Shown here: piece by piece, positions 1 to 64,000 of the stretch
Layout: each line of letters starts with the position of its first letter
Position numbering within the stretch: the first letter of the stretch is position 1
Origin: a phage
Sequence record: OZ346205.1
DNA length: 64,000 nt
Strand: one strand, 5' to 3'
The notes under the pieces: generated by a model
Told to the model about the DNA's origin: nothing
Database searches by the model: none
The model's input: the letters and a program-made list of their open reading frames with translations, nothing else
Made by a program: the position numbers and the translations under genes

Positions 1-221
1 CGGGAACTACTGCCGCTGTAGCTCACAAGATGAAAAGACGTTGGATCTCCATCGAGATTGGTGATCATTGCCATACCCATATTATTCCGCGCTTGGAAAA
101 AGTGATCGATGGGGAAGATCAAGGTGGTATTTCTAAGTCTGTAAACTGGCAAGGTGGTGGTGGCTTCCGTTATTACAAACTTGCCCCGACCTTAATTGCG
201 AAAGATAAGTCTGATCAATAA
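1..221 (+). CDS. DNA methyltransferase, C-terminal fragment (5' end outside window)
   Basis: Frame open to window edge; tail KRRWISIEIGD...NWQGGGGFRYYKL resembles the segment after the FxGSGTT AdoMet motif of beta-class N6A/N4C MTases. Confidence 0.45.
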   Translation, partial: GTTAAVAHKMKRRWISIEIGDHCHTHIIPRLEKVIDGEDQGGISKSVNWQGGGGFRYYKLAPTLIAKDKSDQ

Positions 222-234
222 AGAGTACAATCAA

Positions 235-540
235 ATGATGAAACGTTATAAACCATACACTTTTGAAATCGATTTCGAACTTGACGATATGTTCACTGTA
301 GAAGCTCAGGCAGTTGTCCAGTTGCCAGACCCGGAGTGCCGTGATTCTGATGTTGACTATTACGGATTTAGACAGATCACTGATGTGCATGTTTACCACA
401 ACGGTGAAGAGGTGGACTTCCACCAACTGCCAAACGATATTCGCCACTCAATTTACAAACGTGCAGCCCGTGAACTAGAGTCCTATCTGGATGCAGCGAC
501 GACAGCAGCTGCATTTGCCGAAGAAGTGGGAGGTTTCTGA
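235..540 (+). CDS. hypothetical protein
   Basis: ORF 196..540; start moved to ATG 235 (AAGAG 9 nt upstream), clear of upstream gene. Confidence 0.5.
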   Translation: MMKRYKPYTFEIDFELDDMFTVEAQAVVQLPDPECRDSDVDYYGFRQITDVHVYHNGEEVDFHQLPNDIRHSIYKRAARELESYLDAATTAAAFAEEVGGF

Positions 541-938
541 TGATTACAGGTGTGAAGATTCTCCAATACCACTTAACCAAATTGGAAGATGCTGAAAAAG
601 AGCTTGCAGAAGTTCTGAATAGTGGATATACTTTGCTATCATGCGCCTGCTCAGACACCTACGTTGTGTGGACACTTATCCGGAAGGAAGAGCCTGCAGG
701 GATCTTGGTGCCAAACCCTAAGATTATTAGTGAGGTGGATGACTATTCCCAGGACGGCCTGCCAGAAGGCTGGGAAGTATGGGAAGGTGGTGAAAACCCT
801 GCACCAGGTAAGTGGGTAAAATATAAACTACGTAGTGGTGCACAGTACGCTGACTACTCTGATGACCTAGACTGGAGTCATTCTTCACCAGGATCGTCTG
901 CAAGTTCATATGATATCGTTGCTTTTCAGGAAGAATAA
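540..938 (+). CDS. hypothetical protein
   Basis: ATG overlaps upstream stop (TGATG); GGGAGG RBS. Confidence 0.55.
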   Translation: MITGVKILQYHLTKLEDAEKELAEVLNSGYTLLSCACSDTYVVWTLIRKEEPAGILVPNPKIISEVDDYSQDGLPEGWEVWEGGENPAPGKWVKYKLRSGAQYADYSDDLDWSHSSPGSSASSYDIVAFQEE

Positions 939-950
939 GGAGATAGTGTT

Positions 951-1433
951 ATGTCAGCTTTTATGTGGAAAGTAGGTTACGCAGCTCCTGAAATGTGTGA
1001 GGCTTGCTTTGTGAAAATAGGCCGCGAGGATATCGACAAAGTGATCCTTAAGTTTCGTGATGTGGCTGTGATCGGCAACCGAGTGCTTAAGCACTTAAAG
1101 AATTTGAAGCTCACCAAAAAGAAATTCTTCGGGCTTTTCGAAGAGAAAGTTGATGCTTGGACCCATTGCATTCAGGAAGCTAAATCTCACTACAGCGCTA
1201 TCGTTACCCCAGAACGGGTAGCCAAGATGGAAGGATTCATCAACAGCACAGAGTTTGAGTGCCTGAAAGCTGCACTTGATAGTTATCCGAAATGCCTCAA
1301 GCACTTGGACAAGTATGTAGAAAAGGATGGGGAAATGTACCTAACCCTGGACGCATATTATGAGATGCAAGAAATTTTAAATTTAGATTTGACATTGGTA
1401 TCCACCGAGTATACAATAGGTATCCGGGTTTAA
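951..1433 (+). CDS. hypothetical protein
   Basis: AAGGAGA RBS 7 nt before ATG; 160 aa ORF. Confidence 0.6.
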   Translation: MSAFMWKVGYAAPEMCEACFVKIGREDIDKVILKFRDVAVIGNRVLKHLKNLKLTKKKFFGLFEEKVDAWTHCIQEAKSHYSAIVTPERVAKMEGFINSTEFECLKAALDSYPKCLKHLDKYVEKDGEMYLTLDAYYEMQEILNLDLTLVSTEYTIGIRV

Positions 1434-1440
1434 CACTAGG

Positions 1441-1466
1441 CCCTGCCCGAAAGGGTGGGGCTTTTT
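1441..1466 (+). terminator. rho-independent terminator
   Basis: CCCTGCCC-GAAA-GGGTGGGG hairpin followed by CTTTTT; identical hairpin recurs at 11839. Confidence 0.6.
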
Positions 1467-1484
1467 GCATTAGGAGACAGCAAA

Positions 1485-2249
1485 TTGAAATTTATCTACA
1501 AAGAACACTACCACAAAGGTGTTGTGTGGAGCCTGTTTGACGGATCTGGTGGTGCAGTCATTGACTGGGCAAAAGCTGGGTATCTGTGCCTGTGCTTTAA
1601 TGCAGAAGGTGCTGATCACGGCAGTTATGCAGAGGTGATAACCGATCATCCCAACATTCACTATGTGGATTATTGGATTGACCCATGGTTCCCTCAGGAA
1701 ACTTTTTGCATGTACCCAGCTCCAGACTTTATTCTTGCATTTCCTCCGTGCACGCATTTAGCGGTATCAGGTGCTGCACATTTTAAGAAAAAGCTGGCTA
1801 AGGATCCTTTGATCCAAATTAATGCTGTAAAGGATGCTCGGGTTGCGGAAGAGTTGGGAGAGATTTACGATTGCCCGTGGCATGTAGAGAATCCTGTAGG
1901 GGTTATGTCCACACTGTGGCGAAAACCTGATTACCGTTTTCATCCTTCGGATTATGGTGGGTATTTACCGGAGGATGATGTAAACCCCTGGTTTCCTGAA
2001 TTTATAGCTCCACGTGATGCCTATCCAAAAATAACTTGCGGCTGGATAGGCAATGGATTTATAATCCCGGCCACAAAACCTGTCCCGCAAATAGTTGACG
2101 CGGTTAGCGGGTATTCCATGCAACACGCCAAGCTGGGTGGAAAGAGTGCAAGAACGAAGATGATCCGAAGCCTCACGCCACGTGGCTGGGCAAAAGCCGT
2201 ATTCTTAGCAAACGAGCCTGTAGTAAGGAGCAGAATTAATGGGAAGTAA
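1485..2249 (+). CDS. DNA (cytosine-5)-methyltransferase
   Basis: Motif I LFDGSGG, motif IV FPPC (catalytic Cys), motif VI HVENP; start placed at TTG 1485 after GGAGA because track start 1455 lies inside the terminator stem. Confidence 0.65.
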   Translation: MKFIYKEHYHKGVVWSLFDGSGGAVIDWAKAGYLCLCFNAEGADHGSYAEVITDHPNIHYVDYWIDPWFPQETFCMYPAPDFILAFPPCTHLAVSGAAHFKKKLAKDPLIQINAVKDARVAEELGEIYDCPWHVENPVGVMSTLWRKPDYRFHPSDYGGYLPEDDVNPWFPEFIAPRDAYPKITCGWIGNGFIIPATKPVPQIVDAVSGYSMQHAKLGGKSARTKMIRSLTPRGWAKAVFLANEPVVRSRINGK

Positions 2250-4317
2250 ATTTATGGCATCTGCATACAACCGTTTCGGTGAGCCAAACCCGAAAGCAAC
2301 TAAGTATAAAAGTGGGGGAAGTGTGAAACGAGACTATCGTGATGAAAAAGAGGTTGAAACTGTAGAGACTGTTTTAGAAAATACTAAAATCGTCCCTGTC
2401 CCACAACAAAATATCGGTCTGATGGCTGCACAATATTTTGGTGTGCGATCAGCATTATCCCAAGAAGATGGTGTGACAGTCACTGCAACATATTTCCCAT
2501 ATTACGACCGCTACGGAAATCTGTCCGGTTTCAAAAAGCGTGACTGGACGATTCCTAAAGAGCAAAGAGGCCATTTCTCCGTTGTTGGCATAGTAAAGGC
2601 TAACTCTCAGATGTTTGGTCAAAAGCTGTGTGCATCTTCCAACAACCGTAAGCAGATTAACGTTTGTGAGGGAGAAGGTGATGTTATTGCAGCATGGCAG
2701 GCTGCATATCAGATACAAGTAAAAGGGATTCTCACCAACGCTAAAGCCCCGGCAAAGGTGAAACAGTGGGCTAAAGAGGTCCAGGACGGGATCGATGCAG
2801 TTATCAACGGTGGCGATCTGGCAGGAAAACCATGCCTGCCTTTTGTTGGAATTAACTGTGGATGTGCAAACGCAGTAGATACTTTTGCAAACAATGAGAA
2901 GTTTATCCGTAGCTATGGAACAGTTGTGCTGGCAATGGATAACGATGCAGCTAACGAGGTAGAGAAGCAAAAACACGTCATTAAAGGTGTTGAGGCCACG
3001 CACAATATCGCAGCATTTTTGATGGCTGATAACGTTTACCACGTAGAATACCCTGGTGAAGTAAATGACCCTGACGGGGTAAAAGATATCCGTGACATGC
3101 TGAAGGCTAAAAAGCTGGAAGATATTGTCAACATGTTCCGGCACCCTGTTAAATATGTGCCTGATGCTGTGTCGGATTTAGAAGACTTCTCTATCGAGTC
3201 TTTGCGGAAAAAGACTTCCAACGGGGTAGATATCAGCGCAGAGTTCCCAAAACTGCAAAAAATGCTAAAAGGCTTGCACAAAGGGACACTCGTAATGCTT
3301 ACAGGGCCATCAGGGGGCGGTAAAACAACTGTAGCTAAAAAACTGGAACATTGTATTGCAAGATACCTAATGGACCCGACATGCCCGAAGGCTGATGACT
3401 ATGAAGAGGATGATCGTCTATGTATGATCCATCTTGAGGAGGACCCGGAGGAAGCAATTAACTCCTTGTATGCAAACCAGTTAGGGTTTGATGTTAAAGA
3501 GTTTGTTGAAGATCCTAGCCAGTTTTTAACTGATCAAGAACACGCAGAGATTCACCAATCATGGGCAAAAGCTGGAAAAATCAAAGTGTTCAAACATTTC
3601 GGATCTATTCCGGTGGACGAGTTGATTACCAAGCTTAAGCAAATGGTTTGCCTGTACCATTGCCGTTATATTGTGCTGGATCACCTGTCCATGGTAATTT
3701 CAGGGCTTAATGTTAAGGATGAGCGAAAAGAACTGGACATGGCTATGACTCAGCTGGCTGCGTTTTGTAAGCAGTTTAACGTGTTTATCTTAGTGATCGC
3801 TCACCTCAAACGTACAGAGATTGTGCCTCCTAAGGACAAGGATGGTAACCCGTTACCTTTCTGGTATCCTGTGCGAAAAGAGAATTTGCGAGGATCGGCG
3901 GGGCTTGAACAGTTGAGTTGGGTAGTCATAGGTGTCGAGGCCGAAGAAATGGTGGATCGTTCTCGTGGACGTGTCCGTCTGGTAGGTCTTAAAAACCGTC
4001 CAGCAAAAACTTTAGGTATTGCTGACACTTTGGTTATGGACCCGCACACAGGTAAGTTCCATGATGCCAGTAATTGGTACTGGGACAAAGAAATGCAAAT
4101 GTTTACAGACGGAGAAGGTGGGGAGGTTGTTTGGAGACCTCAGGCTATGTTTGAGGATCAGGAGCATGCAGTTGTAGAAACACCTATGGGCAAGGTTGTG
4201 GCTGATAAGGTTGTAACTCCTACTGTTAAGCCTGTTGACACGCAGGAAGACCTCCAGTACGATGATCCATCCTCTGACCCGGTCCCTGGTTTTGAGGATG
4301 ATGAAACGCCTTTTTAA
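2239..4317 (+). CDS. DNA primase-helicase (TOPRIM + DnaB/gp4-like helicase)
   Basis: TOPRIM-like CEGEGD and MDNDA; Walker A GPSGGGKTT; Walker B IVLDHLS; acidic tail ...EDDETPF. Confidence 0.75.
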   Translation: MGSKFMASAYNRFGEPNPKATKYKSGGSVKRDYRDEKEVETVETVLENTKIVPVPQQNIGLMAAQYFGVRSALSQEDGVTVTATYFPYYDRYGNLSGFKKRDWTIPKEQRGHFSVVGIVKANSQMFGQKLCASSNNRKQINVCEGEGDVIAAWQAAYQIQVKGILTNAKAPAKVKQWAKEVQDGIDAVINGGDLAGKPCLPFVGINCGCANAVDTFANNEKFIRSYGTVVLAMDNDAANEVEKQKHVIKGVEATHNIAAFLMADNVYHVEYPGEVNDPDGVKDIRDMLKAKKLEDIVNMFRHPVKYVPDAVSDLEDFSIESLRKKTSNGVDISAEFPKLQKMLKGLHKGTLVMLTGPSGGGKTTVAKKLEHCIARYLMDPTCPKADDYEEDDRLCMIHLEEDPEEAINSLYANQLGFDVKEFVEDPSQFLTDQEHAEIHQSWAKAGKIKVFKHFGSIPVDELITKLKQMVCLYHCRYIVLDHLSMVISGLNVKDERKELDMAMTQLAAFCKQFNVFILVIAHLKRTEIVPPKDKDGNPLPFWYPVRKENLRGSAGLEQLSWVVIGVEAEEMVDRSRGRVRLVGLKNRPAKTLGIADTLVMDPHTGKFHDASNWYWDKEMQMFTDGEGGEVVWRPQAMFEDQEHAVVETPMGKVVADKVVTPTVKPVDTQEDLQYDDPSSDPVPGFEDDETPF

Positions 4318-4375
4318 TGTTTAACAAAGAGTGGGAGGGGTAGTACAACCGCCTCCCCTTTAAGGAGAACTGTAT

Positions 4376-6799
4376 ATGAGTATGTGGTCTTTCGATTTTG
4401 AGTCATCCGGTTTGCTGGAAGACCCAGATCTTTATTATCACTGCGGTCTGTTTAAAGAGCTGAATAAGAACCGTTTTATGCTGTTCCTTCCTCTAAATGA
4501 CCGCACACACTACTCCGAGGAGGATATAGAAAAGGCTAAGAACTTCATTCTGTCAAAGAAAACTCTTTATAAAGATTTTGAAGTTCGCATAGCAGATTTT
4601 TCGGAGTTGGAAGGTTGGCTTACAGGCAATTCTGACTGGTCACCAACAGCTTTGAACTGCCATAACTGCTACAGTTATGACTTTATGCTAATGGAAAGAT
4701 TATCCGGTATTCATTTTGATATGTTCCGTGATCCTAAATGCATGGGGACTATCAACGACCACCAGGTTAACCTGTTTGATACGTTGGCTATGAGCCGAAT
4801 CTTGTGGCCTGATCGCCCTTTACCAAAAGGTTGTCCGGACGCTGTATTCAACCCGGTTACTAAGAAAATGCAACCTGTTGGTCCTCACGGCCTTATGGCA
4901 TGGGGCTACGCCCTTGGTAACCAGAAAGTTCAAATTGATGACTGGCGCGATCTTCCGTTGTGGAAGTATGTGGATCGTGTATTCGAGGACGTTATCATCC
5001 AGGAGCTGCTCTGGAAAGAGCTGGTAGCGGAATCAAAAGGTGTATTCTACGGCAAATCTGACATGCAGAACTTTATGTACGATCCAGCCAAAGAGAAGCC
5101 GAAAGGGTTCAAGAAGATCACCTGGAAGAACGCATTACGTCGAGGCATGCTGCAGCACTTCCTGATGGAGCTGCAGGCCCGTCAGGGTGTATACTTCGAC
5201 ATAGATGGAGCTATTGCTTTACGTGACCGTTGCGATGCGTGGATGAAAGAAATCGCTGATCGTGTTGAACCACAACTACCTTTAAAAGAGCTGTCAATGT
5301 CTCAGCGGCCCAAGTTCCCTGAAAAGCCGTTTAACCAAGACGGGACAATCTCTAATAATGGTTGGAAATGGTTAAAAGATAAGCTTGGCTATCCTGTAGA
5401 CATGAGTGCTTTAGAGTTCAAAGCCCCGCCTAAGCGAGCATTTACCTCTACAGGAGATGTCAGCAAGATGGGGATAAAATGGTGTGAAGAGATGGGCTGC
5501 AAAGACCCCGATAAGATGGCTGATTTCTTGAGAGGCTATATTAAGGGCACCTCCACACCACAACCCTTACCTAAAGAGCTGATGGATCAGGCAATAAGTG
5601 ATCTGCAGCAGAAGCGAATGCCTGACTGCAAGATACCTATGAAAATCAGCAATCAGGACGACATCAAGCGATACCTAATCAGTGCTGGTTGGCTCCCAAC
5701 AATGTGGAGAACTAAAGATGTAACTAAAGACAGCAAGAAGAAAGCTTTACCTGATGCAGATGTTGATGCACGAGTATATGCATATATGGACGAGCTTTTG
5801 GAGTCAGAGTATTGTGACCTAATTATCAACTTCTGGAACAAAACTGATGCTAAGTTCCAGACAACCGTGCACAAGTTCCGAAGCTTTCCTAACTCCGAAA
5901 GGATTAAAAAGGAAGTATTCGGGAAAATACGTAGAAAAGCCAGGGCACTTATTACTTCTCCGCAACTGAAAGATACGTTTGGACACCTATGCCCAAATCT
6001 TGAAAAATTGAACGGAGAGATGGCTAAAGATATCGTCTTGTGGTTATCATTGCGAAACCGCAGATCGGTCCTTGATCCAATCAAGGAGGATAAGGTTGAT
6101 ACTGGTCTTCTTAATCACCCACGTTTGAAGATTGACCATAAGCTTCCTGCTAAAAGCTCTGGATTAACAAACACTTCCAGACAGAAACACAGTATTTGTG
6201 CAAACATGCCTAAACCATCTCCTAAAGTGGTTATGGGTAAAGAGATGCGTAGTCTGTGGGGTGTTCCTCCGGGATACTTTGAGATCGGTATTGACGGGTC
6301 CAACTTAGAGCAGCTTATCGGGGCTTGGGGTGCCTTTGAGTTCGACAACGGCCTGTATTATGATGTTGTAAGTAACGGAGACGCACACCAAAACAATGCT
6401 GAGGCATATACAAAAGTGGCAGGCAGAGAGGTGTCCCGTAACGACGGTAAACCTATCACGTATGGGGTTATGTACGGGGCACAAAAAGATAAAGTTGCAG
6501 ATATGTTGGACATCTCCCCAGAGTTGGGACAAAGGGTAATCGATGCACTCTGGGATGCCAACCCAGGTCTTAAGGGGCGCAAAGAGGATCTGGAGAAATT
6601 CTGGGAAGCAACAGGTAAGAAGTTTATCTACTCTTTTGATGGTCATGCTATCTGGACCCGATCTAAACACTCTTTACTTAATGCATACCAACAAAATGGC
6701 GGTGCATCGTTGTGTGACTTAGTTGGAATACTCATGCACCACCAGATGGTGAAGCGTGGGTGGTACGATGAAGGTGTTCGTCGTATTATTTATTACCAT
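4376..6799 (+). CDS. DNA polymerase, family A (Pol I-like), exon 1
   Basis: 3'-5' exo motif FDFESSG; motif A IDGSNLEQ; motif B R..GKPITYGVMYG; frame ends ...RRIIYYH just before motif C. Confidence 0.8.
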
Positions 6800-7075
6800 A
6801 AATAACATTGTGGCTTCATAGAGTAATCTATGTCGAATAACCTCTTTAACTGCGGGAAGCCTAAACCTTATGGCAAGGTAATCCGCAACGAAGCGCTCAA
6901 AAGAGCGAACGCTCAGAGGCCATTCCGAAAGGAAGTAGACCAGCAAGTGCGGTCGAAATGGGAGGATTCCTGTGGTTGCTTATCATAGGAATATGAGATG
7001 GTCCGATCCTACGTGAAAACGTATGGCTATGCACGTAATGGTGCGGGGTAGCTTAACGACCTACCTGAACTATTG
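6800..7075 (+). mobile_element. group I intron (no ORF) splitting DNA polymerase motif C
   Basis: P-like ACTGCGGGAAGCC (6848), Q-like AATCCGCAACG (6880), S-like GAGATGGTCCG (6995); follows exonic U, ends in G; exon junction YYH|DE restores motif C. Confidence 0.65.
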
Positions 7076-7429
7076 GATGAGTACCAACTTCAAGTGCCTG
7101 ACACACCGAAGTATAAGACTGTGTACACCTTCGACACAATTGAAGAACTGGAAGCATTTAAGGCAGAGCAGGAAGCCAAACTTCATGTGTTCGACGGTCA
7201 TAAGTACAAAAAGGCACGCAAGGATGAGGACGGAAACGAAGTGGTTGACAGAGACGGAAACACGGTGTACGATCCTATCCTGAACGATGACGGAAAGCTT
7301 GAACTTATCTGGAGCCCTGTGGGTGAAATGGTGGTACATTGCTTCTGGCAAGCTTCTAAAATGATGGGAGTCCCGTTCCAGATCACAGGTGAATACTTGT
7401 GTGGTCGTAATTGGGGTGATTGTCACTAA
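7076..7429 (+). CDS. DNA polymerase, family A, exon 2 (C-terminus)
   Basis: Begins DEYQ (motif C completion); ends ...GRNWGDCH like Pol I ...GENWDQAH. Confidence 0.7.
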   Translation, partial: DEYQLQVPDTPKYKTVYTFDTIEELEAFKAEQEAKLHVFDGHKYKKARKDEDGNEVVDRDGNTVYDPILNDDGKLELIWSPVGEMVVHCFWQASKMMGVPFQITGEYLCGRNWGDCH

Positions 7430-7478
7430 TGTAAACTATCAACACATGGAAGTGTTGTTGAGCAAAGAGGAGACTTTT

Positions 7479-7763
7479 ATGGTAGTAGAACCAACAAAAA
7501 CATTTACATCCATGACTATCCCTGTTATTATGCAGGTGGAGTGTGTTCAGGTATCTCAAGTGTGGCCTGGCACCAAAATCCCAACAGGGCCTGATTTCTT
7601 TCAGGTTGGGAAAGTGTACAATGTCTGGAAGGCACCAGATTGTTACCCTTTCATTAAAGATGACCGTGGGATGCTGTGGTATCTTGGAAATGACTTGACA
7701 CTGCACCTTGGGAATGCTATTATTGCAGTATTCAGACTTAACAAGAAGGAGACCGATCAATGA
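7479..7763 (+). CDS. hypothetical protein
   Basis: ORF 7389..7763; start moved to ATG 7479 with AAAGAGGAGA RBS, clear of polymerase end. Confidence 0.5.
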   Translation: MVVEPTKTFTSMTIPVIMQVECVQVSQVWPGTKIPTGPDFFQVGKVYNVWKAPDCYPFIKDDRGMLWYLGNDLTLHLGNAIIAVFRLNKKETDQ

Positions 7764-7987
7764 CGACTTTGGTTAAAGCCACCTTTGTAGAAGAAAAGAT
7801 GACAGACATGTCATTCTTTAAAGAAGGAAAGACCTACGAGGTTTATTACGATAAAGCTCGTGCAAACAAAATGATTAAAGACGAGGAAGGGGTTGACTGG
7901 TATATCTCTCACCTGGCAAACGGTGAGTATCATATCTACGGAACCACTTTGCTTGCCAAGTTTGTAGTTGTTGAAGAGGACCTATGA
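7760..7987 (+). CDS. hypothetical protein
   Basis: ATG overlaps upstream stop; AAGAAGGAGA RBS. Confidence 0.55.
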   Translation: MTTLVKATFVEEKMTDMSFFKEGKTYEVYYDKARANKMIKDEEGVDWYISHLANGEYHIYGTTLLAKFVVVEEDL

Positions 7988-8178
7988 AAGTAAAGTATCT
8001 TGCTGAAGGTATGAATAGGTATTTTACCCTTGGTGAAGAATATTGGCCCTTTACAAACAACGGCGATGTCTACGTGAAAGATAATTTCGGCACGCCGTGG
8101 TTTCTGCACTCTAATGGGCTGGGATACTCCATTTACTGCGGTGCAGTGAACAACACAACTCTTGCAGAGTTCGTTTAG
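7984..8178 (+). CDS. hypothetical protein
   Basis: Coupled start; GAAGAGGA RBS. Confidence 0.5.
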   Translation: MKVKYLAEGMNRYFTLGEEYWPFTNNGDVYVKDNFGTPWFLHSNGLGYSIYCGAVNNTTLAEFV

Positions 8179-8188
8179 AGGAGGTAGG

Positions 8189-8560
8189 ATGTTAGTAAAA
8201 GGTACCCACACAGTCAAACAACGTATTGAAGTTGAGATTGATGATTGTGAGCTGAAGCATATTTTACGGTCATGCTCCAACGTTTTGCTCCTTAGTATTC
8301 TTCAGGAGCGAGCGGAGAACGAGTTCTTAAATGCATTGGCAGGCCGTCCCGGTGACTTCTGTGTGCGTAAGCGTGGTGACAACAAGTCGTGGTTGTGGGA
8401 GATCGATGCCGACTGGGATTACCACAAAAATGAGGGTATAGATGAGCCTATTCGTGAACTGACGGACAAAGAGATTCAGATGTACAATGAAGTTTGTCAT
8501 TGGGCAACACGCCAACAAATTTACCTAGACCCTGTGTGGCTGATTGAAAATAGTCGTTGA
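8189..8560 (+). CDS. hypothetical protein
   Basis: ATG 8189 preceded by AGAGGAGG; track start 8162 is TTG. Confidence 0.55.
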   Translation: MLVKGTHTVKQRIEVEIDDCELKHILRSCSNVLLLSILQERAENEFLNALAGRPGDFCVRKRGDNKSWLWEIDADWDYHKNEGIDEPIRELTDKEIQMYNEVCHWATRQQIYLDPVWLIENSR

Positions 8561-8585
8561 CAAGAAGTAAGGTTAGATGTAAGAT
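8557..8585 (+). promoter_or_regulatory. sigma70-like promoter
   Basis: TTGACA - 17 nt - TAAGAT. Confidence 0.45.
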
Positions 8586-8636
8586 ACTCCTCACAAACAG
8601 AGTATTGATTGTTAAATAATTAAGGAGACCTCTAAG

Positions 8637-8891
8637 ATGAAAATCATGTTGAAACCAGAATGCGTTGCAAACGACCGAGCTTTTAAAGATTGCACACTTG
8701 GCGCTACTTATGAAGCAGAGTTTTGTGAGAACCCTTTGGTAAAAGCCCTTTTGGAAGAAGGGGCCCCTCTATCACAAGAAGAGCTTGATGAGCTGGAAAA
8801 CTCAGCACAGTGCCTTACCTTTAAAGATGATGAAGGAGACTCTGTCTGGTGCACTGTTAACGAAGTAGTTTTTGTAAAAACTGAACATTAA
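8637..8891 (+). CDS. hypothetical protein (paralogue of 8955..9215)
   Basis: AAGGAGA RBS; shares AF(K/R)DCT ... GD.V.CT pattern with next gene. Confidence 0.55.
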   Translation: MKIMLKPECVANDRAFKDCTLGATYEAEFCENPLVKALLEEGAPLSQEELDELENSAQCLTFKDDEGDSVWCTVNEVVFVKTEH

Positions 8892-8894
8892 TAC

Positions 8895-8923
8895 TTGACA
8901 ACAGCGATAGGACCTAATACAAT
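8895..8923 (+). promoter_or_regulatory. sigma70-like promoter
   Basis: TTGACA - 17 nt - TACAAT. Confidence 0.5.
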
Positions 8924-8954
8924 GGTCCTATCAAAACGAAAGGGGACCACAGCA

Positions 8955-9215
8955 ATGACCAAACAATATCAACGAATTAAAGCCAAGGTTAAGCCAGACT
9001 ATCTAGAGAAGGACTCTGCTTTTCGGGACTGCACAGCTGACAAAGTTTACACAGGGGCCGTCCTGTTGAACGATAAACTTGAAGTAGATGTGCTGGGTAA
9101 AGAGGCCGTTATCGAGGATGACAACGGTGACTGTGTTTTCTGCACCACACGAGAGCTAGAAGTCTTAGAATATTTCGGTGAAATCTTCAACTCCTTAGAC
9201 GACGAGGAAGCGTGA
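8955..9215 (+). CDS. hypothetical protein (paralogue of 8637..8891)
   Basis: ORF 8895..9215; start moved to ATG 8955 downstream of the promoter -10, AAAGGGGA RBS. Confidence 0.5.
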   Translation: MTKQYQRIKAKVKPDYLEKDSAFRDCTADKVYTGAVLLNDKLEVDVLGKEAVIEDDNGDCVFCTTRELEVLEYFGEIFNSLDDEEA

Positions 9216-9604
9216 TGAAAAATATTTGGGATATCGATATCTTTGAAGCCTCTAAGCTTGACGGTGCTGATGGAGTGATTATGGTGTCTGATGGCAAGGC
9301 AACACTAACTTCCGGAGATATCATCTATGCCTTGGACGAGCTGGCGCTTCTGAAATCTACCGGTAACACTTTGGAGGAGCGTCTTCAAGGATTCGCTTTC
9401 AAAGAAGGTACAAATACAGCCATGATGTGCACCACACGGACAGTCCAGGTTGGTAACGGTGTCTATATGATTATTGCTGTGTGTCCTAAATTCAGCAACG
9501 TCAACAAAGATGATGCTGACGCGGTCAACGATGTGGTTGTTCTCTTCGTGGGTGACGCTATGGCAGATCTGATGAATGCAGGAGAAGCAGCAAATGAAGA
9601 CTGA
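9215..9604 (+). CDS. hypothetical protein
   Basis: GAGGAAG RBS; ATG 9215. Confidence 0.5.
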   Translation: MKNIWDIDIFEASKLDGADGVIMVSDGKATLTSGDIIYALDELALLKSTGNTLEERLQGFAFKEGTNTAMMCTTRTVQVGNGVYMIIAVCPKFSNVNKDDADAVNDVVVLFVGDAMADLMNAGEAANED

Positions 9605-9896
9605 AAACATCACCCCAGCAGGGTTCTTAAAAGTATACCGTGAACTGCTATATACTACAGAGGACAGTGTTCTAGAGTATCCAGAATATCTTTTGCTGTA
9701 TAAGTATCTGCAGGAGGCTGGTGAAAATCTGCCAGTTAGTGCAGAAGGTGGTCCAAACTGGATATACAGCGCATGGAGAAAGGTTGACATTCTCCCAAAC
9801 CCAGGTAAAGATATGGTAGTTTGGCAGCTTATCAACAACATCGGGATTCCAATCTTTGATGAAGCTGTTAAAATCTATTTTGAACTTGACGATTAA
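9594..9896 (+). CDS. hypothetical protein
   Basis: ORF 9576..9896; ATG 9594 with GGAGAAG RBS. Confidence 0.5.
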   Translation: MKTENITPAGFLKVYRELLYTTEDSVLEYPEYLLLYKYLQEAGENLPVSAEGGPNWIYSAWRKVDILPNPGKDMVVWQLINNIGIPIFDEAVKIYFELDD

Positions 9897-9913
9897 TATC
9901 AGGAGACCTTAAG

Positions 9914-10159
9914 ATGACTGAAGCAGTTGCTCGCGCAGGACAGAAAGTACGTTGTGTTGAAGTAGGTTTTGGTGGCAAAGGGTGTCAAAACTTGACTCAA
10001 GGCAAGGAATATGCTGTTATCTCTGGTGGTGGCGACGAAAGTATTGTGTTCGAGGGTCACATCCTGGATGCTGAAAACTTTGAAATCTTTGACGACGATG
10101 GGGATCCGATCACCTGCCTGCTGGACGGGAATTGGGGAACTTTCGAAGTGATTGGCTAA
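9914..10159 (+). CDS. hypothetical protein
   Basis: AGGAGA RBS. Confidence 0.55.
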   Translation: MTEAVARAGQKVRCVEVGFGGKGCQNLTQGKEYAVISGGGDESIVFEGHILDAENFEIFDDDGDPITCLLDGNWGTFEVIG

Positions 10160-10242
10160 CAAATACCTATTGTAATTTACAGAAGGGGATGCTAAAATAG
10201 TGTCTCCTTCTATGTTGTTCAAATAAAATCGGAGATTCCATA

Positions 10243-10611
10243 ATGGAACAAATGAACGATCAAGAGTCGGTTGCGATGAACGAGCAAGAACAACCTCAAG
10301 AATTTTTCTTAGGGTTAAGTAAAGATCAAGTGTCTCTTTTGCTAGTGCTTTCTTCTTTCATGGGAAGACTTCAGGAGCTCACACAACAACCGGAGGCTGA
10401 ACAATTATTTCAGGCTCTGCGTGAAGAAGAAAAATATCGTCGTTTGGACTATGCCTTAGGTTGGGTAGCTCAACAACGAGATATGCTGATGGCCCTCTCT
10501 GGGACCACAAGTTTTGCAATGGGCCTGTTGGCTCAAGTTCAGGACAAATTAATTCAAGCAGGGTTTGCACACACGGCAAACACTAACGAAGAACAAGGAG
10601 ACAAAGAATGA
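10243..10611 (+). CDS. hypothetical protein
   Basis: GGAGAT RBS; preceded by terminator-like hairpin at 10168-10215. Confidence 0.5.
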   Translation: MEQMNDQESVAMNEQEQPQEFFLGLSKDQVSLLLVLSSFMGRLQELTQQPEAEQLFQALREEEKYRRLDYALGWVAQQRDMLMALSGTTSFAMGLLAQVQDKLIQAGFAHTANTNEEQGDKE

Positions 10612-11822
10612 GCGTTATTCAACAATTCGCTAACCCGATGAATCCGCGTGAAACTGTTTTACTGGCTCACGGCATGATTAAACGCGTCAGCATCAAGCCT
10701 ATCAAAGGTGCTGATCCTACAACAGGTATTAAAACCACTGTGTGGCAAGGTAAGAAAATTGAATCCAGCCACACCATCTCTTTACTGATTTCTGAACTGG
10801 ATTCCTCTGATAACCTACTTCAAGGTGGTGAAGAAGTTTGGATCAGTATGGGCGATAAGCTGCTTAAACCGGGTCATCAAGACTCTGTCTCTGTTAAAAT
10901 TGATGACAAGTGGGAAACCGTAACGCCAGGATGGATCGTAAATATTCCTTTGAAGGCAAACGAGCATAACGGTAAGACCTATTACAAAGGCTCACTGGCT
11001 AAGATGGTTAAGCTGGGTGTAGGAGAGGCTCCAGCAGCGACTCAGCAGCAAAAACAGCAACAAGGTGTACAATCACAAGGCCAGAAGCAGAATGCCAATC
11101 AGGACGTTTTACGCATCTATGGCGATGTGACTCAGATTGTTGGCAACGTGGTTACTGTCAATGACCACAAGATTGGCGAAGGTGCTATGGTTGTCACCGA
11201 TGAGCAGCTTAAAGATCTGGTGGTAGGTGGTCGTGTTGCAGCCATTGTTGACAAAGACACCGGAAACATTATCAGTGGTTTCAAAGCCTACCCCCCTAAG
11301 GCAGAGAACGGCACTCAAGGCTCCGGTGGCAAGCGTAAATCCTCTTACGACCCTATCGGTGTGGAAACGGGGCATAGCATCAATGCGTTGCAGATCATCC
11401 TGGATCGCGGGTTTAAGGTAGACGACCCACTGGGCGTGGCTAAAACACTGCACGTAGTCACCATTGAGCTTAAGAAAGAGTATGCTCAGGCCACCAACCG
11501 AACTGAAGATGAAGTAGGTGCCAGTGTCGGTAATGCGGTGTTGAACGCTTGTCGCCGTATTGACAAGAAAACGAAAGTTGATGATTTTGCAGCGGCAATT
11601 ACTGCAGAAGCAAAAGATGTCTTGACTAATCTGGCTGAGCCGTTGTACGATTGGATCAAGAACGGTGCTGGGTCAACTGACCATCAAGAACCTCAGGCTA
11701 CCAAACAGGAAGCAGCTCCACAGCAAAACACTGTAGACGCTCCTCCTGTAAATGATGAGGAAGATGACCCAATGGATCAGAATCCAGCACAGTACTCCTT
11801 TGATGATGACATCCCTTTTTAA
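10608..11822 (+). CDS. SSB-like protein with canonical SSB C-terminal tail
   Basis: C-terminus ...FDDDIPF matches the E. coli SSB tail; Q-rich linker; AAGGAGA RBS; OB-fold not verifiable by eye. Confidence 0.5.
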   Translation: MSVIQQFANPMNPRETVLLAHGMIKRVSIKPIKGADPTTGIKTTVWQGKKIESSHTISLLISELDSSDNLLQGGEEVWISMGDKLLKPGHQDSVSVKIDDKWETVTPGWIVNIPLKANEHNGKTYYKGSLAKMVKLGVGEAPAATQQQKQQQGVQSQGQKQNANQDVLRIYGDVTQIVGNVVTVNDHKIGEGAMVVTDEQLKDLVVGGRVAAIVDKDTGNIISGFKAYPPKAENGTQGSGGKRKSSYDPIGVETGHSINALQIILDRGFKVDDPLGVAKTLHVVTIELKKEYAQATNRTEDEVGASVGNAVLNACRRIDKKTKVDDFAAAITAEAKDVLTNLAEPLYDWIKNGAGSTDHQEPQATKQEAAPQQNTVDAPPVNDEEDDPMDQNPAQYSFDDDIPF

Positions 11823-11838
11823 CAATTAGTTAACATAG

Positions 11839-11866
11839 CCCTGCCCGAAAGGGTGGGGCATTTTTA
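11839..11866 (+). terminator. rho-independent terminator
   Basis: CCCTGCCC-GAAA-GGGTGGGG then CATTTTT; same hairpin as at 1441. Confidence 0.6.
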
Positions 11867-11884
11867 TATAAGGAGATCTGAAAA

Positions 11885-12301
11885 ATGACATTAGAAGATA
11901 TCATTGTTAAACCTGAGAACTATGACCAATACAACCTGTCAACTCAATCTGTAGACCTTGGATGCGCCACGGTCAGTGCGTGGCCGGTTAACGGAAAAGA
12001 GCTAGATAAATGCTTAGAAGCTCACATGTCTATTAACAAGTTTCTGGATGAAAATACTCACTGGCTTGAGGGTGCAGGAGTATATGCTTCATGGTTGGAG
12101 AGTATGGGATTCGACTACCAATCTGAAGAAGGGTGGTGGAGCTATTTAGCTATCTGTCCAGAGACGCTACAATGCTTCATGAAATACTCTGAAGATTTAG
12201 AGTACCGGGCGGTGGTTGATAGTGCTATTGCCCGTTATAGCCGTAAACCTTTTTCCCACGACATTAAAACTGTGGAAGAGTTTGTTGAAGTTTTCTGTTG
12301 A
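11885..12301 (+). CDS. hypothetical protein
   Basis: AAGGAGA RBS. Confidence 0.55.
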   Translation: MTLEDIIVKPENYDQYNLSTQSVDLGCATVSAWPVNGKELDKCLEAHMSINKFLDENTHWLEGAGVYASWLESMGFDYQSEEGWWSYLAICPETLQCFMKYSEDLEYRAVVDSAIARYSRKPFSHDIKTVEEFVEVFC

Positions 12302-12397
12302 CACAGGTTGAAAGGTGTGCAATTATAACTTCATATGACTGGAGGACGTGATGAACGAAGAAAACTGGGATGTATAACTAACAGGAGGCCACTGCCC

Positions 12398-12595
12398 ATG
12401 ATTTATCGAATCCGTGTAAGAGAAGATGCACCAGGCTGTTACTTTGACTGGCGTGGGTGGTGGTTTCTCCACCCAATGGATGGACTCACAGATAGAATGC
12501 TGGATGCTGCCCTTTATACAGATACCGACATAGAGTATAATCTCTATCTGAAGGACGGTATAGATAACGGCCTGTTTGAAGCAATTCCTGTGTAA
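12398..12595 (+). CDS. hypothetical protein
   Basis: ORF 12335..12595; start moved to ATG 12398 after AGGAGG. Confidence 0.45.
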   Translation: MIYRIRVREDAPGCYFDWRGWWFLHPMDGLTDRMLDAALYTDTDIEYNLYLKDGIDNGLFEAIPV

Positions 12596-12663
12596 GAGAC
12601 TGTGATAGCTATGTTTTATGATCTTCCTGTAGCGCCACCACCTGTTGAACCCGGAGAACTAAG

Positions 12664-13089
12664 ATGATCTATGAAATGCCAAAACTGATTCGTGACGATG
12701 CCCAAAACGCTCACACCATTATTATGGGCAAACGCATGGATATTATTTGTCATAAAGATTTCTGGGAAGGAAGTTACTTCACAGAGTATTTTGGTAAACT
12801 GGATAATGGTCTGCTGATCCAGTTCTACACCGATGCGGAAAACAACATTCCCTGGGAGTTCGAAACTGAAGATATTCATAAACTTTTCACCTTCCTCGAT
12901 ATTAAGGTTAAGGCCAAGTTTGAAGAGGGTGAGTGCGACGATTGTGGATTTTATGAGGTAACAGATTTCTATCTTCCAAGTGGTAAGAACCTTTACTATG
13001 AAAGCCACTTCGGTAACTCAAATATGCCACAGTGCTGGACTGAGTTTTTTGAAATTGTGGAAGAGGAGCTGGCATATCGTGATTATTGA
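12664..13089 (+). CDS. hypothetical protein
   Basis: GGAGA RBS. Confidence 0.5.
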   Translation: MIYEMPKLIRDDAQNAHTIIMGKRMDIICHKDFWEGSYFTEYFGKLDNGLLIQFYTDAENNIPWEFETEDIHKLFTFLDIKVKAKFEEGECDDCGFYEVTDFYLPSGKNLYYESHFGNSNMPQCWTEFFEIVEEELAYRDY

Positions 13090-13537
13090 TACTGTAGAGG
13101 GAGATTTAATCTCCCTTTTTAAGAGCGGTGCTGGTCACCTGATCCACGGTTGTAACTGCTTCCACACAATGGGTAAGGGTGTAGCAAAACAGATTGCCCG
13201 TGAGTTCCCTCAAGCATTGGAAGCTGATAAAATGACTATGCACGGTTGCCTAAGTAAACTGGGCGCGTTCTCCCGCTGGGAGCACTTATCTCCGAGAGGT
13301 ATTGTCTACGGAATAAATCTGTATACTCAGTTCTACCCAGGGCCTAATGCTGAATATTTCTCAATACTGAAAGGCTTTGAGCGAGTCAATGAAGTATTTG
13401 AGGGGTCGATTTTACCATTCTACATCCCTAAGATCGGGTGCGGCATAGGTGGTTTGAAGTGGGAACATGTAGAGGACATTATTAACCTTGCCACTTTTGA
13501 TATAGATATTATCGTGGTGGAGTACAAAGAGTGTTGA
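13079..13537 (+). CDS. macro-domain protein (ADP-ribose / Appr-1''-p processing family)
   Basis: IIDTVEGDLISL...HLIHGCNCFHTMGKGVAKQI resembles macro-domain N-terminus (GDIT...NAAN..GGGV..AI); GTG start after GAGGAG. Confidence 0.5.
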   Translation: MIIDTVEGDLISLFKSGAGHLIHGCNCFHTMGKGVAKQIAREFPQALEADKMTMHGCLSKLGAFSRWEHLSPRGIVYGINLYTQFYPGPNAEYFSILKGFERVNEVFEGSILPFYIPKIGCGIGGLKWEHVEDIINLATFDIDIIVVEYKEC

Positions 13538-13591
13538 CAGCTATATTTTAAGATGGTATAGTCGCCACAACGATTAAGACAGAGGAGCACT

Positions 13592-13786
13592 ATGGAGACT
13601 AAAATCTTAATTCTAGCTGTGATAGATACAACAGAAGGAGCCATGTTTGAATCTGCAGGAGGGTATTTCTACCTGCCCTATGGAAAAAGAACTTCCGAGC
13701 CGAGTAAAGATTCAATCCTTAAAGTGTTCCCGTGTGCTTTCTGGCTGGAGATCTTGGTAGAAGATTGCAGAGGACTAGGGAGATAA
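13592..13786 (+). CDS. hypothetical protein
   Basis: GAGGAG RBS; promoter TTGACA-N17-TATAGT at 13537-13565. Confidence 0.5.
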   Translation: METKILILAVIDTTEGAMFESAGGYFYLPYGKRTSEPSKDSILKVFPCAFWLEILVEDCRGLGR

Positions 13787-13788
13787 TT

Positions 13789-13983
13789 ATGAGAAACAAG
13801 AAAGAGCTTTACTCTGGTGAGTGGATAAACGATCAACAGGTAGGAGAGGTAACCTGCTTCCGGTGCTTTACTAGGTACAATCTTAAAACTGCACCAAAAA
13901 GTGTTCCAAAGACTGACGGTTATTACATAAAAGAACCTCATTGCCCAAAATGCAAATGCCGATTATACTGGAGTAACCTGTAA
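13789..13983 (+). CDS. zinc-ribbon protein
   Basis: ATG 13789 after GGGAGA; CFRC ... CPKCKC cysteine pairs. Confidence 0.5.
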   Translation: MRNKKELYSGEWINDQQVGEVTCFRCFTRYNLKTAPKSVPKTDGYYIKEPHCPKCKCRLYWSNL

Positions 13984-13987
13984 AAGA

Positions 13988-14015
13988 TTGACATCTGAAA
14001 ACTGCGGTGTATAAT
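13988..14015 (+). promoter_or_regulatory. sigma70-like promoter
   Basis: TTGACA - 16 nt - TATAAT. Confidence 0.55.
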
Positions 14016-14046
14016 ATAAACATAAACTAGCAGAGAGTGATATATT

Positions 14047-14238
14047 ATGGTAATTTTTAATCGAGACGGTATCATAGTTAGACAGCACCCATTCCTTGAA
14101 TACTATCAAATTGAGCAATGGTGCTACGGGGATTGCAGTCACTCCTATGGGCAAAGTTGGGGATATCGCACAGTTTTTGAATCAACAGATCTTGATAAGG
14201 TAAGACAGAAAGTTTTAGAACTTATTAACAACAAGTGA
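14047..14238 (+). CDS. hypothetical protein
   Basis: ORF with GAGAGTGA upstream. Confidence 0.45.
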   Translation: MVIFNRDGIIVRQHPFLEYYQIEQWCYGDCSHSYGQSWGYRTVFESTDLDKVRQKVLELINNK

Positions 14239-14245
14239 GTATGAT

Positions 14246-14581
14246 ATGGTAACATTAGAAAGACGTAAAGCTATCGCCGCCACACTGGCAGACATCTTTT
14301 GGGAGTGCAATTTAAAAGATACCCGATATTGTGGCGCATCTGTAGATGCATTATTCCCACGGCCCACTATTGTTGCAATGGGAAACCTGTCAAACGTGGT
14401 GTATGGAGCATGGGACAAAGAAGGTGGATTTTATATCTGGCAACCTGACTACGGGACCTGGAAAGAGGTAAGGGGTGCGGATGACTTTGGGCCTGCAGTT
14501 GCCAAAACGATGGATGGCTGGAAAATCTATGTCGGTAACGACATGAAGCTGAAAGGCGAGATTGTTTACTGGTTACCTTAA
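14246..14581 (+). CDS. hypothetical protein
   Basis: ORF track; weak RBS. Confidence 0.45.
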   Translation: MVTLERRKAIAATLADIFWECNLKDTRYCGASVDALFPRPTIVAMGNLSNVVYGAWDKEGGFYIWQPDYGTWKEVRGADDFGPAVAKTMDGWKIYVGNDMKLKGEIVYWLP

Positions 14582-14602
14582 TAAAACGCAGGAGATAAAG
14601 TT

Positions 14603-14848
14603 ATGAACAAAGGGTGGACATTTGTAGACGGCGTTAAAAACATGCCTCTAGGAAAGTATATTGTAGCCATGGCAGATGAGAATGGCAAGGTGGATTTCGG
14701 AGTTTGCGAGGTTGTTCTTGCAGGATCTGGTGACTATGCTCACAAAACTGGGATAATTAACGGTCATTTCTACTTTGATTACAACCCTGTTGTGGCGTAT
14801 ATGGCTATGCCAGAGTTCGAGCTCCCAAAGGAGGGTGCGGATGTTTAA
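14603..14848 (+). CDS. hypothetical protein
   Basis: AGGAGA RBS. Confidence 0.5.
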   Translation: MNKGWTFVDGVKNMPLGKYIVAMADENGKVDFGVCEVVLAGSGDYAHKTGIINGHFYFDYNPVVAYMAMPEFELPKEGADV

Positions 14849-15038
14849 GCTTAAATCTGCATGGAACATCGCTGTGGGGGACGAGATCCGCATCCCAGGT
14901 GGAAAGACCATTATGAAGATATCTCGTATCGAGTACGAAGGTGATCGTGTATTTCATATCTTTGCAGAAGATGGTCGAGAAATTTATATACAGGCAGGCT
15001 CTCACATCTATATTCGTAAGAAAGGGGACGACAAATGA
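14841..15038 (+). CDS. hypothetical protein
   Basis: ORF 14775..15038; ATG 14841 after AAGGAGGG. Confidence 0.5.
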   Translation: MFKLKSAWNIAVGDEIRIPGGKTIMKISRIEYEGDRVFHIFAEDGREIYIQAGSHIYIRKKGDDK

Positions 15039-15364
15039 CAGAGATCATCATTTCAACTGCAGGGTATGTGTTCCTGACAATCATTGCACTGACCATTCTG
15101 GTGGTGGTATATGGAATTGTTATTCTCCCTATTCTTGAGACAATTAGTTTGTGTCGGTGTTGGAGAAAGGCTTACGGTCCACAGCCGTGGAAGGACTGGC
15201 CCCACCTGGTGCACATAGCGTTCTCTTATGCTTATGATCACGCCAGCAGTGCATGCATAACCGGGTATCACGCCCACAACTGGAGCTGGGAAGGGTTGAG
15301 GAAATGGAATGTTACAAAGACCATACCTCTGCGCATGTACAAACCTAAAAACAAAGACAGCTGA
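15035..15364 (+). CDS. membrane protein
   Basis: AAAGGGGA RBS; N-terminal hydrophobic helix. Confidence 0.55.
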   Translation: MTEIIISTAGYVFLTIIALTILVVVYGIVILPILETISLCRCWRKAYGPQPWKDWPHLVHIAFSYAYDHASSACITGYHAHNWSWEGLRKWNVTKTIPLRMYKPKNKDS

Positions 15365-15395
15365 TACTTGAAAATCCCTGGCATATCAAGTGTAA

Positions 15396-15433
15396 GGAGG
15401 ATTTCTAAAATGGATTTCCTCCTTTTGATATTT
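15396..15433 (+). terminator. rho-independent terminator
   Basis: GGAGGA ... TCCTCC stem followed by TTTTGATATTT. Confidence 0.5.
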
Positions 15434-15677
15434 CACCGGGCCAGATATTTTAAAATTCTTAGAAAATCAGAAAATGGATCGAAAACTAAAATGGATTTTT
15501 CAAGACAGGCACGATAAGATGTGCTGCTCATTCTATCGTTCGCACCGTACTTTAAGTCACTATTCCAGATTTTTCCGCACATACTCTCACCCTTCTACCA
15601 GAACTTTCCCAGCTTACCTCTGACCTTTTATAACAATAAGTCCATTATTATCAGAAAGTTTCGGCACATCTCTTTCG

Positions 15678-15872
15678 GTACTCGATCTGTTTTTCATTTC
15701 AAAGACCTGATTTTCTGAAAATTTTTCTCGATAAATTTCTTAGTACTCGATCTGTTTTTCATTTCAAAGACCTGATTTTCTGAAAATTTTTCTCGATAAA
15801 TTTCTTAGTACTCGATCTGTTTTTCGTTTTCTGAATCGGATTTTCTGGAAATCGTTCCAGCTCTCGACCTGA
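15678..15872. repeat. tandem direct repeat, 65-bp unit x3 (third copy divergent)
   Basis: GTACTCGATCTGTTTTTCATTTCAAAGACCTGATTTTCTGAAAATTTTTCTCGATAAATTTCTTA repeated at 15678, 15743, 15808. Confidence 0.8.
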
Positions 15873-16030
15873 AATTTTTGGGGACGAAATCGATTTTTCG
15901 TTTTCAGAAATGGATTTTTAAAATTTCTATATGGGAATATTTTATGGGATACTGTTTTATAGGAAATTGTTACGGAGGGTAATTAGCATGCTAATTAAAT
16001 TTATTAAATGCGAGGAGTTCTCATTTAGAA

Positions 16031-16260
16031 TTTTGAATGATAATCATTCTCGTTTGCAGAATAACGGGCAGGCCCGGTGATTGTCTCCCGGCCCCTACTG
16101 CCCCGGCTTGTTATTATAGTATCACACAGGACAAAGAAAGCAAGGATTTTTTGCATAAATTTTTAAATGATAATGATAACCGTTCTCATTTTATGCAGCG
16201 CCCATCCCCGGTGGTTGTCTCCCCCGTCACCGGTGCCTGCCGTCCTTTCGATAGGTATAT
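16031..16260. repeat. twin GC-rich hairpin elements with conserved loop
   Basis: Two copies (about 16031-16110 and 16160-16260) share AATGATAAT ... GCAG ... CCGGTG(A/G)TTGTCTCCC ... CTGCC, each a long GC stem. Confidence 0.5.
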
Positions 16261-16446
16261 CGTGCCACCTGGCGGGGCCGCTGTCAACACTTTTCAAAAA
16301 ATTTTTCTAACCTGATGCGCTAACCGCTGCAACCTGGCGGGGTCAGCCTGGCAGGACCTAACTGACCGGGTAGGAGAGAATGAAGGCTTGTAAACCTGGT
16401 GGGCCTATGCTACAGGATAGGTAACAATTGAAGAGGAGGTACAAAA

Positions 16447-16614
16447 ATGAAAGGTAATATGATCCCCCTAGAAAATGTAGCTATTAATGACGCTGAGGCT
16501 ATCGCCCTGGTTGAAAAGGCTATGGCGGGAGCGTTGGAACATAAAGAAGAGTACGAAAAATGGTGGTTAACCTGGCGGGGGCGGCAGGTGGATTCTATCA
16601 TAAAAATAATTTAA
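16447..16614 (+). CDS. small protein (55 aa)
   Basis: Below the 60-aa track cut-off; GAGGAGG 7 nt before ATG. Confidence 0.45.
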   Translation: MKGNMIPLENVAINDAEAIALVEKAMAGALEHKEEYEKWWLTWRGRQVDSIIKII

Positions 16615-16700
16615 AATAGTCGTTGACAACAAGGTTAATCATGGTATTATTACCCTACAAGGTGAACAACACCGCACTAACCAGTAAAGAGGATAAATTT

Positions 16701-16898
16701 ATGAACGCATACGGGATCAAAGTACGTCGCAACACTCGCCAGGTGGTCACCAATCAAGTGATTTGCCGGGTGGATGTAACCATCAACAACGGGCAAGGCC
16801 TTTATAAATTTCGTCGCGGTCATAGCTATACCCTGCAACAGCTTAATCGTTGCGCCCTGACAAAAGGTCAGATCAACCATTGGTTTAATAAAAAATAA
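16701..16898 (+). CDS. hypothetical protein
   Basis: ORF 16623..16898; ATG 16701 after AAAGAGGA; upstream promoter TTGACA/TATTAT. Confidence 0.5.
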   Translation: MNAYGIKVRRNTRQVVTNQVICRVDVTINNGQGLYKFRRGHSYTLQQLNRCALTKGQINHWFNKK

Positions 16899-16962
16899 GT
16901 ATTGACATACAGTCCGACACCAAATACACTAAAAGCACAAAAGACACTAAGAGGATAAAATC

Positions 16963-17361
16963 ATGAAAACCACTACCTTTAATTTTGATAATGCAGACTT
17001 TTCTTTTTCTGATGTCAAGAACTGCCGCCGTGATCGTGGATTTTACAAGGCTTATAATCTGGTGGGCCTGGACGATGACAATAATTTGCACGAAGTAGCT
17101 GAGATCCGGTATTATGCCGCCGCCAGCGGTAACACTAACTACTGCGTTTTTTGGATACACGACAACAAGAACAATAAGTACGGTTATACTGGTGGCAAGG
17201 CGAGCGGTCACGGTTACGATAAAGCTAATGCAGCACTTGAGAGCGCATTAAATGCTATGGGGATCACTGCCAACGGCTGGATCTATGAAGAAGAGTTTTT
17301 GTCGGCACTTGCTGACCACCTGGGCTATAAAAAGCACATTGTAACATGCGCCCACGAATAA
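16963..17361 (+). CDS. hypothetical protein
   Basis: AAGAGGA RBS; promoter TTGACA-N17-TACACT upstream. Confidence 0.55.
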   Translation: MKTTTFNFDNADFSFSDVKNCRRDRGFYKAYNLVGLDDDNNLHEVAEIRYYAAASGNTNYCVFWIHDNKNNKYGYTGGKASGHGYDKANAALESALNAMGITANGWIYEEEFLSALADHLGYKKHIVTCAHE

Positions 17362-17367
17362 AAATTG

Positions 17368-17395
17368 TTGACACGCTGCAAAATTCAAGTAAACT
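17368..17395 (+). promoter_or_regulatory. sigma70-like promoter
   Basis: TTGACA - 16 nt - TAAACT. Confidence 0.5.
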
Positions 17396-17405
17396 AGTCA
17401 CAAAA

Positions 17406-17424
17406 GGCGGGAATGTTTCCCGCC
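17406..17424 (+). promoter_or_regulatory. 5' leader hairpin (conserved leader architecture)
   Basis: GGCGGGAA-TGT-TTCCCGCC just after predicted TSS, then AACACAAAGGAAAAAGATC-ATG. Confidence 0.45.
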
Positions 17425-17443
17425 AACACAAAGGAAAAAGATC

Positions 17444-17848
17444 ATGAATAAGAACGTACGCCGCATCATGAACGAACTGGCAAACGATGAAAAAATTATT
17501 GACATGCATTTGATCAACATTTGCCGCCGTTGTGTAACATACAACAACCGCGCCGCAAAAGCGCGTGAGATGAACGCAAAAGGCACCTTAAAGCCATTCC
17601 AGGTGGTGGTAAAGGCCATTAAAGATGTAACTAATACGGCAAACCAGGTACAGGGGAACACCAACGAGAGTACCAATATTGATCCGGCTTACATCATGAA
17701 ACGGATCCGGACCTGCAAGAACAAAGAGCAAGTGTATAATGTCATAGACTGGTTGGATTCTATGGGCGATGTGGTGTACAATAGATTCTCGGCAGCTATT
17801 GAGATCCAGCTTGACAGGTTAGACGGTAAAGTACTTAAAACTTACTAA
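17444..17848 (+). CDS. hypothetical protein
   Basis: AAAGGA RBS. Confidence 0.55.
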   Translation: MNKNVRRIMNELANDEKIIDMHLINICRRCVTYNNRAAKAREMNAKGTLKPFQVVVKAIKDVTNTANQVQGNTNESTNIDPAYIMKRIRTCKNKEQVYNVIDWLDSMGDVVYNRFSAAIEIQLDRLDGKVLKTY

Positions 17849-17859
17849 ATTTATTTTTA

Positions 17860-17883
17860 GATGGCCTTGACTCCAGGGCCATC
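17860..17883. repeat. palindromic element GATGGCC-N10-GGCCATC (copy 1)
   Basis: Directly after stop codon; loop holds TTGACT; followed by AATAAAGTAAAT. Confidence 0.6.
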
Positions 17884-17928
17884 AATAAAGTAAATTAATC
17901 TCAGCTAAGCGAAAAAGGGGGCTTTAAG

Positions 17929-18048
17929 ATGAGCACTACACGCCAATACACAAAGGTAACTATTATCGCCTGCGTTGTCGGTTACATCCTGGCGCAAATG
18001 TTAATGAGTAGCGCTAACAGTTTTGCAAAATTTTTCTTAAATTTTTAA
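17929..18048 (+). CDS. small hydrophobic protein (39 aa)
   Basis: AAAAGGGGG RBS 7 nt before ATG; predicted single TM segment. Confidence 0.4.
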   Translation: MSTTRQYTKVTIIACVVGYILAQMLMSSANSFAKFFLNF

Positions 18049-18076
18049 TTGACAAGCTAACTTAGATTGATATACT
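18049..18076 (+). promoter_or_regulatory. sigma70-like promoter
   Basis: TTGACA - 16 nt - TATACT. Confidence 0.55.
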
Positions 18077-18127
18077 TAAACACGTAAACGGGAAAACTTC
18101 CCAGAACACACAAAAGGAGAAAACACC

Positions 18128-18469
18128 ATGACTACTATGGCCGCCGCAGAAAAAGCTATTCAGATCGCCGCACTGAAAAAACAGATCGCAGACCTTGAGA
18201 ACAAGATCGATAACTTTGAAATCGACGAGGACAAGTACGACGAAAACTATGATGAATGGTTAGACGAGATCTACGGCGAAATTATGATCGGAAACATTTC
18301 TTTTCTTCCGTCGCGTATCCTCAAGGAGCTAGATCCTATCGCTTACCGCTGCGGATTTAGCGACTACATCGACAGCCTGGATATTGAGGACGATGAAGAA
18401 TACCAGGAATTACAGACAGAGTTAGAAGAAGCAAAAGAAGAGCTTGCAGAACTGGAAGAAAACGAGTAA
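18128..18469 (+). CDS. hypothetical acidic protein
   Basis: AAAGGAGA RBS; leader hairpin GGGAA-AAC-TTCCC at 18090. Confidence 0.55.
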   Translation: MTTMAAAEKAIQIAALKKQIADLENKIDNFEIDEDKYDENYDEWLDEIYGEIMIGNISFLPSRILKELDPIAYRCGFSDYIDSLDIEDDEEYQELQTELEEAKEELAELEENE

Positions 18470-18480
18470 GATTATTTTTA

Positions 18481-18504
18481 GATGGCCTTGACTCCAGGGC
18501 CATC
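18481..18504. repeat. palindromic element GATGGCC-N10-GGCCATC (copy 2)
   Basis: Same sequence as copy 1, directly after stop of 18128..18469. Confidence 0.6.
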
Positions 18505-18558
18505 AATAAAGTAAACTTTATACTGTTAACACTGAACTAATGCATAGGAGTTAAAACC

Positions 18559-18804
18559 ATGGCAGCACTAATCACCAAATATTATGCCCCTACCAACACC
18601 AAAAGCGCCCGTATCATGGTAAAAGGCTTCGGACGTAAAAAGGTGTACACCTGGGATTATGCCTTAGACACGGAAGACAACTACACCAACGCGATGACCG
18701 ATTTTATTAATGATCTGAACACGCGGATCTTGACAAATTATAAAATTACCGATATTGCCTATATAGGGGAAGGCGGGATCTGTTTTGTCGGTATCGTCAA
18801 ATAA
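18559..18804 (+). CDS. hypothetical protein
   Basis: TAGGAG RBS. Confidence 0.5.
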   Translation: MAALITKYYAPTNTKSARIMVKGFGRKKVYTWDYALDTEDNYTNAMTDFINDLNTRILTNYKITDIAYIGEGGICFVGIVK

Positions 18805-18879
18805 GCTGTTTTTTCGGTGGTCCTGGTAGCAGGGCCATCTATAAAGATAGTTTATCAATACAATGAAAGGAGAAAGTAC

Positions 18880-19233
18880 ATGATCAGCGGGGCAAGTTTT
18901 ATTATTGGCGCTATTGCTACGGCTTTAATTGTAAACAAGATCCAATCTAAAAACGAAAAAGATAGCAACGCCCTTACAGAATACCCGTTTTGGGTATTCA
19001 ACGACAATGAAGACTATATTATCAAGTACAAGAATGAGAAGGGCGACCAGGTAACACCGCGACCGATCCCGGCTTACAAGATGCAAGAAACACTATACCG
19101 CCTAAAGGCTGGAGGCGCAAAAATCGTAGACTTTTGGGGATACGATCACACAGATCAGGAAGTTATAAAGCGCCGTATCCGGGCTATTCAGGCCAATATT
19201 GAAGTTAGCAAGGGGGGAATATATGAAGATTAA
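18880..19233 (+). CDS. membrane-anchored protein
   Basis: ORF 18817..19233; ATG 18880 after AAAGGAGAAAG; N-terminal TM helix. Confidence 0.5.
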   Translation: MISGASFIIGAIATALIVNKIQSKNEKDSNALTEYPFWVFNDNEDYIIKYKNEKGDQVTPRPIPAYKMQETLYRLKAGGAKIVDFWGYDHTDQEVIKRRIRAIQANIEVSKGGIYED

Positions 19234-19420
19234 TTTTGAGAAGATTGTAAAGCGATCTCATGCTTCCGAAGAGCTGCCGGAACGCCGCCAGCGCAACAAT
19301 AAACTGAATAAGCCAAAAAGATTTGGGAAGATCTGGCGGAATCATTATGATCGCAAATTACCGGGCCTGCTTTTGGAACGTGAACGACAGGCGGAACGAT
19401 ACCGCCACAAAGGCAAATAA
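19223..19420 (+). CDS. hypothetical basic protein
   Basis: ORF 19199..19420; ATG 19223 after AAGGGGGG. Confidence 0.45.
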   Translation: MKINFEKIVKRSHASEELPERRQRNNKLNKPKRFGKIWRNHYDRKLPGLLLERERQAERYRHKGK

Positions 19421-19428
19421 CAACCAAC

Positions 19429-19456
19429 GCCCCGCCATTGTGCGGGGCTTTTTATT
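19429..19456 (+). terminator. rho-independent terminator
   Basis: GCCCCGC-CATTGT-GCGGGGC followed by TTTTTATTT. Confidence 0.65.
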
Positions 19457-19601
19457 TCTATCCTACGAATAGCGCCCCTGGTTGGCCCTGTAAGCGCCAA
19501 AAAGGCCCCACCTATGCAATCGCCCACCTTTAACCTGAAAACATCGCTTAGGGCCGTTTTATGGCGTTAAAAATATCATTGACAGTGATTTTATTTAAAG
19601 C

Positions 19602-19629
19602 TTGACATCTTAAACAGGTTAGCTATACT
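19602..19629 (+). promoter_or_regulatory. sigma70-like promoter
   Basis: TTGACA - 16 nt - TATACT. Confidence 0.5.
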
Positions 19630-19663
19630 AACCACATCAAAGAGAGAGAAAGGAGTAAACGCC

Positions 19664-19924
19664 ATGCGTAAATTAAAAAATTTTGATAAAGTTGATGTTG
19701 TCCTGAATAATTTTTACTACTGCAACAACAAGGCCATTTGGTGGCGTGATAGTTCCACCGATAAAGTCAAGGCGCGCTTTCTCCAGGGGCACTGGCAAGG
19801 CCGCCCAGTGATTAAAATCATGGGGCAATTGGTAGCGTTTAAAAATTGCCGCCGTGTTGATGACGTTGAAGAGATCTTGAATATTTTACGCCACAATAAT
19901 TTAAAAAATAGTGTTGACAAGTAA
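19664..19924 (+). CDS. hypothetical protein
   Basis: AAAGGAG RBS. Confidence 0.55.
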   Translation: MRKLKNFDKVDVVLNNFYYCNNKAIWWRDSSTDKVKARFLQGHWQGRPVIKIMGQLVAFKNCRRVDDVEEILNILRHNNLKNSVDK

Positions 19925-19941
19925 ATCTCAATAAGTATACT
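19914..19941 (+). promoter_or_regulatory. sigma70-like promoter
   Basis: TTGACA - 16 nt - TATACT, overlapping 3' end of upstream gene. Confidence 0.5.
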
Positions 19942-19951
19942 TAAGCACACA

Positions 19952-19970
19952 GGCGGGAAGTTTTCCCGCC
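19952..19970 (+). promoter_or_regulatory. 5' leader hairpin
   Basis: GGCGGGAA-GTT-TTCCCGCC (same arms as 17406) then ACTAACAAAGAAAATAGGAG. Confidence 0.45.
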
Positions 19971-19998
19971 ACTAACAAAGAAAATAGGAGAAAATATC

Positions 19999-20622
19999 AT
20001 GACCACCGTTAACATTACCACAGGTTGCAATTTATCTTTCGACGTGCTGACCGACGAACAAAAAGAAAAAGCTGTTGAAATGGTCCGCGAAAGAGAAGAA
20101 CACAGCGGGGATAACTTTTTTGCAGAAAGTGTAATTGAATACTATAAAGAATATGTTTTTCCAGAGTACGGGCTTGAAGATACCAAGGTACAGTGGTCCG
20201 GCTTTTGGTGTCAAGGCGACGGCGCATCAATTAGCGCTGAAAATGTAAACTTAGAAAAATTCTTGCGTAAGGTTAAAGCGCTTACAAAATTTCGCTCAAT
20301 TAGACACTTGTTCGGCACAATGCACGATGGCGAACTATCAGCCAGCGTTGAACGTATCCCGTTTAGCCATTATCATCACGAAAACACAATAGGCGGGTGC
20401 ATCGATACCAACTGGCTAGACCTGACCACCAAGCAAGAGGATAAAATTGAAGAGCTGGAAGAGCTGATCACCGAGACGGTACGGGAGCTATCCCGCAAGG
20501 TTTACGTAGACCTGGAGCAGGCCTATCTTGAACAATTCACTACCGAAAACCTGATCGGCCTTATCGAGGCCAATGATTGGCGGTTTGATGTGGATGAGTA
20601 TGGCGAGATGACTTTTTCATAA
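19999..20622 (+). CDS. hypothetical acidic protein
   Basis: TAGGAGA RBS; 207 aa. Confidence 0.55.
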   Translation: MTTVNITTGCNLSFDVLTDEQKEKAVEMVREREEHSGDNFFAESVIEYYKEYVFPEYGLEDTKVQWSGFWCQGDGASISAENVNLEKFLRKVKALTKFRSIRHLFGTMHDGELSASVERIPFSHYHHENTIGGCIDTNWLDLTTKQEDKIEELEELITETVRELSRKVYVDLEQAYLEQFTTENLIGLIEANDWRFDVDEYGEMTFS

Positions 20623-20630
20623 ATAAAGTG

Positions 20631-20658
20631 TTGCAATAACCTAAAAACCTGCTATATT
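20631..20658 (+). promoter_or_regulatory. sigma70-like promoter
   Basis: TTGCAA - 16 nt - TATATT; leader hairpin GGGGCAA...TTGCCCC at 20668. Confidence 0.45.
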
Positions 20659-20711
20659 AAAACTCAAGGGGCAAGACGTTTGCCCCCACACAAAACAAAG
20701 AGGAAAACATC

Positions 20712-21092
20712 ATGAAAAACACTACTAAAGCTATTGACACCGTTATGTTTAACCTGGTTACCTTTCGCGAGGATATGAAAGATCTTCCACGTGAAACAGT
20801 GTGCGATCACATTGAAAACTATCGCAAACTAATCAAAGAGTTGCCTTTAAAACGTGACCAGTATGCGGCTAACGCCATGCTTAATGCCATGATCAAAAAG
20901 ATGATTCAGTGTGATTTAACTCTGGCCTATGACTATGCGGGTGGTCGTTTTGCAGTATACAATCAGCCCGTGCCCGGTATGGGCACCACCGAAGAATTGC
21001 ACGCGCTCAATCTAAAACAAGACGTATGGGATAACATGCCCCGCGTGGTGGTGTGGGCAGAAAGCGGAAAGATTTACGGCGATAATTTTTAA
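20712..21092 (+). CDS. hypothetical protein
   Basis: AAAGAGGA RBS. Confidence 0.55.
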   Translation: MKNTTKAIDTVMFNLVTFREDMKDLPRETVCDHIENYRKLIKELPLKRDQYAANAMLNAMIKKMIQCDLTLAYDYAGGRFAVYNQPVPGMGTTEELHALNLKQDVWDNMPRVVVWAESGKIYGDNF

Positions 21093-21156
21093 TCAGGTAA
21101 CAGGCGGCATATTTGCCGCCTTATTGTTAAACAGAGTTGCAAAAGAGGTACATAGA

Positions 21157-21528
21157 ATGGAATTTATTATTTTGGCTGTAGTAGTTGCCTTGTTCAACGC
21201 CTGGATCGCTGGCAAGATGGGTAGATCCGCCTTTTTATGGTTTATTATATCTATTTTCCTGGGGGTGGTTGCAACTATTGTACTTGTTATCCTTGCAATT
21301 GTTGACAAGGGGAATAATAGAAAGGGTAAAGTATTTTCAGACCTGTACGACGCTCAAACGTTTGTCAACGCCTATTATAGTGATCTTCCAGTCTCCCTAC
21401 GCTGCAGCCTGGCACAACAAGTTTTCGATGAGGCTAAAACCAGAGATCAAGCCCATGAGATATGTTTAACTGAGGCGGATCGCCTATTTGAGAGGAATAG
21501 AAAATATGTGGGCCAACCGTTTAAATAA
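21157..21528 (+). CDS. membrane protein (2 predicted TM helices)
   Basis: ORF 21124..21528; ATG 21157 after AAAGAGG. Confidence 0.5.
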   Translation: MEFIILAVVVALFNAWIAGKMGRSAFLWFIISIFLGVVATIVLVILAIVDKGNNRKGKVFSDLYDAQTFVNAYYSDLPVSLRCSLAQQVFDEAKTRDQAHEICLTEADRLFERNRKYVGQPFK

Positions 21529-21751
21529 TGCCACGTTAATTAATCCCTTTAGTGAAGATTTGAAGCCAGCCGCCTGGCGTGATGGATTCAATAACGAACG
21601 CTTTATTTTCAAGCCTGATCTTGAGGAATTTTATAACAATGGATCGAACAACAGCGGAGATAATTTTTCTTGGGATGTGCGTGGTGATGGTACTCCTGGG
21701 GGCCATTGTAAACCACGTCACTACTACCAGGAGGAAAGAGGGAGACGATGA
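21506..21751 (+). CDS. hypothetical protein
   Basis: ORF 21488..21751; ATG 21506 after GAGAGGAA. Confidence 0.45.
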   Translation: MWANRLNNATLINPFSEDLKPAAWRDGFNNERFIFKPDLEEFYNNGSNNSGDNFSWDVRGDGTPGGHCKPRHYYQEERGRR

Positions 21752-21867
21752 CAACCAAGGATAAGCCCCGTACCGATAAGGCGCGCCGGGTTATGGTATG
21801 GCTTGAGATCATCGCCCTTGAAATATTGCTAGGCGTAGGGATGTACTTTATCGCTGTAAGTAACTAA
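21748..21867 (+). CDS. small membrane protein (39 aa)
   Basis: AGGAGGAAAGAGGGAG RBS; ATGA overlap with upstream stop; hydrophobic C-terminal half. Confidence 0.45.
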   Translation: MTTKDKPRTDKARRVMVWLEIIALEILLGVGMYFIAVSN

Positions 21868-21871
21868 GAGC

Positions 21872-21902
21872 GGCCCCCGATCATGGGGGCCTATCTTTTA
21901 AA
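21872..21902 (+). terminator. rho-independent terminator
   Basis: GGCCCCC-GATCAT-GGGGGCC then TATCTTTTAAAAAATTTTT. Confidence 0.6.
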
Positions 21903-22005
21903 AAATTTTTCTTCCGGGGTGTTGCAATCCGGTCCGGAATGTGGATAATAACAATCAACGGGGAGCTAATCCCCACCACCACAAAAACCAGAAAGGAGAA
22001 ACAAA

Positions 22006-22206
22006 ATGAGCAACAATATCCGCGTTATTAACTTCAAAAAAGAAGAAAAAATTGCCGTGCTGATTGACGGTCAAGAAATCTTCAAGGGCGACTATGAAGA
22101 TCATCAAACGGCGATTAGTATCACTCGCGTGATTGGTTATCATAATTTCTACCCCCAAGGCGCTGAGGCAGCAGTTAAACGAATCAAAGAGATTGTAGGC
22201 CTGTAA
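22006..22206 (+). CDS. hypothetical protein
   Basis: AAAGGAGA RBS; leader hairpin GGGGA-GCTAA-TCCCC at 21960. Confidence 0.55.
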   Translation: MSNNIRVINFKKEEKIAVLIDGQEIFKGDYEDHQTAISITRVIGYHNFYPQGAEAAVKRIKEIVGL

Positions 22207-22218
22207 AATTTATTTTTA

Positions 22219-22242
22219 GATGGCCTTGACTTCAGGGCCATC
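22219..22242. repeat. palindromic element GATGGCC-N10-GGCCATC (copy 3)
   Basis: After stop of 22006..22206; loop TTGACTTCAG. Confidence 0.6.
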
Positions 22243-22299
22243 GATAAAGTAAATTTAAACCCTGTTAAAATACCACGCAGTTAACAAGGAGTGATAGAC

Positions 22300-22599
22300 A
22301 TGTTTATCCAGGCTAATAATCTTTATTTCTTTGATGGTCAGATCGTAGATGGTGTGGAAGTGGAGATCACCGGGTGCCCTGGCGGTCAGGCTATGACTTT
22401 TCGGAATAATGCCTTTGATGATTCTCATATCGTTATGAGAATGGAAGTTACGAAGCTGGACGACAAGAAAACACTTATTGACTATTCTGTGAAAGATCAT
22501 CCAGACTACCGCATGATCCATGGTGATTTGTGCATTGTTGACCGTGACAAGGTGGGCGGCATTGTGATCGCTATTGTGAACGATGTTTTCTCAAACTAA
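22300..22599 (+). CDS. hypothetical protein
   Basis: ATG 22300 after AAGGAG. Confidence 0.5.
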   Translation: MFIQANNLYFFDGQIVDGVEVEITGCPGGQAMTFRNNAFDDSHIVMRMEVTKLDDKKTLIDYSVKDHPDYRMIHGDLCIVDRDKVGGIVIAIVNDVFSN

Positions 22600-22616
22600 T
22601 TTCAGCAGGCGATTTT

Positions 22617-22967
22617 ATGAAAGTCAAACTATATTACCTTAATGAGCTTAACCCCCTTGCCCAGGTCCGCGCCCTAGCTAATACCTTGATTTGTGAGAAA
22701 TCTGTATATTGTGTTGAGCTTAACGCCATGCGTGAACGTCTCAAAGGTGGTTACTTTGACATCCATGCTGCAATCAACGGCCTGAATATGGAATTTATAC
22801 GCTTACGTAACAGCCGCCGGAATCTGGCAAGAATGGAACAAGATCCGGCCCACCTTCGTAAGCTGGTTATTGAAAATCATCTGATGTTTAATGCCGAGGG
22901 TGATTATTACCATTTTCACCGCAAACGCTGGTACCGTGGCGGCAATACAGGCAAGAATGCAAAATAA
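22617..22967 (+). CDS. hypothetical protein
   Basis: ORF track; coupled to upstream gene. Confidence 0.5.
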   Translation: MKVKLYYLNELNPLAQVRALANTLICEKSVYCVELNAMRERLKGGYFDIHAAINGLNMEFIRLRNSRRNLARMEQDPAHLRKLVIENHLMFNAEGDYYHFHRKRWYRGGNTGKNAK

Positions 22968-23005
22968 GGCCCCTAGCAGGGCCTGCAGCAATATAATCAC
23001 ATAAA

Positions 23006-23036
23006 GGCCATGCGGTTGCATGGCCTTTATTATTTT
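23006..23036 (+). terminator. rho-independent terminator
   Basis: GGCCATGC-GGTT-GCATGGCC followed by TTTATTATTTT. Confidence 0.65.
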
Positions 23037-23169
23037 GGCGTTACAACGGCATACGGGGCGCTTAAAAAATTTTTAAAGAAGTACTTGCATCATTCCCGAC
23101 AATATGGATAATAAGAGTTGTCGAGGGGGAGGCCCCCAATCGTTGACCAGATAGATAGGAGTTAAAATC

Positions 23170-23454
23170 ATGGCTATTGTTACCGCTGGCGATGTAGTAG
23201 AAATGGAAGCAAAATACTTAAAAGCGGGTATGCACATCCTACGGAATGATCAAGAGCTATTATTAACGATGGTTGACTATAATCACGGCCAGGATTATCC
23301 AAGCATCGACTACTTTTTTGAGTATGTTGATGAAGAGTTGAAAGAGGATGAGGCCTATTGCGGTGAGTTCTGCAACTTCTTTTGTCCTGATGAGGTTGTA
23401 AAGGTTATTTATCAACCTGGCGTAGCTTTCCCGCTGCACGCTATCAATAAATAA
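23170..23454 (+). CDS. hypothetical protein
   Basis: TAGGAG RBS; upstream TTGCAT/TAATAA promoter-like pair. Confidence 0.5.
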   Translation: MAIVTAGDVVEMEAKYLKAGMHILRNDQELLLTMVDYNHGQDYPSIDYFFEYVDEELKEDEAYCGEFCNFFCPDEVVKVIYQPGVAFPLHAINK

Positions 23455-23509
23455 ACCTGGCGGGGCCGAAAAGGCCCCCAATTATGAAAATAAAGAGAGG
23501 CAAATCATC

Positions 23510-23743
23510 ATGATGGAACAAATTAAACGCGCCGAGGCTATTAATGGCAACGTGATCTATTTTGTCAGCAAAAACGAAAAAGGCGTACCATATGCGGCAG
23601 TAATAGTACAACCTGACGGCGATTATTGGTTTACTGTGTACGGCGCTTATTCTTTTGGGCGTCCAGTGCATGATAAAATTTTGAAAGTAGCGAACCCTAC
23701 CGGGAAGAATATCACAGCAGAAAAATTTTTTGAAAATAGTTGA
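23510..23743 (+). CDS. hypothetical protein
   Basis: AAGAGAGG RBS. Confidence 0.5.
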   Translation: MMEQIKRAEAINGNVIYFVSKNEKGVPYAAVIVQPDGDYWFTVYGAYSFGRPVHDKILKVANPTGKNITAEKFFENS

Positions 23744-23767
23744 CATGACCATATAAGACTGTAATAT
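23740..23767 (+). promoter_or_regulatory. sigma70-like promoter
   Basis: TTGACA - 16 nt - TAATAT; leader hairpin at 23778-23793. Confidence 0.5.
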
Positions 23768-23818
23768 ATAAATCAAAGGGGGCAACGAACCCCACCAACT
23801 ACAAAGAGGATAAAAATC

Positions 23819-23998
23819 ATGGCTATTATTGCAAAGACTGAGATCATAGGCTTAGATTCTATTCTCCTCGCATATGAGGAAGCTATAGAAATGTATGTGG
23901 TTTCCTATGGTGAGTATATCCGTGAATATAAATCTATTGATCTGGCTTTTGAATGTTATATCCGCCAGGTTAATAAAGCGTACGATGATTATCGTTAA
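23819..23998 (+). CDS. small protein (59 aa)
   Basis: Below track cut-off; AAAGAGGA RBS; own promoter and leader hairpin. Confidence 0.5.
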   Translation: MAIIAKTEIIGLDSILLAYEEAIEMYVVSYGEYIREYKSIDLAFECYIRQVNKAYDDYR

Positions 23999-24004
23999 AA
24001 TAGT

Positions 24005-24033
24005 TTGACAACAGCCATCTTACAAAGCATAAT
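24005..24033 (+). promoter_or_regulatory. sigma70-like promoter
   Basis: TTGACA - 17 nt - CATAAT; leader hairpin GGCGG...CCGCC at 24040-24058. Confidence 0.45.
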
Positions 24034-24085
24034 ACATAAGGCGGTGGAATGGTCCGCCACCTGGAACAAAGAAGAGGTAAACACC

Positions 24086-24331
24086 ATGAAAAGCAATAAA
24101 GGTTATAACGGTTACAAAAACAAAACTCATTGGAATGTAAGCCTTTGGATTAATAACGATGAGTCATTGTACCGGTTGGCCCAAGGCTTTATTAACGCCA
24201 ATGCTAATCGTAATGATGCGGCGCGGGATATGATGCTTTTTCTGGAGCTAACCGGACAAGATAAGACCCTGGACGGCTTCAAGTACAGCACTACGGCGAT
24301 CCGTGCCGCGATGGTTGGAATGAAACACTAA
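24086..24331 (+). CDS. hypothetical protein
   Basis: ORF 24005..24331; ATG 24086 after AAGAAGAGG. Confidence 0.5.
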   Translation: MKSNKGYNGYKNKTHWNVSLWINNDESLYRLAQGFINANANRNDAARDMMLFLELTGQDKTLDGFKYSTTAIRAAMVGMKH

Positions 24332-24386
24332 AAGCACATAGCTGCCTTACCCTGGGGCTGTGGTAGCGGCCCCATGAATAAGGTTA

Positions 24387-24869
24387 CTAACAGAAGAGAA
24401 TAAACACCATGAAACAGAAATTAATCGATGCAGTGATCTTGGTTATTGCCCTGGGTATTGGCCTGATTGCAACCATGTCTAATATGATCTTGTCTTCCAA
24501 CGGTATCGGGTGAGGTTGGCAAATGATCACTAACAAAACAGGCAAAACGGAATTTTTACGCAACTTACAGATCGGCAAGCCTGAGATCTGGTACTGCACT
24601 AAAACACCGCGTGACGAAATGGCTTCAAAAGGGGTCATGAACGAATAAACGGCATCATCATCTGCTTCAGGGAATGCTCCCAAAGACTTCATGTCTGAGC
24701 CCTTGACAAATACAAGGTTTTGATCAAAAGCTTCTTGGGGATCAATCCGATACATATTTCGTAGAATATCGCTTACCTCCTCATCAAGAGGTGAGTATGC
24801 TGTGCACGTTTTTCCGATCAAGCTTTGAGAATCAGGGTATCCACCTGAAGTTTTAAAATAAACAATCAT
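24387..24869 (-). CDS. hypothetical protein (extent uncertain)
   Basis: 160-aa ORF with GAGGTGA RBS; N-terminal 70 aa look protein-like, C-terminal part overlaps candidate + strand small ORFs. Confidence 0.35.
   Translation of the reverse strand: MIVYFKTSGGYPDSQSLIGKTCTAYSPLDEEVSDILRNMYRIDPQEAFDQNLVFVKGSDMKSLGAFPEADDDAVYSFMTPFEAISSRGVLVQYQISGLPICKLRKNSVLPVLLVIICQPHPIPLEDKIILDMVAIRPIPRAITKITASINFCFMVFILFC
24409..24513 (+). CDS. small hydrophobic peptide (34 aa), candidate
   Basis: Leader-type hairpin at 24354-24373 and AACACC-ATG context; conflicts with antisense ORF 24387..24869. Confidence 0.3.
   Translation: MKQKLIDAVILVIALGIGLIATMSNMILSSNGIG
24523..24648 (+). CDS. small protein (41 aa), candidate
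   Basis: GGGTGAGG 7 nt before ATG; conflicts with antisense ORF 24387..24869. Confidence 0.25.
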   Translation: MITNKTGKTEFLRNLQIGKPEIWYCTKTPRDEMASKGVMNE

Positions 24870-24904
24870 ATAGTATCACCTCTGGTAAGAGATGGGATTC
24901 CTTT

Positions 24905-24940
24905 CCCACAAATAATTACAAACCTTCCTTATCGAGGAAG
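24905..24940 (-). terminator. rho-independent terminator ending the minus-strand block
   Basis: On - strand: CTTCCT-CGATA-AGGAAGG followed by TTTGTAATTATTTG. Confidence 0.5.
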
Positions 24941-24959
24941 TATGCTAATCCAAGCAGGA

Positions 24960-25229
24960 TTATTCCTCTACAATCTCATACACATCAGGAGTTACAATCA
25001 ACTCTTCTCCGTTACCCGGTGCAATAAACACCACCAAACCTTCAGGTGTGTGCTTTTTAGCCATCTCGATAACATCTTCCCGCAGGGCTGGCTCCATCAG
25101 ATCAAAACCTTCACCCAGGGCATCACGAACCACCTTCATATAGTCCACTGGTTGTGCTTCAACAATCATGCCTTCAACCAGACCACAATTTTTGTCTGCC
25201 AGCTCAGTTTTGAATAATTTAATTTTCAT
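24960..25229 (-). CDS. hypothetical protein (MKxK..L paralogue family, divergent member)
   Basis: GAGGAGA RBS; N-term MKIKLFK, C-term IVEE as in paralogues at 26486, 26730, 30387. Confidence 0.5.
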   Translation of the reverse strand: MKIKLFKTELADKNCGLVEGMIVEAQPVDYMKVVRDALGEGFDLMEPALREDVIEMAKKHTPEGLVVFIAPGNGEELIVTPDVYEIVEE

Positions 25230-25255
25230 TTAGAGGTCTCCTCAATTATTTGATA

Positions 25256-25357
25256 TTAATAGCCGTAACCTAACACATTAACTACAACTGCGATTGCAAA
25301 CATAATTTCAAAGCATGCAATCTCTACATTTGGGACTAATTTCTTGATCACACCCAT
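25256..25357 (-). CDS. small hydrophobic peptide (33 aa), candidate
   Basis: GAGGTG RBS; fills gap between HPF and next gene. Confidence 0.3.
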   Translation of the reverse strand: MGVIKKLVPNVEIACFEIMFAIAVVVNVLGYGY

Positions 25358-25366
25358 TGTAGCACC

Positions 25367-25684
25367 TCATTCTCTAAAGTCAATCTTTACTTTGCCTTTC
25401 CCCTTACCTTTCTTTCCACCGCATTTAGCCAGTTGACGTGCTGCAACATCTACCATACGGTCAGTTGCCTCGTAAGCATCACTGCCTTTAGCTTTGGCAA
25501 TAACTTCTTTTCCAGAATTGTCAAAAATGAACGCCATAACTTCCTGGTGATCATTTTCAACTTTTACACTCACACGTGCATAGTTGGCAGAGGGATGCAA
25601 ACGCTCCAGCTTAGACATTTTGTGGGAAATGAAAGACACCATACCTTCAGGGATTTCTACGTTGCCAGTGATTTCAATTTGCAT
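25367..25684 (-). CDS. hpf: ribosome hibernation promoting factor / RaiA (YfiA) family protein
   Basis: MQIEITGNVEIPEG...KLERL...VSVKVEND...AKAKGSDAYEATD...ARQLAK aligns along its length with bacterial HPF/YfiA. Confidence 0.75.
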   Translation of the reverse strand: MQIEITGNVEIPEGMVSFISHKMSKLERLHPSANYARVSVKVENDHQEVMAFIFDNSGKEVIAKAKGSDAYEATDRMVDVAARQLAKCGGKKGKGKGKVKIDFRE

Positions 25685-25703
25685 AACGTGTTCCTTTTAA
25701 AGA

Positions 25704-25722
25704 AGAGGGAACCAAACCCTCT
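25704..25722 (-). promoter_or_regulatory. leader hairpin / bidirectional terminator-like stem
   Basis: AGAGGG-AACCAAA-CCCTCT between promoter and HPF RBS. Confidence 0.4.
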
Positions 25723-25731
25723 TTGAAAACA

Positions 25732-25760
25732 ATGATACTAAATCTGAAGCGTTGTGTCAA
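25732..25760 (-). promoter_or_regulatory. sigma70-like promoter for hpf
   Basis: - strand TTGACA - 17 nt - TATCAT. Confidence 0.55.
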
Positions 25761-25766
25761 CAGTTT

Positions 25767-26057
25767 TTACAGATTGTTGTCGATAGTTTTTAAAATATCC
25801 ACAGCAAGATCTGCCATTTTTCGAACATACTCTGCAAACTCAACAGGATCCTTGATCAAAGAATTCACAGGGTCGTACCCTAGAGCGTTCAAAATGGCTG
25901 CAGCATCTACAACCTTCTCATCATTTGCGAAGATCTCTCCATCAAACTTGTAGGTCCATTTTGAGTCAATCTTGGCAGGGAATGATTGGTCAACGCTTGT
26001 TACACCATCCTTTTTAAACGCTCCGGTGTTATCAGTGTCTAGAACTAAATCCATCAT
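25767..26057 (-). CDS. hypothetical protein
   Basis: ORF track; RBS GGTGAGG. Confidence 0.5.
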   Translation of the reverse strand: MMDLVLDTDNTGAFKKDGVTSVDQSFPAKIDSKWTYKFDGEIFANDEKVVDAAAILNALGYDPVNSLIKDPVEFAEYVRKMADLAVDILKTIDNNL

Positions 26058-26074
26058 GTTAGTACCTCACCGTT

Positions 26075-26473
26075 TCAGTTTAGCTTTTCTTCAACAACCC
26101 CATAGCTCGGGACAGAGTCAAGAGCTTTCTGGTTTAAAAGTGGTGTAGCAGAATCTGCAAACGGTGTCCAAGTTTTTGTTCTGGCGTTCCAGTAATGCTT
26201 CACTCTGGAATCTGGATGCACTATAACAAAAACTTTTTCACTTGTCAACACATTAATTTCTTCCACACCCCTGCTGATAATTTCTCCGTCATATCCCCCG
26301 GTCTGGTATCCTTCGTACCAGGTTCTTGCATAGGCATAGCCAGCCTGCCAGCATGCAGCCTCCTCCGAGGTGGAGACTACGTAGAAGTCTTTCTCAAATT
26401 CTGGGATACGCCCTTGCTTTACGCTCCAAGCTCCGCGAATTTTCATTGTAACTTTGAATAGTTTATTTTTCAC
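26075..26473 (-). CDS. hypothetical protein
   Basis: ORF track, 132 aa. Confidence 0.5.
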   Translation of the reverse strand: MKNKLFKVTMKIRGAWSVKQGRIPEFEKDFYVVSTSEEAACWQAGYAYARTWYEGYQTGGYDGEIISRGVEEINVLTSEKVFVIVHPDSRVKHYWNARTKTWTPFADSATPLLNQKALDSVPSYGVVEEKLN

Positions 26474-26485
26474 AACGGTTACCCA

Positions 26486-26740
26486 TCACAGTTCTACAAT
26501 ATCTGCATCTGACCCTGCCCCAAAGGCATAATAGGACTCTTCCCCGAAATAATATTCCGGTGCACCAGCAGCGATCAGGTCTGATCCCAAAATGAATACC
26601 ACGTTGTGGCCTACATAGCTGTGATTTTGCCGCACAGGATCATCCCACGGCAACCCTTCGAAGTATACCGCAGGGACGACCTTTCCTTTCAGGAAGGATT
26701 GCCCCAAGTAGACGTTAGAATCAAGAATTTTAACCTTCAT
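26486..26740 (-). CDS. hypothetical protein (MKVK..L paralogue)
   Basis: MKVKILDS...DLIAAGA...IVEL. Confidence 0.5.
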   Translation of the reverse strand: MKVKILDSNVYLGQSFLKGKVVPAVYFEGLPWDDPVRQNHSYVGHNVVFILGSDLIAAGAPEYYFGEESYYAFGAGSDADIVEL

Positions 26741-26957
26741 GATCGTCCTCCACTATCTCTACATCCTCACCTAGGGCAAAGTTGTAGGTCCACTGACTGT
26801 CAAAGCATTCCTGAGATGCACCAGCGGCAATAAGATCTGCCCCTTTTATTTTTAAAAGGTCAGGGTAATCTTCGTTAGGGACAGCAGTAAACACTTTCCC
26901 TACTAAAGGCTCCTGACCAATATAGAAGCTTGAATCTAAAACTTTAACTTTCATCAA
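26730..26957 (-). CDS. hypothetical protein (MKVK..L paralogue)
   Basis: MMKVKVLDS...DLIAAGA...IVEDD. Confidence 0.5.
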   Translation of the reverse strand: MMKVKVLDSSFYIGQEPLVGKVFTAVPNEDYPDLLKIKGADLIAAGASQECFDSQWTYNFALGEDVEIVEDDHEG

Positions 26958-27241
26958 CGGTCTCCATCAGGTGGTTGTGGGACGTAAACACTGTTACGAA
27001 TATCGTCCGCAGTATAGTAATAAGTGTCTCCAACCCTATCTCTGGCTGCAATGTACTCTGCTATACCAATAAGTGCCATTGATTTGGTGGCGTATCTTCC
27101 CCACTCGTTAGCTCCCCAGTAGAATTTAGACCAGTAGGGAATAATACCGAACAAATATACCTTTTGACGAACTTCCCAGTAAGTGCCTTTTCCGACAAGT
27201 TTAAACTCTACTTCACTACTGTTAATCTTTTTCATTATCAA
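26954..27241 (-). CDS. hypothetical protein
   Basis: ORF track; coupled stop/start. Confidence 0.5.
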   Translation of the reverse strand: MIMKKINSSEVEFKLVGKGTYWEVRQKVYLFGIIPYWSKFYWGANEWGRYATKSMALIGIAEYIAARDRVGDTYYYTADDIRNSVYVPQPPDGDR

Positions 27242-27534
27242 TCTCCCTCTACCGTGGTCGGATTGTCAGTAAGAAATTGAGCATTGGCTGGAGGCACGCC
27301 TGACATTTTCCACACAACCATAAGTTTGTAACCAGGAACTCTATTAAGTGCAGATCGAGTAGAGTTTGTGCACGTATACTTTCGCTTTCCAAACCCGTTC
27401 TCCATCATAATCCAGTACCCAGTATCTTTGTCACCAGGTATCGGTAGACCACCTTCATCAACCCACTGAATGGACCACGGCACGATGGCTACAGCTTTAT
27501 ATTTAAACTTTTTAAACCACTCAAAAAGTTTCAT
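27238..27534 (-). CDS. hypothetical protein
   Basis: ORF track; GAGGCTGA RBS. Confidence 0.5.
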   Translation of the reverse strand: MKLFEWFKKFKYKAVAIVPWSIQWVDEGGLPIPGDKDTGYWIMMENGFGKRKYTCTNSTRSALNRVPGYKLMVVWKMSGVPPANAQFLTDNPTTVEGD

Positions 27535-27537
27535 AAT

Positions 27538-27627
27538 TCAGCCTCGCATAGACATAATCACTATAAACAGGCAAACAATGAATCCGAATGCCACGCCACC
27601 CATAAACGTTAATATTGATGCAATCAT
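27538..27627 (-). CDS. small hydrophobic peptide (29 aa), candidate
   Basis: GAGGCTGA RBS identical to the neighbour's; fills inter-ORF gap. Confidence 0.3.
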   Translation of the reverse strand: MIASILTFMGGVAFGFIVCLFIVIMSMRG

Positions 27628-27629
27628 AG

Positions 27630-27827
27630 TCAATCAGCCTCGCTTGGCAACTCTTCTACCTTAACATGCCGAAAAGTGTTACCGTAATGGTTGATCCATG
27701 ACATCAGCTCGCTTTCTTGCTCTTCCTCTGGGATGAACTCTCGAATGCTGACAAGTTTTAAGAAAACCCAATCACAATCTGCACCCATTCTACCAGACAG
27801 GCAATAGTGCTTCATAAAACCCCCCAC
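27630..27827 (-). CDS. hypothetical protein
   Basis: ORF track. Confidence 0.45.
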   Translation of the reverse strand: MGGFMKHYCLSGRMGADCDWVFLKLVSIREFIPEEEQESELMSWINHYGNTFRHVKVEELPSEAD

Positions 27828-27832
27828 CTGGT

Positions 27833-28027
27833 TTAGAATATTGCTTCTTCCATTGCACCTGAGAGCAACAAAGAGGTGATCTGGCTAACATTCATCTCAG
27901 ACTCTACTTCCTCCCCTTTGAAAGGTTCGCGGCAGAATAGGACTGTTTCAGGACTTTTACTTCGAACAATATAATACAAATCATTCAATGTGTTGTAGTA
28001 ATAAGTGTTAAAACGTAAGTTTTTCAT
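27833..28027 (-). CDS. hypothetical protein
   Basis: ORF track. Confidence 0.45.
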   Translation of the reverse strand: MKNLRFNTYYYNTLNDLYYIVRSKSPETVLFCREPFKGEEVESEMNVSQITSLLLSGAMEEAIF

Positions 28028-28311
28028 TTTCTAGTCCCCTTCTTAGATTTTTGTGTAGAAACGCTTTCTGCAATACGAGACAAACGTTCTTCTGAAGCCT
28101 TGCCTATTCCAGGTTTTTTGAGTGGGTTATCTTTATGACCACAATCCAATTGGATATTGGATACCTCTCCAACCTTGTAAGTCAATTCTAGCAAAAGGTT
28201 GTCGTCCTTGTCAAATGTTCTTACGATAAATTTTTTATCGTTCTCCTGAACTTCGTATCGGGTACCCGCAGTATACAGCATGGTGCCATCCGCATAGGAT
28301 ATCCAGATCAT
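28024..28311 (-). CDS. hypothetical protein
   Basis: ORF track; coupled to upstream gene. Confidence 0.5.
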   Translation of the reverse strand: MIWISYADGTMLYTAGTRYEVQENDKKFIVRTFDKDDNLLLELTYKVGEVSNIQLDCGHKDNPLKKPGIGKASEERLSRIAESVSTQKSKKGTRK

Positions 28312-28655
28312 TGAACCTCCTTCTGCTGCAACAGCATTAACTCTTTGTTGGAGATTTTTACTGCTGTTTTTATTGTTCCATCTTCACGAAACCACGACCA
28401 GAACTCTACAGTGTCACCACTATCAAGTAAAGCATGCCCATGGTAAAAATCTTTGTCCTTAGACAGTTTCTCATCTATATCTGCATCAACACATTCGTGA
28501 TCCATAGCATTTTGCCTGAACGCATCGGTTATGCCAATGCACGCCTTGCTCTCAAGACTGGTATATCCGATATCTTTTAATTCAGTTTCCCAAGTCCAGT
28601 ACCCTATAAAAGCTAAAACAGCTACCCACAGTAATAACGTTTTAATCTTTGGCAT
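28308..28655 (-). CDS. secreted or membrane-anchored protein
   Basis: N-terminal hydrophobic segment LLLWVAVLAFIGYWTW. Confidence 0.5.
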   Translation of the reverse strand: MPKIKTLLLWVAVLAFIGYWTWETELKDIGYTSLESKACIGITDAFRQNAMDHECVDADIDEKLSKDKDFYHGHALLDSGDTVEFWSWFREDGTIKTAVKISNKELMLLQQKEVQ

Positions 28656-28717
28656 TCTCTCTACCTCTTTCTTAGTTTATTTCACTATGGCACATCCTTT
28701 GTGCCATATCTCAACTA

Positions 28718-29188
28718 CTACTTAAATAGTAGTTCAAAATAGTGCAAAATTAACAGAAGTTGAACTACACCTAGTGCAACGGCGAGTATGTTAATCTTAG
28801 AATCGAAAAACTTCTTAACTTTTACTCTAAAAGGTTCCTTAATGTCCTTTACGATCCTATCTATAGATGACCTCATATCTCTGATTACCATCCTGAACAT
28901 TAAAGACGGATGCTCCCCCATCTCTGTAACGGAATCAAAAACATACTCTCTTCGGTCATAAGGGCCGCCAGCTCTGCGTATTAACCTCTCCACAGAGACT
29001 TCGAACGTCACACCTGTAACGTAATCATCTATAACAAGTCGTGACGGGTCTTTACCTTTACTATCAAGAGGTATCAAAGTTATCTTTCCAGATTTTGTTA
29101 AAATTTCCCCTTTTTCAAGCAAGGTGTACCAATGCTCTCTGCCAAGACTGTTGAGGCACGTTTTTACATATTTAACAAACATCGTCAC
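28718..29188 (-). CDS. hypothetical protein with C-terminal TM segment
   Basis: ORF track; hydrophobic C-terminus; two perfect palindromes in the downstream gap 28660-28715. Confidence 0.5.
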   Translation of the reverse strand: MTMFVKYVKTCLNSLGREHWYTLLEKGEILTKSGKITLIPLDSKGKDPSRLVIDDYVTGVTFEVSVERLIRRAGGPYDRREYVFDSVTEMGEHPSLMFRMVIRDMRSSIDRIVKDIKEPFRVKVKKFFDSKINILAVALGVVQLLLILHYFELLFK

Positions 29189-29370
29189 CCCTCATCGCAC
29201 GTCTGATATAACCACTCTATAAAATCTTGATACCATTCGCCCTCTGAGCGCTCCGTAGGCCAATAATCTTCACCCTCTCGTGCATTAAAATCTGAGTATT
29301 CAACTTTCCACTCCTTTACCAGCTCGTGGAGAAGGTTTTCAGCCTGCTCTAAAGATTTATTTTTTACCAT
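29185..29370 (-). CDS. hypothetical protein
   Basis: ORF 29185..29388; start moved to second ATG after AAAAAGGAGA. Confidence 0.45.
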   Translation of the reverse strand: MVKNKSLEQAENLLHELVKEWKVEYSDFNAREGEDYWPTERSEGEWYQDFIEWLYQTCDEG

Positions 29371-29589
29371 TGCTGTCTCCTTTTTCAAGATAGTTATACA
29401 TCAGAACTGCACCACCTAAGATGGCTACCAGTAACAATACCCCAGATAGCATCTCAATAAACATGGCTTGAAACACTGGAAGGCCTCCCTAAATTAACGC
29501 ACCATTTTAAATACATGCTCTTTTCCCATAAAGGTGCCTGGCTAAGATCTGCGTAGAACGCAATCTCTTTAAGAACAGTATAAACAGTT

Positions 29590-29826
29590 TTAGGTGCGGT
29601 CTCCATCCCTACCCTCCTTTTTCTCCTTCCTGATATTCTTGTAGTAATCAACTAGGCACATTATTACGATGAAGATAACAACAGGCCAAAAAGGTGCAGC
29701 AGTGATGATGGTGATAAAATCATCAAACTTCACCCTTCGTCTGGACACGATGCATACACCTGTCAAGAATACCGCTGTTATAACGGACATTACCAGGTAA
29801 CCTATTAGCACAACATTTATACTCAT
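29590..29826 (-). CDS. small membrane protein (2 TM, charged C-terminus; holin-like topology)
   Basis: Two hydrophobic helices then KNIRKEKKEGRDGDRT. Confidence 0.45.
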   Translation of the reverse strand: MSINVVLIGYLVMSVITAVFLTGVCIVSRRRVKFDDFITIITAAPFWPVVIFIVIMCLVDYYKNIRKEKKEGRDGDRT

Positions 29827-29856
29827 TGGTCCTCCCTTTGTAGGTTAAATTGTATA

Positions 29857-30390
29857 CTACAAATGGTCGCTGAGGGTGTCAAGAAAATTATCCCGTTCTT
29901 TCTCAGAGTTTTCATGTGTGTAGCTGAAAAACATATCGAGAATAACCTTATTGATATATTCCAGCTCCTCTGTGTTCAGATGCTTAGCAGGATCTACAAT
30001 GACATCCCAAATATCATACAGACCACACTCATGATACCCATAACGCCACTCAATTGTCAAGCTGAGCGGCAAATCTTTACCTTCACAAACAACCTTCCAT
30101 CTACATATGTTGGTATCTGGTCGTACCTGTGCACGGTACACCTGCACAAAATCCAATTTGAATTTGAGGTACTCGTCATACAATTTAAGCACAAAGCTCT
30201 CGATTTGTGGAGACACTTTTGCAGCAAACTGTGCGTATTTGTACTTGCACTGGATGATCTTTCTGCGTTTTGCAGTTAAATTTTTTGCCGCCAGTTGTTC
30301 TTCAGTGTATCTCCACCTACGATCAACAAACGCAACAGGGTCTTTGTCCCCATAGAGGTCTTCCCAGTTAATCAGAAGCATACCTGTCAC
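29857..30390 (-). CDS. hypothetical protein
   Basis: ORF track, 177 aa. Confidence 0.5.
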   Translation of the reverse strand: MTGMLLINWEDLYGDKDPVAFVDRRWRYTEEQLAAKNLTAKRRKIIQCKYKYAQFAAKVSPQIESFVLKLYDEYLKFKLDFVQVYRAQVRPDTNICRWKVVCEGKDLPLSLTIEWRYGYHECGLYDIWDVIVDPAKHLNTEELEYINKVILDMFFSYTHENSEKERDNFLDTLSDHL

Positions 30391-30620
30391 TCCTCCACAA
30401 CTTCAAGGCCTTTACCGCCTCGCTCTGGCAGATTACTTAAAGATAGGTAATACATATAATCAGGAGAGATCCTGCCAGACTCTGCACCTGCAGCTAGTAA
30501 ATCCTTCCCTTTAACCAGGACAACATTCTCGTTTGCAGATAGCCGTTTTGCTTCCACAATTTTACCAACACAGTCAACCAAGGAAGGGTACCCTAAATCT
30601 GTAAGAAATTTAACTTTCAT
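30387..30620 (-). CDS. hypothetical protein (MKVK..L paralogue)
   Basis: MKVKFLTD...DLLAAGA...VVEE. Confidence 0.5.
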   Translation of the reverse strand: MKVKFLTDLGYPSLVDCVGKIVEAKRLSANENVVLVKGKDLLAAGAESGRISPDYMYYLSLSNLPERGGKGLEVVEE

Positions 30621-30657
30621 GCTACCTCCTACCTACCGTCCCTGGTAAGATAAATTA

Positions 30658-31056
30658 TTACTGAACAGAGCGCGGTGCTGGGAAGGATAACTCTTCTAAA
30701 GAGAAGATTTCATTTCCTACCACCCAAGTTGCTGGGTCATCTGGATCAACAGGTTGGATAATCATTACCTCATCCGCCTCGCACACACGTTTCCCACCCA
30801 TAGTAGCGTCAGCCACTAACATACGCGGCTCTTCAGAAATGCACAGGTAGCCACCTCGGCCCACTGTTCCTTCCACGGGATCCTGCCCTTTGACCACAAT
30901 GAATACCTTCTCTCCTGTGGAGATATTACTTTTCACACTAACAGTTTGACCAACTTTAGATGTACCGATCTTGGTGGCTTCAAACATTAAATCCCGAATT
31001 ACTGTTGCATAGTTGCCGGACACTTTCTTACCTTCTTTAGTAATCTCAATCTTCAT
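30658..31056 (-). CDS. hypothetical protein
   Basis: ORF track. Confidence 0.5.
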   Translation of the reverse strand: MKIEITKEGKKVSGNYATVIRDLMFEATKIGTSKVGQTVSVKSNISTGEKVFIVVKGQDPVEGTVGRGGYLCISEEPRMLVADATMGGKRVCEADEVMIIQPVDPDDPATWVVGNEIFSLEELSFPAPRSVQ

Positions 31057-31328
31057 AATCTAGGCTCCTTAAATGAATCTATGTAATCAATTAAATCCCA
31101 AGCATCGCGATGGGCTGTCAGAGGGTATACTTCTCCGAGAGGGATCATAGCAATAAGTCTATCAAAAACCCAGTCTGGACGCAACATTTTATGGTGATAT
31201 TCCCACTCACCTTCCACAGATTTTTTCTGAGTGATCAGGATCTCTGTGTAGTGTTTCGCCTGTCTTGAGTAGATTGAAAATGACTTGTACATAAATGACC
31301 CCCTCTTGTTGAAAACAACAATACACAA
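31053..31328 (-). CDS. hypothetical protein
   Basis: ORF track. Confidence 0.5.
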   Translation of the reverse strand: MCIVVFNKRGSFMYKSFSIYSRQAKHYTEILITQKKSVEGEWEYHHKMLRPDWVFDRLIAMIPLGEVYPLTAHRDAWDLIDYIDSFKEPRL

Positions 31329-31613
31329 CTACCAGGTTACTGTCAAGTAGGCAACCGTATTATTTTTCTCTGGGGAGATGCCAACAACATCTACCTGCAG
31401 ACCTCCTGCCCTTAAATCTCCAACAATGTGCGGGAAGTAATCTGAGAGATGCGAGGGTAGATTTATCGAAAATCCGCACCCCAGAAAGCCTGCTAACGCT
31501 TTATTTTGTATCTCCCCTACAATCGCATCATAAATGGAGTTAAGCTCGTCAGGGAGTGTTACAGGGCGTTTTAGCGCTAGCTGGTGTAATTTGTCCTTAG
31601 CACTCATTTTCAT
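31329..31613 (-). CDS. hypothetical protein
   Basis: ORF 31329..31643; start moved to ATG 31613 (ATGA overlap with upstream stop, GAGGT RBS). Confidence 0.45.
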   Translation of the reverse strand: MKMSAKDKLHQLALKRPVTLPDELNSIYDAIVGEIQNKALAGFLGCGFSINLPSHLSDYFPHIVGDLRAGGLQVDVVGISPEKNNTVAYLTVTW

Positions 31614-32143
31614 TTCAGGTCTACCTCTGGGGGTGCCAACCACATAAACGGCGGCAAGTCTAAACGGTTTTTCTTATCCCACACAAAATATGCATATGCT
31701 TGCCCGTCAGTTCTGCCGTTTGATTGAAATGATGGACGCTTAGATATTGTGATCACAGTAGTAGGTGCATTATCAAGCCACCATTCAAATCTGGCTTTGC
31801 TTTCCAGAAAATTAAGACGCAAAAGCATAATAACTACGTCAGCATCTTTCAACGCCTTGTCTACAAACTCACGAGCCAGGCTGTATGGTGGGTTGGTGAT
31901 AATACAGTCAACATGGTTGTATTCTGTATTCAGATAGTCAACACCTTCTTGTATTTCTCCCCATGCAGATCCTAACGGCATACGGGAGTAGAACACACCT
32001 GAGGCACTATTCCTGCAAGGCTCTAAGTAGGTCCAGTCTTCTGGGAACGGAATAAGGTCATACAGCCCTTCTGCACACCACTCCGGTGTCACATACTCAT
32101 CGTAGGCGTTACGTTGTTCATCAGGTTTTCTAGCACAAGTCAT
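31610..32143 (-). CDS. DNA methyltransferase, small phage Dam-like (NPPY)
   Basis: DCIITNPPY catalytic motif in a 177-aa protein. Confidence 0.5.
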   Translation of the reverse strand: MTCARKPDEQRNAYDEYVTPEWCAEGLYDLIPFPEDWTYLEPCRNSASGVFYSRMPLGSAWGEIQEGVDYLNTEYNHVDCIITNPPYSLAREFVDKALKDADVVIMLLRLNFLESKARFEWWLDNAPTTVITISKRPSFQSNGRTDGQAYAYFVWDKKNRLDLPPFMWLAPPEVDLK

Positions 32144-32194
32144 GCAAATCTCCAGATCATAAAAGCCCTCCGAAGAGGGCTTTAGAATTAATGT

Positions 32195-33244
32195 TTAAGC
32201 TTCTTCGACAATTCCTGCACCCAGGATTTTTTCATTGAGCTCTTTTGCTGTTTTAATAATATTGTCCACCAGACGCTTGCGAGTCTTATCTTTCACCTTA
32301 ACCTCTTCACCGCCGTTCAGAGTAGTCTTCAATTGAGACAGAATATCCTGAAGTTCAACGACAGAGAATCTCTGCAGATCTTCTGAAGTAATCTCACTCA
32401 GGGCAATTCTGACGGTCTCGCCACTTTCCATCTGCAGATTCAGGAACACAGTGTGAACATCACCTTTCGAACCACCCGCTTTTGCAGATTCAACAGCATG
32501 AACTAACTCATCTAAAGATGTGCACTGGTGAATCTCCGGAAGACCTGCTTCACCTAACACGCCTTCTTCATCACCTTTTGCCAGAAGCTTTTTCGGTTTT
32601 TGTCCGTTCTGGATGCGTTGTATGTTGCCTTCATCCAGAATAATAGCTCCAGTGCGTGCTGCCAGCTCTTCTCCGTCCAACCACACTTCGCCACCAGCTG
32701 TGATGGATGCGATCTCATCTTCTGTCAGCACCCCACCGTAGTATTTTTCGATCAGGCGTTCAAAACGTTTTTTCCAGTAGCTGACCTGAGTATTCATGTT
32801 CACACCGTTACCATAAGTGCCACCTTGATAGTAGTGGAACATAAACTCTGTGTCCGGAGCCACAGTACGTTCTTTACAACCAAGCCATAAGATTGTTCCA
32901 GCAGAGCAGCACATCCCTTCAGCATGTGCAACAACGCTTGCCTGAGACTCTCGGAATGCCTGCAGATAAGCCATTGCAATGTGCACGCAACCCCCAGGGC
33001 TATTGATGATCACCCGAATGCTTTCTTCCGGCTGAGCCATACGGATCGTCTGCAGACGAGACATATGATCTTGTAAGTCTTCCAAATCGTCGATATAAAG
33101 AACGTGGTCAACAACAGGTGTTGGGTAGCTGTATGTTTCCATGATACCGCCCGGCATACCAAACATTTTATTACTCATAGGTTCGAAACCGTTCTGTTTT
33201 TCTTTCATGCCGTGCACCATGGTTCTGCGAGGTGTTAAATTCAT
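32195..33244 (-). CDS. ClpP-like serine peptidase (S14 family) with C-terminal extension
   Basis: INSPGG and GMCCSAG (Ser) motifs, FHYYQGG His region. Confidence 0.6.
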   Translation of the reverse strand: MNLTPRRTMVHGMKEKQNGFEPMSNKMFGMPGGIMETYSYPTPVVDHVLYIDDLEDLQDHMSRLQTIRMAQPEESIRVIINSPGGCVHIAMAYLQAFRESQASVVAHAEGMCCSAGTILWLGCKERTVAPDTEFMFHYYQGGTYGNGVNMNTQVSYWKKRFERLIEKYYGGVLTEDEIASITAGGEVWLDGEELAARTGAIILDEGNIQRIQNGQKPKKLLAKGDEEGVLGEAGLPEIHQCTSLDELVHAVESAKAGGSKGDVHTVFLNLQMESGETVRIALSEITSEDLQRFSVVELQDILSQLKTTLNGGEEVKVKDKTRKRLVDNIIKTAKELNEKILGAGIVEEA

Positions 33245-33304
33245 GAGAAATCCTTAATATTGGAAGTTGAAAGCTATTTATTTAAACCTGATTCACATTT
33301 ACCT

Positions 33305-33616
33305 TTATTTAGCAATCACTATGGAATACTTACGATTGTCAGAAGCATCACAACTCAATGATTGCCAGTCTACCACATACCACGTATCATTGTCAACAAT
33401 TACTTTATCGCCTGTTCTGTAGCAAGTGCTGCTTTCAATAATTCGAGACTCGATAAAGAATCTGTGTCGGCGCTCACGTAGCAACGCTAAGTTAATTATA
33501 TTACCACCGCTGTCCTTGGTCCACACATTCTTGGATCCCTTATTTGCCAAAATTGTCTCGCCGTTATAGACAAACAGGCAGTATATTTTATTCAGTTTCT
33601 CTTGTATTGTAGCCAT
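33305..33616 (-). CDS. hypothetical protein
   Basis: ORF track. Confidence 0.5.
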   Translation of the reverse strand: MATIQEKLNKIYCLFVYNGETILANKGSKNVWTKDSGGNIINLALLRERRHRFFIESRIIESSTCYRTGDKVIVDNDTWYVVDWQSLSCDASDNRKYSIVIAK

Positions 33617-33717
33617 ACTGTCCTTCTCTCTGTTTTGTCCGATAATAATATCTAAAGCTTACCTATTTGTCAACAACTGTTTTAGATATTTAAGGGTGGA
33701 ATAACCACCCTTCTGTA

Positions 33718-34506
33718 TTACTCGGAAACAGGGGTCCAAATATGATTTGCACGATCCTCAATAAGATTGAGTGCGATCTGACGACCCAACCCAGAACGAA
33801 CGACATCGTCTGGACTATCAAAGCTGATCATTCCAACCTCAGGATCTGGATGACGAGTAAAGAAATCCGTCACCCATGCAAGGCCAGATTTACCAGGGAT
33901 GTCACGTTGGCTATTATCACCCATAATTACAAGGGTGGCTTGATCAGAGATCCTTGTGATAATTGACAACATTTCTTCAGGGTTAGTTTGCTGTGCCTCG
34001 TCAATCAGGACAAAGCATCGCTCATCGAAACTACGACCACGAATGCTTTCAACTTCACAAATCTCGATACGGCTGTTCTGACCGTCTCCCAGCATTGCGG
34101 CAAAAGCACCTTTGCCAACACGACGACAAATCGTGTCCATCATGCTTCGAAGATAGGGCCACAGTTTCTGCATTGCATTTCCAGGTTTAAATCCTGAAGT
34201 CTTTCCTGTCTGAACGTAAGGACGTGCAACAATAATCTTATCAATCTCGTTCTTACGCAGAAGATCACCTGCATATGCAGATGCCATGAATGTCTTACCG
34301 GATCCAAACACACCGTTTACAATAATAATCTTACGTGACCCTAGATAATCAAGATACTTTTGCTGCTTCTTATTCATTGGTCGGAGAGCTGGAGCGGTGT
34401 GCTCTCTTTCGTCAGCAAATTTCTCAGCAGCCTTACGCAGGCGATCAGATTTGCGAGCCTCTCTAGCTTCATCACGCATGCGTTTTGTTTCTTTAGCTCG
34501 ACCCAT
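33718..34506 (-). CDS. phoH: PhoH-like ATPase
   Basis: Walker A GVFGSGKT; Walker B FVLIDEAQ; PhoH-type architecture. Confidence 0.75.
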   Translation of the reverse strand: MGRAKETKRMRDEAREARKSDRLRKAAEKFADEREHTAPALRPMNKKQQKYLDYLGSRKIIIVNGVFGSGKTFMASAYAGDLLRKNEIDKIIVARPYVQTGKTSGFKPGNAMQKLWPYLRSMMDTICRRVGKGAFAAMLGDGQNSRIEICEVESIRGRSFDERCFVLIDEAQQTNPEEMLSIITRISDQATLVIMGDNSQRDIPGKSGLAWVTDFFTRHPDPEVGMISFDSPDDVVRSGLGRQIALNLIEDRANHIWTPVSE

Positions 34507-34544
34507 GTTGGGACTCCTTTCAGATTGAGATGTGCCAAGTACTT

Positions 34545-34895
34545 TTACTGCAACAGTTTTTCAATAGCCGCTTCCATGCTGCTTGCAACAGCCTGAACTC
34601 GGATATTCATCTCTTCTTGGTGGATCAGCTCCTTAAGCTCTTTAATGGTAAATTCTTTAGAGAAACCTTCCACCATAATCTTGTGCAAGGCTTCTTGCGT
34701 GTCTACTTGCAAGAACTTTTCCAGTTTGTTGGCAGAGGCTTCTAAATCAGCCCGAATACGAGGGTCATCTGTGCGATTCAGCATTAGGCGTAAGCCATCA
34801 AGATTAGTAGAAATAGCATCTGCATGTTGAGTAACTAACCGTGGCAAAATGAGATCTACAAACTTATTAGCCAAATCGATACGTTCTTGTGTCAC
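34545..34895 (-). CDS. hypothetical protein
   Basis: GTG start overlapping upstream small ORF stop. Confidence 0.5.
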   Translation of the reverse strand: MTQERIDLANKFVDLILPRLVTQHADAISTNLDGLRLMLNRTDDPRIRADLEASANKLEKFLQVDTQEALHKIMVEGFSKEFTIKELKELIHQEEMNIRVQAVASSMEAAIEKLLQ

Positions 34896-35005
34896 TGTTG
34901 CACCCCCTCTTCATCTTCATGATGTTTCTTTTCACGCTTGTGTTTTTTCTTAAGCTCAAGCGCAATCTCTTTCTTGTACGCCTTCTTCAAGGCTTTTTTA
35001 GCCAT
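34892..35005 (-). CDS. small lysine-rich protein (37 aa), candidate
   Basis: GAGGAGGTG RBS; own promoter; GTGA overlap with next gene. Confidence 0.4.
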   Translation of the reverse strand: MAKKALKKAYKKEIALELKKKHKREKKHHEDEEGVQQ

Positions 35006-35034
35006 TTGGCACCTCCTCTGCTTTCATTACGGCA

Positions 35035-35064
35035 ATTATAACCAACTCAACAAAGCTTTGTCAA
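35035..35064 (-). promoter_or_regulatory. sigma70-like promoter
   Basis: - strand TTGACA - 18 nt - TATAAT. Confidence 0.5.
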
Positions 35065-35067
35065 CAA

Positions 35068-35541
35068 CTAGTCTACCTGAACCCAACCGCCTGATACTTT
35101 TTTAAACATTCTTTGGTTATCACTGCCTCGGAACGGTTTCTTGGTTGGTAAATCTTTTACATACTTACCGTCAATGATGATATCAGCCAGTTTAAGAACA
35201 TCACTAGAGATATGGTCAAATGTGAACCCAGTATATACAAGAATAGTTTTCTTGTCACCAAATTTTTCCTTAATTTTCTCCATCAGGCTAATAATATCTG
35301 GCTCATTATAGTATGCTAAGGGTTCTCCACCCAGTAGAGAGATACCGCACACAGACGGGTTATCTAAATCTGACAAGATTTTTTGCAAGTCTTCTTCAGT
35401 GAACTTCCTCCCCTTATCTTTTGACCAAAATGCCTGATTAAAGCAACCAGGGCAATCGTGTGGGCACCCAGATACCCACAAGGCAGTTCTAATACCTGGT
35501 CCTTCGGTGTAAGATATTTCTGTGTATCCAGCAATGTTCAT
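35068..35541 (-). CDS. nrdG: anaerobic ribonucleotide reductase activating protein (radical SAM)
   Basis: CPHDCPGC radical-SAM cluster motif; adjacent to nrdD. Confidence 0.8.
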   Translation of the reverse strand: MNIAGYTEISYTEGPGIRTALWVSGCPHDCPGCFNQAFWSKDKGRKFTEEDLQKILSDLDNPSVCGISLLGGEPLAYYNEPDIISLMEKIKEKFGDKKTILVYTGFTFDHISSDVLKLADIIIDGKYVKDLPTKKPFRGSDNQRMFKKVSGGWVQVD

Positions 35542-35654
35542 AGATACTCCGCATCACATTTAGGGCAATGCCAAATAAAATCGTCTAGTGCCTTGCACCA
35601 ACGAAGATTACAACTACAGCCGCACTTGCAAATTTTATAAATACCTGATGACAT
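35538..35654 (-). CDS. small cysteine-rich protein (38 aa, 8 Cys), candidate
   Basis: AGGAGGTG RBS; ATGA overlap with nrdG start; CKCGCSC ... CPKC. Confidence 0.45.
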   Translation of the reverse strand: MSSGIYKICKCGCSCNLRWCKALDDFIWHCPKCDAEYL

Positions 35655-35717
35655 ACTGCACCTCCTAGCTCACTGTGTGTCAATAATATGCCACATCCTT
35701 GTGGCTTTTGTCAAGAA

Positions 35718-37841
35718 TCAGCAACCACAACTTCCGTAGTGCTTAACTCGCTCGATAACTTCCGCTTGCTTACCTTTATTGTAAGGACGGGAGTTAGGAC
35801 TGGAAAGGTATCCAGACACACGTCGAATTACACTGATCGTTCCCTCTTCATGGTTTCCACACTCTGGGCATACAAAGCCTTTAGCTGTTGCACTGAACTC
35901 ACCAGAGAAACCACACTTGAGACATTTATCCACAGGTTGGTTAATACCAAAATACATAATGTGTTTATACCCGAAGTCAACAAGAGCCTCTAAAGCATCC
36001 AGGTTGTTTTTCAGGTTAGGTGTTTCTACGTATCCGATGTTGCCACCAGAGGAGATCATAGCAAAACCTTCCTCATACTCCCACTTATCAAAAGGAGAGC
36101 TATTTATCCATACTGGCTGATGGAAACTGTTGGTGAGATATTCATGCTCGTGCTTCAACACTTCCGGATATTCACGATCCAGACAGGTTGCAGCTTTATA
36201 GCATAGACTCTCAGAAGGAGTGCCGTACAAGCTAAATGCTAGTCTACTTTCCTTCTTGTATCGCTCACAAGCATCTCTCATGTGCTGAAGGATTCCAAGA
36301 GCTAAAGCCTTGTCACCCTCTCTGCCCAAAATCTGACAGGTTTCATACACACCGATATACCCAATACTGATGGAAGCGTACCCGTCATAGAAGAGTTTAT
36401 CAATACTCTCTTCAGGATCCAGGCGAGCAAGAGCGCCTTCACACCACATGATGGGGTTCTGCCCTGCCTTTGTTCCTTTTAGACGATTAACCCTTACAAG
36501 GTGAGCCTCGTATGCAAGATCCAAGTATTCGTCAAGAACTGCAAAGAAATCAACACCTTCCGTCTTAGCTTTTGCCGCAATCATTGGCAGGTTAAGGCTA
36601 ACAACGCCTAAGTTAAATCTGCCAAGGTATTTCTCCTCGCCTGTTTCCAAGTCATTGTATTTGCTAAGAAAACTCCTGCAACCCATGCTAGTTACTTTGC
36701 CATCTGTCGAGCCTGTCACTTTTCTATTTAGTGGTACAGATACGAAGTCAGGATAGATACGTTCTGCACAGCATTCCAGAGCTAATCGTTTCAAATCATA
36801 GTTAGGATCCCCAGGGTTCATGTTGACACCCTCTTCCAGGAAGAACAGCACTTTAGGGAACACAGGTGTGATACGTTCTTCACCAAGACCCATTTTGTGG
36901 ACTTTCAGGTAGTTTTTGGTAATCATTCTACCAAAGACCGAGGTATCCAGTCCTAAACTCAATGTGATGAATGGAGTTTGCCCGTTGACAGAAGTTAACG
37001 TGTTGATTTGATAGAGCAAAGTCTGCATGCTGTCAAATACGTCTTTATCTGTCATTTGCATTGCAACAGTTTCAGCATCCGGCAACCAATGTTCCTGGCA
37101 AAATTTAAGGTTCTTCTCATAGGTTGCTTCAGCATACTGTGCCAGATAATGATCAATATGGCTCATAGTCTGACCACCATATTGAGCACTAGCTACCGCA
37201 CTAGAGATTTGGCTAAGGATTGTTGTTGCAACCCCTATTGACTTCGGCTTACTGACATGGGCGTTACCAATGTTGAATCCGTTTTCCAACATATCTGGAT
37301 AATTTACCAAACAACAGTTTGTTAACGGACTGATCAAGTAGTCAAGATCATGCACATGGATGAATCCTTTATTGTGCTCTTCGGAGACACGGTCTGGCAG
37401 GATCTGTGTTGATGCAAGGTGTTTGCTAAGAATACCTGCAAGCAGGTCGCGATGAGTGTGTACATGATTAGTAGGCTTATTTGCGTTTTCTTTTGTAAAT
37501 TCATCACAAGTTCGATCCAAGAAGCCACTAATATCTGCAAGCAGTTTTCCACCTGCCTCTCTGTTATTATCTCTTGTCTGTCTATACTGGATGTATTCTC
37601 TGGCTGCACATTTTAAACCCATATCCATAAGAGCATCTTCAACAAGGATATGGATATTTTTTACAGAGATCGTGCACTGGTCGGTTGGTAGATTGTTAGC
37701 AACAACTTCATTAACCGCGCAGGCGATCCGGTAAGCTTCTTCTTCAGTATGTCCAGACTCAAGTAAGGCGGACTCTGCCGCCTTGATCACCTTAATTCCG
37801 TTATAGAACTCTTCTCTACCGTCCCGTTTTACAACTTTCAC
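35718..37841 (-). CDS. nrdD: anaerobic ribonucleoside-triphosphate reductase (class III)
   Basis: C-terminal Zn site CLKCGF...CPECG and glycyl-radical motif RRVSGY; 707 aa. Confidence 0.9.
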   Translation of the reverse strand: MKVVKRDGREEFYNGIKVIKAAESALLESGHTEEEAYRIACAVNEVVANNLPTDQCTISVKNIHILVEDALMDMGLKCAAREYIQYRQTRDNNREAGGKLLADISGFLDRTCDEFTKENANKPTNHVHTHRDLLAGILSKHLASTQILPDRVSEEHNKGFIHVHDLDYLISPLTNCCLVNYPDMLENGFNIGNAHVSKPKSIGVATTILSQISSAVASAQYGGQTMSHIDHYLAQYAEATYEKNLKFCQEHWLPDAETVAMQMTDKDVFDSMQTLLYQINTLTSVNGQTPFITLSLGLDTSVFGRMITKNYLKVHKMGLGEERITPVFPKVLFFLEEGVNMNPGDPNYDLKRLALECCAERIYPDFVSVPLNRKVTGSTDGKVTSMGCRSFLSKYNDLETGEEKYLGRFNLGVVSLNLPMIAAKAKTEGVDFFAVLDEYLDLAYEAHLVRVNRLKGTKAGQNPIMWCEGALARLDPEESIDKLFYDGYASISIGYIGVYETCQILGREGDKALALGILQHMRDACERYKKESRLAFSLYGTPSESLCYKAATCLDREYPEVLKHEHEYLTNSFHQPVWINSSPFDKWEYEEGFAMISSGGNIGYVETPNLKNNLDALEALVDFGYKHIMYFGINQPVDKCLKCGFSGEFSATAKGFVCPECGNHEEGTISVIRRVSGYLSSPNSRPYNKGKQAEVIERVKHYGSCGC

Positions 37842-38116
37842 TTTTTCTCTCCAAAACCATTCTTAACAAAAGAGATGAAATCGTCGGCACCGCCTATATG
37901 GACACTGTCAAGATCGCTTTCTAAGAAGATCTGTGGCAACGTTCTGGGGACAATTGGACTGCACTTCTCAATAAGCTCTTCTTTTGTGTAGCCCTCGCCA
38001 AGTGTCTTATATACAAAAGGCAGACCTTTGCTGATTGCAAATTCTTTTGCTCTGACACAATGTGGGCAGTTATCCTTACCGTAAATGATGATGAAAAAAG
38101 ATTTTTCGCAGCTCAT
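37838..38116 (-). CDS. glutaredoxin / NrdH-like redoxin
   Basis: CPHC active site in a 92-aa thioredoxin-fold-sized protein between nrdD and nrdB. Confidence 0.7.
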   Translation of the reverse strand: MSCEKSFFIIIYGKDNCPHCVRAKEFAISKGLPFVYKTLGEGYTKEELIEKCSPIVPRTLPQIFLESDLDSVHIGGADDFISFVKNGFGEKK

Positions 38117-38119
38117 ATA

Positions 38120-39208
38120 TTAAAACTCCCAAATTTCTTCTTCAGCGTCGTTAACAGTTGTGTTGACGCGGTAGTCAGTGTTCGACATTTCTTGGTTCGC
38201 CGTCTGTTGTAATGAAGGTTTCATCCACACCTGCATAAACGGTAGCGGGTCCTTTGTTGGCGGCACAAAGTCTTTGTCGATGTCGTAGTAATCATAAATC
38301 GGTGAGCAGTTATAGTCAACCCACTCTTTAAGCAACGGTGAGTTAAGACCTATAATCGCTCTTCCTTCGCTGAAAATATAGTCACTCCAACCGTACTCTT
38401 TGGTTCGTACTTCATCAAGAATCTCTTTTAACTCCCCCTTTATCTCAAGGAAGCTTTTCTCCCATGCGGGATCATTAAGCAAGATATCAATGATGGCAAA
38501 ATCACCTTTCGAATGTAGCATTTCGTCAAGCATGATTTTTTGAACAAGCTGCGCCACCTGAACAAAGATACCCTGTTCAGCTACTGCGAAAGTGCATGCA
38601 AAACTTGCAATAAACTCAATACTTTCCAGAGCTAAAAGCGCAAAAAGCGCTCTAAGAATGCATTTCCGCACAATATCTTCTTCAACACTAGAAGGATCCA
38701 GGCGGTATTTTGCACCAATAACCTCAAGCTCTTGCATGTATTTGACAATAACGCCGGATCTGCTCAGAACGTTTTGGTTTTCCTGAATCTCTTCTATAAT
38801 CTCACGGGCATTGGGGAGGCATTGTCTAACAATCTCTGAGTAAGTTAGTGCGTGAAGAACTTCAATCTCTGACTGTTTCATCAATAGAGTGAAAAGCTCA
38901 CTATTAGTGATGAATGGTGAAAAGAGGCAGATGATCGATCTTGCCGCAACGCTATCAGCCTCCCATTGCCACATCAAGGTCTGCACCATCACGTCATAAG
39001 TTGACTTTGAGCATGTTACAAAATCTGAAATAGATTGCGACAAATCCACTTCATCCTCTGCCCAATCTTGCTCTTTTTGTTTTTTGTATAGTTCAAACAG
39101 TTGTGGATATTTTTTGTTGATAGAGTCGTACATACCCATTTGCTGTCCCAGAAACAGCGGATAGTCACCAGTTTTATGAGCGGTGTTCTCAGCATTAAAT
39201 ACAGCCAT
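38120..39208 (-). CDS. nrdB: ribonucleotide reductase class Ia small subunit
   Basis: Di-iron/tyrosyl radical protein length and C-terminal ...EEEIWEF tail; start moved to ATG 39208 after AGAGGTAG. Confidence 0.85.
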   Translation of the reverse strand: MAVFNAENTAHKTGDYPLFLGQQMGMYDSINKKYPQLFELYKKQKEQDWAEDEVDLSQSISDFVTCSKSTYDVMVQTLMWQWEADSVAARSIICLFSPFITNSELFTLLMKQSEIEVLHALTYSEIVRQCLPNAREIIEEIQENQNVLSRSGVIVKYMQELEVIGAKYRLDPSSVEEDIVRKCILRALFALLALESIEFIASFACTFAVAEQGIFVQVAQLVQKIMLDEMLHSKGDFAIIDILLNDPAWEKSFLEIKGELKEILDEVRTKEYGWSDYIFSEGRAIIGLNSPLLKEWVDYNCSPIYDYYDIDKDFVPPTKDPLPFMQVWMKPSLQQTANQEMSNTDYRVNTTVNDAEEEIWEF

Positions 39209-39246
39209 TATTCTACCTCTAAAATGGGGCCGAAGCCCCTTTAAAA

Positions 39247-41562
39247 TTATAGTGCACAGCTTTCGCAATACGGATCTTCAACTGAACTATCTGCAATCAA
39301 AGGATAGTTCTTTCTGGTTTCATCTTCAGCCTGTTTCTTGGCATGAAGTTCCTCTGCCAAGGAGTCACCAGCACCAACCCTAGAGTTTAAATAATACCAT
39401 GTCTTCATCCCGAATTTAGTGGCACGGATAAGGTACCCTAACTGCTCCTTCATTGAAATTTTACCATCTTTCAACTTGGTGTAGTCTATGTATAAATCCG
39501 CGCTGATTGCCTGACCTGTGAATTTTTGAATCACGGCATACATATCGATCATGTCGTTAGTATCAACGTCCCAAGCCGAGGTGTAATACTCTTTCAACTC
39601 ATCATAGTCAGGAACGATAAACAGCACCTGCCCTTGTGGCGACTTTTTAAAGATAATGTGCTCACGGACAGGATAAACCCCGTTAGTGGTGTTTGTTGCC
39701 AGCGAAGAGCTTTCATTAGGCATATATGCTTCAAGAACGCTATTACGTAGCCCACCATTCTCAATGATTTCTTTACGTAACCCTTCCCAATCCTGTTTAA
39801 GAGAAGGATCTTTCACCACGCTATCGACCTCTTTGTTATAGGTGTCGATTGGTAACCAACCTTCTGGATATTTTGTTTTATGCATCCACTCGCAGACACC
39901 ACGCTCTTTTGCCAACCGTAAACTTGCCTTATGCAAGCTGTAGCTGTGAAGTTCTGCAAGATCGTGAACGAGCTGTTTACTTTCAGGAGACCCGTAAGTA
40001 ACCTTGTGGCTGGCAATAAAATGTGCAACATTGGTAAGGCCAACCCCGATGGATCTGCGTTTTTTAACTGTGCTTTCCATATTTTCATACGGATATGTCA
40101 TGATTTCCATAACATTGTCAATCATAAGCACCGTATAGTATGCAACATCCTCATACTCCTCTGGAGTAACCCTCCCAGCTACAAGAGATGACAGGAAGCA
40201 CAATGCAACCTCTCCATCATCAGCATCGTACTTGAAGATATTACGCATATCTGAATAGCCTTTTGTCGGGAGGGCTATTTCTGCACACAGGTTGCTTGAA
40301 TAGATCACATCTTTAAAAGGTGTATGTCTATTCATCTCATCTGTCCAGTATACGTACAGCCTTCCCACCTCAGTGCGCTGCGTGATCAGTTCAACAGCAA
40401 GATCTCTAGCTCGGATCCATGTTTTAGGAATACTGTCATCTTTAGCAATACGATCAACCTCTGCATCAAACTCCTCCATAGACATGGTGAAGATACCCTC
40501 ATGCAGTTGAGGCGCGTGCTTATAAGAAACAAGCATCCAATCTAAATTCTTAGCCACACGGTTGATAAACGACCTATTAATACCGATGGAGTAGTCCATG
40601 GTGTTGATTCTTTTTGAAGCAACAGTCATAGGGTTTCTCAAACGGATTAGCTCATCAATCTGCGGGTCCAGTGCAAGGAATGATACTGTTGCAGAACCAC
40701 CACGTGATTGTTGTCTGTTCTCCTTAACCCCAGCATCAATACCTCGATAATATGGAATCTTACCCATATGTTTAATAGTGTTACCACGAACACCATCGCC
40801 TGCAGATCTTGAGGATAAGTAGTAGCCGATACCTGCTTGGTTAACCGTCATTGTGTACGCAACTTCACGTGCCACACCAATAGATTTTGCTGTATCGTCA
40901 GCTTTTATTACACAACAAGATGCATACCCTGTCTTACCTGTGCGCAGCCCGTTTAAGTACGGTGTTGGGGCATTGATCTTTAAGTCGGACAGATAAGTGT
41001 ATAATTTTACAACATCGTTGATACGACGTTCTTTCGGCATATTCTTCATGACAGCCATTGCTATCCCCATAAACATCATCTGGGGAGATTCAAACAAGGT
41101 GTCTTTAAGAGTATCCTTGATCCCGTATTTGTCGCGAAACTGTTTAAGGACTGCATAGCCATAACCGAGATCTTTACTGTGGTCAATAACAGCGTCTAAA
41201 GTGTTTAGCTCGGTAAAGCTATAACCCATATCCTCCCAATAACCTTTCTCAACCATGTCATTGTAAAATGATGGTAAGGAAGGGATCTTTGTAAACCCTC
41301 CAAAAGCCTCTTTATAGATCTGACCAATAAGAACACGACCAGCCATACGGGAATGTGCTTCGTCTTTACGGCTAACACAAGAGTCTATAATAGCTTGGTT
41401 AACTTCTTTGGTTGTACATCCATCATACAACCGCTTGTAGGCATCCAGTGCAATATGTGACCAATTGCCGTTACCATCGTCACCGAAAATAGCTGCCTTA
41501 TTTAAACGTTCTGGATCGAATGCCACTTCACATCCGTTGCTTTTAATTACCTTGGTGATCAA
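39247..41562 (-). CDS. nrdA: ribonucleotide reductase class Ia large subunit
   Basis: N-terminal ATP-cone (VIKSNGCEVAFDPERL); 771 aa. Confidence 0.9.
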   Translation of the reverse strand: MITKVIKSNGCEVAFDPERLNKAAIFGDDGNGNWSHIALDAYKRLYDGCTTKEVNQAIIDSCVSRKDEAHSRMAGRVLIGQIYKEAFGGFTKIPSLPSFYNDMVEKGYWEDMGYSFTELNTLDAVIDHSKDLGYGYAVLKQFRDKYGIKDTLKDTLFESPQMMFMGIAMAVMKNMPKERRINDVVKLYTYLSDLKINAPTPYLNGLRTGKTGYASCCVIKADDTAKSIGVAREVAYTMTVNQAGIGYYLSSRSAGDGVRGNTIKHMGKIPYYRGIDAGVKENRQQSRGGSATVSFLALDPQIDELIRLRNPMTVASKRINTMDYSIGINRSFINRVAKNLDWMLVSYKHAPQLHEGIFTMSMEEFDAEVDRIAKDDSIPKTWIRARDLAVELITQRTEVGRLYVYWTDEMNRHTPFKDVIYSSNLCAEIALPTKGYSDMRNIFKYDADDGEVALCFLSSLVAGRVTPEEYEDVAYYTVLMIDNVMEIMTYPYENMESTVKKRRSIGVGLTNVAHFIASHKVTYGSPESKQLVHDLAELHSYSLHKASLRLAKERGVCEWMHKTKYPEGWLPIDTYNKEVDSVVKDPSLKQDWEGLRKEIIENGGLRNSVLEAYMPNESSSLATNTTNGVYPVREHIIFKKSPQGQVLFIVPDYDELKEYYTSAWDVDTNDMIDMYAVIQKFTGQAISADLYIDYTKLKDGKISMKEQLGYLIRATKFGMKTWYYLNSRVGAGDSLAEELHAKKQAEDETRKNYPLIADSSVEDPYCESCAL

Positions 41563-41789
41563 TTTGCTTCCTCCACTTCACTAACGTATTTATCAAGGCA
41601 GGTATCAGTATCTTGCTGGATAAAAGTATCCTCTTCTACAGAGATATTTATAATTTTACCTGTATACTCGTCATAATAGACATCATCATACATTTTAATA
41701 TCGTTTGTCAGGCCATTGAACCAAAGCCAACCAACATACTCTGCCCGACTTGCAAAACCAAGATCCTTCCACTTGGAGTTATGACTCAT
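41559..41789 (-). CDS. hypothetical protein
   Basis: ORF 41559..41867; start moved to ATG 41789 after AAGGTGGTG. Confidence 0.45.
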   Translation of the reverse strand: MSHNSKWKDLGFASRAEYVGWLWFNGLTNDIKMYDDVYYDEYTGKIINISVEEDTFIQQDTDTCLDKYVSEVEEAN

Positions 41790-41799
41790 CTTCACCACC

Positions 41800-42300
41800 T
41801 TAGCTTTCAATACCGAATAATTTTTCCAGGCGATGCAGATCTTCAAAATTGAAAGGTTCATCAACAATATGAATATCTTCAGCCTTTTCAGATTGTTTTG
41901 TATACTTTCTTACATTAACACGATCCTCTACGGGGATATCATACGGGAGATCTTGAACAAGCATTGCCTCACCAGGTGCTTTATCTACATCTAAAATATC
42001 TACACCGTTATACATTTGTGGGTATCTAAAGTCTGCACGCATGACACCAGCAAATACATCTGCCTTTCGATAATGTGTTGGCTTATTTTTGCATCGAACG
42101 TTTTTTCCACGAAGAACATCAATACTTTTTAAATCAAACCCTACGGCAAAGAGTGCAGCTCGGAGACCGTTTCGTGTGCGAACGTTAAACCCGGGGACGG
42201 TAGATAGAAAATCTAAAGTAACTGAAATAAATGTCTTTTTAGGAATCATAACATTACTCATATCTGTCTCCATTTCTGGCTCACCAACAAAGTGAGCCAT
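41800..42300 (-). CDS. hypothetical protein
   Basis: ORF track, 166 aa. Confidence 0.5.
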   Translation of the reverse strand: MAHFVGEPEMETDMSNVMIPKKTFISVTLDFLSTVPGFNVRTRNGLRAALFAVGFDLKSIDVLRGKNVRCKNKPTHYRKADVFAGVMRADFRYPQMYNGVDILDVDKAPGEAMLVQDLPYDIPVEDRVNVRKYTKQSEKAEDIHIVDEPFNFEDLHRLEKLFGIES

Positions 42301-42359
42301 TATTATAGATTATCTAATACTATTAGTCAACACAAAAGTTACCTATCGCTGTGATAGGA

Positions 42360-43343
42360 TTAACCTTTCACGAAGTGGTTATTAAGCAGTTGTCTGTGCT
42401 GAACCCACCCACAAAAGTTGGCAGACCAGAATTTACCATCACGGTCTTGATGGGTTACACCTTCCTGCCAAGTACTGATGTCTTGTGTGATTTCACATGA
42501 AGACAGGTAGTAGTTTAAACGTTCCATTGCGTTATCGTGATCCATAGGTGTTGCCTGGTGCTCGTAAGGGCTTGCATGAATACGATCCCCACCAATCAAT
42601 TTTTTAGCCACACTATCTGCCTTTTCAAACGTGCTGTCAATATTTCGATAAGATACTTGTGCACAGCAACTAGCACTGATAGACAGAGCTTCTTTAGTAT
42701 CGAGAATGCAGAGCTTTCCTTCTGTGTCACGTACAGCGTAGTTAAACTCTCCGTCCAAATAAACGTGCTCTACATATGGGGTGTGCCATTGACCCGGTTT
42801 AAGGATTTCAGGAGTGCTATTCTCAAGAGCCTCCCACATACAATTAGCTAACATCTGAATCGTAGGATCCGCATCGTGCCAGCAACGGAGGTGGAAAAAA
42901 TTATTCCACTCGGTGCTTGTTACAACTGTTTTCATGCGCTGGAACGGCTCCACTAAGCGGTTACATACTTGCTTATGGTAACCAGCAAGGGCGAACTTCT
43001 CTGCATGCCAAGCGGCGTTTTTTGCAGCTTCTTTCCAAAACTCTTCAGGAGTTAGCTCCATGTCAGTGTACTCTACACGGATCTTTTGATCGTGTTCCCC
43101 ACCATCTTCCATTCCTCGCTTATTTACACCGAAGCGAACTGGCATTGCCGGATTCTCCACAATCTGTTGCAGCATCTTGCCGACAGGTACTGCACGGGAA
43201 GACATGGCGTTTCGGCTGAACACTCGGTGCGTCATAAGCTCTGAGTGAATAATTCGAGGATACTCTAGTTCAAAAGTGGTGATACGCTTACCTTTCTCGG
43301 AAATGCTGTCAGCAATAATCTTTGCAGTGCACAGTTTTAGCAT
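42360..43343 (-). CDS. thyX: flavin-dependent thymidylate synthase
   Basis: ThyX motif ELMTHRVFSRNAMSSRAV. Confidence 0.8.
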   Translation of the reverse strand: MLKLCTAKIIADSISEKGKRITTFELEYPRIIHSELMTHRVFSRNAMSSRAVPVGKMLQQIVENPAMPVRFGVNKRGMEDGGEHDQKIRVEYTDMELTPEEFWKEAAKNAAWHAEKFALAGYHKQVCNRLVEPFQRMKTVVTSTEWNNFFHLRCWHDADPTIQMLANCMWEALENSTPEILKPGQWHTPYVEHVYLDGEFNYAVRDTEGKLCILDTKEALSISASCCAQVSYRNIDSTFEKADSVAKKLIGGDRIHASPYEHQATPMDHDNAMERLNYYLSSCEITQDISTWQEGVTHQDRDGKFWSANFCGWVQHRQLLNNHFVKG

Positions 43344-43543
43344 TATTTAGCTCTCCTTGTTTTAATTTTGGAAATTTCGTCTGGGTTTATGTTGGCCTTA
43401 AATGCAAGGTATCTGTTGAACATGTCAGAGCACATATCTTGGGTGATCCTAGAGGCATACACTAGCTTACCTCCTAGATCATACACCTCTAGCCAGTCAC
43501 CGTATCTGACTACAGGATCGCCACCTTTAGAACATCTGCCCAT
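43343..43543 (-). CDS. hypothetical protein
   Basis: ORF track. Confidence 0.45.
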   Translation of the reverse strand: MGRCSKGGDPVVRYGDWLEVYDLGGKLVYASRITQDMCSDMFNRYLAFKANINPDEISKIKTRRAK

Positions 43544-43544
43544 T

Positions 43545-44138
43545 TCAAATACCTTCTAAAAATTTTCCTATTTTATACCAGCTATTAGCGGTATAGTCAA
43601 CACTGACCTTTAACTCCTCGAATTGCTCATAAGGCGTATCTTTTAGGATTTTAATAACTTCAGGTCGTGAAGCGAATTGGTTCAGGTATTCATGCCTGTC
43701 GTCAATTATAACATCTACAGCCACATTCCCTTTGAAATGTGTGGCGTAGAAGCCGTGGCCCTGGGTGTGATCGTCCAGATCCATAAAATCACTGGTCCAA
43801 CGCTTTAAGAACCTTGATTTAGATGCAAGGTGACCTTTCTTGCATACCGAGATAAATGCAAGCTTGTGACCACGAGCCACCAAATCTTTCATAACCTCAA
43901 TAGCCCCCTCTTCAGGCTTAAGGAAGTCGTAGAGGAACGGATCACTCCAGAAATCAAAAGGTCCTATGATGTTTTCTTTGGGACGATCAGGCCAATACTT
44001 TGACAGATCGTAATACATTAGCCCATTAGAAGGTTTAGCTACTGTCTTACTGGCTGGACCATACAAACGCTCCAACCACTCCCACCATGCTGTTCCTGAA
44101 TCTACCAGTGTCAAATCTACATCAATTCCGATTAACAT
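43545..44138 (-). CDS. HAD-family phosphatase (possible 5'-deoxyribonucleotidase)
   Basis: N-terminal IGIDVDLTL (DxDxT) motif. Confidence 0.5.
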   Translation of the reverse strand: MLIGIDVDLTLVDSGTAWWEWLERLYGPASKTVAKPSNGLMYYDLSKYWPDRPKENIIGPFDFWSDPFLYDFLKPEEGAIEVMKDLVARGHKLAFISVCKKGHLASKSRFLKRWTSDFMDLDDHTQGHGFYATHFKGNVAVDVIIDDRHEYLNQFASRPEVIKILKDTPYEQFEELKVSVDYTANSWYKIGKFLEGI

Positions 44139-44749
44139 TCTTCTTGGGCCTCTTTAGCATCAATATACTTGAACACAATCTCCGATGCACACTCCCAAGG
44201 TGCACCTTCAGGGTTTACAACATCAAACTCAACCCCTTTTATTCCGTTCTTTTCCAGACTTAGATAGGTTCTGGAATCATTTCCCCAGTCATATCCTACA
44301 CGGTGAATACGGAACAACAACAGATCTCCACCTGTGCTGTATGCGTACTCGCTAAGGCATGCCAGCTCCTCTTTGAATCCACCATCGGAGTAAACAACAG
44401 CCCCTTTACCTTCAGGGAAATCTTTCTTCAAAGATGCGACTGCGGCTTTACCGAAAGCATCTTCACCAAAGATAGGTTTAATCAGATTTTCACTACAATG
44501 GATCATCCATTCTCGCGGAGAAACATGCTTGCCGTCTATCATTAAGAAAGGGCAAGGCTCTTCTTTGTAGTGGCGGTCATAAAGTGCATTCCAGAGTTGA
44601 GGAGTTACACCAGCTGCCTTAATTGCCACACTGAAGAGCATCTCCTTAACCTCACGGTGGTGTGAGTTAGGAATAGCTTCCAACAAGAGATCTGCAATGT
44701 GATCCTTACCACTGCTAGGTGGGGCGTTAAGAACAATAATATCCATCAA
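44132..44749 (-). CDS. P-loop nucleotide kinase (possible dNMP kinase)
   Basis: N-terminal LNAPPSSGKD P-loop like T4 gp1 ...SGKD. Confidence 0.45.
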   Translation of the reverse strand: MMDIIVLNAPPSSGKDHIADLLLEAIPNSHHREVKEMLFSVAIKAAGVTPQLWNALYDRHYKEEPCPFLMIDGKHVSPREWMIHCSENLIKPIFGEDAFGKAAVASLKKDFPEGKGAVVYSDGGFKEELACLSEYAYSTGGDLLLFRIHRVGYDWGNDSRTYLSLEKNGIKGVEFDVVNPEGAPWECASEIVFKYIDAKEAQEEC

Positions 44750-44949
44750 AAACCTCCGTGGTATTCTTCAACTGCATCAATAATACTTTTACACTTATCT
44801 ACCAGCTCGTTAGCCACTACAGCATCGTCTTCCCAAACAGCTTCCTCAATCTGATCAAGCAATGATCGCATCTTACCCATCATTTCTGGGATAAAGTTTT
44901 CTGAAAAGCTGTCTGGAATTGTTAACTTTAGTGTCATTGTGGTCTCCAA
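44746..44949 (-). CDS. hypothetical protein
   Basis: ORF track. Confidence 0.45.
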   Translation of the reverse strand: METTMTLKLTIPDSFSENFIPEMMGKMRSLLDQIEEAVWEDDAVVANELVDKCKSIIDAVEEYHGGF

Positions 44950-44964
44950 TCATACTATGCGTTA

Positions 44965-45423
44965 TTAGAAGTTTGTTTTTACACGTCCCTTCTCATCAAC
45001 CTCGTTGTTAGCTAAAAGCGTTACAAAGTCTGTGAAACGAACATGAAGAACCCTTTTCTTATCAAGGTATCCTAAAGCCACCCCTGAGAAATTTAGCATC
45101 AAAGGGGCTAAAGAAGCTCTGGCACTGAAATGCTGTTGTTCTACCCTTCCAACACCCTTAGTGTAGGATGGGTTAAGATTGTAAGTTCTGAATCCCAGTT
45201 TTGTTGGAGCTTTAGAATTAAAAACGACTTTATAGCGTTTCTTACTCAACTTATGCTCCAGGATAAGCATTCCCTTATCACCTTTGATAAGTTGAAAATC
45301 TGTAAAGTGCTCTTTTAAGACGAAAGGTAGTGCCAGTCCCATCGCCTGTCCTCTTTGTACCGCTGTCTCACCAAAAGCTTTTGCATCAGTAAGTTCTTTG
45401 GTCAAGTCTATGCTTTTGATCAT
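44965..45423 (-). CDS. hypothetical protein
   Basis: ORF track. Confidence 0.5.
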   Translation of the reverse strand: MIKSIDLTKELTDAKAFGETAVQRGQAMGLALPFVLKEHFTDFQLIKGDKGMLILEHKLSKKRYKVVFNSKAPTKLGFRTYNLNPSYTKGVGRVEQQHFSARASLAPLMLNFSGVALGYLDKKRVLHVRFTDFVTLLANNEVDEKGRVKTNF

Positions 45424-46234
45424 ACCTGGTCTCCAAAATGTATTGTAGTTCTTTCTTACCTATACTCTTCATTCCAGCAGTCTTACCTGCTTCTTCTTGA
45501 AAAGAAGAATAGCATTCAGCAAACACTCTGTCAACACCGTTAACTAAAGATTTTATGAAATATGTTGATTCTTCAGATTTTGGGTCATCATCCCCCAATA
45601 CTTTTCCAGCATTATACCCAACACGTCTTACACAGAAGTCGTAGTCATCTGGTGTGCTAAAAGAAAATAACTTATTCTCTCCAATCTCTACAGGATCCCT
45701 ATTGCACGCCTTTTTCTCCCAAATTTGGAAAACACATGGCACGTCATAAGGTTTGCCATTAAGTAAAAACGAATTCTTAGGGCACCTTTCGCTGTAGACA
45801 AGGTGCATCGACATGTCCAGTTTGTTTGCAAAAAATATTTTTTCAAATGTCCGTGGCAAGATGAAGGCTATAGCCCCTCCAAGCTCTAGCAATGATGCAC
45901 AATGGTTAAAGAATTTGCAAGCTAAGGATGAATTCTTGCCAAATGGTGGGTTACCTATGAAGACATCTGCCTTGGGATGCACCTCCAAGAAGTTTGCCTG
46001 AATGCACGGTGTTGGTCCTTCAAATTCAGGATCTGGTACTAAATCGTACGACAGTATCTCTGAAAATAGTTTTGAAAAAGAACCCCTTCCAGCAGAAGGC
46101 TCAACGTATGCACAATTCCCATACTTATCTTTTACTTTACCAACAAGATATTCTGCATACTCAGGGTTTGTGTAGTATTTGTCGTTGGACTCTTTCTTGC
46201 TCAAAGTGCCTCCAAAAGGAAAAGGGAGGCGCAA
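45386..46234 (-). CDS. DNA N6-adenine methyltransferase
   Basis: Motif I VEPSAGRGSF, motif IV FIGNPPFG. Confidence 0.6.
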   Translation of the reverse strand: MRLPFPFGGTLSKKESNDKYYTNPEYAEYLVGKVKDKYGNCAYVEPSAGRGSFSKLFSEILSYDLVPDPEFEGPTPCIQANFLEVHPKADVFIGNPPFGKNSSLACKFFNHCASLLELGGAIAFILPRTFEKIFFANKLDMSMHLVYSERCPKNSFLLNGKPYDVPCVFQIWEKKACNRDPVEIGENKLFSFSTPDDYDFCVRRVGYNAGKVLGDDDPKSEESTYFIKSLVNGVDRVFAECYSSFQEEAGKTAGMKSIGKKELQYILETRYDQKHRLDQRTY

Positions 46235-46249
46235 GCCTCCCTATAATTG

Positions 46250-47233
46250 TTAGATTATCTGAATCAGGGTATTTTTCATTTCTTCTCTGGTGCGGATGTT
46301 GTTACGGTCACGAACAACAGATCCACAACCTTCGCAGCGGTATGTTTTAAATGCACTCAGTTGAGTATACGCCAAAGCTTCTTCCTCGTGAAGGTGTTCT
46401 CCACCACAGCGTGGGCAACGAACTTTTGGCTCCTCATCCTGGTAGTACAATGACATGTTGGGGTGCTGCTTAGCAAACGGGCGAGCCAGCAAATACAGGC
46501 CTTCCAGAGATAGGATATCGCCAACATTGTACTCCCGCATCTGTTTAAACGCCTCAAGATCACCGTGAACACACTTGATCCACATTTCAAATGTGTGGTC
46601 AATCAGTTTCTGTCGGGCAAGTTGGAAGTATTTGCATGCATACTCCAAAGTGTTTGCATTCAAACGGAATGCCTTCTTGATCATTTTAAGGGTGTCAACC
46701 TCTTTGTAGGGGCTTGTTGGAGGCAATCCGTGAAATGCAAATCGTTGGTTGGCCCACCCACAGTCAAAACCTGAATTGTGGGCTACTGCGACATCACATT
46801 TATCCAGATAATACCACAAATCCTGAATCAATTCGAGATCATTGTGAATATCCTCATCCCACATTTTGTAATCAGGAAGAGCGCAGTCAACCACACTAGG
46901 ACTGTCTAACCACTTACCTGCGAAAGTTAGCATGTAGGGCATAATTTCAATACCGCAGGTTTGAATGTTGGTCTTATAGTGCCCAAAGAACCAGCCGTTT
47001 GTTGGAGATGTCTCTGTATCATACACCCAAACTTTAGCACCTTTGTGCTCTTCAAGGAAGCGCTCCGTTGCTTCTCCTACAATCTCTGACATATTCTCTT
47101 GTGCACGTTTAAGCTGTAGTCGGATCCAGCTCTCACGTGACTCACGGCCTAAAAATTCACGAGCAATTTGTCTATTAGTGTATCCCTGTTGCTTTAGTGT
47201 TAAAATTTGCTCAAGAGTTAACTTTGTCATCAT
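46250..47233 (-). CDS. DEDD-family 3'-5' exonuclease with N-terminal HTH and C-terminal Zn ribbon
   Basis: Exo I VYDTETSP, Exo II AHNSGFD, Exo III H....D; CPRCGG...CEGCG. Confidence 0.6.
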   Translation of the reverse strand: MMTKLTLEQILTLKQQGYTNRQIAREFLGRESRESWIRLQLKRAQENMSEIVGEATERFLEEHKGAKVWVYDTETSPTNGWFFGHYKTNIQTCGIEIMPYMLTFAGKWLDSPSVVDCALPDYKMWDEDIHNDLELIQDLWYYLDKCDVAVAHNSGFDCGWANQRFAFHGLPPTSPYKEVDTLKMIKKAFRLNANTLEYACKYFQLARQKLIDHTFEMWIKCVHGDLEAFKQMREYNVGDILSLEGLYLLARPFAKQHPNMSLYYQDEEPKVRCPRCGGEHLHEEEALAYTQLSAFKTYRCEGCGSVVRDRNNIRTREEMKNTLIQII

Positions 47234-47245
47234 CGTTAAGATTCC

Positions 47246-47467
47246 TTAGTAAAACTGAAGAATGTCTTTTAAAGCGAAGTCACGATATTCGCCCTTGTCT
47301 ACATCGAAGGCACGCATCAACCACTGCTCTTCTTTATGATACTCTGTAGAGCCAAACCATAAATTAGGCTCAGTAACGCAGCGATCTGCAACAACACCTT
47401 TCCAGTTACGGTATTTCATCCTGATCAGAACTGAATCGCAAGGATTGAATACCTTTTTCATCCCCAT
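47246..47467 (-). CDS. hypothetical protein
   Basis: ORF track. Confidence 0.45.
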   Translation of the reverse strand: MGMKKVFNPCDSVLIRMKYRNWKGVVADRCVTEPNLWFGSTEYHKEEQWLMRAFDVDKGEYRDFALKDILQFY

Positions 47468-48011
47468 AGAAATCTCTCTCCTCAGTTTTCTTTATAAACT
47501 CCTGCATGTAGAACTCAATAGCCTCATGCTTGGTGCACTCCGGATTAATGACAAGATTGAGATCTGATTCTGCTCGTGCAATGATCGTAGCTTTAGAGCA
47601 TCTCCTCAAGAACTTTGTCATATCATCTCTGTAGTTTTTGTGGAGCGGGAAGTCGCTGTAGTCTTTCTCCAAATAGTCAGCCATCCGGCGCAACGCCTCT
47701 GATAAACTGCAATCTGTATACTCGTTACAGTATTTCATCCAGTATTTAAGCACATACCCCTCAAAGGTATTAGTGCATTGGGACAAAACACCCCTGCAAC
47801 GACCAGTCAGATGGTCATGATCCAAACAAGGCTTACGAAGTGGCTCGCACAAGATAGGATCAAGACCATCCTGCTCCTCTGACAATTCTTTTCGAAAGTT
47901 GGCTATGTCCTTAGAATCTTTTAACCACCCGTTATGAACGGGGGCTTTGACAGCTTTCTTTCTTATTTTACGCTTTGCGATAATCCCTCCAGATGCGCCC
48001 TGCCTATCCAA
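47406..48011 (-). CDS. endonuclease VII-family (HNH-like) nuclease
   Basis: C..C...DHDHLTGRCRGVL..C motif as in T4 endo VII; true start may lie downstream of 48011. Confidence 0.55.
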   Translation of the reverse strand: MDRQGASGGIIAKRKIRKKAVKAPVHNGWLKDSKDIANFRKELSEEQDGLDPILCEPLRKPCLDHDHLTGRCRGVLSQCTNTFEGYVLKYWMKYCNEYTDCSLSEALRRMADYLEKDYSDFPLHKNYRDDMTKFLRRCSKATIIARAESDLNLVINPECTKHEAIEFYMQEFIKKTEERDFYGDEKGIQSLRFSSDQDEIP

Positions 48012-48592
48012 TAAGCATCTGCGAGATCGGCCTTACCTTGTACCAAATTGATCCCATCTAGGAACCCAGGTTCAGATACTTCGCAGGCCTTAACCATCAA
48101 CTTTTTATCCATCGTAACAGGTTTCTTCACAGTATGCTCTTTACCTGTCTTTTTGTCAAGCTTTTTCTTCTCCTCGAAAGCAAGTTCCTCAGGAAGATGA
48201 CCACGAGCAAACTTTTTGGCAGTTGTTGGTGTCACTGTGTGGACCTTAAACAGGCCGTCATTTTCACAATCCGCTAAGGCATCCCAAAGCATAACTTCAA
48301 GACCGTAAAACAACCCAGCCAGTTCACGTGTGGCATCCCCGCGTGATCCAAAGGAAAGCCCTTCCATAACTACAGTGTCAACGCCGTGCGTGTGGATATA
48401 ATATCTGACCTGTTTGCAGATCCAGTCAATACGCTCAGCAGCTGTTGCAAAAGAAACCGTCCCTGGTTTCTTCTCTTTTGCAGATGAGCTTTGAGTTCGT
48501 AACACAACCTTATGAACAGGCTTTCCATCGTCCCATACAACGCAAGCTGTGTGTGTCAACGACTGGTCTATGGATAATAGACGCTCTCTCAT
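47963..48592 (-). CDS. RuvC-like Holliday junction resolvase
   Basis: N-terminal LLSIDQSLTHTACVV, MEGLSFG, ADAYWIG resemble RuvC catalytic segments. Confidence 0.5.
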   Translation of the reverse strand: MRERLLSIDQSLTHTACVVWDDGKPVHKVVLRTQSSSAKEKKPGTVSFATAAERIDWICKQVRYYIHTHGVDTVVMEGLSFGSRGDATRELAGLFYGLEVMLWDALADCENDGLFKVHTVTPTTAKKFARGHLPEELAFEEKKKLDKKTGKEHTVKKPVTMDKKLMVKACEVSEPGFLDGINLVQGKADLADAYWIGRAHLEGLSQSVK

Positions 48593-48924
48593 GCTTCCTC
48601 ATCCTCCTCTCCTTCATCAGGAGCATAAGCCTTATCTTTGAACAATACGAGAGAGCAAAGCTTAACATCTGTTTCCACACTGGTGAACATGCATAACCGC
48701 TCGCCCTCAATCAGCTCACAATCCTCTTTTAAAACAGCAGACCATACACGGTCATCTGCGTAATCATCCGTGTACAGGATGTATGAAATGGTGTCATCTT
48801 CATACAACCGCCACATACCTGTGGCAACAACGAATGTATTTTTTGTTTTAAGTGTCCCTGTTGTGTGATCATCCTCAAAAACAGCTTCCATAATTGCGTT
48901 ATCTACAGAATTTTTAGTCATCAA
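48589..48924 (-). CDS. hypothetical protein
   Basis: ORF track; acidic C-terminus. Confidence 0.45.
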   Translation of the reverse strand: MMTKNSVDNAIMEAVFEDDHTTGTLKTKNTFVVATGMWRLYEDDTISYILYTDDYADDRVWSAVLKEDCELIEGERLCMFTSVETDVKLCSLVLFKDKAYAPDEGEEDEEA

Positions 48925-50060
48925 ATTGCTCCAACATTTCTAAGAACGTTAACAAGTTTTGTTTGATCATTGAATGTTCGCTTCATATACAAACAGTCAA
49001 AAATTATACTCATCCATTGACCTACGGAGATTCTACGATCAATACCATTGAAGTCAGTATACTTAACAACACCTTTCGGGAACCACTTCTTGTACTGATC
49101 AATAATAGCCACCCACATCTCCTTTGGAGTGCTGCACTGAGACAGTAGGTAGAATGCTGAGGCATCTCCGAACTTACCCTTACCGATAAGTCCTTGATAC
49201 GGCTTGATGTTGTCAGCAGAGTCACCACACAGCATTTGGTATCCGAAGAACAGCATTCCGTAACCACCAACCTCTCCATTAGGCTTCATGAAGATGTTCC
49301 CCATACCGTTATCGATCAGCATAGGGGTTTCCCTTACAAAATCTCCCTTATCGTTTCGCATGGGATCGAACACAAGCCCCGGTAGTGTTCTTTGGTCCTT
49401 ATCAATAGAGATAATAAACTTGTTGAACTTACCTGTTTTTTGGTAGTGGTTCCAACCTTCAAATTGCTGGATAGCTAACCAGTCATCAGCCTCGATACCG
49501 TTGATCACTTGAGCATTATACTGCTTTTGGAGATACTGTCTTGCATCTCCAAGCAGCAGTGGTCGAAGAGTATTGTTACGGTTGGCTTTGTATCTTTCCG
49601 GCATTGGAAGATCTAGTCTGAAGTTACCTGTGCCTCCCAACACCCCGACACATCGCTCTTCCGGAATACCAAGATAGTTAAGAACTGCATTTGCCTTACA
49701 TTTTATTGTGTGCAAGCAGTTCTCTACAGGGTCAGGTGTTTGGATATCCAAGACATCAAAATCTTCACGTGTCCACGGAATAAACTCCTTACCAGACTTT
49801 TTACATGCGGCTTCACGGTTGGTATTCTCAGCTTTTAGCCAACCACCAACGGTGTTCTTCTGCCGCCCCCAGAACTCTGTTCGTGTTTTAAACATCTTCT
49901 TACGTCCGGAGGCTTTGTGTGTTACCTCAATTGTCCTTTTTTCACAACTTGCTGCAGCTTGATATGCAACCTGATCGAAGTCATAATAAACTATAGCGTC
50001 AGGTTCAAGAAGATCAGCCAGACAATCTATGGACTCAATAAGTGGATATTCTCTACTCAA
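48921..50060 (-). CDS. 5'-3' exonuclease / flap endonuclease (FEN, RNase H-like)
   Basis: GIEADDWLA and ISIDKDQ motifs typical of T5 D15 / T4 RNase H family. Confidence 0.55.
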   Translation of the reverse strand: MSREYPLIESIDCLADLLEPDAIVYYDFDQVAYQAAASCEKRTIEVTHKASGRKKMFKTRTEFWGRQKNTVGGWLKAENTNREAACKKSGKEFIPWTREDFDVLDIQTPDPVENCLHTIKCKANAVLNYLGIPEERCVGVLGGTGNFRLDLPMPERYKANRNNTLRPLLLGDARQYLQKQYNAQVINGIEADDWLAIQQFEGWNHYQKTGKFNKFIISIDKDQRTLPGLVFDPMRNDKGDFVRETPMLIDNGMGNIFMKPNGEVGGYGMLFFGYQMLCGDSADNIKPYQGLIGKGKFGDASAFYLLSQCSTPKEMWVAIIDQYKKWFPKGVVKYTDFNGIDRRISVGQWMSIIFDCLYMKRTFNDQTKLVNVLRNVGAI

Positions 50061-50361
50061 AGACCCTCCTGTTAGTTATTCTGCAAGATGGTTGGATGCT
50101 GTAATGGAATGCATCATCACTCTCTGCAATAAGTGACTCAACATCCCAATACTTTTCAAAAAGGAACGGATTAGACCCCCAGTGGTGGGTTATTTTCATC
50201 AAGGAGTCTGGTATCATATAACCACAGATCTTAATTACATCGCCAGGTTGAATTGTGTTTTCATGAAGGTTGCTTGCCTTCTTCAGAATCATACCTTTAT
50301 GATTCTCGTTTGCATACAACTGGACAATATCTTTATCTTCAACAATAAAAATTTTAAGCAT
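50053..50361 (-). CDS. hypothetical protein
   Basis: AGGAG RBS; own promoter. Confidence 0.5.
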   Translation of the reverse strand: MLKIFIVEDKDIVQLYANENHKGMILKKASNLHENTIQPGDVIKICGYMIPDSLMKITHHWGSNPFLFEKYWDVESLIAESDDAFHYSIQPSCRITNRRVFE

Positions 50362-50394
50362 ACCTAGTTCTCCTAGTTTATAGATATCTGACCG

Positions 50395-50424
50395 ATAATA
50401 TCAGATTAATAACACTTTTGTCAA
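50395..50424 (-). promoter_or_regulatory. sigma70-like promoter
   Basis: - strand TTGACA - 18 nt - TATTAT. Confidence 0.5.
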
Positions 50425-50714
50425 GACTTTTTAGTCTTTCTTGGAGAGCTTTTTGTTGATCTTTTCCTTTTGTGGTAGATTCCAAGTGCAGCGTTTTCTT
50501 GGGCGCACGTTTTAACAGTTCTCAGACAAGAGCTTTCAGCTTTAGGCAGGTTTAACTCCCACCAACCAAGCCAGTAAAGTTCTGATTCAGACAACTGCTC
50601 AGATTCAGCCTTCCGATACAAGGCTTGCATACCCCTGATGATATCGTCCAGAGGTGTATCGAATACAAAAGCTGTCTTATCGAATTTCTCTTTTACAGAT
50701 CTCTTAGCCATCAA
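50421..50714 (-). CDS. hypothetical basic protein
   Basis: ORF track. Confidence 0.45.
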   Translation of the reverse strand: MMAKRSVKEKFDKTAFVFDTPLDDIIRGMQALYRKAESEQLSESELYWLGWWELNLPKAESSCLRTVKTCAQENAALGIYHKRKRSTKSSPRKTKKS

Positions 50715-51168
50715 GGTAACCCTCTATCCACGAAAAGTCAGTCTTCCATTCTGGAACTTTACTAAGCTCGCGCCACTCTGCAAAGCAGTCTCGGTAATAC
50801 GCCTCTGCCATACCTCTGGTGATCTTATTCACCTTAGCCAACTGATTAACTGCCTGAGCATACTTTCCACGGATATTTGCTAATCCAGGATGTACCGATG
50901 TGTGACAATCTGGGCACAACGCTATCAGTCCGACAAGCCGGATCACTCCCTCTTCGAAAGTGTAAAGTTCATGACACTCCACTGGATGTTTGCTGCCTTT
51001 ACCGCCGCACACCTCGCAAGTGTAGTTTGCCTCTCTGTAGCACTTCTTACGGATCTTATCCCACTCACTCTTCTTCACAGCGTTTCGGAGGTTATTATAC
51101 CAAGCTGTTTCTGGGATCAGTTGCACAATAAGCCTGCGTTCAGACCTCATTAAACGTCCGTCTTCCAC
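50704..51168 (-). CDS. HNH-type endonuclease (putative free-standing homing endonuclease)
   Basis: CEVCGG...HPVECHE...CPDCH Zn-knuckle/His pattern. Confidence 0.4.
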   Translation of the reverse strand: MEDGRLMRSERRLIVQLIPETAWYNNLRNAVKKSEWDKIRKKCYREANYTCEVCGGKGSKHPVECHELYTFEEGVIRLVGLIALCPDCHTSVHPGLANIRGKYAQAVNQLAKVNKITRGMAEAYYRDCFAEWRELSKVPEWKTDFSWIEGYLDG

Positions 51169-51177
51169 GTATCCCCC

Positions 51178-51384
51178 TTATTCAAAGAAATGGGTGCGAG
51201 GGCAGGAACCTGCCTCGCCTTGTTTCACAAGCTCGTAGAGCTCACCTTGGCTTGTCTCATAAAGGCAAATACGTTTACCATTGTCCCGATACACATCGAC
51301 AAGATACGCTGTTTCACCTGCAAACACGACACCACAGGCCAGACATGCTGCCATGAACAAAATTGCCAACAGAAAATCTTTCAT
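51178..51384 (-). CDS. small lipoprotein-like secreted protein
   Basis: ORF 51178..51399; start at MKDF; signal peptide with Cys near cleavage region (AACLAC). Confidence 0.45.
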   Translation of the reverse strand: MKDFLLAILFMAACLACGVVFAGETAYLVDVYRDNGKRICLYETSQGELYELVKQGEAGSCPRTHFFE

Positions 51385-51447
51385 GGTTAAACACTCCATA
51401 ACATTTTATGAGGTAACAATACCACGTCCGTGTGGTTATGTCAATGA

Positions 51448-51918
51448 TCAATCCAGGACAATGCCGCCTGCCTTTTTAAACACCTCGATCAACTTCTCGA
51501 TCTTCTGTTCATGCTGACCATATCCAGCGCCGGGTAACGAAGCCCAGCGGGAACGGCATTTGCGGATAGCTTCGTGGATACGCCCTTCGTCAATGTCGGC
51601 GAGAGCCTTGCACTCACGGATCAGTTGCAACGCAATCTTGTCCTGACTGGCAGGGCCAAAATCTGGTAATCCTAGCTGTTTCATGTAGTGTTTAGCAAAC
51701 TTCTCCAAAACCTGGTAACGACCAGCAGCGGAGGAGGTAAGTTTAGCATTTAGCTTAACGTAAACACCTGGATGCTTGCTGTAATCGCTGAACAGCTTGC
51801 CGCCGACTATGACATCGTACCCCCGATCCTTGGTAGGTTGTCTACCATTATCTGTTCCTTCCGAATATGCGATCATATCCAAGAAAGCTTTTCGTTGAAC
51901 ATTTTTATCAAGTTTCAT
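51448..51918 (-). CDS. endolysin, lambda R-type lysozyme (lytic transglycosylase)
   Basis: QRKAFLDM..SEGTDNGRQ...GYDVIVGG...AGRYQ...WASLPGAGYGQ matches phage lambda R along its length; start moved to ATG 51918 (GGAGAG RBS). Confidence 0.85.
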   Translation of the reverse strand: MKLDKNVQRKAFLDMIAYSEGTDNGRQPTKDRGYDVIVGGKLFSDYSKHPGVYVKLNAKLTSSAAGRYQVLEKFAKHYMKQLGLPDFGPASQDKIALQLIRECKALADIDEGRIHEAIRKCRSRWASLPGAGYGQHEQKIEKLIEVFKKAGGIVLD

Positions 51919-52041
51919 TTTCATACTCTCCAGTTTGCTCATAACTAACCCGATCAACAACACTGCATAGTGTGGTTATGTAGGTGCCAATTGAAAAACC
52001 ATCATTCAATTGGCTACCGTTACCTACTAAACCATCCTACA

Positions 52042-53325
52042 TCATTCCAGAACCTCCCAAGTATCTGGGTTAACATTTCGGACGCAGATACCGACAGGGA
52101 ATTGGTAGTTGTTGTCTTCTGTCCTTGCTTGATATTTGAAGGTGACAAACTTGCCGATCATTTCCTGCATCCTGTCATAGCTACGCTCCTCGTGCGTGCC
52201 TTTCATCTTCATTTTAACAACAACACCTTCCTTGTCAACACAGATAAGAACACCTTCATCATTCTTATCTTTCTCAACGTCAATAACTTTCACCTCTGCG
52301 TCGTTGAACTTTTTCCATTTCAATGCTTCAGATGTTCGCTGACCATACTCATATTTACCACAGAAGTTACGCATAATGGTACCTTCATATCCTTCAGACA
52401 TAAATATACCAACAGACTCTTCGCACCGATCAACCGTATATGCAAGCTCTGCATCAACAACCTTAATATGATCAAGCATCAAAGAAGTAATAGCACCGTT
52501 TGCCTCCATAAGATCCTTACAGCGACCAGACTCTGTTTCAGGATCCCACCACACCTTATCGCTAGGAATATCGAAAATATGATACTCTAAGTCGTAGCTG
52601 CAGTACCCTTCGTAACGCAAATCATCACGAACAGGCTCAACATCAACAGGAATGTCCACCTTGTTGAAGTTTTTGTATGTTGCTAAACCTGCTTTAATCG
52701 CAGCCTGACGGCGTTTTTTATCTGCCTTGTAGTCTTTATCGATCTCGGCCTGAATTTCTTCCTGTGTGCGCCACCGTTTAGCAAGAGACACTATTTTCTG
52801 CAGAGGTAGACCATGAATATAGAGCTCTCCGTCGAGCTGTTTAATCCCGGTGGTTAGGTGGAAAGAGCGAAGTTGCTCCAGAAGCTTTCCTTGAATAGGG
52901 TAGGACTTATTACCACGGGAAATAAATTTAGGCTCACCATTCTGGAAAACAACAAGTAGACGAAGGCCATCTAACTTACGCAAGATCCAGCAAGGTAATT
53001 TAAGTGCCTTGCCACGCTTCAGGTAGTCATGCACCAACATGGGTAAAAGATCAACACCTTGCTCACAATCTTCCATACTCTCCACGTACCCGAGTCGGAC
53101 CTGTTTTTCCCACTTACTGATCGCTTCCAGCTCGGCCTGTTGCTCAGCTGTAGTTTCATTGGCGCGACCCACGTTCTTAGGTGTGCAGATCGTCTCTTTG
53201 TATTGCAGTTTACCATCAAGCTTGCCAAACTCTACGATAACCTTATCACCATCCGTGAATACTTTCCACTGTTGGTAGCTGCCATCTTTGTTCAGTGCGT
53301 ACAGTGTTGTTTTGATTTGATGCAT
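52042..53325 (-). CDS. ATP-dependent DNA ligase
   Basis: Motif I KLDGLR, motif IV SEGYEGTIMR, motif V ALKWKK. Confidence 0.7.
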   Translation of the reverse strand: MHQIKTTLYALNKDGSYQQWKVFTDGDKVIVEFGKLDGKLQYKETICTPKNVGRANETTAEQQAELEAISKWEKQVRLGYVESMEDCEQGVDLLPMLVHDYLKRGKALKLPCWILRKLDGLRLLVVFQNGEPKFISRGNKSYPIQGKLLEQLRSFHLTTGIKQLDGELYIHGLPLQKIVSLAKRWRTQEEIQAEIDKDYKADKKRRQAAIKAGLATYKNFNKVDIPVDVEPVRDDLRYEGYCSYDLEYHIFDIPSDKVWWDPETESGRCKDLMEANGAITSLMLDHIKVVDAELAYTVDRCEESVGIFMSEGYEGTIMRNFCGKYEYGQRTSEALKWKKFNDAEVKVIDVEKDKNDEGVLICVDKEGVVVKMKMKGTHEERSYDRMQEMIGKFVTFKYQARTEDNNYQFPVGICVRNVNPDTWEVLE

Positions 53326-53594
53326 TACTCGGCCTCTTCCTTAAAAATTTTAAACATCTCTTCTTTACTCATTACCAACCAGTCCCCCATAAAATCAACA
53401 AGCCAATCACCCTGGTACAAGACTAGGTTACCAAACGGCTCTACAAGCTCACACATGCGACGAAGATCTCTGGTCCGAACAGGTGACGATGTAAACACAC
53501 CTGTATCAATCCACCGTTGCAGATCAGATACTGATGAAGAGCTTCCGTCAAACTGGTGTGCTTCTACAGGTTTAGCAAGATTAAATAACGGCAT
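53325..53594 (-). CDS. hypothetical protein
   Basis: AAGGAGG RBS. Confidence 0.5.
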   Translation of the reverse strand: MPLFNLAKPVEAHQFDGSSSSVSDLQRWIDTGVFTSSPVRTRDLRRMCELVEPFGNLVLYQGDWLVDFMGDWLVMSKEEMFKIFKEEAE

Positions 53595-53889
53595 TGCAGT
53601 CCTCCTTATCTAATAGATCTTTTATTGGGTAAACAAGCAGGTGTGGATCGTAATAATTTATAGTTTTATTCTGCCACACTATGAACTTAATTACAACTAA
53701 ATTTACCACATCTTTATCTCCATGTAGTCCAACACACAGATTTGTCCATATTTTGTGGTTGAATACTTTGCTGTCGATGTAGATCTTAGTGTCAAACTTA
53801 TCCTCTATCCTGCCTATAAGTTTAACCAACTCTTTCATCTGATCCCCAAACACAGCATCGTTTTCAAGATCTCTAGAGTGCTTGTACAT
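53581..53889 (-). CDS. hypothetical protein
   Basis: ORF 53581..53919 (GTG); ATG 53889 after GTGAGG preferred. Confidence 0.45.
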   Translation of the reverse strand: MYKHSRDLENDAVFGDQMKELVKLIGRIEDKFDTKIYIDSKVFNHKIWTNLCVGLHGDKDVVNLVVIKFIVWQNKTINYYDPHLLVYPIKDLLDKEDCNAVI

Positions 53890-53952
53890 AACTATCTGCC
53901 TCACTTGCATACTTTCCACAACAAGTAAAGCCGGGTAATCCCGGCCATGTTG

Positions 53953-54666
53953 TTAAATATACTCTGCTACATCCTTGAAGCTCGAAGGCTTCATGATCTT
54001 ACCTTTACTGTCAAGGAATATGATAACTTTATTACCGTTGTAGAATTCTTCCTTAGCAACAAAACCTTCATATCGACCATCAAAGCGTCGCTCAAGATCT
54101 TTAATCTCCAACTCTATGAGTTGTTCAGCAGGCATATCTGCACTGGCACCGTGTGAATACCGTAGATGGTTGACCCGTGCAAACTTGCTGTCATTCGATT
54201 TGAGAACCTTACGCATCATCCCGCACACATCGCCGCGAAGCTGGAACAGCAAAGCTGTTGACAACTCCGCTAAACGGTAAGCTGACGCTCTTTGCTTGGA
54301 TGTGTTTTTCGCAGCGATCAGTGTGTCATAGAACTCACCGATCTTGAACTTAAGACCTCGTGGATTATCAAACAGGTTTGACCACTTTTCGTGATTGTCA
54401 TTAACAAGATAAGCTGCATAACTTGTGACAACGTGAAGATCGCAGGCCTCCTTTAGCAGGTGATCTCCACCATCACCTTTCTCCAGCTCTTCCAAAACTT
54501 CATTGAACTCTTCCTCAATGAAGCTAAGCTGTAATTCGAATGGTGTGTATGATTTTTTCACTTTAGCTGCCACACGGTTCCAGTTTTCCACCCAGTTGGC
54601 AGACCAAAGGTAGTTTTCAGGTTGGGATAGTTTTTCCAGGTTGTCAATTAATTTAGTATTCAGCAT
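53953..54666 (-). CDS. MazG-like NTP pyrophosphohydrolase domain protein
   Basis: EEEFNEVLEELEKGDGGDHLLKEACDL resembles the MazG E..E..E...E.GD...E metal-binding helix. Confidence 0.4.
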   Translation of the reverse strand: MLNTKLIDNLEKLSQPENYLWSANWVENWNRVAAKVKKSYTPFELQLSFIEEEFNEVLEELEKGDGGDHLLKEACDLHVVTSYAAYLVNDNHEKWSNLFDNPRGLKFKIGEFYDTLIAAKNTSKQRASAYRLAELSTALLFQLRGDVCGMMRKVLKSNDSKFARVNHLRYSHGASADMPAEQLIELEIKDLERRFDGRYEGFVAKEEFYNGNKVIIFLDSKGKIMKPSSFKDVAEYI

Positions 54667-54679
54667 TAAAGGTCTCCTT

Positions 54680-55441
54680 TTAAAGTTCCATAAAGTTTTC
54701 TACAGTCTCAATGAATGTTTTATCAGAGAAGGCATCAACCGCACCGTTAAACCAAACTGGGATGCCACGATCCTCATACTGGTAAATATCACTACGTGAA
54801 ATGCCATTCTCCTCTAGATGCTGTGAGTCGTATTTATTAACGATCAGTAGTTTGGTTCCCTTATTGCAGGCAGGGAATAGCTCCCAGTTAAAATTGATAA
54901 CTGTGTTGGAGCACCCTACAAGGATAACCATATCATTGCTCGTAAGAGAAGTCAACAGGTCATACATGTCTGTATACTTCGGAGCTACTTCTCCGAAGAA
55001 CACCACATTAGGCTTAACCCAGGTATACTTTCCTGCGTCTACCTCAGAGTATCCAATGTCCTTAATGACGTCACTTCCTTCATCGTCCTCATAGACTATT
55101 TCTGGCAAATACCCGTGGACATGTAAAATATCTTCATGTTTTACACCAGCACGCTCCAGCAAATCATCTACATTGGTGGTAAGGTTGATCACACGACCAG
55201 ACCAGCGGGAATACCACTCAGCGATCCGAAGATGTGCAAGGTTAGGCTCAACACTGCCTAAAGCTACACGACGTGCATTGTAAAAGTCATGCACCTTATA
55301 GTAGTTCTTGGCAAAGGTGTGGATGTTGCACACCTCATCGATGCTGAAATTCTCCCACATTGCAGTGCTACCAGATCGGAAAGTGGGAATACCAGATTCA
55401 GCGCTCAAACCAGCACCGGAGATAATAATCAGTCGTCGCAT
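54680..55441 (-). CDS. Sir2-family NAD-dependent protein (sirtuin-like)
   Basis: GAGLSAESGIPTFR, TTNVDDL, catalytic HG (LHVHGY), FFGE; no Zn-ribbon cysteines. Confidence 0.7.
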   Translation of the reverse strand: MRRLIIISGAGLSAESGIPTFRSGSTAMWENFSIDEVCNIHTFAKNYYKVHDFYNARRVALGSVEPNLAHLRIAEWYSRWSGRVINLTTNVDDLLERAGVKHEDILHVHGYLPEIVYEDDEGSDVIKDIGYSEVDAGKYTWVKPNVVFFGEVAPKYTDMYDLLTSLTSNDMVILVGCSNTVINFNWELFPACNKGTKLLIVNKYDSQHLEENGISRSDIYQYEDRGIPVWFNGAVDAFSDKTFIETVENFMEL

Positions 55442-55449
55442 AAGTGTCC

Positions 55450-55800
55450 TCAGTAGATGTTTTGTTTAATCTCTATTCCAAACTTTTTAAACGAGTCAGC
55501 TGCAAGCATGAATTTACGAGCCGCTGATGGGTTAGAAGTATGCACGAAAATCTTCACGTTGTCAACTACAGGAGGCTTACCAAATACAAATTTTTCCTCC
55601 AACATAGATAGGCAATCGTACCCTTCGAATACCTCTCCAAGGTCGTTGTCCATATGCCACTCAGAAACGCGTCTGTAGAGCTTTCTATTATCGTTAATAA
55701 AATCTATAAACTCGGAGGAATTCTTTAGCCAAACAGCGTCTTGGAGCCCGTACTTTGACGGATCTCTCAAGTCATCTAGCCACACAATCAACTTCTTCAT
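55450..55800 (-). CDS. hypothetical protein
   Basis: ORF track, 116 aa; coupled to flanking genes, no recognisable motif. Confidence 0.5.
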   Translation of the reverse strand: MKKLIVWLDDLRDPSKYGLQDAVWLKNSSEFIDFINDNRKLYRRVSEWHMDNDLGEVFEGYDCLSMLEEKFVFGKPPVVDNVKIFVHTSNPSAARKFMLAADSFKKFGIEIKQNIY

Positions 55801-56732
55801 TGCATATAGTTCTCGTTGTGGAAATAGTAATCGAGTATCTCACGGCGTTCCTGCTCCAGGAGGCAGTTCCATACATCCTCTGTGTAGTTGTTACGAATGA
55901 AGTTTACCATGCCGTAAAACTCTTCGTCAACACGTTTAAAGATATCATCATCCCAAATCTTCCAAGCTTTACCCCTCATTACGGCCTTCCGTGCCAGATA
56001 GTATGGAGACTTAATCTTCAGCTGCAGATCATAAGGGTAGTAAGGCTTACGAATCATATACCCTTCACCTCTTGTTTCTGCAGCTAATTCTTTTGCATAA
56101 CTGAACGGAATTTCACGCACAGTGTGAGGACGTTTTGCACCAAGGTATTTGGCAATCCCATCTAAAGCTGCTTCTGGTAGCATTATTCCAGAATCATTAT
56201 ATCTGCAACCTATCAAATATGCGCCACGATCTTCCTGAACAATATGCGGATCTGAGGGGTGACAAATTTCAAACATGAATGTCATATTTTCATTGCCCAT
56301 AACCTTCTTGATAAGATCTAAATTACCACATTGCTCCTGGATGGTTTCCTTTGCAAGGTTACAATATGGAGAATCAAGAGACCCGGTTGTTGAGAACAAT
56401 AGTTCACCTTTATGAGATGACACCACACCAAGGAATCCGTTCTTTTTCTCTACCGCCGTCACAAGCTTATTGTCAGGCAGGTTGGTGGAGTTTTCTCCCA
56501 AGTTAAACACTTTTGTAAAGGGCCATGCCACAACATTTCCTTCATTACCGACAACAATGCCTCGGCACTCCAGTAATCGAGGAGACAAATGCCATAAGTT
56601 GTTGTAGAATACTTTTCTGGCATATTTATAGATCTTTAACCCAAGGTCTGGGTGATATCTGCTGGTTACAAGACCTTTGTCAACTAGGTCGTCTGCATTA
56701 AAATACTTCATCATACGTTCCTCATTTGTCAT
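55797..56732 (-). CDS. RNA ligase (nucleotidyltransferase; Rnl-like)
   Basis: Motif I EKKNG, motif IV GEGYMIRK, motif V LQLKIK; a separate DNA ligase exists; flanked by kinase/phosphatase genes. Confidence 0.55.
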   Translation of the reverse strand: MTNEERMMKYFNADDLVDKGLVTSRYHPDLGLKIYKYARKVFYNNLWHLSPRLLECRGIVVGNEGNVVAWPFTKVFNLGENSTNLPDNKLVTAVEKKNGFLGVVSSHKGELLFSTTGSLDSPYCNLAKETIQEQCGNLDLIKKVMGNENMTFMFEICHPSDPHIVQEDRGAYLIGCRYNDSGIMLPEAALDGIAKYLGAKRPHTVREIPFSYAKELAAETRGEGYMIRKPYYPYDLQLKIKSPYYLARKAVMRGKAWKIWDDDIFKRVDEEFYGMVNFIRNNYTEDVWNCLLEQERREILDYYFHNENYMQ

Positions 56733-56775
56733 TTTGTCAGTCTATCCTGCCACACAAATAACCTAGTGTCAACAC

Positions 56776-56804
56776 TTGAAATTAACAAAACAGTTAGGTA
56801 TACT
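56776..56804 (+). promoter_or_regulatory. sigma70-like promoter in divergent region
   Basis: TTGAAA - 17 nt - TATACT. Confidence 0.5.
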
Positions 56805-56832
56805 ATCGTTGAAATTAAAACGGAGGATTACT

Positions 56833-57243
56833 ATGTCTAAAATGCTATATATCGTGCGTGGTCTACCAGGGTCTGGCAAATCAACACTGGCAAGTGCGCT
56901 ATCTTTAGAAGGTCTGTATCCACATTTTGAGAACGACATGTTCTGGTACGACGATGATGGAAATTACAACTGGGATGCAAGTAAAGTAACACTTGCAGCA
57001 AAATGGTGCAAAGATAACGTAGAAGATATGATGCGTATGGGATACGACCGTATCGTGGTAAGTAATACATTTACAAAAGAAAAATATGTGCAAGAATATA
57101 TTGACATGGCGATCAGTCATGGGTATAGTTATACCGTAATCGTGGTTGAAAACCGCCATGGTAGTAAAAGCATTCATGATGTTCCAGACAGGGTTGTGGA
57201 TCGTATGGAACGCCAGCTTAAAAACTGCATTAAACTTAAATGA
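56833..57243 (+). CDS. polynucleotide 5'-kinase (P-loop, Pnk-like)
   Basis: ORF 56776..57243; ATG 56833 after ACGGAGG; P-loop GLPGSGKST. Confidence 0.6.
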   Translation: MSKMLYIVRGLPGSGKSTLASALSLEGLYPHFENDMFWYDDDGNYNWDASKVTLAAKWCKDNVEDMMRMGYDRIVVSNTFTKEKYVQEYIDMAISHGYSYTVIVVENRHGSKSIHDVPDRVVDRMERQLKNCIKLK

Positions 57244-57250
57244 GGAATGT

Positions 57251-57805
57251 ATGAAATACTTTGTAACAAGCGACACACACTTTCTCCACCAGCGGGTCAT
57301 GGAGTTTGACTCATGTCAAAAACACAGATCTCAGTATGATCACAATCTTGACAGTATGAATGCGGGGATCATCACCAAGTGGAACTCTGTTGTGTCACCT
57401 GCAGACACTGTGTTTCACTTAGGAGATATTGCGTGCACTAATGATAAGAATATTAACAAATTGCTCCCAGATGTTCTAAATATGTTGAACGGACATATTA
57501 TTCTTGTTCGTGGTAACCATGACACAAGGACGACTGTCAGAATTATGAAAGAGTTCGGTCATGAGGTTGTAGATTATTACGAGCTTCGCCACAACAAGAA
57601 TTTGATCTGTATGAGCCATTACCAGTTTGCAAAGTGGAACAGAAAGCCTCACGGATCGGTCCAACTGTTCGGTCATGCTCACGGAACCACACAGCAGTTG
57701 TTTGGCAGGCAGTTTGATGTCGGTTGGGATGTGTGGGGGAGACTCTTACCATTAGAAGAGGCATACCGTATTGCAATGAGTCTTGCTATTGACAGCGTGG
57801 AGTAA
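57251..57805 (+). CDS. calcineurin-like metallophosphoesterase
   Basis: ORF 57146..57805; ATG 57251 after GAGGAA; motifs DTHF, GDIA, GNHD, GHAH. Confidence 0.65.
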   Translation: MKYFVTSDTHFLHQRVMEFDSCQKHRSQYDHNLDSMNAGIITKWNSVVSPADTVFHLGDIACTNDKNINKLLPDVLNMLNGHIILVRGNHDTRTTVRIMKEFGHEVVDYYELRHNKNLICMSHYQFAKWNRKPHGSVQLFGHAHGTTQQLFGRQFDVGWDVWGRLLPLEEAYRIAMSLAIDSVE

Positions 57806-57852
57806 TCCCTGCTATTTTAAAGAAAATTGCCACACAAGGAGAATCAGGAGAT

Positions 57853-58203
57853 ATGAAAGATGGGGATAAGCTGCTATATCTTAAAGTCCCCCTTGAAATA
57901 CTGTCTATGTCAAAAGTTTTGAATGACACAACTGGTGAGGTTGTTGTTCTTGACTTATATGACAAGATCGTATACTGCTACCTGCACAACTGGTATAAGC
58001 TTGGAGGAAATTCACGCTTCACGCCCAGCACAAGGAAAATTGCAGCAGATATTGGGATAAAGAAAACAAAAGCAGCAGCGTGCGTTAAAACTTTAGAATG
58101 TGCAGGAGTGGTTGAAATATCCACGCAAGGGAGAGGTAAAAGATGCACATTTTCCAAAGTTTTGCCACCAGAAGAAGTTATTCGAATGTCAACAACTGGT
58201 TAG
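57853..58203 (+). CDS. putative winged-helix DNA-binding protein
   Basis: HTH-like STRKIAADIGIKKTKAAACVKTLE; immediately upstream of a palindromic iteron array. Confidence 0.4.
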   Translation: MKDGDKLLYLKVPLEILSMSKVLNDTTGEVVVLDLYDKIVYCYLHNWYKLGGNSRFTPSTRKIAADIGIKKTKAAACVKTLECAGVVEISTQGRGKRCTFSKVLPPEEVIRMSTTG

Positions 58204-58277
58204 ACCAGTAAAAACTTAAATATCTGTACTATAAGGATTCGTATGTTTTATGTTCACTCTGGAACAGAGGTTAGTAA

Positions 58278-58360
58278 CTGTCCGTGATACGGACACTACT
58301 GTCCGTCACGCGGACACATCTGTCCGTAATACGGACACTAACTGTCCGTGATACGGACAC
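58278..58360. repeat. iteron array: 4 tandem palindromes TGTCCGT-N5-ACGGACA
   Basis: Copies start at 58278, 58299, 58320, 58342 (21-22 bp period); followed by an A/T-rich stretch and further inverted repeats to about 58470. Confidence 0.8.
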
Positions 58361-58499
58361 ATAAAGAATATAACTAAAATAACTAAATAATAAAAAAAAT
58401 AAAAGATCTAGTACTTATGGTACTAAGTACATATACTTAACTTATGTAGAATATACTAGATCCTAAGTACCATGTTTTAAATTTATTACTTACTATAGG

Positions 58500-58790
58500 T
58501 AGTGTCGGCCCTTCATTGGCACTCGCCTACGAGGGGGCGAGATGCCGGGCCTCCTTGGTGCACACAATAACAGAAGTGCATACATGAAGGTCTGTTAACA
58601 TGTGTGGGAGCGAAGCGATAGCGCAGGCCAAAGGCCGAGCACTGATGTGGACCACCGACGAAAGCTTGCCAGCGCCGTAAGGAGTCGGTTGAGAGTCTCC
58701 CGCGCGAGCTTGGATGAAGTTTATGTGTGGAAACGGACAAGAAGGCCCCTAAATCGCTCCACAGCTATATAAACTATACCAGGTAAGGCA
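58500..58790 (+). other. GC-rich structured non-coding island (candidate ncRNA or leader)
   Basis: No credible ORF; nested inverted repeats, e.g. CCTTCAT/ATGAAGG, GGCACTCGCC/GGCGAGATGCC, GGGAGCGA/TCGCTCC. Confidence 0.3.
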
Positions 58791-58866
58791 ATCGCACCAG
58801 TTTGATAGAAAAGCTCGTTACAAAGCGATACAGTGAGTTTTTCTATAACTTGAAGAGGAGGCAGCT

Positions 58867-59445
58867 ATGAGTCCACGCAAAGATGACCGTGAAAAGATTG
58901 CAAAACGTTATCAGAATGAAGAACAGATGGAGAAAACTTTCAAGTGGAAGCCAGGTTTCCAGCGTAATCATTCTAACGCTCGTGATCGTAAGCATCCGGA
59001 TAAGTGGTTAACACCGCCAAATGATGGCATGCAGGTTGGGGATGAGAAGGAGCTGTCACCTGGAAAAGATGGCAACTACATTCGCACTAAGGAAGCAGGT
59101 CCAAAGGATGACAGCTATCTTGTAGATAAGGTTCTTGACGGTGTTGATGTAGGTGTTGACACTGTACGAAACCTTTTTCTTGGTTGGTATCGCACAGGGT
59201 TTTTCGACATCAAGGCTATTCGTCGTGTTTGTGATATTAAAAAGTCTGCCTACGATGATGATTCCCTACATCGCACTCTGAGACAATACTCAGAGAGGTA
59301 CGGTCATCCAGTTATCACTCTTGACGATATTAACGAAGTTATGTATCATGTAGAGGTTGTTGCAGGTAGGTTCGGTGATGCATATCTCGGTATTCTTTCT
59401 GCAAAGGATGAGGTAATGTTAAATAAGATTTACTATGAACGCTGA
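58867..59445 (+). CDS. hypothetical protein
   Basis: GAGGAGG RBS; 192 aa. Confidence 0.55.
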   Translation: MSPRKDDREKIAKRYQNEEQMEKTFKWKPGFQRNHSNARDRKHPDKWLTPPNDGMQVGDEKELSPGKDGNYIRTKEAGPKDDSYLVDKVLDGVDVGVDTVRNLFLGWYRTGFFDIKAIRRVCDIKKSAYDDDSLHRTLRQYSERYGHPVITLDDINEVMYHVEVVAGRFGDAYLGILSAKDEVMLNKIYYER

Positions 59446-59455
59446 GGGGCGATTA

Positions 59456-59644
59456 ATGAACAATCCGGTAGCAAAGAACTGTAATAAATTCAACAAGTCT
59501 GCGATTCACACTGACAGGAAAAAGAGTTGGTTTCCTGACATTGACGAGGAGCTTGAGAGTTACTTTGAAGATTTAGTCACCAATGCAGATGAGGTTGCGA
59601 TTAAAGAATACGCAGACAGGAGGGATAAGGCCGGAATCTGTTGA
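59456..59644 (+). CDS. hypothetical protein
   Basis: ORF 59435..59644; ATG 59456 after GAGGGG. Confidence 0.45.
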   Translation: MNNPVAKNCNKFNKSAIHTDRKKSWFPDIDEELESYFEDLVTNADEVAIKEYADRRDKAGIC

Positions 59645-59720
59645 CAAAAATAATGTTACCTGATAAGATCTGCAATATGATGTGATACAATTTTAACTTA
59701 CGAGGTCTACAGGTAATGCT

Positions 59721-59963
59721 ATGTTTAAGGTTAAGCTCGTTTTTCGTTCCATGAATGAGGATTATTTAGAAGATGAAGGTGAATTTCGTGCACTGGATGA
59801 TGCAATAGATTTTGCCAACGACTTAGCTTGTATGAATACGGGTTATGGGCTATGCTGTTGGGATGGTGGTGTTCAGATCGGTGATAGCAAGATCTTCTAC
59901 TTCTACCCTGAGCCTGATAACAAACAAATTAAGTATGTTTTATTTATTTGTGCTTTACAATGA
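59721..59963 (+). CDS. hypothetical protein
   Basis: ORF track; promoter-like TTGACA/TGATAA pair upstream. Confidence 0.5.
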   Translation: MFKVKLVFRSMNEDYLEDEGEFRALDDAIDFANDLACMNTGYGLCCWDGGVQIGDSKIFYFYPEPDNKQIKYVLFICALQ

Positions 59964-59989
59964 GGTTGTTTTCGTGTATCATGATGAAT

Positions 59990-60250
59990 ATCCAATTTAA
60001 AGATGAATTTGATGGCTTTATCTCCGGATGCTTTGAAACAGGGTTCGGAGAAGGCTGAGTTCCCCTTAGAGGGCTTGATAGTGCACCACACTTAAAATGG
60101 TAGGGGCAGCCAGCACATGACGATGTGACCCCAGCCAACCTGTAATAAGGTCGAGCCAAAGTGCGGTAATGGGCTCTGGTAACCCACTTGTTGGGTCTTG
60201 CTGGTCCAGGACGCTGGACAAGTCGCAGGGAATACCACCCTGCGGCGAAC
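59990..60250 (+). other. GC-rich non-coding island (candidate ncRNA or leader)
   Basis: About 340 nt without credible ORF between two genes; GC-rich relative to surroundings. Confidence 0.25.
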
Positions 60251-60279
60251 TTGACAATCAGTATTTGCTATGATAAAAT
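60251..60279 (+). promoter_or_regulatory. sigma70-like promoter
   Basis: TTGACA - 17 nt - TAAAAT. Confidence 0.55.
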
Positions 60280-60307
60280 CCACCTATCACGTGATAATGG
60301 AGGAAAC

Positions 60308-60646
60308 ATGGCGGATACAACTAAAAAGCGTCGCCGTAGAGGCAGACCTCTGAAAGAGGAGTCCAACGCCATTCAGCTAGAGAAGAACATCCTTGATATG
60401 AAGGAATCTTTTATAGCGATGGTTCCAGAAGCTCACAAAGTTTTAAGAGAGCTGATGTTGGACCCGAAAACCAAACAAAATATTCGTCAAAGCATTGCAG
60501 AGTATGTTCTTGATAAGGCAGACCGAATGCAGGAAGAATATGATGAGATGTTTGGTGAAGAGGAAGAGGTGGTAGTGGAAGAGGCTGAAAAACCAGCACC
60601 TTTTATGCCATTTACTACAGAAATACAGCCTGTTAGCAATAGCTAA
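60308..60646 (+). CDS. hypothetical protein with basic N-terminus (possible DNA-binding; terminase small subunit candidate)
   Basis: ORF 60188..60646; ATG 60308 after GGAGGAA; KKRRRRGRP N-terminus; position upstream of terminase large subunit. Confidence 0.45.
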   Translation: MADTTKKRRRRGRPLKEESNAIQLEKNILDMKESFIAMVPEAHKVLRELMLDPKTKQNIRQSIAEYVLDKADRMQEEYDEMFGEEEEVVVEEAEKPAPFMPFTTEIQPVSNS

Positions 60647-60655
60647 AATATTTTC

Positions 60656-60684
60656 TTGACAAACTTTGCTTAACAGTGTAATAT
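60656..60684 (+). promoter_or_regulatory. sigma70-like promoter for tRNA cluster
   Basis: TTGACA - 17 nt - TAATAT. Confidence 0.55.
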
Positions 60685-60742
60685 TGTAAACATGGTCTCC
60701 CACCTTTTCTGGCGGCTAAGGTGTAAAAGAAAGCCACCCAGT

Positions 60743-60817
60743 GCCCTGTTAGCTTAGTGGATAAAGCAGCGGCCTTCTAAGCCGTTGACACTGGTTCGAG
60801 TCCAGTACGGGGTGCCA
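60743..60817 (+). tRNA. tRNA-Arg (anticodon UCU)
   Basis: Cloverleaf by eye: acceptor GCCCTGT/ACGGGGT, anticodon loop CTTCTAA, T-loop TTCGAGT, encoded CCA. Confidence 0.8.
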
Positions 60818-60821
60818 AATT

Positions 60822-60908
60822 GGGGAGTTATCCCGTAGAGGTAGCGGTGTAGACTGTAAATCTATTGTCATTGCGACTCGGGTGGTTCGACTCCACCACT
60901 CCCCACCA
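60822..60908 (+). tRNA. tRNA-Tyr (anticodon GUA)
   Basis: Acceptor GGGGAGT/ACTCCCC, anticodon loop CTGTAAA, long variable arm, T-loop TTCGACT, CCA. Confidence 0.75.
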
Positions 60909-61022
60909 AATTTATATTTTTAGATGCATAAATAATACAGATAATGGCATTGATATTTATCGTCGTTTATACTAGTCACTAACTGCTCGAAAATCAGTGT
61001 CATTATCAGTATAATTTATAAA

Positions 61023-61113
61023 GGAGGGTAGGGAGCAATGGTGCTCAAGCGGTATTGAAAACCGTCCCGTTGAGGATGACTCGATGATGGTTCGATTCCA
61101 TTACTCTCCGCCA
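61023..61113 (+). tRNA. tRNA-Ser (anticodon UGA)
   Basis: Acceptor GGAGGGT/ACTCTCC, anticodon loop ATTGAAA, long variable arm, T-loop TTCGATT, CCA. Confidence 0.65.
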
Positions 61114-61211
61114 CATTGTTGACCTTGTAATTAAGCGAAAGCCGGAAGCAGAACCGGATTATCAAATGTTACAGTCGTCATCGCCGACTAGCAACATGGT
61201 CAACATACTGA

Positions 61212-61310
61212 GCTAGGTAAGCCCTTTGGCAAGGGCGAGGATTTTTAATCCTGAAAATAGACGAGGTAGTCGTTGAATACATAGGTGGTTCGATTCCATC
61301 ACCTAGCACC
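61212..61310 (+). tRNA. atypical tRNA-like gene (99 nt; anticodon loop TTTTTAA, UUU?)
   Basis: Acceptor GCTAGGT/ACCTAGC, D-arm GCCC...GGGC, T-arm GGTGG-TTCGATT-CCATC, but 30-nt extra region and imperfect anticodon stem. Confidence 0.4.
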
Positions 61311-61315
61311 TTTTT

Positions 61316-61391
61316 GCTGATGTAGCACAATCGGTAGTGCAATTGATTTGTAATCAATAGGTTGTAGGTTCAAGTCCTGCCATCAGCACCA
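61316..61391 (+). tRNA. tRNA-Thr (anticodon UGU)
   Basis: Acceptor GCTGATG/CATCAGC, anticodon arm ATTGA-TTTGTAA-TCAAT, CCA. Confidence 0.8.
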
Positions 61392-61392
61392 A

Positions 61393-61467
61393 GGCCCTGT
61401 AGCTGGAAGGTTCAAGCAAGCGACTCATAATCGCCAGACGGTGGTTCAATTCCACCCAGGGCCACCA
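61393..61467 (+). tRNA. tRNA-Met (anticodon CAU; could be Ile-lysidine type)
   Basis: Acceptor GGCCCTG/CAGGGCC, anticodon loop CTCATAA, T-loop TTCAATT, CCA. Confidence 0.75.
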
Positions 61468-61478
61468 AATAGTAAATA

Positions 61479-61555
61479 CTCCGCGTAGCTCAGCTTGGTA
61501 GAGCGCCTGATTTGGGATCAGGAGGTCGAGTGTTCGAATCACTCCGTGGAGACCA
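61479..61555 (+). tRNA. tRNA-Pro (anticodon UGG)
   Basis: Acceptor CTCCGCG/CGTGGAG, D-arm GCTC...GAGC, anticodon arm CCTGA-TTTGGGA-TCAGG, T-loop TTCGAAT, CCA. Confidence 0.8.
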
Positions 61556-61601
61556 CTTTCAGTTATACTTTAAACATATATAAACAAAAGGAACCTTTAA
61601 A

Positions 61602-61871
61602 ATGTATACACTTAAAATTGTAGAGCGTGTAAATCCAACTCATACCGTAGATTTTCGTGACGATTTCAATCCTCTGGCTGTAAATCTTCGAGAGTCATAT
61701 CATGAACTCAGCTGCGATGCAGTGGTGGTCTTTTTTGAAGACAACTCTGAAGGGGCGGTAGCTTGTGTTGTTGATAGTGAGCAGAAGTTTTATATTTACA
61801 GAGATGTAGATGCATACTTGATGAATGAAAATGCAGTTACTGTTAGAATCATCCACCGAGTGCCTCGATAA
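61602..61871 (+). CDS. hypothetical protein
   Basis: AAAGGAAC RBS; 89 aa. Confidence 0.5.
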   Translation: MYTLKIVERVNPTHTVDFRDDFNPLAVNLRESYHELSCDAVVVFFEDNSEGAVACVVDSEQKFYIYRDVDAYLMNENAVTVRIIHRVPR

Positions 61872-61923
61872 GTATTAGTCTCCTTTTAGTTAGTTTCGAT
61901 CTATTTAGGTTACTCAATTTTAA

Positions 61924-61958
61924 CCCGCCCCGTTAGCTGTATAGCTGCGGGGTTTTTT
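61924..61958 (+). terminator. rho-independent terminator
   Basis: CCCGCCCCG ... CGGGG stem followed by TTTTTTCG. Confidence 0.65.
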
Positions 61959-61976
61959 CGTTTCTGGAGCCTTAAA

Positions 61977-62375
61977 ATGATTTCAGTTTTAACATGGCTG
62001 AGCAGGTATAAAGGGATCATAAAAGGTTTAGTTTTTGCAGCTGCGATAGGTACAGCTTATCTTGGGGCCGTGTATTGGTTTAACTCTAAGCTTAATGATG
62101 CCTACCAAGAAGGTGTGTCAGCAACAGAGTTAAAGTGGGAACGGATCCTTGATCAGCAACAAAAGCAGGCCGACAAAATTAAAATGGGCCACGCAGAGGA
62201 GGTTAAAAACCTTGAAAAATCCCTTTCTGATCTGCAGGATAAATTAAATATAGCTGAGAAGGCAGGTAAAGAAAAGCAGATTATCTACCTCCAGTCACCT
62301 GAAGGCAAGAAGTCAACACTTCCTGATCAGCTTATAGATATTTATAATGAGAGTATCAATCAGGAGGATCAATGA
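61977..62375 (+). CDS. i-spanin-like protein (Rz-like)
   Basis: N-terminal TM helix then coiled-coil-rich periplasmic region; directly followed by lipoprotein gene. Confidence 0.5.
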   Translation: MISVLTWLSRYKGIIKGLVFAAAIGTAYLGAVYWFNSKLNDAYQEGVSATELKWERILDQQQKQADKIKMGHAEEVKNLEKSLSDLQDKLNIAEKAGKEKQIIYLQSPEGKKSTLPDQLIDIYNESINQEDQ

Positions 62376-62659
62376 GAGTTGCTACACTGTTTATTGTGTG
62401 CTTGTTATTATGTGGGTGTGCAACCAGCGTTGAGAGAGAATACAAGATTGACCCTCCTGATGTAGGAAGGTTGATTGTTAAACCCCCGGAAGGTGCCATG
62501 AAACCACCTGCTAAAGCTATGCCTTTGAAGAAAGGTGCGCCAGATGCAGTGAATTCTGGCATTATGAGGGATAATAATCTGTCTTGTAGCAATGATAGAG
62601 CTAAATTGATCATTTTGCAAGACTATATTAGAACACTTTTTCCAAAGGAGAGAGGTTAA
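62372..62659 (+). CDS. o-spanin-like outer-membrane lipoprotein (Rz1-like)
   Basis: Signal peptide with lipobox LLCGC, Pro-rich mature part; AGGAGG RBS. Confidence 0.55.
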   Translation: MRVATLFIVCLLLCGCATSVEREYKIDPPDVGRLIVKPPEGAMKPPAKAMPLKKGAPDAVNSGIMRDNNLSCSNDRAKLIILQDYIRTLFPKERG

Positions 62660-63084
62660 TGTCTAAGATTTACGGACCGTGTTCTGAAAAGCAGAAGATG
62701 ATCCTAGAAAACGATGCAGATATTTTGGTAATCGGCGGTGCCGCAGGGTCTGGCAAGTCGTTCCTCTTGCAATTGATGCCACTTAAAATTATTGATGACC
62801 CCCACAGCTCTGTGGTTATGTTCCGAAGAACAACCCCACAGTTGGAAGGTGAGGGTGGATTATGGCCTAAAGCAGTAGCTATTTATAGTGATCTGCCTGA
62901 AAACATTAAGCCAAAGTTTAGAGAGAAGGATCATAAGTTCATTTTTCCACGGTTTGATCCGAACACTGGCAAGTGGGATAGAAGCAAAAAGGGAGCTGTT
63001 GTAAAATACTGCCACATGGAGTATGTACAAGATAAGCTTAACCATCAGGGGCTTGAGTACACCATGGTTTGCTTCGATGAGGGT
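62659..63084 (+). CDS. terminase large subunit, exon 1 (ATPase N-terminus)
   Basis: Walker A VIGGAAGSGKSF; Walker B-like MVCFDEG at the exon end; frame interrupted by intron. Confidence 0.5.
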
Positions 63085-64000
63085 TAATTTGTAGCTCTCG
63101 TAAAACCTCCCTAATTGCGGGGAAATCTTTATTATTGACACCACCAACCTGTCATGGTAACATGACAGAGGCTTCGAAGAGAGATCGAAGGTATGGTAAC
63201 AGTGTGTTAATTTAGATAATCCGCAGCGAAGCATCCGAGAGGATGAACGTTCAACGACTAGTCGAAAGACGTAGAATCAAGCGATTCGAAACGGGAGGGT
63301 GAATGTGTAATACTAAGAAATGTATGGATTGCCAAAGAGTTCTACCTATTGATGATTTCTTTTTATCATCTAAGAGCAAGGATGGATACTCAGGTACATG
63401 CAAGGAATGCTATATGTACTACAGGAAGGGTGGATCTCGTAAAAACAAAAATATGGTTAAGAGAGATGATGCAGCATTGTTTATTCAAGACTTGCTGAAG
63501 AAAGGTGAACTTTTTGAATGCAAATCTTGTCATGAAAGTATGCTCGCTGATAGTTTTTACACAAAACGTGACTATGGTAAAGTATATCTGGTTACGAACA
63601 GGTGTAAGATGTGTGAAAAGTTTTATCAGATTGAGAAGAAATTTCACATAACAAAAGATGAATACTATCGTCTACTCTCAGATCAAGATCATAAGTGTGC
63701 CATTTGTAGAATATCCCTTGATGAGTATAGGACGCAAGGGTATAGAGATTTCTTTTGTGTTGATCATGACCATAAAACTGGTGCTGTAAGAGGGTTGCTT
63801 TGTGATAAATGCAACAGAGCTTTAGGTTTCTTCCAAGAGGATGAGGAAACTATTCTTAGAGCGGCAGAGTATTTACACATTCATAAGATATAGTCTGGTC
63901 TGCATGGAGACATGCAGCTGCCTGAAAATGGCGGGGCAAGACTAGCGACCTTGCCCGAACATAAACGACACAATTCGAATGGGAGCAGATAGACTACCTG
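63085..64000 (+). mobile_element. group I intron with homing-endonuclease ORF in terminase gene (3' end beyond window)
   Basis: P AATTGCGGGGAAATC (63113), Q AATCCGCAGCG (63228), R GTTCAACGACTAGTCG (63249), S AAGATATAGTCTGG (63884); ORF 63303..63893 lies between R and S. Confidence 0.65.
63303..63893 (+). CDS. intron-encoded endonuclease VII / HNH-family homing endonuclease
   Basis: CAIC...DHDHKTGAVRGLLCDKCN motif; N-terminal CxxC zinc-ribbon repeats; GGGAGGG RBS. Confidence 0.6.
   Translation: MCNTKKCMDCQRVLPIDDFFLSSKSKDGYSGTCKECYMYYRKGGSRKNKNMVKRDDAALFIQDLLKKGELFECKSCHESMLADSFYTKRDYGKVYLVTNRCKMCEKFYQIEKKFHITKDEYYRLLSDQDHKCAICRISLDEYRTQGYRDFFCVDHDHKTGAVRGLLCDKCNRALGFFQEDEETILRAAEYLHIHKI

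Follow-up and report, generated by a model that had tools for sequence, protein, structure and literature searches.

The large terminase subunit gene (terL) of this rV5-like coliphage is interrupted by an element that we read, with high confidence, as a self-splicing group I intron of subgroup IA type carrying a homing endonuclease gene. We analysed a window of 64,000 nucleotides from sequence record OZ346205.1, in which the 883-nt intron occupies positions 63085..63967 on the plus strand, beginning with an in-frame TAA and ending at G63967. An earlier sequence-only reading of the same DNA had proposed that a group I intron with an endonuclease splits terL, and this central claim is borne out by a covariance-model match in sequence and structure, exact in silico excision, three natural alleles, retention of the helices among those alleles, an intact endonuclease VII (Endo VII) motif and purifying selection on the intron's open reading frame (ORF). 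Positions 62600-64000 are 100% identical to Escherichia phage MaxBurger (Vequintavirus), a phage of the BASEL collection (PMC8594841), and in the MaxBurger record (GenBank MZ501093.1) terL is annotated as a join of two pieces that encloses a 'putative homing endonuclease'. The element is therefore real but already known, and we regard it as ordinary because GenBank annotation and published descriptions exist for the same phage group: terL introns of rV5 were published in 2013 (Kropinski et al. 2013, PMC3606486), the JES2013 copy of the endonuclease was included as intron-encoded in a 2018 study (Fang et al. 2018, PMC6083498), and a terL intron was also described for LL12 (PMC6658697).

Intron boundaries were set from intronless alleles together with group I splice-site rules. 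As the sequence-only reading had stated, the terminase ORF stops directly after CFDEG: the 142-aa ORF at 62659..63087 ends in ...MVCFDEG, and its stop codon TAA lies at 63085-63087. Exon 1 (62659..63084, plus strand, 142 codons), recognized from the ORF list, Pfam Terminase_6N and identity to terL of MZ501093.1, encodes the Walker A motif GGAAGSGKS and a Walker B-like MVCFDE followed by G142, and ends at T63084, which supplies the U of the 5′ splice site. The sequence-only reading had put exon 2 and the 3′ splice site beyond the window; intronless and fully sequenced alleles instead end the intron at G63967 and put the splice site at 63967|63968, so that 33 nt of exon 2 (63968..64000, plus strand) lie inside the window as 11 codons that begin ACA CAA TTC and read TQFEWEQIDYL. 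Judged from these alleles, the position of the 3′ splice site and the first 11 exon 2 codons is that reading's sole error. Followed past the window end into MZ501093.1, exon 2 totals 1122 nt.

Excision of 63085-63967 in silico restores the reading frame across the junction GAGGGT|ACACAA and yields a 1548-nt ORF for a TerL of 515 aa and about 59 kDa that is identical at 514 of 515 positions to the uninterrupted TerL of phage MaxTheCat. The insertion point lies one codon past the Walker B glutamate (FDEG|TQF), and the terminal intron nucleotide is a G, as expected of an omega-G. Moving the junction by -1 still reads EGTQ, yet breaks both the U rule and the G rule. By eye, P10 is weak, with about 3 bp at most. 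Spliced TerL covers Pfam Terminase_6N profile positions 2-211 of 215 (E = 6e-20) and also matches Terminase_6C (E = 5e-6), whereas exon 1 alone covers Terminase_6N positions 2-104, the first half only; a full ATPase domain followed by an RNase H-like nuclease domain, the arrangement of T4-type large terminases, is found in the spliced product alone. As a PDB search with the spliced TerL sequence gave no useful match, we assign Walker B from the hhhhDE pattern and the Pfam coordinates.

The intervening RNA matches the group I intron model RF00028. In E-value mode on the sub-region, the Rfam scan that the sequence-only reading had proposed as a check aligned 63075-63917 to all 253 model positions with 48.7 bits (E = 4.3e-11), a match over the full model that is far beyond chance. 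A default scan at the gathering threshold did not report the intron, which falls 1.3 bits short of the cut-off of 50; because the 564-nt ORF insertion in P8 lowers the score, we attribute this miss to an insertion penalty on an intron that is present, and rV5, whose copy of the intron lacks the ORF, reaches 84.9 bits (E = 1.8e-21). The elements named earlier as P (63113-63127), Q (63218-63228), R (63249-63264) and S (63885-63898) are present exactly as written and align to the P4, P4′, P7 and P7′ consensus of RF00028. Their shortened cores each occur once on the plus strand of the 64-kb window, with the Q core also at 18348 on the minus strand.

All helices lie on the plus strand. The P1 hairpin (63077..63101) pairs 63077-63086 with the internal guide sequence at 63092-63101, and within these 10 bp a U63084·G63094 wobble marks the 5′ splice site; P1 is supported by the Rfam alignment, the minimum free energy (MFE) fold and pair counts among alleles. 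No P2 helix is predicted in the RF00028 alignment of the intron. The 5′ strand of P3, CCUCCC (63106..63111), pairs with 63293-63298 (Rfam alignment, fold and pair counts), and the P4-P5 domain (63113..63228; Rfam alignment, MFE fold and pair counts) comprises P4 (63115-63121/63220-63226), formed by the P and Q elements, P5 (63125-63128/63214-63217), P5a (63134-63146/63194-63211), P5b with a GUAA loop (63149-63168) and P5c (63172-63190). P6/P6a follows at 63227..63249 (Rfam alignment, fold and pair counts), with P6a at 63232-63245 closed by a loop that is GAGA in the window copy and GAAA in Aya and ECP26. Within the R element, the 5′ strand of P7 (63256-63260; Rfam alignment and pair counts) pairs with 63891-63895 in the S element, and there the 3′ strand of P7 overlaps the stop codon TAG of the endonuclease ORF (63891-63893), the overlap that had been noticed earlier. 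The hairpins P7.1 with a GAAA loop (63261-63270) and P7.2 (63274-63287) separate the 5′ strand of P7 from the 3′ strand of P3; both are seen in MFE folds and as conserved pairs, all 8 of which are retained in every allele. Such hairpins are a typical feature of subgroup IA in the Michel and Westhof classification, and by this rule the intron is assigned to subgroup IA, resembling T4 td. The 3′ strand of P3 lies in GGGAGGG (63293..63299; P3 strand 63293-63298; sequence, Rfam alignment and fold), which also holds a Shine-Dalgarno sequence. P8 is a 12-bp stem (63299-63310/63873-63884; rV5 alignment, fold and pair counts) whose loop is nearly the whole endonuclease ORF, and the P9 region (63897..63956; Rfam alignment, MFE fold and pair counts) contains P9.0 (63897-98/63918-19), P9 with a GAGA loop (63900-63917), P9.1 (63920-63932) and P9.2 (63934-63956). 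In a construct lacking the ORF, the MFE fold reproduces the helices except P6 and the P7 pseudoknot.

Natural variation preserves this structure. For pair counts the alleles were aligned with the P8 loop removed, and P8 was scored for its outer four pairs only because the P8 stems of ORF-containing and ORF-less alleles differ in length. Across 97 proposed pairs in 11 distinct alleles, 99.6% of cells are paired, versus 34-40% in slid controls; four single cells, in LL12, A135 and one metagenomic copy, break a pair. Both-sided changes occur in 2 pairs. A compensatory change in P5b at 63153/63164 replaces C-G with U-A, with a U·G intermediate among the alleles, and GNRA loops remain GNRA throughout. 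Because the alleles diverge by only 2-3%, covariation support is modest. A promoter scan gave a sigma-70-like match within the intron (63135-63163), but we claim no promoter because the scan's matches were not enriched over shuffles (9 versus 5.9 ± 2.5).

These results bear on whether anything is spliced at all, since terL might be naturally split into two halves that yield separate proteins and flank a free-standing endonuclease gene, as the separate CDSs for the two terminase parts in the records of HdK5, magaca, Pr121LW, APCEc02 and ECP26 would have it. The break, however, lies inside the ATPase fold and leaves exon 1 with half of Terminase_6N. At the junction exon 2 lacks a start codon, and the annotated second CDSs use internal ATGs and lose at least 11 conserved codons. 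The intervening RNA fits a group I model with a canonical U·G 5′ splice site and a terminal G, and uninterrupted alleles join both parts exactly. We consider a naturally split terL very improbable next to an intron-interrupted gene.

The same site exists in three allelic states among Vequintaviruses: an 883-nt intron with the ORF (30 records), a 319- or 320-nt ORF-less intron (about 23) and no intron (about 65-70). The alleles were drawn from GenBank phage records because IMG/VR gave 15 related loci, too few for a population view. Carriers of the intron with its ORF include MaxBurger, JES2013, APCEc02 and rV5_ev168, and intron state varies inside the ICTV species Vequintavirus murica and V. 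APECc02. The sequence-only reading had named a continuous terminase ORF in the true sequence, with the interruption an assembly artefact, as what would refute it. We found no support for such an assembly or sequencing artefact, or for an intein, and give either next to no credence: the 883-nt insertion recurs at 96-100% identity in 30 phage records, deposited independently and originating from several countries, and also in two viral contigs derived from metagenomes, so the refutation fails. An intein is excluded because the insert opens with an in-frame TAA and its 883 nt are not a multiple of 3.

Exon sequence beside the intron is also informative. In 23 alleles read at exon position -1, T is present in all 12 with an intron and in none of the 11 without, where the base is C in 10 and A in one; MaxTheCat reads GGC|ACG CAG at this point and PDX reads GGA|ACG. 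Markers in the exons lose their linkage to the intron within about 6 nt, which fits very short co-conversion tracts and would equally be produced by functional constraint acting only on the U at the splice site. In Aya and ECP26 the same intron sits in a divergent exon background, with 97.5% identity to MaxBurger in the intron versus 93.9% and 94.0% in the flanking exons.

The intron ORF (63303..63893, plus strand) encodes a 196-aa protein for which an endonuclease VII signature had been proposed, and profile searches agree: Pfam Endonuclease_7 (PF02945) matches residues 110-192 with E = 2e-21, the PHROG matches are endonuclease VII families, and PDB matches are Hpy99I (9.6e-6) and T4 Endo VII (5.7e-4). 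The N-terminal part contains two CxxC...CxxC zinc-ribbon-like modules (C7/C10/C33/C36 and C73/C76/C101/C104), followed by a C-terminal Endo VII (DHHRN) nuclease with C132/C135, D154, H155, H157, R163, C167/C170 and N171. The catalytic motif, with DHDH at residues 154-157, is intact and agrees with the DHHRN residues defined in PMC6083498. Strong purifying selection acts on the ORF (dN/dS 0.03-0.08). Relative to the ORF-less allele, 582 nt of inner P8 (63301-63882) replace an 18-nt segment, and this cassette is bounded by a 10-nt inverted repeat, GAATGTGTAA/TTACACATTC. The JES2013 protein is 100% identical to the window ORF; at a threshold of at least 98% identity the ORF occurs solely in this intron at this terL site, in 30 records, and its next relative is 40.6% identical.

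Homing is the most likely role of the 196-aa enzyme, judging from its sequence and distribution: like homing endonuclease genes, the ORF lies in a mobile intron and is polymorphic for presence at a conserved target site. An improbable alternative is that the intron splices while the protein has no homing function, or has lost it, and instead acts as a resolvase-like enzyme, a packaging HNH protein, a maturase-like helper or an anti-phage weapon without intron spread. Among solved structures its closest relatives are indeed Hpy99I, which is a restriction enzyme, and T4 Endo VII, which resolves Holliday junctions; neither is a characterized homing enzyme, and an intron endonuclease has been shown to serve competition between phages (PMC11620839). 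Terminase-adjacent HNH proteins function in packaging in some phages, according to a passage of PMC7344957 that cites Kala et al. 2014. The ORF is dispensable for splicing and intron retention, given that about 23 records have an intron that lacks it. Several observations oppose these other roles. The near-identical ORF is confined to the terL intron, and it is missing from about three quarters of Vequintavirus records, including ones with an otherwise near-identical terL, which makes an essential packaging or resolvase function impossible. The Endo VII motif is C-terminal, as in the clade that contains the proven homing enzyme F-CphI (PMC6083498), and strong purifying selection combined with presence and absence fits an active mobile element. 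The HNH packaging factor of cos-type phages (Kala et al. 2014) was rejected as a candidate identity, the ORF not being conserved in all Vequintavirus members.

Comparison with described introns places the window copy within a known family. Intron 1 in terL of rV5 (NC_011041.1, ORF64ABC) and the LL12 intron are the same ribozyme at the same terL site, with cores about 98-99% identical outside P8 and the same junctions, GGT|...ACG|ACA. Both are ORF-less and 319 nt long with a short 8-bp P8 hairpin, whereas P8 of the window copy is replaced by the endonuclease cassette; the window phage also lacks the second terL intron of rV5, which contains an HNH ORF. MaxBurger and 29 other Vequintavirus records carry the same element without difference, although many annotate separate genes. 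Like the window intron, the T4 td intron (I-TevI, subgroup IA2) is a phage group I intron with P7.1 and P7.2, and its 3′ part is 83.5% identical to the window P7′-P9 region over 79 nt. In both, an endonuclease ORF is looped out of a peripheral helix and the insertion point is a catalytically conserved position in an essential gene, but T4 combines td with an ORF in P6a and a GIY-YIG enzyme, and the window combines terL with P8 and an Endo VII/DHHRN enzyme.

Among enzymes, F-CphI of the DHHRN family shares the C-terminal Endo VII motif CX2C...DHDH...R...CX2C-N with the 196-aa protein. F-CphI is free-standing beside a psbA intron and its DNA cleavage has been shown, whereas the window enzyme is intron-internal, is known here from sequence and bears two additional zinc-ribbon modules at its N-terminus. 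In the study of this family (Fang et al. 2018, PMC6083498), the protein of 'Escherichia phage 2 JES-2013' is given as intron-encoded and falls within the endonuclease clade. Group I introns also interrupt the large terminase genes of two different phages, Lactobacillus phage LL-H, cited by the rV5 paper as the sole earlier terL intron (PMC3606486), and Pectobacterium phage CB7 (Certrevirus, Vequintavirinae), in which splicing was shown by RT-PCR and cDNA sequencing (PMC7344957). The CB7 intron carries an HNH-family ORF, in contrast to the Endo VII type in the window. Another endonuclease encoded by an intron within an essential phage gene is PhiPA3 gp210, which cleaves the allele lacking the intron when a relative co-infects (Birkholz et al. 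2024, PMC11620839). That gene encodes a jumbo-phage RNA polymerase and the competitive effect was shown experimentally, whereas the terL case is read from sequence.

From its own sequence, and by analogy with the different terL intron of CB7 in a related genus, the window intron would be expected to splice. After transcription, the terL RNA would fold into the P1-P9.2 core, an external guanosine would attack after U63084 paired with G63094 in P1, and the freed end of exon 1 would attack after the terminal G63967, joining the exons into an mRNA for the 515-aa TerL. In a mixed infection the endonuclease would cut terL close to the insertion site in a genome without the intron, and repair templated by the intron-carrying genome would copy the intron with the adjacent exon base or bases. 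The Shine-Dalgarno sequence of the ORF coincides with the 3′ strand of P3, 4-5 nt upstream of the AUG at 63303, which itself sits in the P8 stem, and this arrangement may couple ribozyme folding to endonuclease translation. Translation of T4 I-TevI is also restrained by RNA structure. Because the Shine-Dalgarno sequence is a P3 strand and the AUG lies in P8, folding and translation could be mutually exclusive and form a built-in switch. The endonuclease could also cut terL at its Walker B region in intronless Vequintaviruses that co-infect, making it a weapon beyond a selfish passenger, and the intronless C or A at exon position -1 could be a cleavage-resistance variant kept by phage conflict. 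Taken jointly, a competition weapon met by resistance variants and, separately, a folding and translation switch form a tentative picture to which we give only a minor share of belief.

Phage group I introns that sit in conserved catalytic sites and encode homing endonucleases are textbook biology, so no concept is changed by the element described here. Its value for annotation is that terL, an essential and widely used marker gene, is split by an intron; in many deposited Vequintavirus genomes the terL pieces appear as separate genes or under wrong names, which disturbs phylogenies and gene counts. Intronless, ORF-less and endonuclease-bearing states at one site in near-identical phages constitute a clean natural series, suited to the study of homing, co-conversion length and endonuclease-mediated competition between therapeutic coliphages.

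Removing an 883-nt segment near the end of the window restores a continuous large terminase gene (terL). The terminase ORF stops right after its CFDEG motif, as the sequence-only reading had reported: the 142-aa ORF at 62659..63087 carries the Walker A motif GGAAGSGKS, ends in MVCFDEG followed by TAA, and matches the Pfam Terminase_6N profile over its first half only (positions 2-104 of 215, E 1e-5). In silico excision of 63085..63967 from Escherichia phage MaxBurger (MZ501093.1; Vequintavirus, BASEL collection), which is 100% identical to window 62600-64000, yields a 1548-nt ORF. The encoded 515-aa TerL shares 514 of 515 residues with its uninterrupted counterpart in phage MaxTheCat and matches Terminase_6N at 2-211/215 (E 6e-20) together with Terminase_6C, supporting the proposal that an intron interrupts the gene. 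A junction moved by -1 also encodes E-G-T-Q, and we chose 63084/63085 and 63967/63968 because they are the sole junctions that obey group I rules (U63084.G63094 in P1 and a terminal intron G63967). With these boundaries, the 3′ splice site falls inside the window, as do the first 33 nt of exon 2 (encoding TQFEWEQIDYL), correcting the earlier placement of both beyond the window. Upstream of terL, the genes for i-spanin (61977..62375) and o-spanin (62372..62659) overlap, and at TAATG (62656-62661) the stop codon of the o-spanin gene overlaps the start of terL. Window position 61977, the i-spanin start, is position 1 of MZ501093.1, so the window spans that record's arbitrary start and the genome is present here in permuted or re-joined form. 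Just upstream of the spanin–terminase block, six tRNA matches cluster at 60743..61552 (+); the corresponding position in rV5 is annotated with tRNAs for Arg, Tyr, Ser, Thr, Met and Pro.

The four group I elements named from sequence, P (63113-63127), Q (63218-63228), R (63249-63264) and S (63885-63898), all match the + strand exactly as written. Shortened cores of each occur once on the + strand of the 64-kb window, and the Q core alone has an extra − strand match at 18348. At gathering threshold, an Rfam scan of the whole window lists no intron at the terL locus; the Rfam check proposed earlier succeeds in E-value mode only, finding the group I model RF00028 at 63075..63917 in a search of 62900-64000 (253/253 model positions, E 4.3e-11) with 48.7 bits, below the gathering score of 50 bits. 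The alignment treats the endonuclease ORF as a single long insertion in the P8 loop, and an ORF-less allele of the same intron scores 84.9 bits, demonstrating that the ORF penalty alone keeps the window copy below threshold.

Rfam alignment and folding together define the + strand helices P1 (63077-63086/63092-63101), P3 (63106-63111/63293-63298), P4 (63115-63121/63220-63226), P5 (63125-63128/63214-63217), P5a-c (within 63134-63211, with a GUAA loop on P5b), P6/P6a (63227-63249, GAGA loop), P7 (63256-63260/63891-63895), P7.1 (63261-63270, GAAA loop), P7.2 (63274-63287), P8 (63299-63310/63873-63884) and P9 (63900-63917, GAGA loop); neither approach predicts a P2 helix in this intron. The Rfam model ends at P9, and the remaining 50 nt of the intron comprise P9.1 (63920-63932), P9.2 (63934-63956) and a 3′ tail. 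When GAAA stands in for the ORF, an unconstrained minimum free energy fold reproduces these helices apart from P6 and the P7 pseudoknot. Hairpins P7.1 and P7.2 are a mark of subgroup IA group I introns, and the 3′ part of the T4 td intron is 83.5% identical to the window intron over 79 nt; by both features the terL intron belongs with the subgroup IA phage introns. Pairing at the 97 proposed base pairs is 99.6% over 11 distinct alleles, compared with 34-40% when the 3′ partners are slid. At 63153/63164, C-G gives way to U-A via a U.G intermediate, the remaining stem changes are mostly G-C/G.U/A-U switches, and GNRA loops are kept despite substitution (GAGA to GAAA at 63239, GAAA to GAGA at 63266). 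With allele divergence low, this conservation gives modest backing to the predicted ribozyme structure.

The 196-aa ORF within the intron (63303..63893) carries the endonuclease VII signature recognized in the sequence-only reading, with a Pfam Endonuclease_7 match (E 2e-21) and catalytic residues D154, H155, H157, R163 and N171 in place; its TAG stop lies inside S, as also stated there. Three CxxC...CxxC pairs are present (C7/10/33/36, C73/76/101/104 and C132/135/167/170). The closest solved relative by sequence is the restriction enzyme Hpy99I (E 9.6e-6, residues 57-192), followed by T4 endonuclease VII (E 5.7e-4), and matches to PHROG endonuclease VII families reach 3e-33. Intact copies have a dN/dS of 0.03-0.08. 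The metagenomic copy in IMGVR_UViG_3300010279_000001 is frameshifted by one extra T in a T5 run equivalent to window ~63553; either the homopolymer was misread in sequencing or the endonuclease gene is decaying. The ORF is embedded in the ribozyme: its Shine-Dalgarno sequence (GGGAGGG, 63293-63299) is the P3 3′ strand, its AUG (63303) lies within the P8 5′ strand, and its last codons supply the P8 3′ strand and part of P7. From this overlap we infer that ribozyme folding and endonuclease translation may compete. Upstream, in P5a/P5b, a sigma-70-like match at 63135..63163 (+) combines TTGACA, a 17-nt spacer and TAACAT with an extended -10 TG (10/12); the scan as a whole was not enriched over shuffles, and an internal promoter here is only a lead.

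In the phage collection this locus occurs as three natural alleles. Thirty records have the 883-nt ORF-containing intron, roughly 65-70 have an intronless terL, and about 23, rV5 and LL12 among them, have a 319/320-nt intron lacking the ORF, a count obtained by subtracting the 30 from the 53 records that cover the ORF-less query. Over window 62600-64000, 29 further phage records are 96-99.9% identical. At ≥98% identity the 196-aa protein is confined to the 30 ORF-form Vequintavirus records, and its next relative, in Listeria phage LPML1, is 40.6% identical. Between the two intron forms the entire P8 is exchanged: a 582-nt segment (63301-63882) flanked by the inverted repeat GAATGTGTAA/TTACACATTC in the ORF form, and 18 nt, AAGCG(A/G)TTGTTGTCGCTT, in the ORF-less form. 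Base-by-base reading of 23 alleles places the insertion point between the same two nucleotides in every case.

Exon position -1 is T in 12/12 intron-bearing alleles, and in 11 intronless alleles is C in 10 and A in 1. Linkage to the intron is weaker at +3 and +6 and absent farther out: intronless alleles read GGC (or GGA) followed by ACG CA(G/A), and intron-bearing alleles GGT, the insertion, then AC(A/G) CA(A/G). These differences are synonymous and cluster no more than 6 nt from the insertion site; the needs of the splice site, co-conversion or cleavage resistance could account for them. Intron content also varies within ICTV species: in V. murica, Murica and CarlMeissner are intronless and LL12 and Pr121LW have the ORF-less form; in V. 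APECc02, APCEc02 has the ORF form and MaxTheCat is intronless. The Aya and ECP26 introns are 97.5% identical to that of MaxBurger in a divergent exon background (flanking exons 93.9% and 94.0%). Together, T(-1), the linkage decay, the intraspecies variation and Aya/ECP26 are consistent with horizontal movement in recent times and very short tracts of co-conversion; a splice-site U constraint alone could also cause the association at -1.

Other introns occur in these phages. A second, ORF-less group I intron lies at 6790..7025 (+) in the window (RF00028, 64.7 bits, above gathering), and its start slightly precedes the stop codon of an 809-aa ORF (4376..6805), which relatives' annotation identifies as family-A DNA polymerase. 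In related phages, either the locus contains an HNH ORF or about 15% of the query is missing, and the intron agrees with the LL12 announcement, which describes introns in terL and the DNA polymerase gene (PMC6658697). The rV5 terL is published as three segments split by introns, one with a homing endonuclease (Kropinski et al. 2013, PMC3606486), and its RefSeq record joins three pieces with an HNH ORF (3742..4437) in the second intron (about 3400..4700 of rV5). That second intron is absent from the window's phage and has no Rfam match at gathering threshold.

The terL element is already annotated: in MZ501093.1, terL is a join of two pieces (683..3113) that enclose a "putative homing endonuclease" (1327..1917), and the BASEL paper used comparative genomics to annotate homing-endonuclease-associated intron boundaries (PMC8594841). 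With F-CphI as the central member, Fang et al. (2018, PMC6083498) defined an Endo VII-motif (DHHRN) family of homing endonucleases and listed as intron-encoded a protein of "Escherichia phage 2 JES-2013", which is 100% identical to the window's 196-aa ORF. Splicing of a terL intron was seen by RT-PCR in the related Certrevirus CB7 (PMC7344957); we found no experimental splicing or cleavage work on this Vequintavirus terL intron in the literature. The magaca, Pr121LW, HdK5, APCEc02 and ECP26 records give the split terL as separate CDSs, and in several such records product names are off by one gene (o-spanin as 'putative large terminase subunit', exon 1 as 'putative recombinase endonuclease', the endonuclease as 'terminase large subunit'). 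In addition, 16-18 MG065xxx records labelled Campylobacter phage are 97-98.5% identical to coliphage Vequintavirus over the terL region, at least one of which, A135, is marked UNVERIFIED; the NCBI taxon of A135 is Vequintavirus, and the Campylobacter host label looks doubtful. Among phage mobile group I introns the terL element is a standard case, previously annotated and published. The wholesale P8 swap between forms, the placement of the Shine-Dalgarno sequence in P3 and the AUG in P8, and the perfect match between T(-1) and the presence of the intron have possibly not been spelled out before, and merit a sentence in an experimental study rather than a claim of discovery.
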